Shown piece by piece: positions 1 through 64,000 of a stretch of DNA of 64,000 nucleotides; positions within the stretch are counted from its first letter, which is position 1; each line of letters opens with the position of its first letter. A program made the translations under genes and the position numbers. Below the pieces are notes generated by a model, which was not told the origin of the DNA, did no database searches, and saw only the letters and a list, made by a program, of their open reading frames with translations. The stretch is from Lingula anatina (taxonomy: Eukaryota; Animalia; Brachiopoda): the NCBI GenBank assembly GCA_051362555.1, contig CM120641.1:36834401-36898400 (forward strand). The letters run 5' to 3'.

Positions 1-343
1 GTGTAATATACTGGTATTGCTGTTAGTGTGTAACTGGAGCAAAAAGCTTTTATTGATAACATCTTTCTAGCGGTAATTTTTTAGATCCTTAAAAAGTACC
101 TTAAGGTCATTTGATTAACTTTACTGTCTGAGAAATGAGTATTTGATATCCACAAGAGAGCCATTCTATTCTCACTACATGAATACAGTAAATGGGTTTA
201 TGATAAATTACATGTAATGCAGTATGTTGTTTTTCATACTGTATAAAGCCTGTTCATACTAACAAAGTAGAATGGTTTCTGAAACTTTTTCTGGACAGTG
301 TGCACTGGAATTGATTGGAATACAGTAGTACTGGACACAAAAA

Positions 344-990
344 CAGGCCTACCCAACTACCAGCCTCGGCACCGAAGGATCCAAAATTCACCGGTAGATC
401 GGATCACGCTGCCTGTTTTCAAGGTGTGTATCAGTACACACGTCGAAGTATCAGACTCGGCACCCTCTTGCCTGATATGCGATGTGATAGCGATGATTCG
501 GAGTGGGGTTGGAAAGTAGTGCATCTCATCAAGATTTGTGCTACTGCTATTTTCTTTGTTTTATGTAATAAATCGAACAATAATGTGATTTTTTAACATA
601 AAGTTCAGGTTTGAACATAGCCAATAATGTTATGCAGTAGTAAGTGGGTTTAAAGTCTTGCGAAAATACAGATAGATGTGTATATCCTCGCTAAACTAGA
701 AAATCATCATAACAGTTAACATATAATCACTCGCTTTACTGTTAACGAAAAATTAATCATATGTTACTTACTGAGATTATTAAATTTTTTCACCAGCTAC
801 ACCTGTGTCCATATTGTTGTATTCTTACAACTCCTACTTGACCAAAAACGAGGCTTGATACCCGGATTACAGGTTGAGCTTGTGGTCATCGTACAAAATT
901 TCCTGGGGGAGGATACTGTGAAAAGCATAATGATACACATCTTGAAAACGGATAGCATTCAGTGCCGAGTCTGGTAGTTGGGTAGGCCTA
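344..990. mobile_element. Non-autonomous TIR DNA transposon (family A, long 647-bp member)
   Basis: Starts CAGGCCTACCCAACTACCAG and ends CTGGTAGTTGGGTAGGCCTA. Flanked by AAAAA (339-343 / 991-995). Same termini as the copies at 13084 and 20052 but a longer, different interior. Confidence 0.75.
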
Positions 991-1077
991 AAAAAGAGCA
1001 GATTGGTTAGCCTTACCCTTAGTGGTGGTGGGATGTGACAAAACATGTATAAATCAATATGAAAGCCTGGATAAACC

Positions 1078-1078
<1 letters not shown>

Positions 1079-1114
<36 letters not shown>
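1079..1114. repeat. (AC)n microsatellite
   Basis: Uninterrupted AC run. Confidence 0.95.
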
Positions 1115-1116
<2 letters not shown>

Positions 1117-2136
1117 CTGACTTGAAATGTTGTCACCAAATCTCTCGAAGATGTAGAAGCTATAAAAAGCTGTATGAAAAATTTATGGTTTATAAATCGA
1201 AAGAATAGCATCATCTTATTGCACATGTCATGAGATTGTTTTGATTTTAAATAAAAAAGAGCTGTTCACAATAAGGTTTAAAATATCTGTGAAGTAAACT
1301 TGTAACAATTAGCCCCCCAAAAATGGTGTATGATTGAAACCTAAAAGATGCATGTTTTTATGAACTCATGAACTCTCCATGTTTTTCTGAGTTTAGAAGT
1401 GTTTTCATTTTTTTTGTTCCATATAAATGGACATTTTGTATCAGTGAAATGGTTTGTGTGGTGCGAGGGGGGGGGGGTATCTCACCTTGTTTCTCTCTTT
1501 GTATATTTATCATATTTTTATAAGGAAGGATGGGGGTGTTCCCTCTGCCTTTGGTATTCCAGTTTCAGGAAGATGTTTGTAAAAATAGTATTTTGTCCTT
1601 TAGATGGTCTATGATGCTCTCTTTTAGGGACTTATAAGAGTTTTAGCAGGTCTCAAATTGCACTTTTACTGCTCTGCTGTATAGATTTAATATAAGCAAA
1701 TTATCAATTTAGGTGTCTCATATATGAGAGAATGTAAGTTTATCAAATGTGAATATGTACTTACAGTTATGCTATAATCCCATTTGTTGGAGTAATTTTG
1801 AACTTTTTGGGTAGAATTATAGCTATTGATGAAAAGCATGCTATGCTAATTGCCAATTACAGACTTTCTTGGATGCCTGGTGATGCCCCAGCTCTTCTAA
1901 GAGAGTCCTAATGTAGTTACTTCTCTAATTTGTAGGTAACAGCTACCGGTAGAATAGATTGAAAAACTGCATGGGTACATAGTTTTAGAGAATAGAATCT
2001 GTGGTCAACTCCATTTGATATATGCAATGAGTGATCCTATTTTTGAAGTATCAGAATTTCCTAGAAATATGTATTTATTCTATTTATAGAAGTAACTTGA
2101 TTCAAACAACACTGTTAAATTGTCATCCTGCTGAAA

Positions 2137-2263
2137 TTTTTACCTCCATCAAGGAGGTTATGTTTTTGTTCTGGTTAGTTAGTTAGTTAGTTAGTTAGTT
2201 TGTCTGTAAATAGCATAATGCTACAAGTCATGGATGGATTTTGATCGAAATTTTCATAAAAGG

Positions 2264-2298
<35 letters not shown>

Positions 2299-2590
2299 TG
2301 ATTAGATTTAGGTTATGATCCATTAATTAATGGTTAATTATTTGACTTTGTGGTGTTCTGCCTTCTCTGAGAGCTTTTCGCAAATAGACCAAGGAAAAAA
2401 TGATAAAATTTCAGGGGTGATACAGCTTATTTTGATGATGCAAACTCACAGACATTATTTATTTTTACACATTTTCACTGTATTCTTTATTGATGGATTG
2501 CATTTTTCATCCAAATTGGCATGCTGTGGCAAGAATTTAGGCCATTGGCACATACTTTTGGGTCAACTAACCAGTGATCCAACATAAGAT
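2137..2590 (+). mobile_element. Degenerate Helentron-associated (HINE/DINE-1-like) non-autonomous element; right end uncertain
   Basis: Begins TTTTTACCTCC-ATCAA-GGAGGTTATG (short 5' hairpin), then a (TTAG)n microsatellite at ~2176-2199 and (CA)n at 2265-2296. This layout is typical of the class. Confidence 0.5.
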
Positions 2591-5500
2591 ATGCTGATGA
2601 TTGGATCACTTGTGTGTCAGTATTGTCTGTCTATGGTGGTCCTTTGTTGGCTTGGTATAGCTTATGATGCATAGAGATCATGGCATTTCATCCCTTTTTC
2701 TTGGAAAGCTGTAGTATAGTTTATTGTGTCCTTTATGCGATCTAGGCACCAGATTTGTTCTGAGTGGAAAAAAATACATTGTGCATTGATCTTCTTTTTT
2801 AGTGTTAATATTGTGCTTTTAGATGCCCCAGCTTACAAGTATTTTGTTTTGAGAGCCTAGAAATAAGGAATCATGGGCAAGTGTTCAGAATAAAACAATC
2901 AATATTTTTTGTTGTCAGAGGCTGGAATCATCTCTGTATTTTCTAGCAATATGAGCGATGTGGCATTGAATTAGGTGCTTCTTTCAGTGAAGTTTTCTTT
3001 ATGTTCAAAAAGAAAGGCAAAAAATAACCATTATGTACAGATATTATGATTGGCAGGGGAGGAATTGAATTCTCCTCTGAATCTTTATAAAGTTGATTAG
3101 AGTTTTCTGAAAAAGACAGTTATTTTAGTGGAATTGGTGATTTGATTACTGAATTGTTTGGCAGACTGCAACCTGGATGAAAGACTGTCAACCAGAATAT
3201 TTGGATCTGATTGCATTTTGCAAGTGCTTTGGAAGAGTAGGCCACTGGATTGAAATTACATGTACAACTAGTTTTAATAAAGTTATGGCAGGCATTTTGG
3301 TGTTCTTGGCCTTTGGCATTTGCCGATTTGGCACATCAGTTTAGAACTCCTTATATGACGTATTGTGTGCAGTGAAGTAACAACTTGCAGACCCTTGATA
3401 TTTTCAATTTTTTTTTTTTTTTGAATGAAAGTTGCATTTGATGTCAGATTTTTGGCCACAAACCACGAATTAATACCACCAGATAGTTTCAATTAGCATA
3501 CATGTAACTTTAAGAAATATCAAAAGACATTCTTCATATTTCTTGAAAAATTATACTTGAACAGCTTTTTTTTGTCCTTCTTTCTGTGCTGTATGTAACC
3601 TTTGGTTGTTTTGCCGCAGCTATTGCACCTGCAACAGTAATGCGTTCTTCATTACTACGTCATTTGGCAAATTTTACGAACTGGAGGGACAGATAAATAG
3701 GTAAATTTTCTGACCAGAAAGGTCTTTTATCAATTTTTTATGGCTTATTGAGTGATTGATTTGGTTTATCCCTTGTTGACTTGATTTGAGTGGTGTATGG
3801 AAGAAGCTAGTAGAAGTGGTGTATATGCTTTATAGGGAGATACACTCCCTTCATATGTAACTTTTAGGTACAACTCTCACGATGAGAACTCATGTACTGT
3901 GTCAAGGCTAACATCTGCATACTGATAATATTTTAAAGATTTAATTGACAGATATGCTGATTTTGACATTAATTTTCATTCTTCATGAATTTTCTTGCTA
4001 TCTTACCCTGACTATTGAAATGGAAATAAAACACCTTTTTAGATATGTCATTTAGCCTGCAGATTGTGCATTGGCAGCTTTCCTTATGGAAAAAAAAGTA
4101 AGAAGATAAAGAAAACTAAATTTTCAGACAAATTTATGAAAATGAATCACTTACTGTTATTTACTGACATTTACTGCCTAATAAAGCAAAGAAAATACTC
4201 TAAAAACTTAATTATGCTTGTACTGGGGTCAGGTGAGAGAAAAAGCTGAAGCTAATGTTGAAAAATAAGTTTTTTTTCACTTATGTTAATCAAGTAGTAT
4301 TAAGGTTAGGCAATCTGATTCAATATATTGTATATTGAACATTCCTGGAATCTGAATTCAGTTTGCGCAATTTTCTTGTTAATTAGACAATTAAGAATAC
4401 AGTAATTACTCTATCTTTTCAATGGGCGAAAATTATCAAACTTTCAGATACATGGGCATTTGAAGTGCTTTTACTGCATTTAATAGAACTATAGATTGCC
4501 ATGTTTTTTAATTTTGTTGCTATCACTCAATTAGACCAAATAGGAATGTTCTAATTTTAAGAAATTATGACTTCAAAACACAGTATCTGTAAAATTCACA
4601 ACTTTTCCCTCATCGAAAAAAAAAAAGAGTAATTACCATATTTTTAGCATTTACATGTATATAACACGTCACTGTTCTGTAATTTTTCATAATATTTTAT
4701 ACAATTTTCGTTAGTGTGGCAGTTTGTTTTGAGTATCAGTTGGTTATATATATCAGGCATTTTTAATTGCTTAATAGCCTTTTTCTCGAAGCAATGATCT
4801 GCTGTTATGTCACGCCACGCCACACACCAGCAGATCCTGATTACAGCCAGCTGTATACAGTGCACATTGAAATGACTCATACCAGTGCTGAAAAACTACA
4901 ACCAGGCAGATGTCAGCTTGTAGCATGCTTTCATAAAACGATTGGCAGAGGAGGAGAAAGTCATTATTGGAAGAAAGACACAGTTACTGCCAACTGATTG
5001 ATTTCTCATTAACGCAATGAAATATTAAGCTTTGTTTCAGTATTTTCAGAAATTTTGTAAGTGGATTTGCGAGAAATGCAATTGTTTATCTGCTGGAGAA
5101 ACCTTATTTATTATGCTTATAGCTTAGACTAGGACTTGGGTTTGGAAGAGGGAATTTAATTGGTTTGTGTGTTGCTAGGATTACCCTGAAGAGGGTGGTA
5201 TACCTGAGGCACCTGTCAGGATTGTTGGCAAGTGTCTTATTAAGCAGGCAAACCTGATTATTTCCGCTCTTTTGAAGTTGGTTGGACTCATAAAGAAACC
5301 TAATAGGACACATCGGGTGCATTTTTTTTTCAATAATAATACAAAGTTGTATTATATTTTTAGAAAGAGATAATAGGTGTAACTAAGTGATAACAGTGAA
5401 GTGGATATGCCACTCACGTTATTATTGCTTTGAGATATTAGTACATAAAATGAAAGTGTCAAATTTTGATACATTAGTAGGTGAATTAGAATAAATGCAT

Positions 5501-6534
5501 AATAGTATACTTTCAAAATTTAAATAATGGATCAGATCAAAGCCGTCTTTGAAATCTAAAGATAAAAGATCTGCTTTGTATTAGAAAAATCAAAGGAATA
5601 CAAACAAAGGTTTTGAAAAGAATTTCAAACAACAAATTGATTGGCAGGAGAGCATGCCTTTTTTTTTTGTGGTGGGGGGCATAGCTGGTTTTGACAGATT
5701 AAAATGTAGATATGTATATATATAGTTACCAGATAAATATATTTCATAGTGCTAAGCTTTGCTGTAAGGTCCATACAAAAAAAAAAAAAAAGCACATAAT
5801 GGTGAAGGAAGTCTTTCATCTATGTTATTAATGATAAGTTGTGGGATAATAAGATAATGTTTAGATTATAGGTTATATTTACCATTTTGTTTCAGGTTTA
5901 TCTTAGAAGTACCGCAGGTCATCCATAAGTTGCCATTTACCCAAAGCTAATAAAGAACTGCATGGGTTATATATTTGTAGTCTTGGTAGATGTGTAGCTT
6001 CAGGGGGATGATAATTCAGTTGCTGTCGTCTGATTCTCTTTAGCTTTCACCTGGGTTGCCGTAGCTTCATGCCAGCATTTACTGAAACATTGATTGTGGA
6101 CGAAAGTGAGGCATGTTTCAAATTTTGCTCGTTTCCATCAGAAGTAGTCCATAAGTCATTAACGGGCTGTGTTCAGTGGTGCTTGGTTTGCATATAGTGT
6201 TCATCAGTAAACAGGAATTGAAAGGAAATCAACAAGCTGGGGCCTCATCACAAACACACCTGGTGGACACGCAATGCAGAATAATTGCTGTGCTGGCGGC
6301 AGGGAGATTTGTGGGGTAGAAAACTGAAAGAAATTAAGGAGGAGCTAATATGACTTGAGGTGTTTATGTGGCAGAAGGTGTGCTTTGCTTTGCTTTGGCT
6401 GCATACACAATTTTGTACTGAGCCTGGTGAAATCAGTACTTTTTACAGTGACGGTAGCAGTTTGTTGGATACCGAATCATAATACCATTATACTAACAAC
6501 TGATAGCTTCGCCATACTCAGATTGGCTCCAGAG

Positions 6535-9500
6535 ATGGATAGAATAAGTGTCGCAAGGACATTTTCATTTAAACGAAAGGGTAGTCATCGTAAAAATAAG
6601 GAAGAAGAAGTTGTGGAAGATACATTTGACTACTCTAAGTTAACTTTTCTAAGGTAAGAAATTATTTCATGTTGCACTTTAATGTCTGTTAATTGCTTGT
6701 AAGATGCAGCTATAACATGCATGACACTTGTTATTAGACTTGACGTATTTTATGAATCTTTGTCAGCATAATTTCACCCGTAACATATCCTGTAGGTTTT
6801 CCTATTAAATTGATACACATGAAAATCTTCAATAAAGTGATAATGGATGGAGACAATGTAGAGTTTTCAGGAAAGGCGTCGTGGATAATAATCTTTTCAT
6901 GAAACAGTGTTATTGGAGACACACGACAGTGCTGAATTGAAACATGTCAGCTGGGCAATCATTAACCCAGTCTCCTATTAATTCAATACTGGCTCTAGCC
7001 CTGTTGTAGAGTACTTAAGGATGTACTTCAGTGCTCATATCTCCTGCCATGTTAGCGGAAAGGTTTAAAGTAAGAGAAAGCGTGCATAATGGAAAGCCGC
7101 ATGGTTATTAGCATGACTTCTAATCTTGTATGGAGAACCTAAGATACGGATATTAAGTAGAAACATTTTGCCTTTCTTTACGTGGACGGTCTGAAATATG
7201 ATTGTCCATTTATATGTCTATCCCCAAGAGTTATCATAAGTATGAACTGTTTTCCAAACATGATATTTCCATTTTGAATGATACATATGTAATTTATGGC
7301 ATTATATACTGTAACACATACTGTTTATATGTGAAAAAGAAATTGCATTTATATCTCCTCAGTTTATACTGACTCAATCACTCAAACTTGACATGTAAGT
7401 AGCAATAAAGGACAAACACAGGTATGATGGTTGAAATTTAGCCAGTGAAGGTTGCATTTATTATTATGCTCCTCTGATAAAAGAAATGATATGGGTAGAT
7501 TACCAATTTTGAATATTGAATATTATTGAGAAATACCATTTATATGCCATGCTTGTGACTAAAAAATTACATTAACATATAATTTACAAACAAATAGTAC
7601 ATATATTTTAATTTGTTGAGTTGCAAAGATTCTCTTAATTTACATCTACTGTAGCTGTAGAGCTGGTCTTGTGGAAGCTAGAAAGAATTTTTTAACTTGG
7701 TGCTGTATGCTAGAACAGACAGAAGAAAATTGTCATTTTTCATCTATATTGCCATTTTAGCATCTGAATTGTCAGGAGATTAAGGAAAAAAGTTCCATCT
7801 GCATGTGTGTGTGTATTAAGAAGAGAGGCAGTTTGGATATATACGAGTACAAAAGTGGTGGATATGTGATAAAAAACAAAAAGAAAACAAGTAAATTGGA
7901 ACCAGATGTGTGACTTATGATGTATGCTTATGAAGATACAGATTAGATTTGTTATCTAAATAATTTGAAAATTGGAATAATCAGTGAATTAGTTCTCATT
8001 CCAAGAAACCAGCCCTTCGGTATAGGAAAAAAAATCAGTTTCCACATGTGGAATTGGTAAATTCCCTGATGAGTTAAGAGGGAAAAGGCATCAATTCTTG
8101 TCTTGCATCATTATCAATATTTTTCCCTAAGGTATGTGTATTTTTTTTTTTTTTTTGCCTTTTTAAATCCAATGGTGAGGTATTAGTATCTCTCCCATTA
8201 AACTTGCATATGATGCATACTTACCTACGTGTATCACCTCTATTGCCCTCAGATCTGGCATTTAAAGGTAGATTGTAAAAGTCCACAGATCAATGTCAAA
8301 AATAACCTTAAAGTTAATCTTTGACATGATCAGTTCTGGTTTACGGTTAAATACTAACTACTGCTCTAAAGTATGGAAAATTAGGAAATCGGGTCTGTTG
8401 GCCCTAAAGCCAGCAATTTTAATAGTATTCTGCAGAACCTATAATAATTTCATATAATGATAAATACATGTTTTTATAATAATATATGTCAGATGGTTAA
8501 GCAATTTTTCAGAAAGTCTGGACAGATGAACAATTGCAATGTTCACACAAAAGATTGACAGTAATTGTTCTATGTTCCAAATGTATGTTTTCTATTCACT
8601 CTGGCATTTCATTTTTTGAAAAATTGAAATTTCTCATTTGATATTTATTCCTTTCTAGGATTTTGTAATGATTTTATTACAGAGCAGTGTTTGAAATGAC
8701 AAATAGTTTTTTGTGTCTGGTTTTGTGGGGTTCAGTCATCTCAGGCTACCATGTAGAATTCATTCCATAAGATCAAACATTTTCTATTTTTAAAAAAAGC
8801 AGAATTGTCAGGTCTCTCTTATCAGCACAAAAAGGCAACAAAAACACACTTTTCACACATGCAACTTTACACCAAGTGGTGGTACTGTTAAAACGATGCC
8901 TTTACAAAAGTAATTAAAATAAAATATACATGCTTCTCACAGCACCATATAAGCTTTCCAGTGATTATCAACCCGAATGTCATTATTACATATGTATGCC
9001 AGATGTCAGTTCTGAGAATTTTTCCTCTCTCATGCACTATTGATAGAGAAGGTATTCAAATCAGGAAACACAAACACCTACTGACATGCACCTCAAACAT
9101 AAGAGAATGTCGATAAAAAAGTAATGAAGTTTATATATTTGACAAATCTCAGACTGATGGCCATCAAAGCGGCTTTATAGATCATAAAATAAAACTTAAT
9201 TTCCTTGCATGCTTCAGGGAGAAATCATTATCTGTAACCTTTATTTCGTTTCCTATAAAACAATGTAATATTTCCTGCTTTGCAACCCACCTACCCTTCG
9301 TCTGGGAAATTGGGTTTATCTGTCTGGCAACCCTTATGGGGCATGTGGTTAATGTTTATTATTTATAAATGGAGTCAAATGCACATGTGATTCTCATGGT
9401 TTTGTATCAGTATGTCATTTTGTATCATTTGGCATGACAACTATTTTATGGAAGCAAGATCAATCCTTGCATTGTGCTTAATCTATGGGGAGTGACTTAT

Positions 9501-12500
9501 AGTTTGCTCTACTTGTACCAGATTTTTTTTCATTATTCTTTGAAAATGTTTTTTTTTCCCCTGGAGTGTGGCAGATATAATCCAGCTACATTGTTTTGAT
9601 CAAAAACAACAACTACAGCAAAAAAAAAAGCCCATCATTTCATTTTAAAAAAAATCTTAACCCTTAACATGCTGTTAGACACAAGACAACATTATATAAT
9701 CTCTTTCACTTTTTCGCTTTTATTCAAATTTAACACTGCAGTGTTCTGCTGGGACCAAGCCTTTACTTAATATATTCTCCTTGAGGTGATCTGTCAGAAA
9801 GCATTTGCCACTGAAGTTTCAGTGAGCCTTTGCAGTGGGTTAAGTTTGATAAGTGCATTATAAATCATGCATAATTGCAGTTGTGCTTATTTAAGTGTAC
9901 CTATTATCAATTAAGAGTTGATTGCTGCACTTCCATCAGTGCATGCATTTTTGTGGTCTCAACCTATAATATAATTGATGTTTTAGTCAGATAAGTAGAT
10001 CCAATGTGAAAAAAAAAGTCTTGCCAACATTGTTTTGCCACCCTTTTTGCTTCACTCTCCATTTGTGTCCCTGTATTTTAACAAGTATTCTGGCTTAAAA
10101 GCTGCAGCTCCAGGCAGTGAAATTGTATACAGTGAATAAGTAGCAATAGATTATCCACTACCAGCATAATACTAAGTAAACTTTCGTAACCTGAACATAC
10201 TGTAAGAGGAGAATCTATCGATTGTGAAAATATACCGAGACTTAATTTCGCCTGACTTACCTGTTTCAAAACTGAAAATATTTTTTTTTACTTCCAACAG
10301 AAAAGTGTCAAGATAATTGTAAAATATTATCCCAGAGAGACCACATTAGACTTTTGCATTTCAGGTTTTTGTATTGATAATGAAATAAACTAAGCCTGAT
10401 GCCATATGTCTAATCACCATCTATCCCAGAGGAAGTGCCAGAAAAGAGCAAATTGGAAACAGTATTTGTCCTTTGCTCAATCCACCTGCAGTGTACTAGT
10501 GTTCAGTTACTGGTACATTCCAGGGCCCTCCTATTATTCCTGGCTCTTCAATATTTAAATAGTCCCACTGTTCAGTAGTGTAAATATCTATACTGTACAT
10601 TTTACCAGTGCATGCAGGTGCATAATGTAGTGTTCACAAATATAATTCCCAGAAATCTGACACGAACCATGGAATTTTGAATTGCGTTATCCACTGAGTA
10701 AGTCTAAAACGTAATGTCCTATTTCGAGCCCACGCTTGAATTAAGCGTTCAAAATTATATAAGTTTAGGACATTCATCAGATGTATATGTAAAAGGTACA
10801 TAACAATAAGTTGCAATAGATAATATTATTTAAATCACTAACATTTTTTTTAATTGAGAAAAAAAAACAGCAATGTCTGGAACTCATCCACAGTATGATA
10901 TACTATTTGTAGCAAACATCAAAGTCAGTTGAGTAGCTGTCTGATAGGTAAGAAAAGTGGATTTGCTTTTCACTATCAAGTGCCTCCCAAGCATAGAGGA
11001 CCTTCTCTTTAAAAAGCATTTCGTAAGGTAGTGACAAGGATGAAATGTAAACCTATATTTTTTTTCTGCCAGATTACTTTAAAATGTGCTTAGAAACCAT
11101 TGTAGGTTTAACAAAAAGAAATAAAAGACATGATGATTTTCATTCCATTATTTAGTTAATTCAGCCTTCTAAGTATTTCATGTTATGATCTTTATTGCCA
11201 ACAAAAATAAGTTGGTGAGAAAAATGAATCAGGTGTGTGTACAACTTCATGATAAGAATGAGGGGTAATAAGGTATAATTAAATACCCTGTCTTTCAGAG
11301 ACCTAAAACAATTTTCTGCTGCAGTTAATGGCCAACATAAGCTGTGTTGATGACAGTCACTATAGTCACCTGTTGTAACTCAGGGTACCTTTGATGAATA
11401 TTCCTCCATGCATCACAGCCGTGATCTTTCAGGAAAATAAGCTTTATGATACTAGCTGTCACATCTATTAATTTTGTTAATTATTTCAGAATTCAATACT
11501 TACAAGGTTAGCACAGATGGAATTTCATCCTTCCCCATAAATATCAATTCAGTAGATTATCTTATCAAAGCTAATTAGACTACTTATTTTTCAACTCTCC
11601 TACAATTATTCATATATCAGTGTTGAAAAATATTCATTTGACCCATAAATTTGTCAGCATGATTGCACATAATGATGTATAAACAAATTTGAAAATTAGA
11701 TTTTTAAAACTTTTCTCTAAATACTCTCTTTTTTCTCTATAAATTCTGTACTAATTCATTGAATTAAAAAAGATAAGGTTTAACACACACTATTTTTACT
11801 CCATATTTTATTTGTTATTTTAATAACATTAATTAACTTCTTATTTCCCCATTTTATTACTTTTTAGTCAAGAAGAAGCCCAAAACATAGACCAGGAACT
11901 TTTCACAGAATATGCATTCAGTGTGGACCAGTTGATGGAGCTGGCAGGGCTGAGTTGTGCCCATGTTGTTGCAAAGGTATGTGGTTACCTGTGCTTTTTT
12001 TTAAGGGAAACCTTTAAATATCACTTCCTGTTGACAAGGTGGGAGGGAATCTATGCGGTAGGGTGGAAAAATTTGATGTTCAATTTTTTTTTCTTAGTGA
12101 GCAGCAGTTGAGTTATTGCAGAAAATAATCTTATGAAAATATATACAATAGCGTCAATAACAGTCTTGTGGTTTCCTGGTGTCTCGTTTATTACTTGCGT
12201 CAAATGTTTATATTTGCGTTTAACTTAGTCAAGTGATTGAACTGCAATTCTTCCATCACGATATTCCCCTGTAATATGCAATGGCAAGGAATGACGTGAA
12301 TAGGGTGGGTGGCTGGTTCCTTGTAGACGTGATTTTCATATTATGGGAGGGATGCGAGATTTTTTATTTGTCAATGGAGTTGCACAGAAAATTGTTAAGT
12401 TTACAACTTCAACATCAATATAAATATTCTCAACAATTTGCTCAAGTCAAAATTGTCCCACCCCAGCCAGTCTGGAAAAAATTTTTTATAAAGTCTAAGT

Positions 12501-15500
12501 GACATTGACATTGACCAGTTTTGTTTCTCTGCTTTAATTGATACATGCATGTTCTGTTTTTACTTTTGAACACCCTGGGTTTCTTTGCTTGATAAATACA
12601 TGCTTTGTTCTTCCCATGTATTATAATTAATAGGTGAAGCGTGTGATTATTCTACTTGGTTATTCTACTTGTCGTGCTTCTCAGCTGCTGTTTCCCAAAC
12701 AGATTATACACCTGTAGCAGACTCATGAGCATGGACCCGCCACAGAAGCAATTTTTTTTTGTATCTTAATTGAACAAGCCTTAATTACATAATCATCCTT
12801 GAAAGTGTATTTTTTACAAGGAGCTACAGAGTTTTGTTTTGAATGCAATCACCATCTTCTTTAGTGAGTTAACACCCGAGTGGCTTTGTTGGAAAATGAG
12901 AGTAGAGCAAAACTGATCTGTACAAAATGCTGAGCTTTAAAATGTTGTTTGGCAGATCATTGGTCATGGTAAATTGAGTGCAAAATGGCCCATCCCTGGC
13001 ATTTTGATAAGTACCAATATAAAACCATTCTCAAAATTGCCCTTCTTTCACATATGGTTAGTGTAAATATCTAAATGCATGCTCAGGCCTACCCAACTAC
13101 CAGACTCGTCACCGAACAATCCTGATTTCACTGGTAGATCGGACCACACTACCTGTTTTCAAGGTGTGTGTCAGCATTTCACAGTATCATACCCCGGAAC
13201 AAATTTTGAGATGAGATGCACTACTTTCCAACCATGCTGAGAATCATCACTATCACATCTCGTACTAGGCAAGAGCAGTGTCGCGTCTGATACTTTGATG
13301 CGCGTAGTGATACACACCTTGAAAACAGGTATTGTGGTCTGATCTACCATTAAATTCAGGATCATTTGATGCCGAGTCTGGTAGTTGAGTAGGCCTGATG
13401 CTGAAACTTGTATTTCCTTGAAGATGCTTCATTTGGTAATTGGGTGATAAACTACACATTTTAGTACTTGCAGTTTCTTGGAAAGAAACTCTTGTGCCAT
13501 TAAAAAATATTGGAAAGATGTCAGTGGCAAGGGATAACTCATTTCTCAGGAAGTGCTGTCAAAATGGGTCAGATGTTGGTGTATTAGTGCGAATATTTTT
13601 CTGATAAGGTCAGCTGGTTGCACCATTATTGTACTTATTCATGCAAAAAGATGTGTTGGTGTACTCATGCACACATCTTGAAAATGCCAAAGTTGAAGGT
13701 GTCCTATCTGAGATTTTTTGGTCAAAGCTAATTTCCCTCAAGAAAAAAGCAATTTTCTTCTACTCATGAATCGTTGCTTGACCCTTCCCTGCACTTGGAT
13801 TGGATGTTTTAAAGCATTTTTAATTAAATAATTTAGTTCTTAATGACTCCCGAGGCATTTGGACTGCCTTTGGACTGCCATGTTTTCTTGACATTTCAGA
13901 ATGAAATATCGACATACATCATGTGCTTTTCTTTTCTTTTTTTTATTTGGGGTGGGGGGGGGTATTATTTAAAAGTTCTGAATTGGGAGAAATTTAGTAG
14001 CTTTGAAGGATATTTAGAAAAAAATTATAACTTAAGGACATTACCAGACGTGTACAGCATATGCCTTTAAGTCTACAAATTGCCATACAGTTTGCACATT
14101 TGTATAAAAAATAAGATCTGGATAAGTAAGTATATAATAATAGAAATATATATACTTTAATTTGTACACATGGACATAAAATGGCCTTTGGGCACTTTAG
14201 TGATACAAGCAACATTTGATATTGATTGGTCTTTTTTCTTACCTGTTGTCTTTCTAAGTTGCACGCACCTTAGAGTTGGAGGTGTGATAATGTGTGGGGT
14301 TTGATTAATGAACCAGTGAATTAGATTCTTTTGACAGTAGGCAGTGCAGTCATCATTTTTTTGCAAGAGAAGAATGGGTTCTTTCTGCTTTGGAAAAAAT
14401 ATATATATATTGATTTTAAGGTGAATAGTGAATTGAATGGGAAAAACCGATGTGAAAAACACAGATCTGAGTTGCTCACATCATTAGTTTTTTAAACAGC
14501 AGTCTGCTTTTGCTCAGTGTACTATTGCAAAATGGTATTCCCCACTCATTCAGTTTAAGAGATCAATTAAAAATCTCTCAAAAAACTGTGCGAGATTTCT
14601 GTGAAAAACTCATCTTTAACCAATATCCTGGGTTAAATAGTTTCTCCTACTGACCAACCATTGATCTTCCTTTCCTGACACTGACCTAAACTCTGTTAAT
14701 ATTTAGGAAAATTAAAACTTATAATTTAACCCACATGTAATTCATGGTATTTATCTGCTAAAAATTATTAAAAAGTATTGTTTGTCCTCAGATAAGTTCA
14801 CTAAGAAGTGGTTTAATTATGCACTAAATGTGTGTGTAAAATCTTGCACTGTCCCTTTAACATAGAAGTTGCTCTAATAACTATCATTAACATTTTTATG
14901 TACAGACACAGATGTGTCTGTACATATTGCCATCACCTGCGTCTGTCGTCGCCGTCGCCGATGGCGATGGCGATGGCGATGGCGATGCCGATGGCGATGC
15001 CGGCGCCGTGCACTTTCCTTGTAAACACGATAAGTGGAGGGCAGTTTTACTTTTTGGCTTTATATTTATAGAGCTGATGAATATTCATAAAACGCAGGTC
15101 AAGTTCGAAAATCAGCATGATCGGGCCATTATTGTAGAAGTTATGCTGTTTTTTCACTTTTCAGCATATTTTTCACATTTCCTCAGATTCAATTCTTAGG
15201 CATGTTAACAGTCTCATTATTAAACTAATAAGATACGTAAAAGTGTTTGTTTGACATTTCCTGCATCTTTACAACATTGTTAGTTGATTTTGTAAAAATG
15301 ATGGTAAACTTGTTATCATGTATTGTGTAATAAAGTTTCAAAAATGGAAATAAACTCATATCATTGCAGTTTGTCAGATTCAATCATTCACTATGTTCAG
15401 AATCTCAGAATGGAAGAAATTGGACATTTAACACTGTTATATTGATATTTTTCCAATCTCATCAATTTTCTTAGTTGATAATATAAAAATGGCAGTAAAC

Positions 15501-18500
15501 TGTTAATTTTGTTTTATGTTAAAAATTGTTAAAAATGGAAAAAAAACATTTCAGAACAGTGCTGTCTTGTTTACATTTTGGCATTTTCAAGTTGTGACTT
15601 TGAAGTTCCATGGGCCTGAAGACCTTTGCTAGACACATTTTCTGAATATCCATGATACTAATATTTTATTCTTAAAAATTGATGGTCATTATGCTGTTAA
15701 ACATTATGTAATATTGCGTCAAAATTTGAAAAAAACCTATTTTGGGCACTGCTCCCATGATGACCATTTAAGAAAAACCATGTCACTTACTGTTCTCAAA
15801 CAGTACAGTAAATATGTACAGATGTGTCTGTACATATTGCCATCACCTGCGTCTGTCGTCGCCGTCATCGCCGTTGCCGGCACCTTGCACTTTCATTGTA
15901 AACACGATAAGTGGAAGGCAGTTTTACTTTTGGGCTTTATATTTAAAGAGCTGATGAATATTCATAAAACGCAGGTCAAGTTCGAAAATCAGGATGATCG
16001 GGCCATTATTGTAGAAGTTATGCTTTTTTCTTTCACTTTTCAACATATATGCAACACTGTAAACACATTTCAAGGAAAACTGATTGGCCTGTTGTCGTGA
16101 AACTCTCAGGAGTAATCGATCTTACTAAAACGGAGGTCAAGTTCGAAAATCTGCATGCAGCCTGAGTTGGAAAAGCAGTCTGATTGGCTTCTTTTTCTGG
16201 AAGTTATACATTTTCAAAGTGTGAACTTGAACTCTCATGGGCCTGAAGCCTTATGCTTGTTACACATTTTACTTTCATTGGTATTTCCTGTTGAGCATAA
16301 TTAAAATTTGATGTTGAATTTACAGTTTATCATAATGTACTTTTGCATCAGAATTGACAGTAGCCTATTTTGTGCATAGTTATTTCCTGCTTTTTGTCTG
16401 TACATTTGACAGCTTTGCTGCCTTGTTGCACGTAGTATATGACTTGAAGAAATTATATATATGGAGAATTGTTTATTTATTCACTTAAACATTATTTATT
16501 CAGTTAAACATGTCCCGCTTGTCTTCAGTATAATTTGCTCATTAATAAAAGAAGGACAGAATTGGACATGCCATATTTTATTAATTACATAAAGGTATGG
16601 TACTTAAGTCTCTGGAGCTTGCAAATGCATCAGATAAAATTGAAAACTTTATAATCCTGTTAGTTTATTCTTTAGGGGCAGCCATTCAGTGAGAAATATC
16701 TTTAAAAATTGCAAACTTTGAACAGCATCCCTAATTTTATGACAGCAATCAATCTCCCCATTATTGTTTTATGCTTTTGACAAATACTGCAATGACTCTA
16801 TCCTTTCAATGGGGAAAATTGTGAGTTTTACAGTTATTTTACATTTTAAGTCATAAATTCTTAAAATTTGAGCCTTCCTATTGAGTGGGTACATCAAGAT
16901 TGAAAAGCAGGCTACCCTATACCAGTATGTTCTGTTCTTTGTAGTAAAAACACCATACTGTGTACAAAGATGCAATTTTTATGATTATAAAATTATGTCT
17001 GGAAGAGTGATGATTTTTGCCCATTGTAAAGATTAAGTCATCACCGTAGCCTGTAGCATGTTGGCACTGCCTGCTATGTACCCTTGTCATCATTGTTTTT
17101 ACCAGGAAAGACATTTAGCTGAAACATGCTCTGTACTTCAGTTAGGAAAATGGAAAATGTTCCACTTGTAGAACAATGTTGTCGTGGTTGTCAACAATTA
17201 ACCGTCTTACGTCAGCATTACATTTGGTTTTGTAATAGTGGTTCTTCAGCTAGGTAACACTGAGCTTGGTGTTACATCAGAATCAGGTGTGGACTCTTGT
17301 GTGCTTGTGTTTCCCTCATATCTATCTTGATTAAGTTTACTTAGCATTCGAGAAAAATTAATTATGAGACTGTGTTGACCAGAAAGATGATTACATCATG
17401 GTTGTTGTATGAATTTATCAGACAGTGCAGTATAAATTAATTTGTTCTAGACTTAAATCAGTGGCTGAGTCTGAAGTACTTGTATGCGCATTGCATGAAG
17501 GCTATCAATCATACTGTAGCATGATTGCATGGTTCATAGCCATGACTAAGCAGTCGATTTTGACTGATTGCAATCTATGACCCATCAAACTTAGTTGCAA
17601 CCAGATTGAATGGCCTTGGACAGGTACGTTTATTCAGATCCCAACTGACTTGTGAACTGTCAGGTCTCATGCACACTGAAATCTTTAAAATCCATGGTGG
17701 GACTAATACAGAACTGTTTCCGTGAATACTGGTAGAAATTGAATTTGAACAGTTATTGTGAACAGGTCAACATAGATGTGACAAGATAGAGATTATTTAT
17801 TTTCCACACAATGAATTTGTAATGCAAAATACGGGCACAGCAAAACATGTAAATTATATAAAGGCTTAATACAAAGTGATAACAAAGAGAAAACGTAAAA
17901 GTATGTCACATTTGTTTATAAACACACAAGTAATTCAATAGGCATAGTTGCATACATTTTGTGGACTTGCAAAAAACATGAGCCAAATGTTTAGAGTCCT
18001 CTCTGCTCATCTTATCTCGGTTCTGTACCACATTTGTGCACTTACAGACAACTTGTTCCTCAGACCACATGCACATATTCATTTATCTCAGTCACTGGTC
18101 TTTTTCAATTGCTAAATTATGAGCAGACAACTGTAGTGTTGTATCTGCCAGTATGCCTTCCTCAAAATAATGCATGTGTGTGAGTATGTGCTAACTTTAA
18201 GCTGAATTAATGACAAAATGTATTCTGAGAATCATCTGCTTTATCTAAAATACTAAAAATTGTATGAGAATTTTCCAGAAAATTGCTGCTGACTATGACT
18301 TTTGCAATTTATTTTGATCCTTCATATTTTATGAATAAAAATAGAATTAAGCCTTTGATTCATCTCAGTGTCTGATTATAATTAAATTAAGACAGATTTT
18401 TGTATCTCAAATGTTGTACATCAGAAACCCTGATGACTTGATATCTTAAGGGGGCCTTCAGAGCAGTGGATTAACAGATCCACGGATCAAATATGGCTGA

Positions 18501-19011
18501 ATGCTTGTTGCGTAATCCCGCAGGGACTTTATTCAGTGTCTAATCGGGAATCAAGCGGCAAGCTTTTTGGTGGTTTGCCATATTTGAGCAGTGGATCTGT
18601 AAGTCTGCCAGGCCCGTAGCCAGGGGGGGTTTGGGGGGTTCGAAAGAACCCCCCTTTTTGCTGGAAAAAGGTCCACTCTGTGTAAAATTTGACCTAGATA
18701 CATGGGGATTATATGGTAAAAGGTCCACTTTTTCAGAAAAAGAACCCCCCCTTTGAAATTGCTGGCTACGGGCCTGTCTGCTGTTCTGAATGTGCTCTTA
18801 CAAGTACATACATATCCTCCAGGAAGTTTAATCATAGACAAGCTTTCCCACAGCATGTTTTATGTAAAGGATGAAGTATGTGTTCCTGTTTTTTCATTCT
18901 GATTGGAAATCTATCCAGTATCCATGCAATGTAATGCAGCTATTAGATAATAACCTGTACTACATGATGTGCAGTAAATGGAAATCATTTTCTCATCTTT
19001 CTCTCTCTCGA

Positions 19012-19064
<53 letters not shown>

Positions 19065-22000
19065 TATTTGAAGAGAGATCGAGAGAGAGAGAGAATATAT
19101 GCACTTATAAGTATTGCCTACCTTTCCCCCCCCCCCATCCCCGCCCTCTTTTCATTTGAAAGAAACTGAACCTTATATTCCCATGTAGCATCACTTAAGT
19201 TAGGCATGAAGCTTATGTCAACAACATAAGAAGACATCAGTAAATCAAAATTTTCAGTTAAAACTATTTAAGGGAAGGAAAATATCAAATCATGGTAAAC
19301 TGATAAGTTAATGCTTAGATCGAGGCTTTTGTTCACTATATTAGCACCACATTGGGTAGACCACATTTATTAGCTATATTTTTAGTCCATGGGTAACAGA
19401 AAGTTTAAATTAGTTAGTGTATGCAAGTCTCAATTGAGAGATTATTTCCCCAATGCATTACAGGAGAGCTCAAAAATGCCTTAATGCAATCCAAATGAGA
19501 TTTACAAATCAAGCTTTATGACCCTGTTCCAAACTAACATTAGATACTTTTGCAATGGTTAATACATGTACGATGTAAAGGTCACACATGAACATTTGGC
19601 ATTAGAGTTAATCATTGAGCTATACCCTACCCCAAACAGTTGAGAAAATTACAATCTGTAAAGTTTAACCTGGTTTGAACCCTTTATTTCTCATTTTTAC
19701 TGTTACAAATTAAATTGACCAGTCCTTATTACAAAAGTGGTTCTGTTAAAAAATGAAAATAAACAGTTTATAGTTAAAAGGAAATTTTGTCATTGGCTTT
19801 GGCTATAACATACCTTGGTGATTAAAGGAACAAGTGTTAATTGATATTTATATAATTTTTTCTATTATATAAAGGTCTGTTGCTCATTGTGTGATCTTAA
19901 CTATATGGGGTCATGCAGTTACTTCACAAAGTACAGCAGTGTCATTATTTATGGACATGTTCAGAAGCAGACTAAATCCAACTAGAAAAAATCTGTCATG
20001 CAGGGAACTGTGTTTGATAAGGTGGTCTAGGAATCTTATGTCAGACATTCTCAGGCCTACCCAACTACCAGACTCGGCACTGAATGATCCTGAATTCACC
20101 GAAAGATCAGACCACACTGCCCGTTTTTAAGGTGTGTGTCAGTACACATTTCACAGTATCATACCCCGGAACAAATTTTGAGAAGAGATGCACTACTTTT
20201 CAACCCCACTGAGAATCATCACTATCACATCACGTACTAGGCAAGAGCAGTGTCGCGACTGATACTTTGAAGCGCGTACTGACGTACACCTTGAAAACGG
20301 GTAGCGTGGTCCGATTTACCGGTGAATTCAGGATCAGTCGGTGCTGAGTCTGGTAGTTGGGTAGGCCTGATTCTGGTCATCTAGTGATGACAATTAGAGC
20401 TTTGATTTTAATAGTTTAAACTAGTCCAAATAAGGCTGGTTTTGAAAGCATGATATTTCACCTTCACTGGAGAAAAAATATGGCACCTTTGCTGCATCCC
20501 TTGAGTCAGAAATGACATTTTCCTTCTCCCAATGTTTATATAGATAAAGCCCAATGGGAATGGATTTTTGTCATTTCTAGAAAAAAAGTGAGGGGGGGGG
20601 GGGGGTGAATACAATTTTCATAATATTTTCCCATTTAATGCAGCAAGATAATACTATAATAACATTTACTACCCCTTTATGCATAATTATGCACTGGGTC
20701 TTTGTGTTCCTCCAAGATTCTACCAAACACTTTTGTTGAAAAAAAGCTAAATTTTGCTTAAGGTTAACATAACTTGAGATGAGTTGAGATATAAAGATAA
20801 CATTCAGTTATTTTTATTATTCTTTTCAGCTGTACCCTAAGGAAACTTTGACTCGAGGGAATCAAGGATCTATGTTGATATGTTGTGGGCCTGGAAATAA
20901 TGGAGGAGATGGTTTGGTGTGCGCAAGGCATCTAAAACTGTTTGTAAGTTTATAGCGTAGTGAAAAAAAATTCCACAAGATGATATTCTAATAATTTGAT
21001 GTAGCAAGATGCATTTGGTTTCCCTGTTTTGTTTTCAGCAGTTTTGCAAACTGAATAAGAATAAGTGTAACATTTAACATGTTTTATCCTCATGAAATAA
21101 AGTTTATTATTATTATTATTATTATTATTGTTGTTATTGTTAGTACTCTTGATCCATGTGAACTCAAACTGCCATTTGCAAATGAATATTGGGCAAAGAA
21201 AAGAAAAGTTTTAGTTATTTTTTTTACTAATTTTCTGAAAAAGTTGATAATCACTTTGAGAAAGTAGAGAACAAGGGTCAAAATTACTCCATTTATGTAT
21301 TGATCCTAAGGACTCCACATATTCCAAACTTTGAATGTACTGAAAATTATATCTGATAGAGAAAACGCAGAAGGGCACCGAGATTCTATTATGCTATCAA
21401 TGATTTATGATAGCTAGTCAATATTTCTTATATCAGGTGCTTTTGAAATGTAGCTTTGTCCTCAGAGCATGGGCACTGTAGTCAACAGTTATGCTTTATC
21501 CATGATTATTGTCTTTTTTTTCATTTAAGATAAACTCACTATTTAAAAAAGATATGCAAGATGAAGTTTGAATTTTAGAGTTTTTTTCTCTTAAATGAAA
21601 AATTGCCTCATTTTTCAGGGCTATAAACCAACAGTGTTTTACCCAAAGCCTACGGACAAGCAACTTTTCAAGAATTTGACCACACAGTTAGAGAAGCTTG
21701 ACATCCCATTTCTATCTTACTTGCCACACGAAACTTCCCTCATTAATGACTCCTACAACTTGGTGATTGATGCACTGTTTGGCTTCAGCTTTAAAGGGCC
21801 TCCAAGACAACAGTTTAAGGAAATTTTGGAAACGTTGAAAAAAGTGCAGCTACCATTGGTTAGCATTGATGTCCCCTCAGGTAATTATTTCTTTGCTTTC
21901 CACTTTTAGCCATCTGTTTTGATTTTAAGCTTACTTGCAAGTAGATATGCGTCAGTATTTAGCAGATTTCTATAATTTAACATTCAGTGACAAGTGAGAT

Positions 22001-23352
22001 GGAGACGGTTTCTCTGGGAGTAGAAATGCAGCAGAGACTCCATTGTTGCTTTTTTTTTCTGATAAAAGACTTCGCCAGCATAGAACTTCTGTTACAAAGA
22101 GATTGTAGTGTTTTAGTTGAACCCTAACTTGTAAAATAGTTCCTTTTGTAATTTTACCCTTCCTCAAAATATACGAACCTGAACAAATGACTTGCTCATA
22201 TTTCATACAATTTATTTTTGTAGCTAGTACATGCAAGCACAGATGACAACACACAACCGTCAATTGGATTACACAACAGATAACAACATACAATTGTTCA
22301 TATGACCTATAAACATACAGTATTCTCTTTATATTGAAAAGGTTCCTGTTTTTATATAATGCTTCCATAACATTTGAGAAGAAAATCACAGCCAATACTC
22401 CAGTGTTTTTTTTTTCCTTGGTAGTGATTGAATAAGCTGTAAAACATCAAATTTACAACAACAAAATGAACACGTGTGTACAACATTGGAAATCGTATGA
22501 CACAGCAGTGCAAGTCAATTAAACAACATAGATGTTTTCATAGTAGGTTGGAAAGTTGACCTGGTTCAATCAAGAAACTTCCTGAAGCTGTTTGAGTTAA
22601 TGTAGTATAAGAGGTGGGGAAATTATAACCCTTATGTTTGTGGAAGTACATCTTTAAAATGCCCTTTCTTGGAATAAAAATGTAGATCTGTACTGAAAAG
22701 GAAATTAATAGGCAGTTTTGCTTCATTTTCTCTCATTTGAACCTAAAATAAGTTTCTTGATTAATGGCTATTTTAATAAATGCATATGGCACTTGATAAT
22801 TTGACAGGTAGTTCAGACAGTTAGTTGACAGAAATCATAGGGGTCCTCCAATAGTCAGTTGATGATGTCTGTGCTATGAATAAACCAATACTTATGTAAG
22901 AAGTACTCATTTTTCATGGAAAAATTTGTATGAAACCTACTCCTCAGATTATTGTGCATTGTGTTTCTATCAGTGTTGCCACAGAAACTTTATCATAGCC
23001 CCATTTTCCTTTTTTGTGTCAAAAAAAGTACATTTCTGCATATTCTTTTTACATTTGAAATAACACACACCTGAAATAATTATTTTTTTCTTTTTTTCAT
23101 AAATATTTAGGCTGGAATGTAGAAGACGGAGATCCAGATGGACTTCAACCAGAAGTGCTCATCTCTCTCACAGCCCCTAAAAAATGTGCCAAACATTTCA
23201 AAGGCAAGCATCATTACCTTGGTGGCAGGTTTGTTCCCAATGCCTTGGCCCAGAAGTATGAATTAAATCTTCCACCATATCCTGGCACGGATTGCATCTT
23301 ACAGTTGAAGATGGATAAACTGGATAAGCCACAGGAGGATGGAAAAGACTAA
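6535..23352 (+). CDS. NAXE: NAD(P)H-hydrate epimerase (YjeF_N family); exons 6535-6653, 11868-11976, 20830-20943, 21619-21880, 23111-23352
   Basis: Spliced translation contains [74 protein letters not shown] and [20 protein letters not shown]. All introns are GT-AG with compatible phases (2,0,0,1). The first exon is less certain than exons 2-5. Confidence 0.93.
13084..13397. mobile_element. MITE family A (314 bp, long TIRs, 5-bp TSD ATGCT)
   Basis: CAGGCCTACCCAACTACCAGACTCG ... CGAGTCTGGTAGTTGAGTAGGCCTG. ATGCT at 13079-13083 and 13398-13402. Lies in NAXE intron 2. Confidence 0.9.
14893..16427 (+). mobile_element. Helentron-associated non-autonomous element (HINE-like), composite
   Basis: 5' TTTTTATGTACAGACAC-AGAT-GTGTCTGTACA palindrome, then a (GGCGAT)n microsatellite, an internal reiteration of the 5' module at ~15815, and a 3' end GTCTGTACA + GACAGC-TTT-GCTGCC hairpin + TTGTT. 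A closely similar inverted copy is at 45660-48354. Confidence 0.8.
18609..18776. mobile_element. MITE family B (168 bp, 15-bp TIR CAGGCCCGTAGCCAG, 5-bp TSD TCTGC)
   Basis: Perfect 15-bp TIR. TCTGC at 18604-18608 and 18777-18781. Internal duplicated AAAAGGTCCACT and AGAACCCCCC blocks. Confidence 0.85.
19000..19094. repeat. Compound (CT)n-(CA)n-(GA)n microsatellite
   Basis: Visible dinucleotide runs. Confidence 0.9.
20052..20369. mobile_element. MITE family A (318 bp, 5-bp TSD ATTCT)
   Basis: Long TIRs beginning CAGGCCTACCCAACTACCAGACTC. ATTCT at 20047-20051 and 20370-20374. Colinear with the 13084 copy. Confidence 0.9.
21104..21129. repeat. (ATT)n microsatellite
   Basis: Visible trinucleotide run in a NAXE intron. 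Confidence 0.85.
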
Positions 23353-24999
23353 AGTGGCCGTGTTTAACACACAGATTTATATTCTGTCATGAATAGGGTA
23401 AATGTTAGAACTTTCATTTTGAAAAAAAAAGGGAAAAACAGACCTATAATTTTAGAGTCTAGTGTATGCATTTATATTGTAAAACAGAATATACAAAGTA
23501 TATCTGTAAAGTATACGGCAAGCTGAAAAGGCAGGTCTTGCACTATAAGCCAAAGCCTTCACCAGTTCTTTGACCTTTAGCTAAATCAACACATTTACGA
23601 AACAATTAAGGATTCACAATCGTTAAATCTACAAAAGATACAGCTTCTCTGTATTCATTGGAAAAGATCAATTGGGCTTTACAGTTCAGCATGAACATTG
23701 CTTTTTCCAGTGTAATTTTTTCAAGCACATTCATCACAACAACCTTCTGTCAGTACCTCCAAGTCTCAGAATTCTGATATTCACTCTCCTTAATTTAGCA
23801 TAGGCATCTGCCACTATTTTAGTATAGAAATGGCAAGCCACAATGCTGTAGAGAAGGTTATCTAATGATTCTGAATCTCGGGGTGCCTGACAGTGTATAA
23901 TCTCATTTGTCATGATTTTAACTACCATTGTGAGAATCTACACAGTTTTCAAAATCCATTTATTTTCATGTAAGCTTATTGAATATCAATGATATATCAA
24001 GTAAAGAAATGGCATGTTATTAATAATAAGAAAATTTAGACATTGTTTATCAGATGTTTATTTGTTAGTAAAATTGGTGTGAAACAGGCTGGTAAATCAA
24101 AGAAGGTGACCGAGCTTATAGCATAACATGGGCTGTATACATCATACATAAAGTATCTATATTGTAAACATACGATACATTCATATTACAACTAGTATGT
24201 ATTGTATAATCGCTGTTCTATAAAATGTTGCTTCTGTGTCTCTCAGTCTTTTAAGTCAGGATATAGTTAAAATCATGTAAAGGCATTAAATAACTATGGC
24301 ACTGGAGAACGTATAGACACTAATAAGTGAAGATAATAAAGGGTCATCAGGATGTATATCAGGCTGTCATAATTGCCTCCCCATGTGAAATATCAGCGTG
24401 CAGCCTTATGGCTAACTATGAATGTATTTTATTAGCTTGATGAATGCCAGCTCGGTTCCCAGTTTACATATACCAAGGCAGTGTGTTACTGTGTGTACAT
24501 GGCTAGGTGTGTGGTTCTTGTTTATAGAAACTGTGTATATTTTTCTTCTGTTATACTGGCAACTATCTGGATGTTGGCAAACCATTTTTAGCAAAGAAAT
24601 TTAGTTGTGATGAAGAATTCTTGAACTGGTTTCCACTAGAAATTTGTACAGTTCTGGAATAATGTACCTGATTTAAGTAGTAACTTGAGAAATTATCTGA
24701 TGTTTTTTTCTTAAAACAATTCAAAATAGCCATGTCGGTTAATATTCATGACAAAAATGTCAGAATGTCTCTAATTTAAATAAAATGTGTTATGGGAAAC
24801 CATAGTTTTGTTTTCATGTATGTACGTGCAAATTTAATCCATGCCCATGTTTTTCCATGGAACATACATTTAAATGTCCTTAAAATGCAAATTTTAATGT
24901 TATTGAAAATTAATGCTAGAAGTGAAAAAAATTTACTGCTCTTAAAAACTTAACATTGAGAAATTGTCTTATATCATGTGGCTTAAAAAAAGTTGCTAG

Positions 25000-25313
25000 T
25001 TTCAAAGTTCAAGAACTACAAGTTTGAAGATACTGCAGCGAAATTTGGGATATTTTTAATGAATGTTGAAAATTTCATGACTCTACCTTTATTACTTTTG
25101 ACACAGCAAAAAAATTTAAAGTCAAAAAATGCGATGCCAGCCAGTGACTTTAGTCAGGTACCGATGTGGCAGTTTTGACACCTGTAATGTTTTTGATTTG
25201 ATAATAATATCAAAACTGTAATATTTGAAATTTTCAGGGAATAATGTATCAAAGATCTGTGCAAAACTTAAATTTGAAAACTTGTGAACAGTTGAAGTAA
25301 TTGAACTTTGAAA
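25000..25313. repeat. Degenerate inverted repeat, probable old MITE relic
   Basis: TTTCAAAGTTCAA (25000-25012) versus TTGAACTTTGAAA (25301-25313), with a nested TGAAAATTTCA / TGAAATTTTCA pair. No clear TSD. Confidence 0.35.
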
Positions 25314-26269
25314 TTAATAATGTTTTTTATGAGCCTTCCAATATGTGAAGCTGGTATGTATTAACAGCAATTGGCAGTTTTCAGGAGTTTTTTGCCAACA
25401 GCAATTTGATTTGAAGACTACCAATGTTTGCCTCTTTGATTCAAAGACTGTCAATCTATACCTCAACATTTTACATTAAGTAATTGCTTGGTTTTATGTA
25501 AATTTACTAGTTATTTTTTTGATGAAATGGAAAGATCATGTACTTTCATTTATAAGAAGGATGACTACCTATACTGATCCATTTTGCTAATTAATATTTT
25601 TATGTTCAGAGATCAAGATCAATATTTTACAATTGCTAAATGTTTGCCATACTACTGAAAACAACTAGAGGGGACATTTTTTGATGCCGTGTCATAAACG
25701 GAACCAGGAAAAAATGTGATTATTTTAACATTATAAACACACCAAAACATGGGTATGCCTTCAGTTAAATATCATTTTTGACAACAATTTCAATGACAAA
25801 TGAATGTTCAAATGAGGAATGACATTTCTATAAACCCATTTAAGGCAGACTAAACAACCATTTAGGGAAAGCAGATAGTATTACTGAGTTTTGACAACCA
25901 TAAAACAAAATAAATTTTCAATAAATGAAAGCACACAATCACATGTAACAGTAAGCAATAAAACAGATTACTTTCATGAGGTAATTCAATGTAGATCTAT
26001 TCTGCTTTTGAAGTCTTCAGCAGTGAAGGTGCATCTGCCACAATTACTGTTTTTTATACAATGTACATTAGTCTGCAATGTGTTAGTCACAACTGTAGCA
26101 ACTTATATTTAAGCCTAACAATGTGTCCCTTCTTTTATCAAATGTTACAGCCAACACAAATCAGCAAAGCTAATTTTTTATTTTCAACTTACATAAATAT
26201 CCATTAACGTAATAGTCATTTTGGAATATGAGGTTTCTATTTGTTTTTTTCTTCATTTATAATATATAT

Positions 26270-28215
26270 TTAGGGCTTCTCAATGGTAACAATATATGGA
26301 TCTGCTTCTTTTATACATTTTTCATCGAAATTGGATCCAACAGTCCACAATGTCTCCAAATCATAATATTCTCTGGCTTCATCACTCATAATATGCAAGA
26401 CAATGTTTCCTAAAAACAACAATAAATAAACAAATAAATAAATAAATAAATAAATAAAAATAATAGTAATAATAAAAGTCTTCCACCAAGTGTCAGACAA
26501 AGTCTTTGCGCTATTTACTACATCAGCTATGACATGCTAATGTAGATATAATAAGACAATTACAAGTGAACTTCTACCAAAAATTTATTTATTTATTCAG
26601 AAGCCAGTATCAACAGATAAAGATCAGCAAGAAATGTGGAATCTTACCCATATCCAATGCAACCCAGGACTTGGAGTTTTTTCCAGCCATCATAACATGT
26701 TGATCTTTCGGGCTCCTTTTTCTTTTATACTGAAAAGTTAACATAAATTCTTATAGTTGATTTTTTTTTCTTAAATCTGTTTTGTATGCATGTGCTTATG
26801 AAGTCACTTTGATAACTCAGAATTATCACAATCTTGCATATTGTGTCTGAGCAATATAAGATACTTTAAGCTGTAAGTTCTTATTTCAGTCAGATGTCAT
26901 CTGCCAAAAATTATCAACCCTAACCACTCAGAAGGTAACATTTTAAAATTCTACATGCATATCAGACTCTAAGATCAAAATTAATGTACAGTAGTACTTT
27001 ATTTTGCAATACACTGTATGCTTACAACCAGTTTCACCCACAGTTCTACACTGTATACTTACAACCCACTTTACCCAGTGTTCTACACTGTATACTTATA
27101 TCCTGTATAACCCATGAAATCATACACTGTATATTTATGACCTAATTAACCCACAGAACTCTACACTGTATACTTACAACACCTTTAAGCCACTGAGTTC
27201 TACACTGTATACTAATAATCCATTTAACCCAAAGAGTTCTACACTGCATACTTACGACCCATATCACCCACTCAGCCATTGCCCTGATATGTCTTGCAGA
27301 AGAACCACTCACAATGACCATGTAGTCCACATAGTGGCATTCAGCTGGAACCTTTATCACACAGATATCATGAGCATTTTCGGAACGGAGAACTACAACA
27401 AGATCTTCTATATCATATACTCCAGTTTCACCCCCTGCAATGCAAAATTTAAAAAATAGAAGAAACATGTCTTTATTTTTGCATTTAAAAATATTGTGCA
27501 AAGGTAATTCTCTTTCCAATATACCACAAAACTAGTGGCCTTCTGCATAGGTTGATATTTCTTCACTTTTTGTATTAAATATTTTTGATTTTCCATAAAA
27601 TTCAGATAATAAATTATTTTGTTATATCTTAATTATTATGTTATATCTTAAATGAAAAAAAGAGCTTTCAACGGAGAGCAAAATATTTGCAAACAGCTCA
27701 GTAAAAATATATGTACTTTTTAATGGCACTGGAGAATGTTTCTCATAAACTCTCTCATATTCTACTTCAGCATCTTCATATAGCTCATCTTCGTCTTCAC
27801 TTGAATTGTCTGTGGTGTCATTGCAATTCTCCTCTTCTACATCTTTATCAAGACCATTTACGCTACTTGCTTTGTCATGGGCATCAATATTAGTCTCTGT
27901 ACAGCCATCGTCTTTTAATGGACTATTAAATTGTTCTTCACTTATGTTACTATGATCAAAATCTCCCATAATTTCCTTCATCAGGTCCTTTACCTCAGGG
28001 TCATTCTTTGGGTCATAAGTTCCATTTGAATGTTCTGAGCGTCTTGTGAAGTGTCTCTGTGCCATACTGTTTATAAGTGGCAAATTGCGGCTGCAAGTTT
28101 TGAGGTTTGAGTCAAACGTCCTGTGCATTAACTGACTATGAAAGCGAATGCATTCTGGGATATAACTATTACTAACGTATAAAATTACCCTCCTATAAAG
28201 TCTTGCGGTCTGCAT
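26270..28215 (-). CDS. MALSU1: Mitochondrial assembly of ribosomal large subunit protein 1 (RsfS/Iojap family); exons 28215-27717, 27434-27256, 26729-26648, 26409-26270
   Basis: Arg/Ser-rich presequence-like N-terminus and acidic linker, then RGETGVYDIEDLVVVLRSENAHDICVIKVP..YVDYMVIVSGSSARHI, WVALDMGNIVLHIM..AREYYDLETLWTVG. GT-AG introns with compatible phases. Confidence 0.93.
27010..27255 (-). repeat. 37-39 bp minisatellite (~6.5 units) containing the MALSU1 intron 5' splice site
   Basis: Minus-strand units resemble GTAAGTATACAGTGTAGAACTCTGTGGGTTAAATGGGTT and start at 27255, 27216, 27177, 27138, 27099, 27062 and 27025. Confidence 0.85.
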
Positions 28216-28866
28216 TGTACCTTCTCTGTTCTGTAAAAGAATATTAACAACTGTGACTATCCAACAAAAACATAAAAATTACTGGACTACAGCGTACAAT
28301 TTCAACATGGTTCAAAAGTACCTTTTACTGATTGTCGTAAGACCAAGGTGAGCAAGGTCAAAAATAGTCATATAAAAAGAGACCAACATTTATCATCTAA
28401 ATTAAAATAATAACTTTGTATTAGCTTTTCAGTTTTGATTATCTCTGTAACATTCTGCTCTTTGTAATAAAATATTGTTTTATAGAATGAATGAAAGTGG
28501 GTACTTTAGCGTTGCTGAACAGGAAAAAGCTAGCAGACGGTCTGTACGTCTGTGGATTTTCACCACTCGTTCAATTGAAACGTAAGCGAATCTTATTTCA
28601 TTGATGTATTTAAATAGCGGTAGATGTAGGTAGAGCTTGTACTGTTAAAGGAAAGCAATAAATTACCTGTATTCTGTATTGGCTTTTACAAATTTGGACT
28701 TTGAACTAAGTATAACGATCCATACCTTGTCTTTCATAGATTTTAAAACATAAATAACAGAAATTGTCTGTTGAAGAGTGTTTTTGTAATTAGGGCAATA
28801 CCAGGAGCCAAGACTCGGCGGTAAGACTACCCGAACGAACTGCAATAGTTGGACAGGATGACGGCC
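28216..28866. promoter_or_regulatory. Probable bidirectional promoter / 5' UTR region between MALSU1 and TMEM41A
   Basis: Divergent ATGs ~650 bp apart and locally more CpG. A minus-strand acceptor near 28232 and a donor near 28667 suggest a non-coding MALSU1 first exon. Confidence 0.55.
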
Positions 28867-31082
<2,216 letters not shown>

Positions 31083-31179
31083 CAACATGTAATTTAATGG
31101 ATCTCTTGGTTCATAATTTTTTGGGTGTACATTTATTAGAGGTGTTTCCTATTTTTGAAGTCATTCACCTTATTCCCTA

Positions 31180-31259
31180 TACCACCCTGGGAAACAAAGG
31201 CCAGCTGCAGGCACCTTCCCTGTGTGTGCTTTTAAATACTCCTTATTCTAAGGGGGCAC
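31180..31259 (-). repeat. 80-bp terminal direct repeat (3' copy of the retroelement)
   Basis: TACCACCCTGGGAAACAAAGG...CCTTATTCTAAGGGGGCAC, identical to 35563-35642. Confidence 0.95.
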
Positions 31260-31588
31260 TTAAAAACACACACAGAGTCGGGCAAAATGACCTTTATTTC
31301 TCAGAATCTAGAACACTATAAATAAGTAGAACAGACAAACTAAATATTAATTGATTGGATCATAATTAAATTAAACCATTTCTGCAACAGGTAATGAAAA
31401 GTCCCAACCCAAGGTAGGGATTATTGTGATGAAAGTCTAGTTAAAATAAGCATTTTAGTTCATTGCACAGTGGAGCAATCACAATCACTGCATTTGCACT
31501 TAATTAAATTGCACATGACACAGTACACGTCCACACTTGAGCATGCATTTGGCAACCTAAAAAAAGTGTGTGTGGACACACAAAAACC

Positions 31589-32562
31589 TTATAGTTTCTG
31601 CACTGCTGATGTAACAACATCTAGCTTCATAGCTGTAGACGGTTTGATATATTCGTAGACGGCATCGCTTTTCCAATCCCCCATGGCTTTTACCATGGCA
31701 AGGGGTGTACCTACGGACATCAGCCAAGTTGCTCCCCCTCTGCGAAGGCTGTGGGTGTTGTAGGTGGCTGAGGAGAGTCCAATATCTTTCAAGGCCTGGG
31801 TGAGACGACGACGGAACAGAGATTGCGTTAGCACAGATAAATTTCCTTTCTCATCTGTGTAGGAGAAGAGGGGTGTGTCAGGAGCTGCAAGCTGGGCACC
31901 CAGGAATTTTAACAATGTTGTGATGGGACAGAGGGCAGAATCTGCTATGTAAGGCAGCACAACTGTATGTGGCGGGTGTCCATACTGATTTGTCTTTGAC
32001 TTGGCTATCCTAAGTATGCCCCCTTTCCCCATCACAGAAAAATCTTTCCGACACAAAGAATGTCCTGGTTCAGACTGGGATTTCACTGTCACGTTGCTTA
32101 CTCGAAGAAGTCCAAAGAAAGCACAAAGGCAAGCGGCCCATTGTTGTAGGTCCTGCAAGTTGCTGAGGTTGAATGTGCCATGGAGTTTATAAAGGTGCTC
32201 TGGAAGAAGCGGCAGTTTTTGGTTTCCTTGATCTCCCTTGTGTCGTCTTATTCCCCCTAGGATGGTCTTGAGCTCCCATGATGTAAGAGGGTTGCCTAGG
32301 CCAAACTCCATGTGCAGTATCCTGATGATGTTTAGGTATTGACGGACTGTCGAGACAGCACAAGAGCGTGCCAGAAAGGCAGCATAGCGGCACACGTTCT
32401 TACTTGACACTGGGAGGGGTGCACAGTTAATGGCATTGCAGAAGTTAATATATGAATTAAGGTGTGTTCTGTAAGTCACTTTTGTGGATGTAGCGAATAG
32501 CTGAGACTTCCAAAAGGCAACTTCTTGGTCTAGTTCTCTACATAGCTTTGTGGCAGTATTCC
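31589..32562 (-). CDS. Tyrosine recombinase of the retroelement (no in-frame ATG upstream of the conserved domain; start placed at the predicted splice acceptor)
   Basis: Catalytic set visible: FFGLLRVSN (R), AKSKT (K), HSLRRGGAT (HxxR), GDWKS (W), AVYEY (Y). The frame is open upstream of 32479 and overlaps the end of pol. Confidence 0.9.
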
Positions 32563-34185
32563 CTGTGAATACAGAAACATAAGTGAATGAGCAGTCATGT
32601 AGTGATTAAGGTAGTATGCAGGTGGTAATATATTTAGGCATGAGTACCACAGATTTATCAGGTCAGTAAATTGGAAGGCTTTTCCTGGCTCATGTAAACG
32701 CGAGATTGTATCAGCAAGGACATTGTCCGTCCCCGTTATGTGAGACGCTTCCAACGCAAAGTTACAATGCAGAGCCAGGCTCGATAGCTCTTTTAAAAGA
32801 TTATTACACATGACGTTGGGCGAGGCCCCTTTGTTTATTATGTCCATTGCCACTTTGCTATCTGTATGAATAACAACACGCTTGTTCTTCCATGTGACTC
32901 CCCATCTATGCGCTGCCAGGACTACAGCTGCGAGTTCCTGGACGTTAATATGCTGAATGCTCAGAACTGGGCTGTCTGAAAGCCAGTTGGTATAGAACCA
33001 ATCCCCGTAGTGGAAAGCTCCCCCTGCGGTGCTACTGGAGTCTGTGTAAACATGTACTTGCTCGCGCGTGTCCCATATCAGACGCGTATTGTTTCCCATT
33101 CGTAACCATGCAAGCCACCAGTCTATTTCATTGTGAATGTCCTTCACTCGGCATTTGTGCAATGGTTGCTTAAGTTCTCCAATCTTATTAAAAATTGGAC
33201 GTAGGTGGGTCTTACCCCACGGAATCACATTTGCTGCCCACGACAGTCTGCCCGCTAATGATTCCAGCTGCCTTCTGGTGGCACGTGTACGGCGGCTGAA
33301 AGAACTTAATATCTGGCAAAGTTCCTCTACTTTTTCCTTCTCAAGCGAAAGTGTACCTTGGGTTGTATCAATTACTGTACCCAGAAAGGTCAGTCTGGTA
33401 GTAGGGTCAACAGCCTTTTTCCAATTAATTCTGAAGCCCAGCTGCCGGAGAAGGGCGATGAGCTCATTGTACGTAGTAAAACACTCTTCACGTGTCTTGC
33501 CCACCACTAAAAAGTCATCCAGATACACCACCAGTTTGTGTCCCCGCTTTTCCATTATCCTTTTCACAGCCTGGGTGATGCGATGGAAAATCATAGGTGA
33601 TTTCCTGGCTCCAAACGGGAGTCTAGTGTCTGCTAACACCTGTTCTGAAGGTGACCCTTCAAAATGCCACTGAAGGCCTGTGAGGCAGTACTGCGAAGGA
33701 TGGAGTGGCACTGAGCGATAGGCAGAATGGAGATCAATTTTTGCGAGGAAATAGCCTGGCTTGATAAGAGATAGCGCATTTTCTAGTTTCTCACACTGGA
33801 AAGGTAGCTTCGAAGCATAGTCATTTACCGCATTTCCTGTTGGCCGACTGTAATCATGGATTACGCGCACTCCTCCATCTGGCTTAGGTACAGCTGATAA
33901 TGCACTGATGACTCTGGGAGACATGTGTGGCTTAATCAAATGTCCCTCACGTAGTTCAGAGAGGAGTTGTTCCTCAACTTTGGACTTAAAGTCTGGGTGC
34001 AGTGCTGATTTGCTGTTTTTGGTTTTTGCTGGTGCTATGTTAATTGCCTTTATATCGTCTACGATTTTAAAGCCTGTCTCTATGCCCCCTATTACGAAGT
34101 CATAATCATAATCCCCTCTCATAAGTTCTTTCCATGTCTTAATGTTATTGGTTAGTGGGGATACTGTGGGGGAATCCCCGGGCAT
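32530..34185 (-). CDS. Reverse transcriptase / RNase H (DIRS-type pol), 551 aa
   Basis: RT motifs: KPDGGVRVIHDYS, KIDLHSAYR, LPFGARKSP, YLDD, FLG. RNase H motifs: VYTDSS, HINVQELAAV, IHTDS, NVLADTISR. Confidence 0.95.
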   Translation of the reverse strand: MPGDSPTVSPLTNNIKTWKELMRGDYDYDFVIGGIETGFKIVDDIKAINIAPAKTKNSKSALHPDFKSKVEEQLLSELREGHLIKPHMSPRVISALSAVPKPDGGVRVIHDYSRPTGNAVNDYASKLPFQCEKLENALSLIKPGYFLAKIDLHSAYRSVPLHPSQYCLTGLQWHFEGSPSEQVLADTRLPFGARKSPMIFHRITQAVKRIMEKRGHKLVVYLDDFLVVGKTREECFTTYNELIALLRQLGFRINWKKAVDPTTRLTFLGTVIDTTQGTLSLEKEKVEELCQILSSFSRRTRATRRQLESLAGRLSWAANVIPWGKTHLRPIFNKIGELKQPLHKCRVKDIHNEIDWWLAWLRMGNNTRLIWDTREQVHVYTDSSSTAGGAFHYGDWFYTNWLSDSPVLSIQHINVQELAAVVLAAHRWGVTWKNKRVVIHTDSKVAMDIINKGASPNVMCNNLLKELSSLALHCNFALEASHITGTDNVLADTISRLHEPGKAFQFTDLINLWYSCLNILPPAYYLNHYMTAHSLMFLYSQGILPQSYVEN

Positions 34186-34188
34186 CTG

Positions 34189-35301
34189 TCAGTAGTCCTT
34201 ACGCTGCTGTAAGCCTGGCTGCTGTTGTGATTGCTTATGAGTAAAGTCTCCATGCCCCGATGTCAGACAGGTGCTACAGATGTGGGAAAATTTACAGTTC
34301 CTAATATTGCAGCCCAGCCGTCCATTAAACTTGAGGCAAACTGGGCGGCCTGTAGATGGGTCCGTTTTACTTTGCCTTTGTTGTCTTTGGGGGCGAGTTG
34401 GTTGGTCGACTTTAACTGGTGTCAACAGTAATTGCATCAGAAAAACACTGTCAGTGCCCCACTGAAACCCTTGTGTAGCCTGGGCTTTCCTGTATTCCAT
34501 ATCATAACGTAGCACTGACTGCCATTCGAAAGTTTGTGCCATGCAAGTGATCTTTGTGATGTAGCTGACGTAACTCACTACAGTAGACAAGTCTATGCCC
34601 TCTTTCACTATCATTTCAGTGAGGATCTTCATGCTGGCCTCAGTGTACTGCATGGGAGTTATGCTCTCTAAGGGGGGGCGTCTGTCGCTGAGGGACACAT
34701 TGAAGTCGCCAATCCTCACGGTCGCGCTGTCACTTTTGCCGGTGTTGTACTGCTGTTTAAACATAACAAAGTCCCGGACGTCATAATGGCGTTTTGCGGG
34801 GTTAGAAGCACCCAGGGAATCGAATGGGTCAAAGGTGCTCTTACCTTGAGGAGGCGCTGATTCCTTGAGAACTCCCTCGGTCGTCTTGGTTCCCAAAAGT
34901 TGACATAATTTTGTGTAGTCTAACTCTCCCTCGATTGCAGTGGGCGCCGCCATGTTCGTGACGTCACATCCTGTCTCTGAGGAGGATGGCGGCTGTGCTT
35001 CCGGTTCTCTGCTGCTGCCTGCCCTGGCTCCGTCCGTCTCGCATGGAGGGGCCACTGCGGCGTCGGCGACAGGCCCTGCTGCGGTTGGATTCTTGCTAAC
35101 ATCTGTATTTAGTGACGAAACTGCTTCCTGCAATAGCAGCAGCTGCCCCAGCGGTAGCGTCTTGCCGAAAGTTTTGTGGATCAACGTGTCCGTCAGCATT
35201 TTGCAGGATCTCGTTGAAGTGAAACCTGCTTCGCTCAGAATGGTCATTGTCTGGTCACTGAGTTCATACTCGTTTCTCCATGCCTGGAACTCTTCGCCCA
35301 T
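34189..35301 (-). CDS. Gag-like ORF1 of the retroelement, 370 aa
   Basis: First ORF of the element with a good Kozak context (CGGCACCATGG). Has a WQSVLRYDMEYR motif and a C-terminal Cys/His cluster CLKFN..C....CKFSHICSTC....H, typical of DIRS-order ORF1. Confidence 0.85.
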   Translation of the reverse strand: MGEEFQAWRNEYELSDQTMTILSEAGFTSTRSCKMLTDTLIHKTFGKTLPLGQLLLLQEAVSSLNTDVSKNPTAAGPVADAAVAPPCETDGARAGSSREPEAQPPSSSETGCDVTNMAAPTAIEGELDYTKLCQLLGTKTTEGVLKESAPPQGKSTFDPFDSLGASNPAKRHYDVRDFVMFKQQYNTGKSDSATVRIGDFNVSLSDRRPPLESITPMQYTEASMKILTEMIVKEGIDLSTVVSYVSYITKITCMAQTFEWQSVLRYDMEYRKAQATQGFQWGTDSVFLMQLLLTPVKVDQPTRPQRQQRQSKTDPSTGRPVCLKFNGRLGCNIRNCKFSHICSTCLTSGHGDFTHKQSQQQPGLQQRKDY

Positions 35302-35562
35302 GGTGCCGCCGTAGTAGATGTAGTAAAACGAATATTTATCGAGAGCAAAATAGAATAGGCTTAAACTGCAAGGTCGGTGTGCTAACGCTAAGAATTATGC
35401 ATGTTTCAGCTGGCGGCGCTAAACAAAGACTGCCCCAGGAGTGAAAAATTAATAGGGCCTACAAAGTTAAGCTGAATGACCATTGGCCACGCTACCGGAT
35501 GTTTTTCACGTGGCCTAGTTACTTAGAGCTGATAGGACTAAATTGTTTTTCACATGACTAGT

Positions 35563-35642
35563 TACCACCCTGGGAAACAAAGGCCAGCTGCAGGCACCTT
35601 CCCTGTGTGTGCTTTTAAATACTCCTTATTCTAAGGGGGCAC
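35563..35642 (-). repeat. 80-bp terminal direct repeat (5' copy of the retroelement)
   Basis: Identical to 31180-31259. Confidence 0.95.
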
Positions 35643-35977
35643 GATATGAACGCTAGATTTGTTTTAAAAATAAAGTAAAACAGTTAAAGCAGTGCTAGGG
35701 AAATTAGTTACAGAGCTTAAATTTATTGTGTTTAAGTAGACATGCCTGGAACTTTTATGTACTCTTATCTAAAGGGCACTTTCACACCTTTTTTAATTGA
35801 TCATAAATTATCCCAAAGAAGATATGTTACCTGTTACTTTGCAGATCAAAGTTATATATAAAAATTCCCTCTAGTCACCCTTCTTGTAAAATTAACAGTT
35901 TTGATGTTTGCAATACCTTTAGCTCTGTTTAGTACAGAGATCTGTTTGAAGTTATTCAGATCAGTCTAGTCCAGTAG

Positions 35978-36135
35978 GGGGCCGTAGCGATAGTCCGAAG
36001 GTTCATTGGTCCGAATGTTCACTATAGAACCTTCGGACCAATGAACCCTTGATTAAAAGATCGATAAAAATGTTACCACTTTTCGGACCAATGAACCTTC
36101 GGACCAATGAACCTTCGGACTATCGAGACGCCCCC
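35978..36135. mobile_element. MITE family C (158 bp, 8-bp TSD TCCAGTAG)
   Basis: GGGGCCGTAGCGATAGTCCGAAGGTTCATTGGTCCGAA ... TTCGGACCAATGAACCTTCGGACTATCGAGACGCCCCC. TCCAGTAG at 35970-35977 and 36136-36143. Contains 16-bp subterminal repeats. Confidence 0.88.
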
Positions 36136-37670
36136 TCCAGTAGAATAGAGAATTGATTATAAGGTTTTGGCAGTTTGTGTATATAAAGGTTATTTTCTGT
36201 TAATTAATGTAAAACCACATTTCTAGTCACTAGAAAGCATTTTAATGACCCAGGACAGACACTTCAAGGTTGGCCTACTTAGAGCTGTACATTTGATATA
36301 TTATTCAATTTTCAACCAGGGTACCAGTATGTATCAAGCATAAGAATTCCAGCATTAACCTTCACTAAGTTATGTTGTTGTGTAGCTTGTAAACCAGCTG
36401 CAACAGGACGAGTAAATCACTTATTAGTTTTAAAGTTAATAGGAAGTCTCATTTTTTAGATCATATTGAACTTGATAACATCTGCAGAGAAATATAGGCC
36501 ACAGTGATGTATCATTAAATCTGTAATGTTTGTTCAAGTTGCATAGAAAAGGGTAAATAAATGAAGCAAAAAGTGAAGCAGTCTTAAAATCATTTATTCA
36601 TGATTTATGTTTAATATGGAGATCACAAACATTCTACATTGGCTAACATATGACATCAACTGAGGAGGAAACCATATGGCTTGGATTGACAGAGATCAGT
36701 TTTCTCTATAATTTTATTCCTAATTGGCACAATAACATGACTACTTTATCACCGAGACTTAATAAAATTTGTACTTGATAGAATTTATTTAAAACTGACA
36801 ATTTCACAATTTGGATGGCTTGAAGTTTCACAAATAACATTGCATGATTTCCTTTTTCTCCAAATTGTGTGTAAAAATCAATGTAAAATTTCTAATTCAT
36901 TAATGAAGATCGTGTTTTCAAATTCCCTAAAATAAAGTGAAAACTAAAAATTAATGAAAGATTTTGAAATCTTGTTACTAAACAAAATTCCATCTCTTGT
37001 CTCTTCCAGAAAAACGATGGAATGAATTCAGCAAATACCTGAGCAACTTAACATTGATTTAGTGTAAATAAAAATAAGGATGCCAGTTCAACTTTCTAAA
37101 TCTTCTATGAACACAAGCTTGATACTGTTGACCATTTATATATACAACAAGAATTATCACAAAAATAGATTTCTACCTATATCAGTGTAATTTACTGATT
37201 ATGTTTACAATGGTATTTGGAATGTACTACAATCCTCCAACATATATCCTTCCACAATTTCATCGTCACTGAAGAGCACACATTCATGCTTTGCATAATT
37301 CTCTTGCTACAACTGTAAAATCTGGACAGGCAACAAAATATCCAAACAACAAATCTTATAACATTATTATTCTTTTTAAATATCTTATCTGCAAATGCAG
37401 CATTTTATTATATACCAATTTACTCTATATACAAGTATATATGAAATCATTTGGTTTTGTCTTCTAAAGAAACCCATTCTGATACAAAAAATTGAGTATC
37501 ACCAGAAACTGCAGAAAAATCTGTTTCATATTCAACATTCCAATTGTCCAGTTCATCTAACAAATCTACACATATCTGAAATCTGGCTCAAAGCCCCAAC
37601 TGAAATGTATGCAACTGATATTGTGAATTGTATTTATGCAAGTTATTTACAAGACCGTTCATGTATTTAG

Positions 37671-37775
37671 AAAACATCTTCAAATGGCAAAAGGTATTTG
37701 GTTACCACATTTGTGAAAAAAACATCTTCAAATGGCAAAAGGTATTTGGTTACCGAATTTGTCATCAAACATCTT
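37671..37775. repeat. 48-bp tandem duplication (two units plus a partial) downstream of the MAP3K13 stop
   Basis: AAAACATCTTCAAATGGCAAAAGGTATTTGGTTACC repeated at 37671 and 37719. Confidence 0.85.
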
Positions 37776-38214
37776 ATGTGAAGCAACCCAACAAATGTCA
37801 TTATCATCTTTTTCTTTGGCTGAAAAGTGCATGAGACATTGCATTTGTCATACAACTATTCTCCAGATAATAGATAATGGATACCCCAATATAATAACAA
37901 TTAAAACAAAACACCTTCCACTTATTACATGTTCCTTCACATATCTGAAAGCATGTTATCATACTAAGCCAATCCCAATCCTGCTACAAATCCTTCTGGG
38001 GTAAAATGTATACTACCAATCCCAGACAGGTTCAATACATGACTGAGAATTTACACATATCCTCAGATCAAAGAAACTGAATGATTCAGAGCTATTCATT
38101 CTTAAGCAAGATCTAAAGGATTTACTTTCTGAAAATAGAGCACATTCACCGTTTCCTCCTGAGCACTTCTAAAAGCTATGCAAAACAATCTGACATAAAA
38201 TTCTATCTTCTTGG

Positions 38215-41200
38215 CTAGGAATGTAACCCATGAAACCACCTGTCCTCAGAGCTGCTCCTGGTTAAATTGCTCTCATTGGCACAACCATCTTCACTCTCAG
38301 AACTTGAAGAATCTGCCATAACAGTCTGAAAAGGTTAAATCTATGTTATCATTATGCACCTACATGCTAATGGCTAGTGTCTGCGTACGCTTATTGATCG
38401 CATTTGGAAATAATGCCCGCTTGGCACCGTTGGACATGTTCCAATGTTGGATTTGTTCCAATGTATGGGATTAAGAACAACAGTCTCTCTGACAAAATGG
38501 AAAGATACCACTAAAAATTTACTCACCTTATACCTGCTAGGTGAATTCGATACTTGACTCTTGATTCTCTTCATGGCACACTCTTTATCTGACAAGCTGT
38601 CAGCCATTCCATTGGTCAGTTCCTGGTGAAGATTCTCAGTGCTCAGAGTGGACAGGAGTCCCTCTGGGGTGTTTCGAGAGGAGTGGTCACTAGTGTTCTC
38701 ATCCTCGGACAAGTTCTCTGCTGAGCTGACTGAACAGGAGCGGTGAGGTACATGGTTTCTTTGACTGTAAGAAAAAAACATATTATAATAAAATAAAATA
38801 AATAAAAACCTTGCAACAGTTCCAAGACAGAGAATTAGACTTCTGTCATTATAATATGCAAAACATATATACTTTCTATGAAATAAATTTGATGATAAAC
38901 AAATTTTGATTAATAAATATAGTAATAGTCAATACAACCATGGGCAAGGCTGGAGATAAACACTTTTATAGACACAGAGGCACTATACTTACCGCATCCC
39001 ATCAAAGTCACTGTCCTCTCCATCACCTTCATCCTCGGATGAGGGATCATGTATTCCCTATAAAGAATTTGATATAAATAATAAATAAAATAGCTTTAAA
39101 ATGGTAAGCATGTTTATGTGCATTAGACAATTAACAATAGTAAACCACATGCAAGCTGAAGTCACATGCATTTAATATTGCAAAGTGGCACTCAAGCAGA
39201 AGAAAAAACAAATGCTTTTACTCTAGCATTTGAAATATTCTTTCAGACATTTTCCAAATGCATGCATGGCTGAAAACATCCCATTAATGCAGGGTTTGTA
39301 ATCCCACTTAACAAGTAAATATCAAAGTTCATGCACAAGTCAAGAGTGATTCCATTACTGCAGTCTTTCAAATCTATTAAAAAGTCAATATTTAAAATGC
39401 ATCCAGGGACTAAGCTATTTCTATGTACCCACCCTGGGTGAGGAACTCAGCACTCCATCTCTTGCTGCCTCAGAATCTGTTGTGTCACTACTAATGGCAC
39501 GAGCAGGCAACTTTTTAGGAACATCCGGAGAGTCACCGACACTTCTTTTCATTGTCATACTGTTAGTCATGGCATCAGAGTTGGTATTACTATCCGAGTC
39601 TAAATGCCCTCTTAGCTTTAAAACTCCATTGTTACTGTTATAATCTAACTCGGTATTTTCATTAGAGTTTTGAATTATCATTGGCTTGTCATTTAAGTCA
39701 TTTACAATCTCATTTGTAGGTTCTGGAGTGTCTGCAGGTTCTGGACTTGCCACAGCACTGGGATTGGTGCCAGTGTCAGGTTGGTCACCAGATGGAGTTG
39801 TCCTCTTACTGCTACATGATGGGTCACTACAGCTCCCATCACAGCCAAAGCAGACATCATTGATATTATGCTCTCTTGAAAATAAGTAAGCTGCTGCTGC
39901 ATGGGGAACTGAGTCCTCTGGCTTTTGGGCAGGGTCATTCATTTCCCTTATGGCTGTGCCAGGTCCAAGATATCTAAATCCTGATGGTGAAAACTTGGTA
40001 GTATCAATGACAAATCCAGCAATTTTATTGGAAGCAACTTCAGCAGCGTCCACTTCTGGAGAAGTTTTCATGGGACTACTAGAGGTAGCAAGAATCTGAC
40101 TGATTGAGCCTCGACTGTTGTTACGACGATGACGTATTTTGCGCATGCGTCTTGGTGAGGGCTGATCAGGGTTTGTGCCTAATGGACTTTCTTTGCCTGG
40201 TGACGTAGGACTGAAATAGCATGCAATTGTATGCTGATAAGCATTTGGCAATACAGCAGGTGCTCCCACTCTGGGCTCATGCTGGATAAATGAATGTCTT
40301 CTCAAGTTTTCTCAAAAGTCTAGTCAACATGGACTTTTGACCCAAGACAATATCAATGTAGCAGAAAAACAATTATAAATATTGATATATCTTTTGTGAC
40401 TTTTTAAAAATAAATTTTGGGAAATGAGAATTTTTCCAAGCATGTGCCCAGTAAGTATACCCTAATATCTCAGCAAATCTTTCAATTTTCCAATTGACTT
40501 TAAAATGTAAAAGCAATGTGAGCATGAGTATTCAGGCTGCAATTTCATGCATTTTTCAATACCATACTAATGCAACACACCGCATCTCAGTCCAATGCAT
40601 GCATTTTATCCCTTAATTACTTATCACTCAGAATCCCATCTTACCTGTTGTCTATAGATGTTGGTCTGTAACGCTTCTTGGCATTTCTTTCCATTTTCTC
40701 CTGAGCTTTGATAACTGGTTTGAGAATACTCTTGGGTCTCCTCCCTTTGCCTTCTGTCAAATACTGTTCTCTCCTGTAATCAGAAGATCAGATTACTATT
40801 TAAGGGTATGGCATACTCAAGTATAATCTATTTTCCTTCTTGAAAATACTAAGCTCTTGGGCACATGGAGCCCCAGGGCTTCTCCTTTTTTCCAGTTTAG
40901 CTATCAAATTTACTTGTATTATCGAATAAGACACTTCAAAATCTGAACTACAAAGTGCACACATAAAATTCAATGCTCTTAACTGCCATGTTCTCACTTT
41001 ATTGTTCACTTTTATGCTCCCAATTTTCTTGGGGGTAAACTTCAGTCTTAAACCTTAATATAATATTGATAATAATAAAAATCTCTTTCATGATTTCCTT
41101 ATCTATTAAGGTAAAAAAAAAAAAAAGAAAAAAAAACACCACAAATATACCTACCTCAGTAAGTCTTTCTCTCTTTTTTCAAGTTGTAACATACATGCTG

Positions 41201-44200
41201 TCAGCTCCATATATAGGTTGTTGGCTCTCTCAAGTTTCTTTTCATAATGTTCTCTCACATCCTGAGCATGTCTGAAATGCCATTGGTTTACTGTGCATTG
41301 TTCCTCAGTCTTTTTGCCACAAATTTATTTATCTATTATTATATATATATTTTTTTTTGAAACCGTTTATTAATGAGCAACTGTGGTTAACAAACTGTAT
41401 GTTTCAACTGCATATGTCACTGGTTCAGAAGTATTGCTAATAAAACATTATGGAAAATATTAATGATTTCACCTTAATTCTTCTCTTCTCCTTTTAATTA
41501 ATTCCTCTTCCAAATGTGGACGTAAATTGGAGCCACTACTCTTTATTTTCTGTAGCTGCTCTTTAATCTCTTCTTGCCAGTATTTCTGTAACAAAATTGA
41601 CGATTTGAAAAATCATTCCACAAGTTTTTTTTAAAATCGTTCATATTTCAGTATACAAAGTACTTTTACAAACATATCTTTTGTTGAGAATGAGTTCAGA
41701 ATCTGCACAACGTGCAAGATTGTTTTATATTCTTTTCCTTTAAAAAAATCCCAAAATTTATTCTCTACAAAATACTGTTTACGTGTCTCAAACCTACCTG
41801 CTGTATGAAGAACTCTTCACTGGGAATATTCTCAAGCTCTGACGAAGCAATCTCAAGATGCATCATCATCTGGCGGAAGGAGGGTCTATTTCGGGGTTTA
41901 AAACTCCAACACTGCCTCATAAGCAGCTTCATACCCTCTGGACAGGTGGAAGGAACAGGAAGATGGAGACTATTGCTCCCAACGCCCCATATGATAGCAG
42001 AGGAGTCCACATCTTTGTATGGGATTTCTGCTGTCAGGAGTTCCCATAAAACCACCCCAAATGACCTGTGGTATAAAAATAACTGTGTTATTATTTATGA
42101 AAGACAACACATGGCATTACAGACAGGTCACTTTTATTATTCATAAAAAGCATCTGGGGCCATGGAGGATTTTGGAAGCTGACCCATCAAGGTAATGGGA
42201 ATATACAATTTTAGTGTTACCAGATGCTTCCCATAGTATACATTATAAAAGTGAAAACTTTTTTGAAGACTGAAATATATTCAATTTATCAATCTACCTT
42301 CACTTTTCACTTATGACACCTAAAAAATTGTTTAAAAAATGCTTAAATCAGTGAAACACACACATGCATACAGGCATGCACATTTTGCACTCATGCTATA
42401 AAGAGATGAAAGTTCCTGTAGACTAAGTCAATTAAAATCACTTACCATATATCTACTTTCTCTGAACATAATTCATTTCTGATGACTTCAGGTGCCATCC
42501 AAGCTACAGTGCCAGCAAATGACATCTTTGTGCTTTTTTCATTCCACTCTCGACATGTTCCAAAGTCAGAGATCTTGATCACATCGTTCTTTGATATAAG
42601 TATGCTATAAAGACATAAAGAGCAATGTACATAAAACAGTTCACTAAATGCTAGAATACTTGACGAAAGTCAAATATGAGCACAAATCATCATTTCCATA
42701 AGTTTTTATAAATCATTTAATCAGAGTTTGCAATGAGTGGTCTAGTCCAGATAATGGTCATTAGTAAAAAGAACAGCACCTAGTAACCTAAAACCTTATG
42801 GTGTTGTGACATGATTGAACAATACTGTGACATCATAGACTTAAAAACATTTTATGTGGAGAACAATGCACTAATGATCAAACAACAATTGAAAGCAAAG
42901 AAAATACATTAATGACAGAATCCAGTTTAGTCCTAAAATGAGATGCACTATGGATTGTGTTTCACCTAGCTGAGGACAACAATGTTTCAATGTTGATGAA
43001 CCGGTATGAACTCATGACCCTATACAAGCACCTCAAGACTGGTAGTACTGCCAATGAACAATGTGAACCTTGATTCTATGATCAAAATTCTACAGGCTAC
43101 CACTAAGGGCATCTCATATCTGGCATTTCTTCCTCAGTTATCACAATAGCTGGGATCAGGAATAACTCCATTTGTATGGTTTTGCTGGAATACAGCCAAG
43201 TGCAAACCATCTACTAGTATGCTTCCACTTTCCAATGGATAATGACATCTGATTAATGTTTTATCTATTCATTTATTCAGTGGTAATAGAACAATTTCAG
43301 GAAAATAATGTTATGTGGATTCATTATGGACAGTTTTATAGAGATTTCAGACAGTGAAAAGATTACGGAAAACAGAAGAAAGGCATTAGAGCCTGATTGG
43401 AGCCAGACCATCTTGAAACTATCAATATTCTGCCATTTTTAAGAATATTAGATTACCATGCCGCCAGCAGTTCATAAACCAAGATGGACTTCATACAGCT
43501 TCATGTGCACAGAACAGTCTGTATAATCAGTGCCCTCATATGATCTTTATCATAGAAAGTTTGTTTTTTTTTTTCTTCACAAATAATTTGAACCCGTAAG
43601 TGGCAAGAGGGAATGGATACAAGGCAAGTTCATACATGATTGATTTTGTCTGCATTATCTGAAAGGATGGGAAGCATTGATCTTTTCCTGAGCAGACAGA
43701 ACATACAAATACAAGGGATTTTTAAATACAAAAAATAAACTTCCTTCAGAGATAATACATCATGAACTGCATTACCTAATAACATTTCTAAATAAAGAAC
43801 TGGCACGCTGTCCCAAATTCCATACTTTATAACCTGCATCAGCTGCCATTTAACATGGCACTCTCTCACTGTGCATACAGTATGGAGGTAATGTCTTCAG
43901 TTTTATTGATTTGCCATTTGCATGACTGGGTACCTCATTTCAAGCAGAGCTCTGCCTTGTTTGCATAAACTGTTTCTCAGATGCCGCAGAAGTGACCTAC
44001 ATTTAGTTAACGACTGGCTGGCACCAGCTTTAATTTGATTGTAATGAGATAGACTCCCATTTCCCTTCAAGGCGCCACAGACACGATATTAAAATATCAG
44101 AGCAAGGTGGTACTGAATAAAGGAAGATGGATCTTCAGTAAAGTGATTTACCTACAGTTCTAATGAGGCATGTAGAGAAGCTGTCAAACTGAGCAGGTTA

Positions 44201-47200
44201 CAATAGTGGATTGAATATTAGCATTTGTGTTTCAATACAAAATTTGATAATTTGAGAAACACTTGAAGCAGAACATTAAAGATTTATGAGAAAAACAGAA
44301 AGGGAAGCTGTCACGCATCGCGGACACTCATTTACACAACTTTTTACTCCTTAACAAGCTTTTTTATCTGTGGATGTCAAGACATGGATTAATTTTCAAC
44401 AGAGATCCCTTGTGAGTTTGTCAACCATTGCCATCAGATTTCCAAGTCTAATTTACAACCTGTCATTTGTAAGTTTCTCAAGGGACACATTAGCCATTTG
44501 GACATGGAAATAATTTATTAGCCTAGTATGACTGTCTATTAATGCATGCATATACTGCTTTCTCTGGGACACAAAGGGAATTCAGTGCCGTTCCTGTAAT
44601 TGTTGATACACATTATACAACAAGTGACAATGCAAAATTATGGATTTTAAGGCAAAATTAAATCCACTTTGATATTTTTCACCAAATTTGTTGAAAAAAT
44701 TATTTGATCAAATTTACTTGCAGGGATTTGCATTTTTCACAAAAACCTAGTCTTACAGTCAAATAGTATGTATCTATAAAGTAAGGCATTTCCTCTAAGA
44801 CAAAATCTTAACTTTTATATCTGATGATTGAAGAACTAGTTTCCATAAACATCAAAATACCAAATTCACAATAGGACTGAGGAAAAATTAAACCTGATGA
44901 ATGCATGTAAAGAGCACCCAAGCAGTGAAGAAAAACTACTTTGTTTCAACACTCTAGAATGTATAATTCCACTTAAACTGGGGATAAGCTTCAGGCAAGG
45001 AAATTACATTTGCATTTTAACTTACTTAGGTGACTTCAAGTCCCTGTGTATAATCTTGTGTGAATGCAGGTAATTCATTCCACTGGTGATCTGTTTTGCC
45101 CAGTCCAGAATTAGAGTTGGGGGAATTTCTTTTCCATCCCGCAAAACTTCATACAACTGTCCATAAGGACAGTACTCCATTATGATGCAGTAGCATGGTG
45201 CCTGAGTACACACTCCCCTAAAGGACAGAAACAATAGATTCTATTCATTCATTCCAAGTAAATAAAACATTCAATGTCATACCAAATTAAAGTCATCCAT
45301 CATAATACAAAGCAAATATCACAGGTTTACATTGGTGAGTTTCTGAATCAACATCTGCAAAAGTAAAAGAGCAGGACAGGCACCTGCAAATATATTTCTC
45401 ACTCTTTGATGTTGATCAGAGGCTGTCTGTTTTCTACTGGATATGACATAAAACACCCTTCAAGAGTACAAATATATATTATTTCACCTTGCTTAAAATA
45501 CGACATCTACTTTTACAGAATCAGTTAATTATTCAAAGACATAAATGATGCAGAGATACTGTAAGCAATGCTCTTCAAAGCTGACAAGTTTGTGTTGGCA
45601 AGTTTCACTAACAATCAACTGAAAATATTGAAAAAGAATGAGCACAGTAAACATTATATAACAAGGCAGCAAAGCTGTCAAATGTACAGACAAAATAACA
45701 GAAAAAAGGATGCAAAAGAGGTAATTTTGCCAATTTTGATGCAATAATAAACAAGCCCGTGGAACTTCAAAGTCACACTTTGAAAATGCCAATATGTGAA
45801 ACCGTTTAACTGGCAGTAAGAATTACCAAACAGACTGCATTGCCTACTGAAGCTGTATTTTAGTCCCATGTTTCTTTCCTGTAAGTTTGAGAACAGTAAG
45901 TGACATGCTTTTTCTTAAATGGTCATCATGGGAGCAGTGCCCAAAATAGTTTTTTTTTTTAATTTTGATGCAATATTACATAATGTTTAACAGCATAATG
46001 ACCATCAATTTTAATAATAAAATATTAGTATCATGGATATTCAGAAAATGTGACTAGCAAAGGTCTTCAGGCCCATGGAACTTCAAAGTCACAACTTGAA
46101 AATGCCAAAATGTAAACAAAGACGGCACTGTTCTGAAATGTTTTTTTTTTTTCATTTTTAACACTTTTTTAACATAAAACAAAATTAACAGTTTACTGCA
46201 ATTTTTATATGATCAACTAAGAAAATTGATGAGATGGGAAAAATATCAATACAGCAGTGTTAAATGTCCAATTTCTTCCATTCTGAGATTCTGAACATAG
46301 TGAATGATTGAATCTCACAAACTGCAATGATATGAGTTTATTTCCATTTTTGACACTTTATTACACAATACACGATATCAAGTTTACCATCATTTTTACA
46401 TAATCAACTAATAATGTTGTAAAGATGCAGATATGTCAACCAAACACTTTTACATGTCTTATTAGTTAAATAATGAGACTGTTAACATGCCTAAGAATTG
46501 AATCTGAGGAAATGTGAAACAAGACAGCACTGTTCTGACATGGGTTTATTTCCATTTTTAACACTTTTTTAACATAAAACAAAATGAACAGTTTACTGCA
46601 ATTTTTATATGATCAACTAAGAAAATTGATGAGATGGGAAAAATATCAATAGAATAGTGTTAAATGTCCAATTTCCTCCATTCTGAGATTCTGAACATAG
46701 TTAATGATTGAATCTGACAAACTGCAATGATATGAGTTTATTTCCATTTTTGACACTTTATTACACAATACACGATAACAAGTTAACCATCATTTTTACA
46801 TAATCAACTTACAATGTTGTAAAGATGCAGGAAATGTCAAACAAACACTTTTATGTATCTTATTAGTAAAACAATAAGACTGTTAACATGCCTAAGAATT
46901 TAATCTGAGGAAATGTGAAAAAACAGCATAACTTCTAAAATAATGGCCCAATTGTGCTGATTTTCGAACTCAACCTGCGTTTAAGTAAGATTGACCACTC
47001 CTGTGAGTTTAATGACAATTGGCCTATTTGTTTTTCTTATATTGTGTTTACAGTGTTGCATATATGCTGAAAAATGAAAAAACAGCATAACTACTAAAAT
47101 AGTGGCCAGATCATGCCGATTTTCGAACTTGACCTGCGTTTTAGTAAGATAGATTACTCCTGTGAGTTTCATGACAACAGGCCTATCGGTTTTCCTTGGA

Positions 47201-50080
47201 ATGTGTTTACAGTGTTGCATATATGCTGAAAAGTGAAAAAAAAGCATAACTTCTACAATAATGGCCCGATCATGCTGATTTTCGAACTTGACCTGTGTTT
47301 TATGAATATTCATCAGCTCTGTAAATATAAAGCCCAAAAGTAAAACTGCCTTCCACTTATCGTGTTTACAATGAAAGTGCACGGCACCAGCGACGGCGAT
47401 GACGGCGACGACAGACGCAGGTGATGGCAATATGTACAGACACATCTATATATATATTTACTGTACTGTTTGAGAACAGTAAGTGACATGGTTTTTCTTA
47501 AATGGTCATCATGGGAGCAGTGCCCAAAATAGGTTTTTTTCAAATTTTGATGCAATATTACATAATGTTTAACAGCATAATGACCATCAATTTTTAATAA
47601 TAAAATATTAGTATCATGGATATTCAGAAAATGTGACTAGCAAAGGTCTTCAGGCCCATGGAACCTCTAAGTCACAACTTGAAAATGCCAAAATGTAAAC
47701 AAGACAGCACTGTTCTGAAATGTTTTTTTTTTCCATTTTTTACAATTTTTAACATAAAACAAAATTAACAGTTTACTGCAATTTTTATATGATCAACTAA
47801 GAAAATTGATGAGATGGGAAAAATATCAATACAGCAGTGTTAAATGTCCAATTTCTTCCATTCTGAGATTCTGAACATAGTGAATGATTGAATCTGACAA
47901 ACTGCAATGATATGAGTTTATTTCCATTTTTGACACTTTATTACACAATACACGATAACAAGTTTACCATCATTTTTACAAAATCAACTAACAATGTTGT
48001 AAAGATGCAGGAAATGTCAAACAAACACTTTTACGTATCTTATTAGTTTAATAATGAGACTGTTAACATGCCTAAGAATTGAATCTGAGGAAATGTGAAA
48101 AATATGCTGAAAAGTGAAAAAACAGCATAACTTCTACAATAATGGCCCAATCATGCTGACTTTCGAACTTGACCTGCGTTTTATGAATATTCATCAGCTC
48201 TGTAAATATAAAGCCAAAAAGTAAAACTGCCTTCCACTTATCGTGTTTACAAGGAAAGTGCACGGCATCGGCATCGGCATCGGCATCGGCATCGGCGACG
48301 ACAGACGCAGGTGATGGCAATATGTACAGACACATCTGTGTCTGTACATAAAAAGTATGTACACTTACAGCAATCAAAACTTACTTAAAAGATATAATGT
48401 TTGGGTGGAACAGTTTCCTTAGATGCTTGATGTCAGTCTCTTTGACTTCCCTAACTTTCTTCACTGCCACTGGATCTTGGTCCAGTTTCCCCAGGAACAC
48501 TGCCCCCTGGGCCCCACTACCCAACCATTGGAGATCCTTGATGTTCTCAAACGGAATTTCCCAGTCATCTGTATACAAACAAATCAAAATACTTATCTGA
48601 AACTTTTGTGAAATGTAAATTCAAAATTAAGAAATACACATGAAAGCCATTGGTGATGGAGTCTTGTTGAGAATTAAAAGAATGAATGGACAATAGCTGA
48701 TTTGGGAGATGAATAAAATGAAAATACAAGATGAAGATTTACATAATACCTGCATTGATCAGATGGTAAAAGCTGCTAAACGTAATCTCATTCTAAGTTT
48801 AATCAAATATCAACAAAATTTTGTCATGTGATACAGTGACAGTACATGTGAATTATGGAGACAATGCCTTTTAATTCTTAATGAAGTCTGCAAAATTGAC
48901 ATTCCTCTTGGTTAACCACAGAAAACAAGCTATTGTGGAAGTATTGATTTTGTCAGATGGTGTTTCCGCATTTAGAGTATCATGTACAGATTTAAACCAA
49001 TTCACACGCAGGACAATGGAGCAAACACTGTGAAGAACATGTGGCAGAATCCACATCAATATTTGTCATATTTTGTACTGGTCTATTCAGCTTCAGTATT
49101 AGAAGTTCAATAATATCTATTAAACAGTGCATTTCCTCCTTATGCTGGTTATCCCCATTTGCATATCAATTCTGAATCAGTCAAATTTACCAGATCACGA
49201 AATCACTGCTCTTAGAAATAATCTACATCAAAGAAGCCAACTGTTTAGCATAGCAATATAACCAAAACAAATACTTGAGGAGTAAAAATATTTCACCTTC
49301 TCTACAAACATACCTTGCTGATGTTGCTGTTTCAGTTCCAGATCTGCAGCCCCAGTTTTTCCCAGCATAGACCAGACTGGTTTCAGACATCCCACGAGGC
49401 TCTCTAAGAACCCTCTCTGCCTGTAGTCAACCTCTCCCCCAGGGGAACTCCCCTCATCCTCTTCATCCTCCCCCTGAGATGTGCTGGACTGCAGACTCTG
49501 GGGGGTGGTAGCAGTGGAGGTACATGTGGAAGGTCCAGTCTTAGTAGAGGTCACTGTAATGTTTTCCACACCCTGTTCAATGCGCAGCATGCTGGAAAGA
49601 TTAAATAAAACACAATGCTTAAGAATGATCAAGCTTGTATACAATGTTTAAGAATGTGTCTGAGTTTCATCTCTCAAATAGCATGCTTCAGAATCATTAG
49701 ATTATGGAAGTCTCAAATGACACGCACTCCAATTCCCAAATGCCACACGATTATCTTCCAATTCATTGCACTTGTTTCAGATTGTTAAATCAAATTTCCC
49801 AAAACACAATTCACTTACTGATGGTGTTACAATTACCATAATTTGATGCAGATTAATACAAGTGTCTCAACATTCTGTCTCACCTATTCTCAAATTTCTT
49901 TGAAAAATCTTCAGAGTCCCCATCTGTGTTGTATGACAGCACATTCAAATGAGTTGGACTATTACGACTATTAATGGGTTCGTCTTTCTTGGGTACATTA
50001 AGTGTTGTAGTGACTACTGTATTTTTCTGGCCCTGCACTGCAGCAACAGTTTGGACAGGTTTTGGTCTTTCAAGTGTCAT
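38215..50080 (-). CDS. MAP3K13: Mixed-lineage / dual leucine zipper kinase (MAP3K12/13, DLK/LZK/Wallenda orthologue); exons 50080-49884, 49591-49314, 48568-48385, 45217-45026, 42604-42446, 42065-41798, 41585-41473, 41271-41155, 40773-40645, 40210-39433, 39057-38993, 38764-38527, 38325-38215
   Basis: [12 protein letters not shown]; [27 protein letters not shown]; HRDLKSPN; KISDFGT; [18 protein letters not shown]; zipper region [35 protein letters not shown]; C-terminal [14 protein letters not shown], which is LZK-like. All introns are GT-AG and in phase. The first and last exons are less certain. Confidence 0.93.
45660..48354 (-). mobile_element. Helentron-associated non-autonomous element (HINE-like), expanded composite copy
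   Basis: Reverse complement of the 14893 element: same terminal palindrome, hexamer microsatellite and 3' hairpin, plus extra internal duplications of ~120-bp and several-hundred-bp blocks. Starts ~30 bp from the MAP3K13 donor at 48384. Confidence 0.82.
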
Positions 50081-53000
50081 GACCTCTCTTACCTATGGCT
50101 TAGTTGACAAAGTGGCCTGGAAAAGACACAGGAACCTCAACACCATAATTTGACATAAAAAAAATTTAAACAGCTCTTTTTTTCAGACACCCAACTGAAG
50201 AACACATAAGGCTGGGCATGTCAACACATGGAAAACCTGAATTACAAGTATACATCTGAGTAGAAAATTAATTCACACTTCATGAAAATTCTATTTCAAT
50301 TCAATAAAGTTGGGAACTCAGTATGAGTGCCAACACATTATGCAATAAAAAAATGTATTTAATAAAATATATGAATTATTCTGCCCAACCTTCACAGATG
50401 AAACTGAATCAAACAACACTTTAAACCACTATGCTAAATGACCAGGGATCTTTTTAAAGATATAAATAATTCACTGACTACCAAAAGCAACATGACAAAA
50501 ACATAATGTTATTTCTTTGATCTCAACACAAAATGACAAAGTGCACGAAAGTGAGATTGCTATCTGTAAATATCATCTATATTCTATACATAGTCATCAG
50601 TGACGTCCTTTGCTAAAGGAGAAGATAATCCATAATTCAACATCTGAATGTGTGCCAAATATATTTGCTGTTCAATATCTTTAACCATCTGGAAAGGGAA
50701 GCCACAAAGTAGAGTATTATGAGTTCGTGTCCAATTAAGAACTATTTAAGGCAAGGTATATTCTGTCTCCTTTTGGCTTTTCCTGTAAACTATAAATGGC
50801 AGCATAAATGGCAGTGACCATTTCTATTTCTCTGAGTTTCTATTCTTATTACTAATAAATTGGCCACATTTTAACACCTATGCCAAGACTTTGTTTATAC
50901 AAATAAAAATGAATGTGTATTCCTATACTCCACATAAATATACTTTGTACAAGTTACAACAAGTGTCTTCCACTGTAGGCAACATACAATTACATCGAGG
51001 AGCAATGAGTAGTTAGAACTGACTTAGTATACAACTGACGTTTCAAACAATAGGTTGAAAGTACCAAAGCCTATGAAAATACAGGCAAACGTGTTAAGTG
51101 AAATACATGTGCAATTATCCTTTTGTTTGAAAAACTGGCCATGGGATCAAAATAAATTTACTAGTACTCTCAAAGGCACTTTGCAGATAAGGAGTCTTAT
51201 ATGATGCTTTCACAGACATCAACAAACAAGTTAATTTTGTCACTGAAGCTGATAACATGATAATGAAGACAGTGCATATATCAATTATCTTCGTCCACAT
51301 GAACTAGATATTGGTCCAATCTCTGATAAAATTTCTTTTAGTTAAATGGCCACACAAAAAATTTTGTTCAATATTGGTAAATTTGGCGAAACCATCATTC
51401 TTTTAACTCACATGAGAATACACGTAGGTATGAATTTATCCAAAAAAAGCTCAGTAACAGTGAAAACACTGACATTTTCAAGAACAATTGTCTAAATTAT
51501 TTTCATACTAGACCAATATACATTTCGATAGATACTTATCAGCAAATAAACTTACATATTCAATATATGCAAAACGACTTAAGTAAGTATGAATATAGCA
51601 ATTATACCATTGTAAAAATCAAAAACTGACCAACCCCACTGGATTTTATTGACTCCATAAATATCACAAACAAAAAGTTCCTATTAACATTTTTCCGTTG
51701 GGTAAAAACAAAAATAATCCAAAATATTTCAAATACAAGCTATTTACCTAAAAACCTCTTCTCAATAATGTGGCTGACAGTCAGTTTCAGAATACAGCAA
51801 CAATTGCCTTATCACTTTAAAGGTTGATCCATCTTAATTCCATTTTGAAGCATCAAAATCCTTTTAAGTCTTTAAAAACACTGTGCTGTTTACATCCACA
51901 CTCTTCTCAATGTTTTGGTTGAGGTCTAAGTGGATTGAGCAATCCCTGACAGTCATCCCCGTTTGTTATGGAACCCTCTGAATCACGCGGAGTGCGTGGG
52001 GGAAGGGCCTTGAGAAACGGTCTTCAGTCAGTCAGTAATTGCTTCACTGATTCACTCATGCTCAAAAACCCTGTGCACTGGATTCTGGCACAGCAGAAAC
52101 AGAGGCAACTAAATCAATACTTGCAGAGAAAGAGGCAAAAATCAATACCACTGCCATGCTGGGGTAATTGCGATAACCACTACCAAGATCCAATGTGGTC
52201 TAGTCAGGAATAACATCAAGAGTTTACTGCCCAGGGAACATAGAAATGTGAGAGAATTGCAAATACAAGTGTTTTAAATGGAGATATCTAAGAAGACGCT
52301 GGGTGTCAATATAAAAATACATATCTGTGTGCATTAACACCATATAAAGTCTCATATGATTTCAGCTATATAAAAATGGGAGCGTAATTTTAGATCCCAA
52401 GCATCTGGGTCAAATTATGTGTTAAAATTTTGTTTAAATAGCTAAACTGAAACAGCTTGGCAAATTTAGCATTTTAATAAAGAAGTTAACAATATTTCTT
52501 TAATTTGGGGATATTATCAATAATATTCACTCTTTATTATTTTCAGCTGTTCAAACATAATAGAAAATGGACCCAGTATATGATCTTCATCACATATGAG
52601 TATAAGCATGGTTTATTTAACTTGGATATAAACTATCATTTAAAATACATGTATTAACAGTAAATGTGCATCTTAATGATTATCTTTTTCTTGTAATTTA
52701 ACTTATGTTACGCCTGAAAAGATGAATAGAGAAATAGATTTTACAACATAATATTTAACGTGCTATAAATTCCAAGTTAAATGTAGGACAATGTTCACAC
52801 TAATGACTTTATTACAAACAGTAAATAAAAATGGGAAACGTGCCTTAATATATTTGCTATTATCAGATCATTATCCTTTCACGGCTGACGTGGGGCATGT
52901 TAAGCACCCATTCCAGTCCACTTAATGACATGAAGTAATTATTTCTGCTGTAGCCATGAAGTAATTGCCCATATGCAGTTCTACAGAGAAGACTTCTTAC

Positions 53001-54235
53001 ATGATCAAAATTGAAAGTAACTTTCAGAAGTCATTACATATCATCCATTTGGCTTTACTAAATTGTTATATTAATATCACACAATAAGAGATAAAAAATA
53101 TGAAAAAATGTGAGATAAAAAGCATGTGTCATATGTGACCAAGTTGAATTCAAGAAGGCCTAATCTTTGCGAAACATCATATATTGAAACCAGAAATTCT
53201 GAACTTATGCATCACCAGTAAAAAGCTACTTAGTTAAGCTTAAAAATATGAAAAACTTTTATTTAACATGGGTAATACTTCATTGTTCAAAAACCCTACT
53301 GCTAAATCTGTTAAAATCAAGACTGACATTTGTCCAGTAACGATCAAGAGACTGAAGATCCCAGAGCAAACAAGGCTCTCTCAAGACATTGCAATACAGG
53401 TTCAAATCATCATATCATAATGCGAAAGCTTAAGTAAATGTACATCTGCAGTTTTACTATTAAAGTCTACCAACTGTAAGACTTATAAGAAAACCAGAGT
53501 CCAGTGCCATACTGTATTCTCATACACATTCCTGGGAGCGTCCACATAACACAACAGTAGTAAAATGGGATACTGGGAATATGTGACTGCATGTCAAATC
53601 TATTACATATTTGAAGGAGGCATGATTCTATAGGATATTCACACGATTAACAATAATTTATTCATTTAAACATTCTCCTCTGGACATCATCTAGCTGTAC
53701 CTTTTATATGACTGCAGAATAAACATACTGAAATGAGTGTATATTTATATCATATGCTTCATGTATCGAGAATTATGGGTTTGTGCGAAAAGAAACATGG
53801 TTATTAAGACTAAACCAATTTATCAACCCCTTATCCACCCCCCTTTTTATTGGTGACCAGTGAGTTAATGGCTAACTAGAAATGGTCAGTTTTCAAGGGT
53901 CAGATACCCTAAAAGATGAAACTTATACCAATGACAAAATAAAGCAATATGACTTGTACTTGAAGTGGTTAATTACCAGCAGACCTCTTTATAATTAAAC
54001 TCAACTTCAACTTGAAAGCATCTCACAGGAATAGGCTGATGTCACCGACAGAACAAAACGGAAGCAAGCGACATTGGTTACCACATTGTCAATCACAATG
54101 AGTCATGATCATTTGAATCCGGTGAACTTCGGGTTCTGTCACTACAGCCTACAAATGAGGATTTCACGTATTTTGTAAATAACTAAATAAACAACACTTT
54201 CCAATATAGGAATGCGTGATAAAAAGACAACTTAC

Positions 54236-54560
54236 CAGGGCCTGGTTGTCATCTGCTGTGATATTTAGCGGCCATGTTCGCGATTGATTTTTCTTGTTCA
54301 GGAATCTTATTATGGTGGATTCAACATTCGCACTGCGTGAGATACTTTGGCCGAACTTGGCATATTTTTTCTCTACTTAGACAAGAAAATAAACCGTTGT
54401 AGGGAACAACTAGTAGAAGTATCTCATTACATTATTTATCATGAATTGTTTTCGCAAATGATCTAAACAGAGCAAGAAACACGAAGCTAAATTATCCAGT
54501 AAGGGGGGTTATACGCACATATGGGAATTTCTTTAATGACGTCACTCAATTGCCTACATA
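54236..54560 (-). promoter_or_regulatory. Candidate MAP3K13 promoter and non-coding first exon
   Basis: Locally CpG-richer. The minus strand has AACATGGCCGC (YY1-like, TSS-proximal motif) near 54278 followed by a CTG|GTAAG donor at 54235. A TGACGTCA palindrome is at 54537-54544. Confidence 0.45.
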
Positions 54561-55207
54561 CGCGATGCTATATTTAGCATAAAACTTTTTCTTTAAAGAA
54601 TAAAGTGAATTAAGTGTGACATAAAGCGATTTATCTCATTCAAACCATTTGTTAAACAAAATATTTCAATTCTGATCATTTGTATAAAAATATAATAATA
54701 GTGTCATTATCATATTATCACAAACTTTCTGAGTTATATCTAGGATCCCAAATATTTTGGATCCTAGGTTATATAGTGATTTCATTTGTAGAATTAGACA
54801 GCAAATTGAACTCCAAACGGTTTATACAATTTTATTCAATTTTACTAAAAAGTAGATTTAAGTTAATGAATTCTGACATAATTTTAGGAAAATTTTAGGA
54901 AAAAGCAAAAAATGGTTATTCACCTGTAAAAGAAACACGTACAGACAAGAAAAATGAGATGCACATTTTATTTTTTAAATTATCACAATTTTGCAGTATG
55001 TAAAAGTATGACTTATAATCTATGTATGTAAAATGCAGTTATAAATCAGGATGGTCACTGTTATTAAAGGATCCAGCAGACTAATTCTTTTGGAAAAAAT
55101 AATTAGACTGGTTATTACGTATATTGACAAATAGGGAACGTGGCCAGTTAACCAGATTAATTTTTATTGGTAGTACATTGAGGCTTCTTAAAGTGGATTA
55201 ACTCTCT

Positions 55208-55216
55208 CACACACAA

Positions 55217-55253
<37 letters not shown>
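55208..55253. repeat. (CA)n microsatellite
   Basis: Visible run. Confidence 0.9.
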
Positions 55254-55254
<1 letters not shown>

Positions 55255-55989
55255 CCTCACAGGGTAATAACATGACAGAACCAGTCAAACTGGTGTGATA
55301 CAGCAATTAAACTGTAAAATGTGAAAAGGGCCTAACTGTAATCAAGAAAAAGGGCAAAATATAATTCCGATAATACATTAAAAAACAAAAACAAAAGAAG
55401 AAAAAAGAAAAATCAAGGAACAATATAAAAGATCATACAAAGTACATAAAGTTGACAAAACCAGGGGATTTTTTCTTTATATTTGTGAATACACAATAAT
55501 ATTATAATCCCCATTCAGATCATTCAAAATATTACAAAATGAAAAAATGAGTGTCAGCAAAATTGCTGACTGTTGTAAAAAGTTGGAATGTAAATGTTGT
55601 AAAGGCAATATAAATGACATGAACATTGTAAATTTAATAATAATTAATGCATATTGACATCTATAATACAGCTATATGTTTTTGGCAATTAGAATTCAGA
55701 AATGTATGGGGCTGCTTATTTTCAAAATTATAAACAGGTGTATATATGCAGCACACATACCAGTACAGAGACTGCAAGCCGATTTCTATAATATGACAAT
55801 ATAAAATATTTCATTTGCAAATATCAGGAAGTCTTGACAAAAAAGTTGTCTATGAGCAAGCTGTTCAATAGAGGACATAAAGTGAGATAGACTTTTTGAG
55901 TTTCTAAGTCATATACTGTCATATATGTCATTATCATCATTTCAAGGCAGTAAGTGAAATGAAATATTTTTTTCAAAAATAATACTGTT

Positions 55990-58479
55990 TCATATATCAT
56001 AATATTCTGGCTTAGATGAACCACTCATTGTGTGATAGTCAAGATTTTCAACTGGTAAAAACCAGCGATATGTCTTCTTTCCACATATTTCAATGTTATG
56101 TATCTCATATCCACTTCCCATTCTTTTACCATGCAGTCCATACAACCTTCGCTCCATCAATAACAAGGCTTCTGATCTCAACTTTTTCCAACCTATTCCT
56201 TTCAACTGGTCAATATTGCTGTATGTGGCACTAAAAGCTGCTATCAACATATTCAGCAAGAGTAATACCACCAGAGCTAGAAAAAACATGTACAATAATC
56301 TTGCAATCACTGGAGAGTGCGACTTGTCAGTGTCATCGAATTCTGCAAGACCAAAGGTCAAATCATAAAATTTGAAAAGACTTCGTTCAAATGAGGACAT
56401 ATCAGTAGGGACACCTTCAGCTGCCTCTTGGTACACAACATACATCCCTGTTGCATATGCCAGTAACATAATGATGCAAACTTCCATAAAAAGAACGAGA
56501 TCACCAACTAACATTTTCCAGATCATTACAGTGAGAAAACCAGCACTCTGATTAGCTTTGAAGAAAAACAGACCAAAATGCCATGTAAAGACAACAGCAA
56601 GTGAAAGAAAAGTGTCTTCAGAATCATGGCGGAGCATGTGAAGAATAAACCAAGTAATGGTAAACAGAGAACTAAACCATGATACTGTACGAAAGGGATC
56701 TGGCTTGAAAATGACTGCCATGGAGGGTTTGTAGTTTCTCTTCCCAAAAAGTAGTTTAAGAGACAAGGCTACATCTACACACTCAAAGGCAAAGTAACAC
56801 ACTGCCATGATAACTACAAATATAGCACCTGCCATAAAAAGCTGCCCTTGGACATCACTCACAGTACTGTCAAGGCTCTTCTTGGTATAATATGTTGTAC
56901 TTGAGGCACATGAAGAGCTGCTATTAGATGCCTGTTGTTGCAGAGGTCTAAACACAGCGCACAGAGTGAAAATGATAGAATACAAAAGGTGGAGCATTGC
57001 CCATGTATAATGGATTGCTCTGTAATTCTTCCATTTGAGATCTATCAGCTTTTTGATAGGGGGAGACTGTAGACATTCTAAGGACCCTTTGCTTTCAAAG
57101 GATTTATGTTCATATATCAGTAGCTCGAAAGCACTGGAATTACCCTCTATTTTCAGGGTATCAACTTCAGTCATGTCATACAGTTCATATTTTGCAGGAC
57201 CGAATCGCCACAGTGTAAATTTGTACACACCTTCAGTACCTAAAATACTGTGAAACATTTCAGGAAAACCACACTTAGCTGCCAATGCCAAAGGAGTATA
57301 ACCATCCTTATTTGATTGCTGTAGCAGAGTTTGTTGCATGAAGCGAACCCCCTTTCTCTCTGGCATCATATTTGAGTTTCCTCTCATTTCTCTCATTCCC
57401 TTACAGTGGTAATGACATTTGAAGCTATTCAGCACAAAATGGTACATCTGAACTGCTAAATCTGCATTTTGTTCAGAGTACAGAACCAAGGAGTGGATGA
57501 TATTGTTTCCAGTGGTGGACTCTGTTTGAAAGGGACTTGCACCATACTGAATCAACTTATCAAAAAGACCATTGTAACCACACCACACTGAGAGAGTAAG
57601 GGGCAGCTCACTGGCCTTGAACTTCTCTTTAAAAAACGTCCCAGTAGCTGCAGTATGTAGAAGCTCACTCCTCTGGTCATCATTCAGTACTGACATCATT
57701 TTATCAATGGCTTCTATATTTCCATTGACAACAGCAAAGTGCAATGCTGTAGTTCCTTCATAATGACAGTGGGTATAAGGTTTCATGACCAGATTGGCTT
57801 TTCCGTGATCAATCAGAATTTTTGCAGCTTCTGTTTGATTGTAGATAAGAGCAACATGAAGTGGAGTTTCACTTAACTCCCCTGTACAGTCGTGCAACAG
57901 GAACTGGTTGGCAGATTGGCTATCCAAGCACGTTTTAATAACATTTAGAGTGACTTTCAGTCTGTTAACAAATCCAGTGCGAGCAACATACATTAACTCA
58001 TTCATGACTTTTGTCTTTTGGCTAGTATTCAAACAATGACTTATTTGAGCCATGTACGTTTTTACTTCTGGTGAATCTTCTGAACTTGTGCTTAAATCCT
58101 TTTCCTCTTGTAGAGTAGGCAGATCTGTATAGTGTGCAGCCATGTCAACCGAATTTCCACCATATTTCCAACAACAAGAGCAGCACATTGCATAGTCCGG
58201 GGCATCAGAGCTATCCTCTACATTCACATGACCATCAGGGGCATCAAAATAAGTAGCGAAAATTCTTGAACTTGGGTCACTTACAGGTACAACAGCAGAG
58301 TTACCATGTTCTGTGGCTCCAAAGTAGTCTCCTTGTATATTAGCCGTATCCCTATGTTCTGCCTGCAGATTGGAATCTGCTGGTCTGTGAAAGTCTGTGT
58401 CATCAAAGCCATCGTTAATTTTCCCCATGTCTTGAAACTCTGCAACTTGCGTAACAAGAGGAAGTTCTTGTCCAGCCAT
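55990..58479 (-). CDS. TRPV-family cation channel, 829 aa, single coding exon
   Basis: Ankyrin repeats (ETPLHVAL, GTTALHFAV, ELPLTLSV, GNNIIHSLV, GYTPLALAAK), the TRPV linker LWRFGP....LYDM, LIDLKW, six hydrophobic segments, pore LTFGLAE, and S6 LLLNMLIAAFSATY. Confidence 0.9.
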   Translation of the reverse strand: MAGQELPLVTQVAEFQDMGKINDGFDDTDFHRPADSNLQAEHRDTANIQGDYFGATEHGNSAVVPVSDPSSRIFATYFDAPDGHVNVEDSSDAPDYAMCCSCCWKYGGNSVDMAAHYTDLPTLQEEKDLSTSSEDSPEVKTYMAQISHCLNTSQKTKVMNELMYVARTGFVNRLKVTLNVIKTCLDSQSANQFLLHDCTGELSETPLHVALIYNQTEAAKILIDHGKANLVMKPYTHCHYEGTTALHFAVVNGNIEAIDKMMSVLNDDQRSELLHTAATGTFFKEKFKASELPLTLSVWCGYNGLFDKLIQYGASPFQTESTTGNNIIHSLVLYSEQNADLAVQMYHFVLNSFKCHYHCKGMREMRGNSNMMPERKGVRFMQQTLLQQSNKDGYTPLALAAKCGFPEMFHSILGTEGVYKFTLWRFGPAKYELYDMTEVDTLKIEGNSSAFELLIYEHKSFESKGSLECLQSPPIKKLIDLKWKNYRAIHYTWAMLHLLYSIIFTLCAVFRPLQQQASNSSSSCASSTTYYTKKSLDSTVSDVQGQLFMAGAIFVVIMAVCYFAFECVDVALSLKLLFGKRNYKPSMAVIFKPDPFRTVSWFSSLFTITWFILHMLRHDSEDTFLSLAVVFTWHFGLFFFKANQSAGFLTVMIWKMLVGDLVLFMEVCIIMLLAYATGMYVVYQEAAEGVPTDMSSFERSLFKFYDLTFGLAEFDDTDKSHSPVIARLLYMFFLALVVLLLLNMLIAAFSATYSNIDQLKGIGWKKLRSEALLLMERRLYGLHGKRMGSGYEIHNIEICGKKTYRWFLPVENLDYHTMSGSSKPEYYDI

Positions 58480-60958
58480 ATTGCACTTAGTCTAAACTTC
58501 ACCACTGGGAGCTTAAAGATGTCTGAAAAATGTAGATCTGTGAATATAATTTTGTTTTATACAGTATATTATAAACGTTCGACCACATCTGATTATAAGG
58601 CCATATTATCAATTGATTATTTCCTTTTATCTATTTGAAAAAAAAAAACTGTTAAAACATAATATGAAACATAACTTACAACGTGATACATTTAGCGTGT
58701 GTAACTATACAACTTTTAAACAAAGTTTTTCAACCGATTATTCATATATCACGCATGAAATAAAAGTTTTCGGGTCGAAATTTTCTGCATTGCGGAACAA
58801 ATTAAATTTATTAATTAATTTATTTATTCATTCTTTTTTAAATATAGCCCCTTTAAGTTTGGTTACTGTATGATTTTACTTACCTATATTTAGCTCAATT
58901 TAATTTAATTCTCCTTCGCAGCTAGTTTATATACGACGTGAGTGACTAGTACTAAATAGGATTACTAGCCAAATGAAATCACTACTGTCAATACATCAGA
59001 TCAATCATAGCTTTAATTGAACGCTAAGTATTAAATAACAGAAGCATTTTGCCTCATCAAATTGGCACGGCTACAAAACAAACATCTTCACCAGGCACTC
59101 CATTCTTTGATTGCGGTGGCATAGCCACGGTTTGTTTGGGTAGCACTAAGGGAATGAAAAGAATAATACTTACCACCGATTTGTCCAATTATGTACTAAA
59201 CAAGACGAGCCCTCACCATCAGCAAACACTTATAATTAGTGTCAAGTCTTGACAAAGCAAGGAGTTATAGCAGTTATAATTCCTTGAACTAACAAACTTA
59301 GCAATATTGTTTTAAATACAATATTTCTATATAGGCCTATTAGCTGCTAAAGTCAAACTTAAGACGCATCTTGAAACTATCAAATACACATACTACATTT
59401 TATCTTTCAACATTTTAGATGCCTTTTACTGGACACAGGGTTCTAGTTTCACAGAGCCATTCAGGGTAAAGAACTGTCAATGCAATACGATGCAAATCTA
59501 TTGTTTTGATGTTCACGCAGCAAAACTTGGCAAAAGACGTAGCCAGGAAGTTTGGGAGGTCTGCTTTCTCAGCTGGGACAGGTGGTGTCCATTTAAACAC
59601 TAACTGAGGAGGACTAAGACCCAACTTGGTTTTGTCTTTGACATTTCCTCCTTATTGTTTTCTGCAAATTATCACTGAAACTAGGAAAGCAATTATGTGA
59701 CAGCACATTTTCTTGAATGAAGTCCTATAGTGACTATAATTTTTTCAAATGGTCATTCAAAAATCAATGAGAGTATCAGTGCAGGGGAGTAATGATATAT
59801 GAGACCATATTGATGCAGGTTATATCATAATTTTGACAAGAGGGAGAAGCGATTAAGGGATGTAAAGACATGACTCGATCCCTTGCTAGAAAATATCCGA
59901 AAAAGAATCATTCTAATCTTTCACTTTTTTTTTCAAAGGTTAATCTTTATTTCTTCTTTTCTCAACAAATGTTGCTCATTGACCAACACTTGCTACAGTG
60001 CTTTATCAAAAGTTCTCAATGGTCAAACAATGGATTCAAACAGTTATAATTTACAAGTTCAGCCAGGCTATATTCATCTAATGAAAAATGCATGATTAAA
60101 ACAAATCTTTGACATGCCTAAACATATTAAAGCCTAGACCAAAGTTTAACAATTTTACACAATTACATCAAAAATTTTTTGTTATATCATCATCAATAAC
60201 TCTATCTTGTTCAAGTTATGGTACATAAGTAAGGTGCTACTGCATTTAATGTTTCCCTTTTCAAACAATAGCATGATTTAAACAAATGAAATTAATAGTG
60301 AAAACATTCTCATTGCATTACATTGCAACCCTTCCATTAAAAATGTTAAAGTGTAAACAAAATAGGGATTAAAATAACAATTACAGTGCAAGTATAACCT
60401 ACAATGTCTATGAAATATAACATGATAATATGAATTAAACCAAAGACAATGGTTAATAATATAGCACCAAAGTATGTGATATGTAACATTATGTAATTGC
60501 AATATGTCATACATGTTAAATGTTCTGAAAAATACAATTAAAAGTAAAGTGCTGTATAAGTATTCACTGTTCACTGTTGCAAAAATACAATAGGAAAACA
60601 TTGTGCAAATAAATATAAAATATGTAAAGCAAAGTTTTTACCAAAGCTCTAGTAAGAGTAATGAACATATGTACTCTGTTTAATAAAGGCAAATTTAATT
60701 AAGGGTATTCAAAATGTGGCATATAAATTGGCTTTAAAGCACAAAAAGTACAATACTAGAATTTCTTTAAGCAAACCTTTATTACTGGCAGACTTAAGGA
60801 CAAGCATTAAAGAGTGAAAAAACTAAAATAAATAAGTATGGCACAAAAACATTTTACAATGAAGAATAAGAATTTTTCCCAAGTATTGTCTAAATACTGC
60901 ATAATAGATAAAATGTGGAATAATAATAATAGTAATAATTAATACATATATTTCTCAT

Positions 60959-63900
60959 TTACTGTGGATGAACCACAGTAAATCCATTCTCTACACTTGT
61001 GTATGGACCTCCAGAACCAGAATGTGTAAAGCTATTGGCTCTACCATTGCTCTGCATTGTCCCTGTACGCACTGTGTTGCTGCCACCTGACACCATGGTT
61101 CCAGTGCGAACATTATCATCAGGATGGGCAGTAGATCTTCCATAGGTGGTCGTAGTATGGACCCCAGTCAGTGGAGCATGGACGCCAGCCAGATGGGCAT
61201 CAGGTAAATCTTCCGGGCGTATGGTCACACTACCTGTATGCATTGTTCCACCAGCAGATCTCTGAGATGGCAAGTCATCAGCACGGAAGGTAAGGCTTCC
61301 AGAGTGCAGGGTTCCATTGGGGCTTTGAACCATTGGAGGGGCATGCTGCTGTACCACTTCTTCAGTGTGAACGGTCATGCCATGTTGGGGCACTGGTGAA
61401 CCAACTTCTGGTCGGAAGGTCAAACTTCCTGAATGCCATGACTGACCAGTGGGCTGAGGTGGTGGCGGTGGGGGTTGGGAGGAGGTCACCTTTTCTGTGG
61501 TCTGAATAGTAAAGCCAGCAGTTTGAGGAGGAGGTGCTGCCCTCTGGGTTTCTGTTGTCTGGATGGTAAAACCAGCAGTTTGTGGAGGAGGTGCTGCCCT
61601 CTGGGTTTCTGTTGTCTGGATGGTAAAACCTGCAGTTGGTGGAGGTGCAGCTCTTGTTGTTTCTGTCGTCTGGATGGTGAAACCAGCAACTGGTGGTGGA
61701 GCAGCCATTCTAGTTTCAGTTGTCTGAATAGTAAATCCTGCTGTACCAACTGGGACACCATAAGCTGAGCCATCCCTGCTGCTGTATATGGATTCTGAAT
61801 ACACAGAAGCGGCAGGACCAGAATCAACATGGTTCATGGAAGACTGTCCAGTGCGGATTGTGACGCCGCCATTGCTGCTTCCACCTGATCTCATAGTGGA
61901 GGTCCCACCAGCAGTAGTGGCATGAATGGTACCAACAAAGGCAGACTCTGCAATCTGGGCCTGCCCTCCATGCTCTCCACCTGCCAAGCCAGCAACAATG
62001 GTGTACTCATCTGTCCCTTGTGCTGCCGCTGCTCCCTGCTCTCCTCCAGCCAAACCAGCCACAATGGTGTAGTTTGCATCAACCTCATCTGCTGCCTCTA
62101 CCGCCTGCTCGACACCACTTCTCTCCATGCTGGCAAACTCAAATTGCTCTCGCTCGATCCTTTCTTCATGGGAGTAACCACCTGCTCCACCACCAGCTAC
62201 TGCTACCACTCCCCCTGTGCTATGTAGCTCATCAAATTCAAAGGCTTGGTTGTTGAAGGAATCATATCCCTAGAAAATCAAGCATTTTTCTCATTAATTA
62301 ATAGGAGGTAATTGACAAATAATATTTCTCCAAAAGGATGAAAAAGAGCGCAGAATATCATGGTTACTGCAGCTGAGAAAAGAATATCATGGTTACCGTA
62401 CATATCTAACACTAGAGACAGTGATTGAAAAATACTTACATATGCACTGCCTGCTCCATATCCATATCTAGAACAAAGGAAAAGATTCATAAATATTTCA
62501 TCATTTGTGTCATATTGTAAAACCTTAAGTATATTTCTCACTGTCACATCATACAAATTCAATTTTACATTTAATAAGTAACTGGGAATCTTCAAAGTAT
62601 ATATTATTTGTTTTAAAAAAGTTGTTTACTTTATTCTTTAAAACACTTACCCTGCACCAGTTCCCGCTCCTGCACTTACTGCAGCTGAGAAAAGAAGCAA
62701 ATCCAAATAAATGCTTTTTTTTTCTATCTAGTTTATTTAAGTTAAATAAAATAAACTTTCTTAAAAAGCTACTTTTAATTACCCTTATTGTCTCTTTAGT
62801 TGCTTTTAGTCCTATTGTTGGTTTGGAATCAAATCCAAAAATTATCAAACATACTTAAAATATTTCCTTTTATTTAACACTCAGTAGATTCTGCAGAACT
62901 TGTCCCCTTGTAGGTTGGTTAATTATCTCAAACAAATCCCTTGAAATAGATATAATTGTCTTTGGCATCATCTGGAATTACTTTGAACATAGCCTTGCTT
63001 GAATCTTTGCACACAAATCTTGCAGTCTCAAAGTGTCCATTTCTGAATACAGACCCAGTGGCAAGGGGTTCGGGATGAAAAAAAAAAAAAAAAAACACCC
63101 TTTTGGCCATAAAGACCTGGTCCGGATCAAAATTTGATCTATGTTTTATGCAATTTCTCAAGTTGGGTCAACTAATGGGGGTAAAATGTCCAATTTTTTT
63201 AGACTCCCTGAGTCCCATGAGGTTTTCCGGCTATAGGCCAGGTATATCATATTGTCTAAATTCCTTTGATAAAAATGTCAATTTTCTTTTCAGAGGGAAG
63301 AAAAGCTCCAGCAACACAAGTCTACTCACCTAACTTTTCTTTTCCAGCACCTGCACCAACAGGGGCACAGCACCTTTAATAGATACAAGTAGATCTTGTT
63401 AACACTACTCTTTTATATCTATCCATATTTAAACAAGGTCAAGCTCAACTCTGACAGATCGACACATTTACAGTTAATATGACAGACTTGAGATACTATA
63501 AACATTGTATAAGATATTGAAAGCAATACTCAATCAAGAGGGTGAATACCACATAACAACCTTAGACATACAAACTTATTAATATGGCATGTTACTTACC
63601 CTCCACAGCACTTAGCACAGCATGGTAAACAACAACATAACAACAACAGTAGCAGTAATAACAATGCCAGAAGAGCTGCAATGGCTCCAGCAAGGGCACC
63701 CCAATCTACTCCTCCACCAGTCGAAGCTGCAGCTACACCAGGCTGAAAGAAACAATAGTCATATCGTAACATTTTCAATTCATGCTACTGGAAAAGAAAT
63801 GTCAGTTACAATGTTAAGTTACTGATAAAATGTTAAGCACAGACTGTCAATAAGTTACACCAGTGACAACTCAAAATCAGCAGAAAAGGCCTTGTGATAA

Positions 63901-64000
63901 GGTGTTCTTTACGTACCTGTGCATCTGCCACATGTAATAAAGCAAACGCTCCTTTTTCATCTCCTGTCAGCTTCCCTTTAAGTGTAGCTGCGACAGCTTT
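60959..64000 (-). CDS. 3' part of an unidentified single-pass membrane protein with a long low-complexity cytoplasmic tail; exons >64000-63917, 63742-63600, 63373-63330, 62684-62651, 62467-62440, 62269-60959
   Basis: Phase-compatible GT-AG exon chain (0,2,1,2,0) gives ...[86 protein letters not shown]..., joined in frame to the 416-aa ORF. The 5' part is outside the window. Confidence 0.75.
61490..61745 (-). repeat. Coding tandem repeat (five AGFTIQTTE cores, 54-57 bp period)
   Basis: AGFTIQTTET(Q/T)RAAPPP(Q)T-like units in the translation, with matching nucleotide repeats. Confidence 0.9.

Follow-up and report, generated by a model that had tools for sequence, protein, structure and literature searches.

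Conserved splice sites predict a fusion of a SAM-like Gag domain with the tyrosine recombinase of a Ngaro-like retrotransposon from Lingula anatina

Retroviruses and gypsy express env from a spliced mRNA, and foamy viruses use a spliced mRNA for pol. In these systems, a 3' ORF without a 5' start is reached by removal of gag-pol as an intron, and the same arrangement is predicted here for a Ngaro-like element. However, their spliced mRNAs are not known to keep more than a short leader, whereas in the element described here a folded 70-aa Gag domain plus a linker would be kept. To our knowledge, none of these systems encodes a tyrosine recombinase.

According to excerpts of PMC5580714, Ty1/Copia elements form a spliced subgenomic shGAG RNA; as predicted for the present element, a conserved host splice yields a second mRNA from one retrotransposon transcript. 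In Ty1/Copia, splicing and early termination give extra Gag only, whereas in the present element pol would be skipped and the Gag N-terminus would be fused to the integrating enzyme.

Ngaro-like elements, as described in excerpts of PMC9210276, PMC8547959 and PMC3783388, have gag, RT/RNase H and a tyrosine recombinase encoded on a single strand, lack a methyltransferase and carry direct repeats, and all of this is also found here. The excerpts describe three ORFs and no splicing, and the string "splic" occurs 0 times in the main texts of the three papers, whereas for the family in the window a conserved gag-to-recombinase intron as well as a SAM-like Gag N-terminus are indicated. The first 300,000 characters of PMC5009743 contain no mention of DIRS or Ngaro. 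A description of a gag-recombinase splice was not found in a literature search at the level of titles and abstract openings. The only published proposal found for the expression of the Ngaro recombinase is a frameshift: an excerpt of PMC13003380 cites Poulter and Butler (2015) for the view that the recombinase is probably produced via programmed frameshifting in a -1 overlap. The question addressed here is how a recombinase lacking an ATG is expressed, and how it reaches the cDNA outside Pol.

Identity and insertion site of the element

The window, i.e., the whole stretch of 64,000 nt of L. anatina DNA that was analyzed, contains a Ngaro-like tyrosine-recombinase retrotransposon at 31184..35642 on the minus strand. 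Its borders were derived from the ORFs and from empty-site RNA reads of other individuals, which connect 31183 with 35643 through 11 other letters. Therefore, the element comprises 31184-35642, and the insertion is polymorphic. The 11 letters of the empty allele are absent at the filled site 31183/35643. The element is inserted antisense to a VTT-domain gene, presumably TMEM41-like, the last exons of which (29958..31082, plus strand) were identified by host splice joints and by PF09335. The insertion is located in the 3' UTR of this gene, 101 nt past its stop codon. Two small features were observed in the surroundings. Just past the insertion site lies a MITE-like element (35978-36135) whose inverted arms measure 44 nt and which contains short repeats inside; loose ends of RNA reads at 35977 suggest that it is absent in other alleles. 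In addition, a tandem array of about 7 copies with units of 37-39 nt is present at 27005-27310.

Three ORFs are encoded on the minus strand in the order gag, RT/RNase H and recombinase, as is characteristic for Ngaro. The gag ORF (34189..35301, ATG at 35301) encodes 370 aa with a SAM-like domain, a disordered linker, a helical core and a Cys/His finger. The pol ORF (32530..34188), encoding RT and RNase H, begins in frame immediately after the TGA of gag. The tyrosine recombinase ORF (31589-32605) opens after a TAA that the earlier note had placed near 32608 and that was located at 32608-32606 on the minus strand. The recombinase matches PF13495, an N-terminal integrase domain, at frame residues 37-98 and also PF00589, with both matches slightly below the curated cut-off. 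The catalytic set of tyrosine recombinases is R-K-HxxR-H/W-Y; it is represented by R153, K189, H270, R273, W296 and Y304 (numbering from 32560), which are conserved in at least 90% of 83 sequences. The element has this recombinase in place of a DDE integrase.

A methyltransferase domain after RNase H was not detected with Pfam at E 0.1, and there is no room for one because only 137 nt separate pol residue 497 from the recombinase start. DIRS1-like elements are marked by inverted terminal repeats together with an internal complementary region. Inverted repeats of at least 30 nt were not found at the element ends, and only a weak local inverted match (57 nt, 77%) is present near repeat A2. Therefore, neither a DIRS1-like element, for lack of both inverted terminal repeats at its ends and a methyltransferase in pol, nor a PAT-like element, for lack of the methyltransferase domain in pol, was retained as a candidate. 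The element has direct repeats. The part of the 5' repeat A1 common with A2 (35563..35642, minus strand) has 80 nt and is 100% identical to 31180-31259, the 3' repeat A2 (minus strand). The element's 3' end is truncated within A2, and B2 is missing in the window copy. The full A1..B1A2B2 pattern is present in the relatives L081, L028 and L071. In summary, the element works like Ngaro (order DIRS), and it probably is a Ngaro element. Among the matches listed, the closest one to its recombinase shows 98% identity and carries a Lingula anatina annotation, in keeping with this brachiopod or a close relative as the likely host.

Two further observations concern the family. The gag stop codon and the in-frame pol are arranged as TGA CAG ATG (34191-34183, minus strand). 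The in-frame TGA-C also occurs in six relatives (L013, L014, L015, L016, L022 and L033), while other relatives have it in a different frame from pol. This recurrence suggests stop-codon readthrough as a putative route to Gag-Pol in part of the family. Four animal-type Ngaro elements (L081-L084) were found within a bacterial MAG (Sedimenticola sp.), likely as a result of host contamination of the bin.

The predicted intron and its splice sites in related elements

The earlier note had claimed that the recombinase frame lacks an ATG before its conserved domain, and that a phase-1 intron joins the Gag N-terminus to it while removing nearly all of pol. These claims agreed with the re-examined sequence. 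Within the recombinase frame, no Met occurs until residue 99 (32311), beyond the N-terminal integrase domain. The donor CCTCAAG|GTAAGA has its GT at 34844-34843, 457 nt past the gag ATG and in phase 1; its core AAG|GTAAGA (34839..34847, minus strand) is encoded as Gln-Gly-Lys. The acceptor ...TTCTGTATTCACAG|GG has its AG at 32564-32563, is also in phase 1, and is composed of a pyrimidine tract and CAG|G (32562..32590, minus strand). As a result, a predicted coding exon 1 of 152 codons plus 1 nt (34845..35301), a predicted intron of 2282 nt (32563..34844), and a predicted exon 2 for the tyrosine recombinase with PF13495 and PF00589 (31589..32562) follow one another on the minus strand. The fused Gag(1-152)-recombinase frame has 476 aa and no internal stop, the junction reads ...ESAPPQ-G-NTATK..., and only 11 codons of pol remain. 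The splice also deletes Gag 153-370, i.e., the helical core and the Cys/His finger, which the earlier note had not stressed. On the sense strand of the element, the donor 34845/34844 ranked 1 of 225 GT and the acceptor 32563/32562 ranked 1 of 321 AG with rough splice matrices, the frequencies of which were approximate and not from a tool; the lead of the acceptor over the runner-up was slim (6.3 versus 6.2).

The following mechanism is proposed. The phase-1 donor in the gag linker would be joined to the acceptor, likewise in phase 1, at which the ATG-less recombinase starts, and the spliced RNA would be translated into a 476-aa protein with the SAM-like N-terminal domain of Gag ahead of the recombinase. 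The unspliced RNA would yield Gag and Gag-Pol and would also serve as the genome. The shared SAM-like domain might bring the recombinase into the Gag assemblies that hold the cDNA.

For an analysis of conservation, 84 related loci were used, the best segments of which are 28-48% identical to the window recombinase. Nine of these were dropped from the acceptor test because the match begins late or is too close to the contig end, and the 75 usable loci were reduced to 59 non-redundant representatives at <70% recombinase identity. The best AG within -45 to +40 nt of the recombinase start was in phase 1 in 48 of the 59 relatives (p 2e-7 versus the local phase-1 share of all AG, 150/309; because the relatives share ancestry, p-values overstate independence). 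For sites scoring at least 3, this was true for 33 of 36. In the 14 controls with a shifted search range, the phase was the same in 13-25 of 50-59 cases, and the median acceptor score was 4.6 compared to -2.5 to 2.8 in these controls. Starting at the acceptor, the reading frame remained open in 47 of 48 relatives. A T-rich tract is seen in the 58 best phase-1 acceptors, of which 49 have C at -3 and 30 have G at +1; these features are partly built in by the scoring. The site occurs across the entire recombinase tree (41 of 49 rows of a quick tree). Eleven of the 59 relatives had no best phase-1 acceptor in the tested range; of these, L082 and L083 carry a good one farther upstream, and L036 has one within that range. 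Thus, the acceptor and its phase are conserved in distant relatives.

The splice sites could also be unused by-products of protein coding, i.e., of Gly-Lys codons and of a hydrophobic pol tail. However, coding for pol does not account for the acceptor, because the pol stop precedes the acceptor in 16 of 45 relatives, and the phase and strength of the acceptors far exceed those in the shifted controls. The donors bear on this explanation in both directions. They were analyzed in 20 non-redundant gags of at least 300 aa, from 30 loci with a gag candidate. The best donor was in phase 1 in 18 of the 20 full-length gags, but coding itself favors this phase (12 of 20 for pol; a mean of 12.7 of 20 after synonymous resampling, with 3 of 500 resamplings reaching 18), so that the phase count alone is weak. 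More informative is the choice of codons. For Gly-Lys in the linker, GGT is used in 12 of 15 cases, compared to 10 of 54 outside it (p 2e-5 by Fisher's test, 17 elements). In this test the sites were defined by the protein only, the linker bounds came from the protein alignment and were set after the donors had been seen, and L028, L036 and L071, with an atypical or truncated N-terminus, were omitted. In L013, L014 and L027, the residue is changed to give Ser-Lys (AGT AAG), but the GT is retained. The by-product explanation is, in our view, the least credible of those considered here.

Conservation of the donor concerns its context. Gly-Lys is present at the donor place in 7 of 7 Gag homologues. 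Of the 18 phase-1 donors, 17 sit in the linker that separates the N-terminal domain from the conserved core. Depending on the clade, donors occupy one of three positions in the alignment. In these sequences, the conserved property is the phase and the place between the domains rather than one alignment column. The predicted intron length is 2012-2401 nt across 22 elements, including the window. Together, the sites, phases and codon choice indicate that the gag-recombinase splice occurs in vivo, to which we assign a probability of roughly 85%.

Alternatively, the acceptor might be real but be used with another donor, or translation might start at a nearby or internal ATG, in both cases without a Gag fusion. 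An in-frame Met before recombinase residue 10 is present in only 22 of the 59 relatives, a minority for which such a start would be available; in public records, the annotated proteins of related Lingula copies begin at internal Mets (240 and 296 aa), and the donor position varies among the clades. In the window, however, there is no Met before frame residue 99, and a start at that residue would lose the N-terminal DNA-binding domain. A non-coding first exon would need neither a fixed acceptor phase, as seen in the 33 of 36 strong sites, nor a phase-1 GGT-AAG in the gag linker. Therefore, this alternative is regarded as unlikely. The Gag-recombinase splice would explain why annotations start the recombinase at wrong internal Mets. 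It would also name the real protein, i.e., the Gag N-terminal domain plus the recombinase, and tell which protein to make for Ngaro recombinase expression or for a transposition assay.

According to the published proposal, a Gag-Pol-recombinase polyprotein would arise by programmed -1 ribosomal frameshifting where RT/RNase H ends. In the window, there is indeed a 73-nt overlap of the recombinase frame with pol, in the -1 frame, and it is covered by unspliced RNA. A -1 overlap also exists in 23 of 52 relatives, and the review of the field takes the frameshifting view (quoted in an excerpt of PMC13003380). However, among the 52 relatives, the counts of which are blurred by decayed loci, 24 have the recombinase in the -1 frame relative to pol, 18 in the +1 frame and 10 in the frame of pol itself, and 13 lack any overlap. 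A canonical X XXY YYZ slippery site was found in 0 of the 23 relatives with a -1 overlap, and also not in the window. An excerpt of PMC3783388 describes the YR ORF as in frame or shifted across all Ngaro groups. Furthermore, frameshifting leaves the conserved pyrimidine tract and the CAG|G unexplained. We regard it as very unlikely in this family, and the splice likely replaces the published ribosomal frameshift.

The N-terminal domain of Gag

The predicted exon 1 contains the N-terminal domain of Gag (about aa 1-70; 35092..35301, minus strand), which was characterized with a structure model, Foldseek, profile searches and Pfam. The model comprises a five-helix domain (aa 3-69), the disordered linker that holds the donor, the helical core, and the Cys/His finger, and aa 1-60 have a pLDDT of 91-97. 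In Foldseek, ranks 1-8 for the N-terminal domain were SAM-containing entries with a probability of 0.90-0.97 and E 0.5-1.1; the best local SAM matches had an rmsd of 2.3-2.5 Å, at E values above 0.001. HhH-type domains of RadA and NusA had lower scores than the SAM entries and are the less likely assignment. The Gag profile matched 9wbj, a 100-aa chain of CtBP2 isoform 2, which we take to be the RIBEYE SAM region, with E 1.4e-5 (62 chains, 2 entries). Pfam called SAM in 2 of 26 Gag members. Based on the model, Gag aa 1-70 appears to have the five-helix SAM fold and is described here as SAM-like. Several copies of the Gag-type SAM-like domain each were observed in P0135, P0136, P0195, P0271, P0182 and P0199, some of which are very long; these are possibly domesticated or related host proteins.

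SAM domains often self-associate. Because the shared exon is SAM-like, recruitment of the recombinase to Gag particles is plausible. That the shared domain carries the recombinase into Gag assemblies is given a chance slightly below even. According to an excerpt of PMC8547959, Ngaro copies without ORF1 show an altered insertion-site pattern, and ORF1 sets the integration-site preference; this effect could be explained by a fusion of the Gag N-terminus with the recombinase. A wider and more tentative reading is that, in animal Ngaro elements in general, a polymer-forming SAM exon is spliced to the recombinase, leading to SAM-SAM co-assembly into Gag particles and possibly to target steering. 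If true, it would provide a direct mechanism for the integration-site preference determined by ORF1 (excerpt of PMC8547959), and the frameshift model would be overturned for the superfamily.

RNA and protein evidence

RNA was analyzed in 8 of 9 runs with the same species label (X1-X7 and X9), using about 6-30% of each, and joints with <3 reads were not listed. The earlier note had proposed that the integrase is made from a spliced subgenomic mRNA. The conserved sites, phases and codon choice are in favor of this proposal, but the junction 34845^32562 did not appear in the 8 shallowly sampled runs, as would also be expected if the sites were by-products of coding. Loose read ends at the donor or the acceptor were likewise not detected in these 8 runs. 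Introns of host genes were represented by 1-8 reads per run. The element is well covered in X4 only, with a sense depth of 7.1 and 8.3 on the two sides of the acceptor and of 0 in the bin at the donor. Because the sense depth continues across the acceptor, the RNA at this site in X4 is mostly unspliced. At both repeats, loose read ends suggest that a different copy is read through from its flank. The RNA data speak against abundant splicing in the sampled runs, but not against splicing in a tissue that makes full-length element RNA.

Among the best 120 of 165 recombinase homologues, most of which are gene-caller products on metagenome contigs, no Gag-recombinase fusion was evident (longest 368 aa). 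No relatives were found in a metagenome scan with a single protein query or in viral scans. Intron-less DNA copies were not found among the 84 loci; L070 was rejected as a candidate, as it is 5'-truncated and has retained the acceptor. A recombinase domain was present in only 1 of 163 Gag-type proteins, P0201. This is a natural fusion of a Gag N-terminus with a recombinase; the genomic contig encoding it is up to 1.49 Mb long. P0201 was not accepted as proof of splicing, because protein comparison places its junction about 40 aa before the donor of the clade and about 15-20 aa after the acceptor. P0201 may be more like a deletion derivative, or may reflect another donor.

Antisense RNA was also observed. 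In X4, its depth is about 20-35x over 35004-35372 (plus strand), and it ends at a plus-strand donor AAG|GT (35372/35373). Past 35372, reads continue into differing outside sequences, with 15 such reads in X4 and 4 in X6. The likely explanation is that the 5' part of gag holds an antisense promoter facing outward, with transcripts that are spliced into flanking host DNA at other copies.
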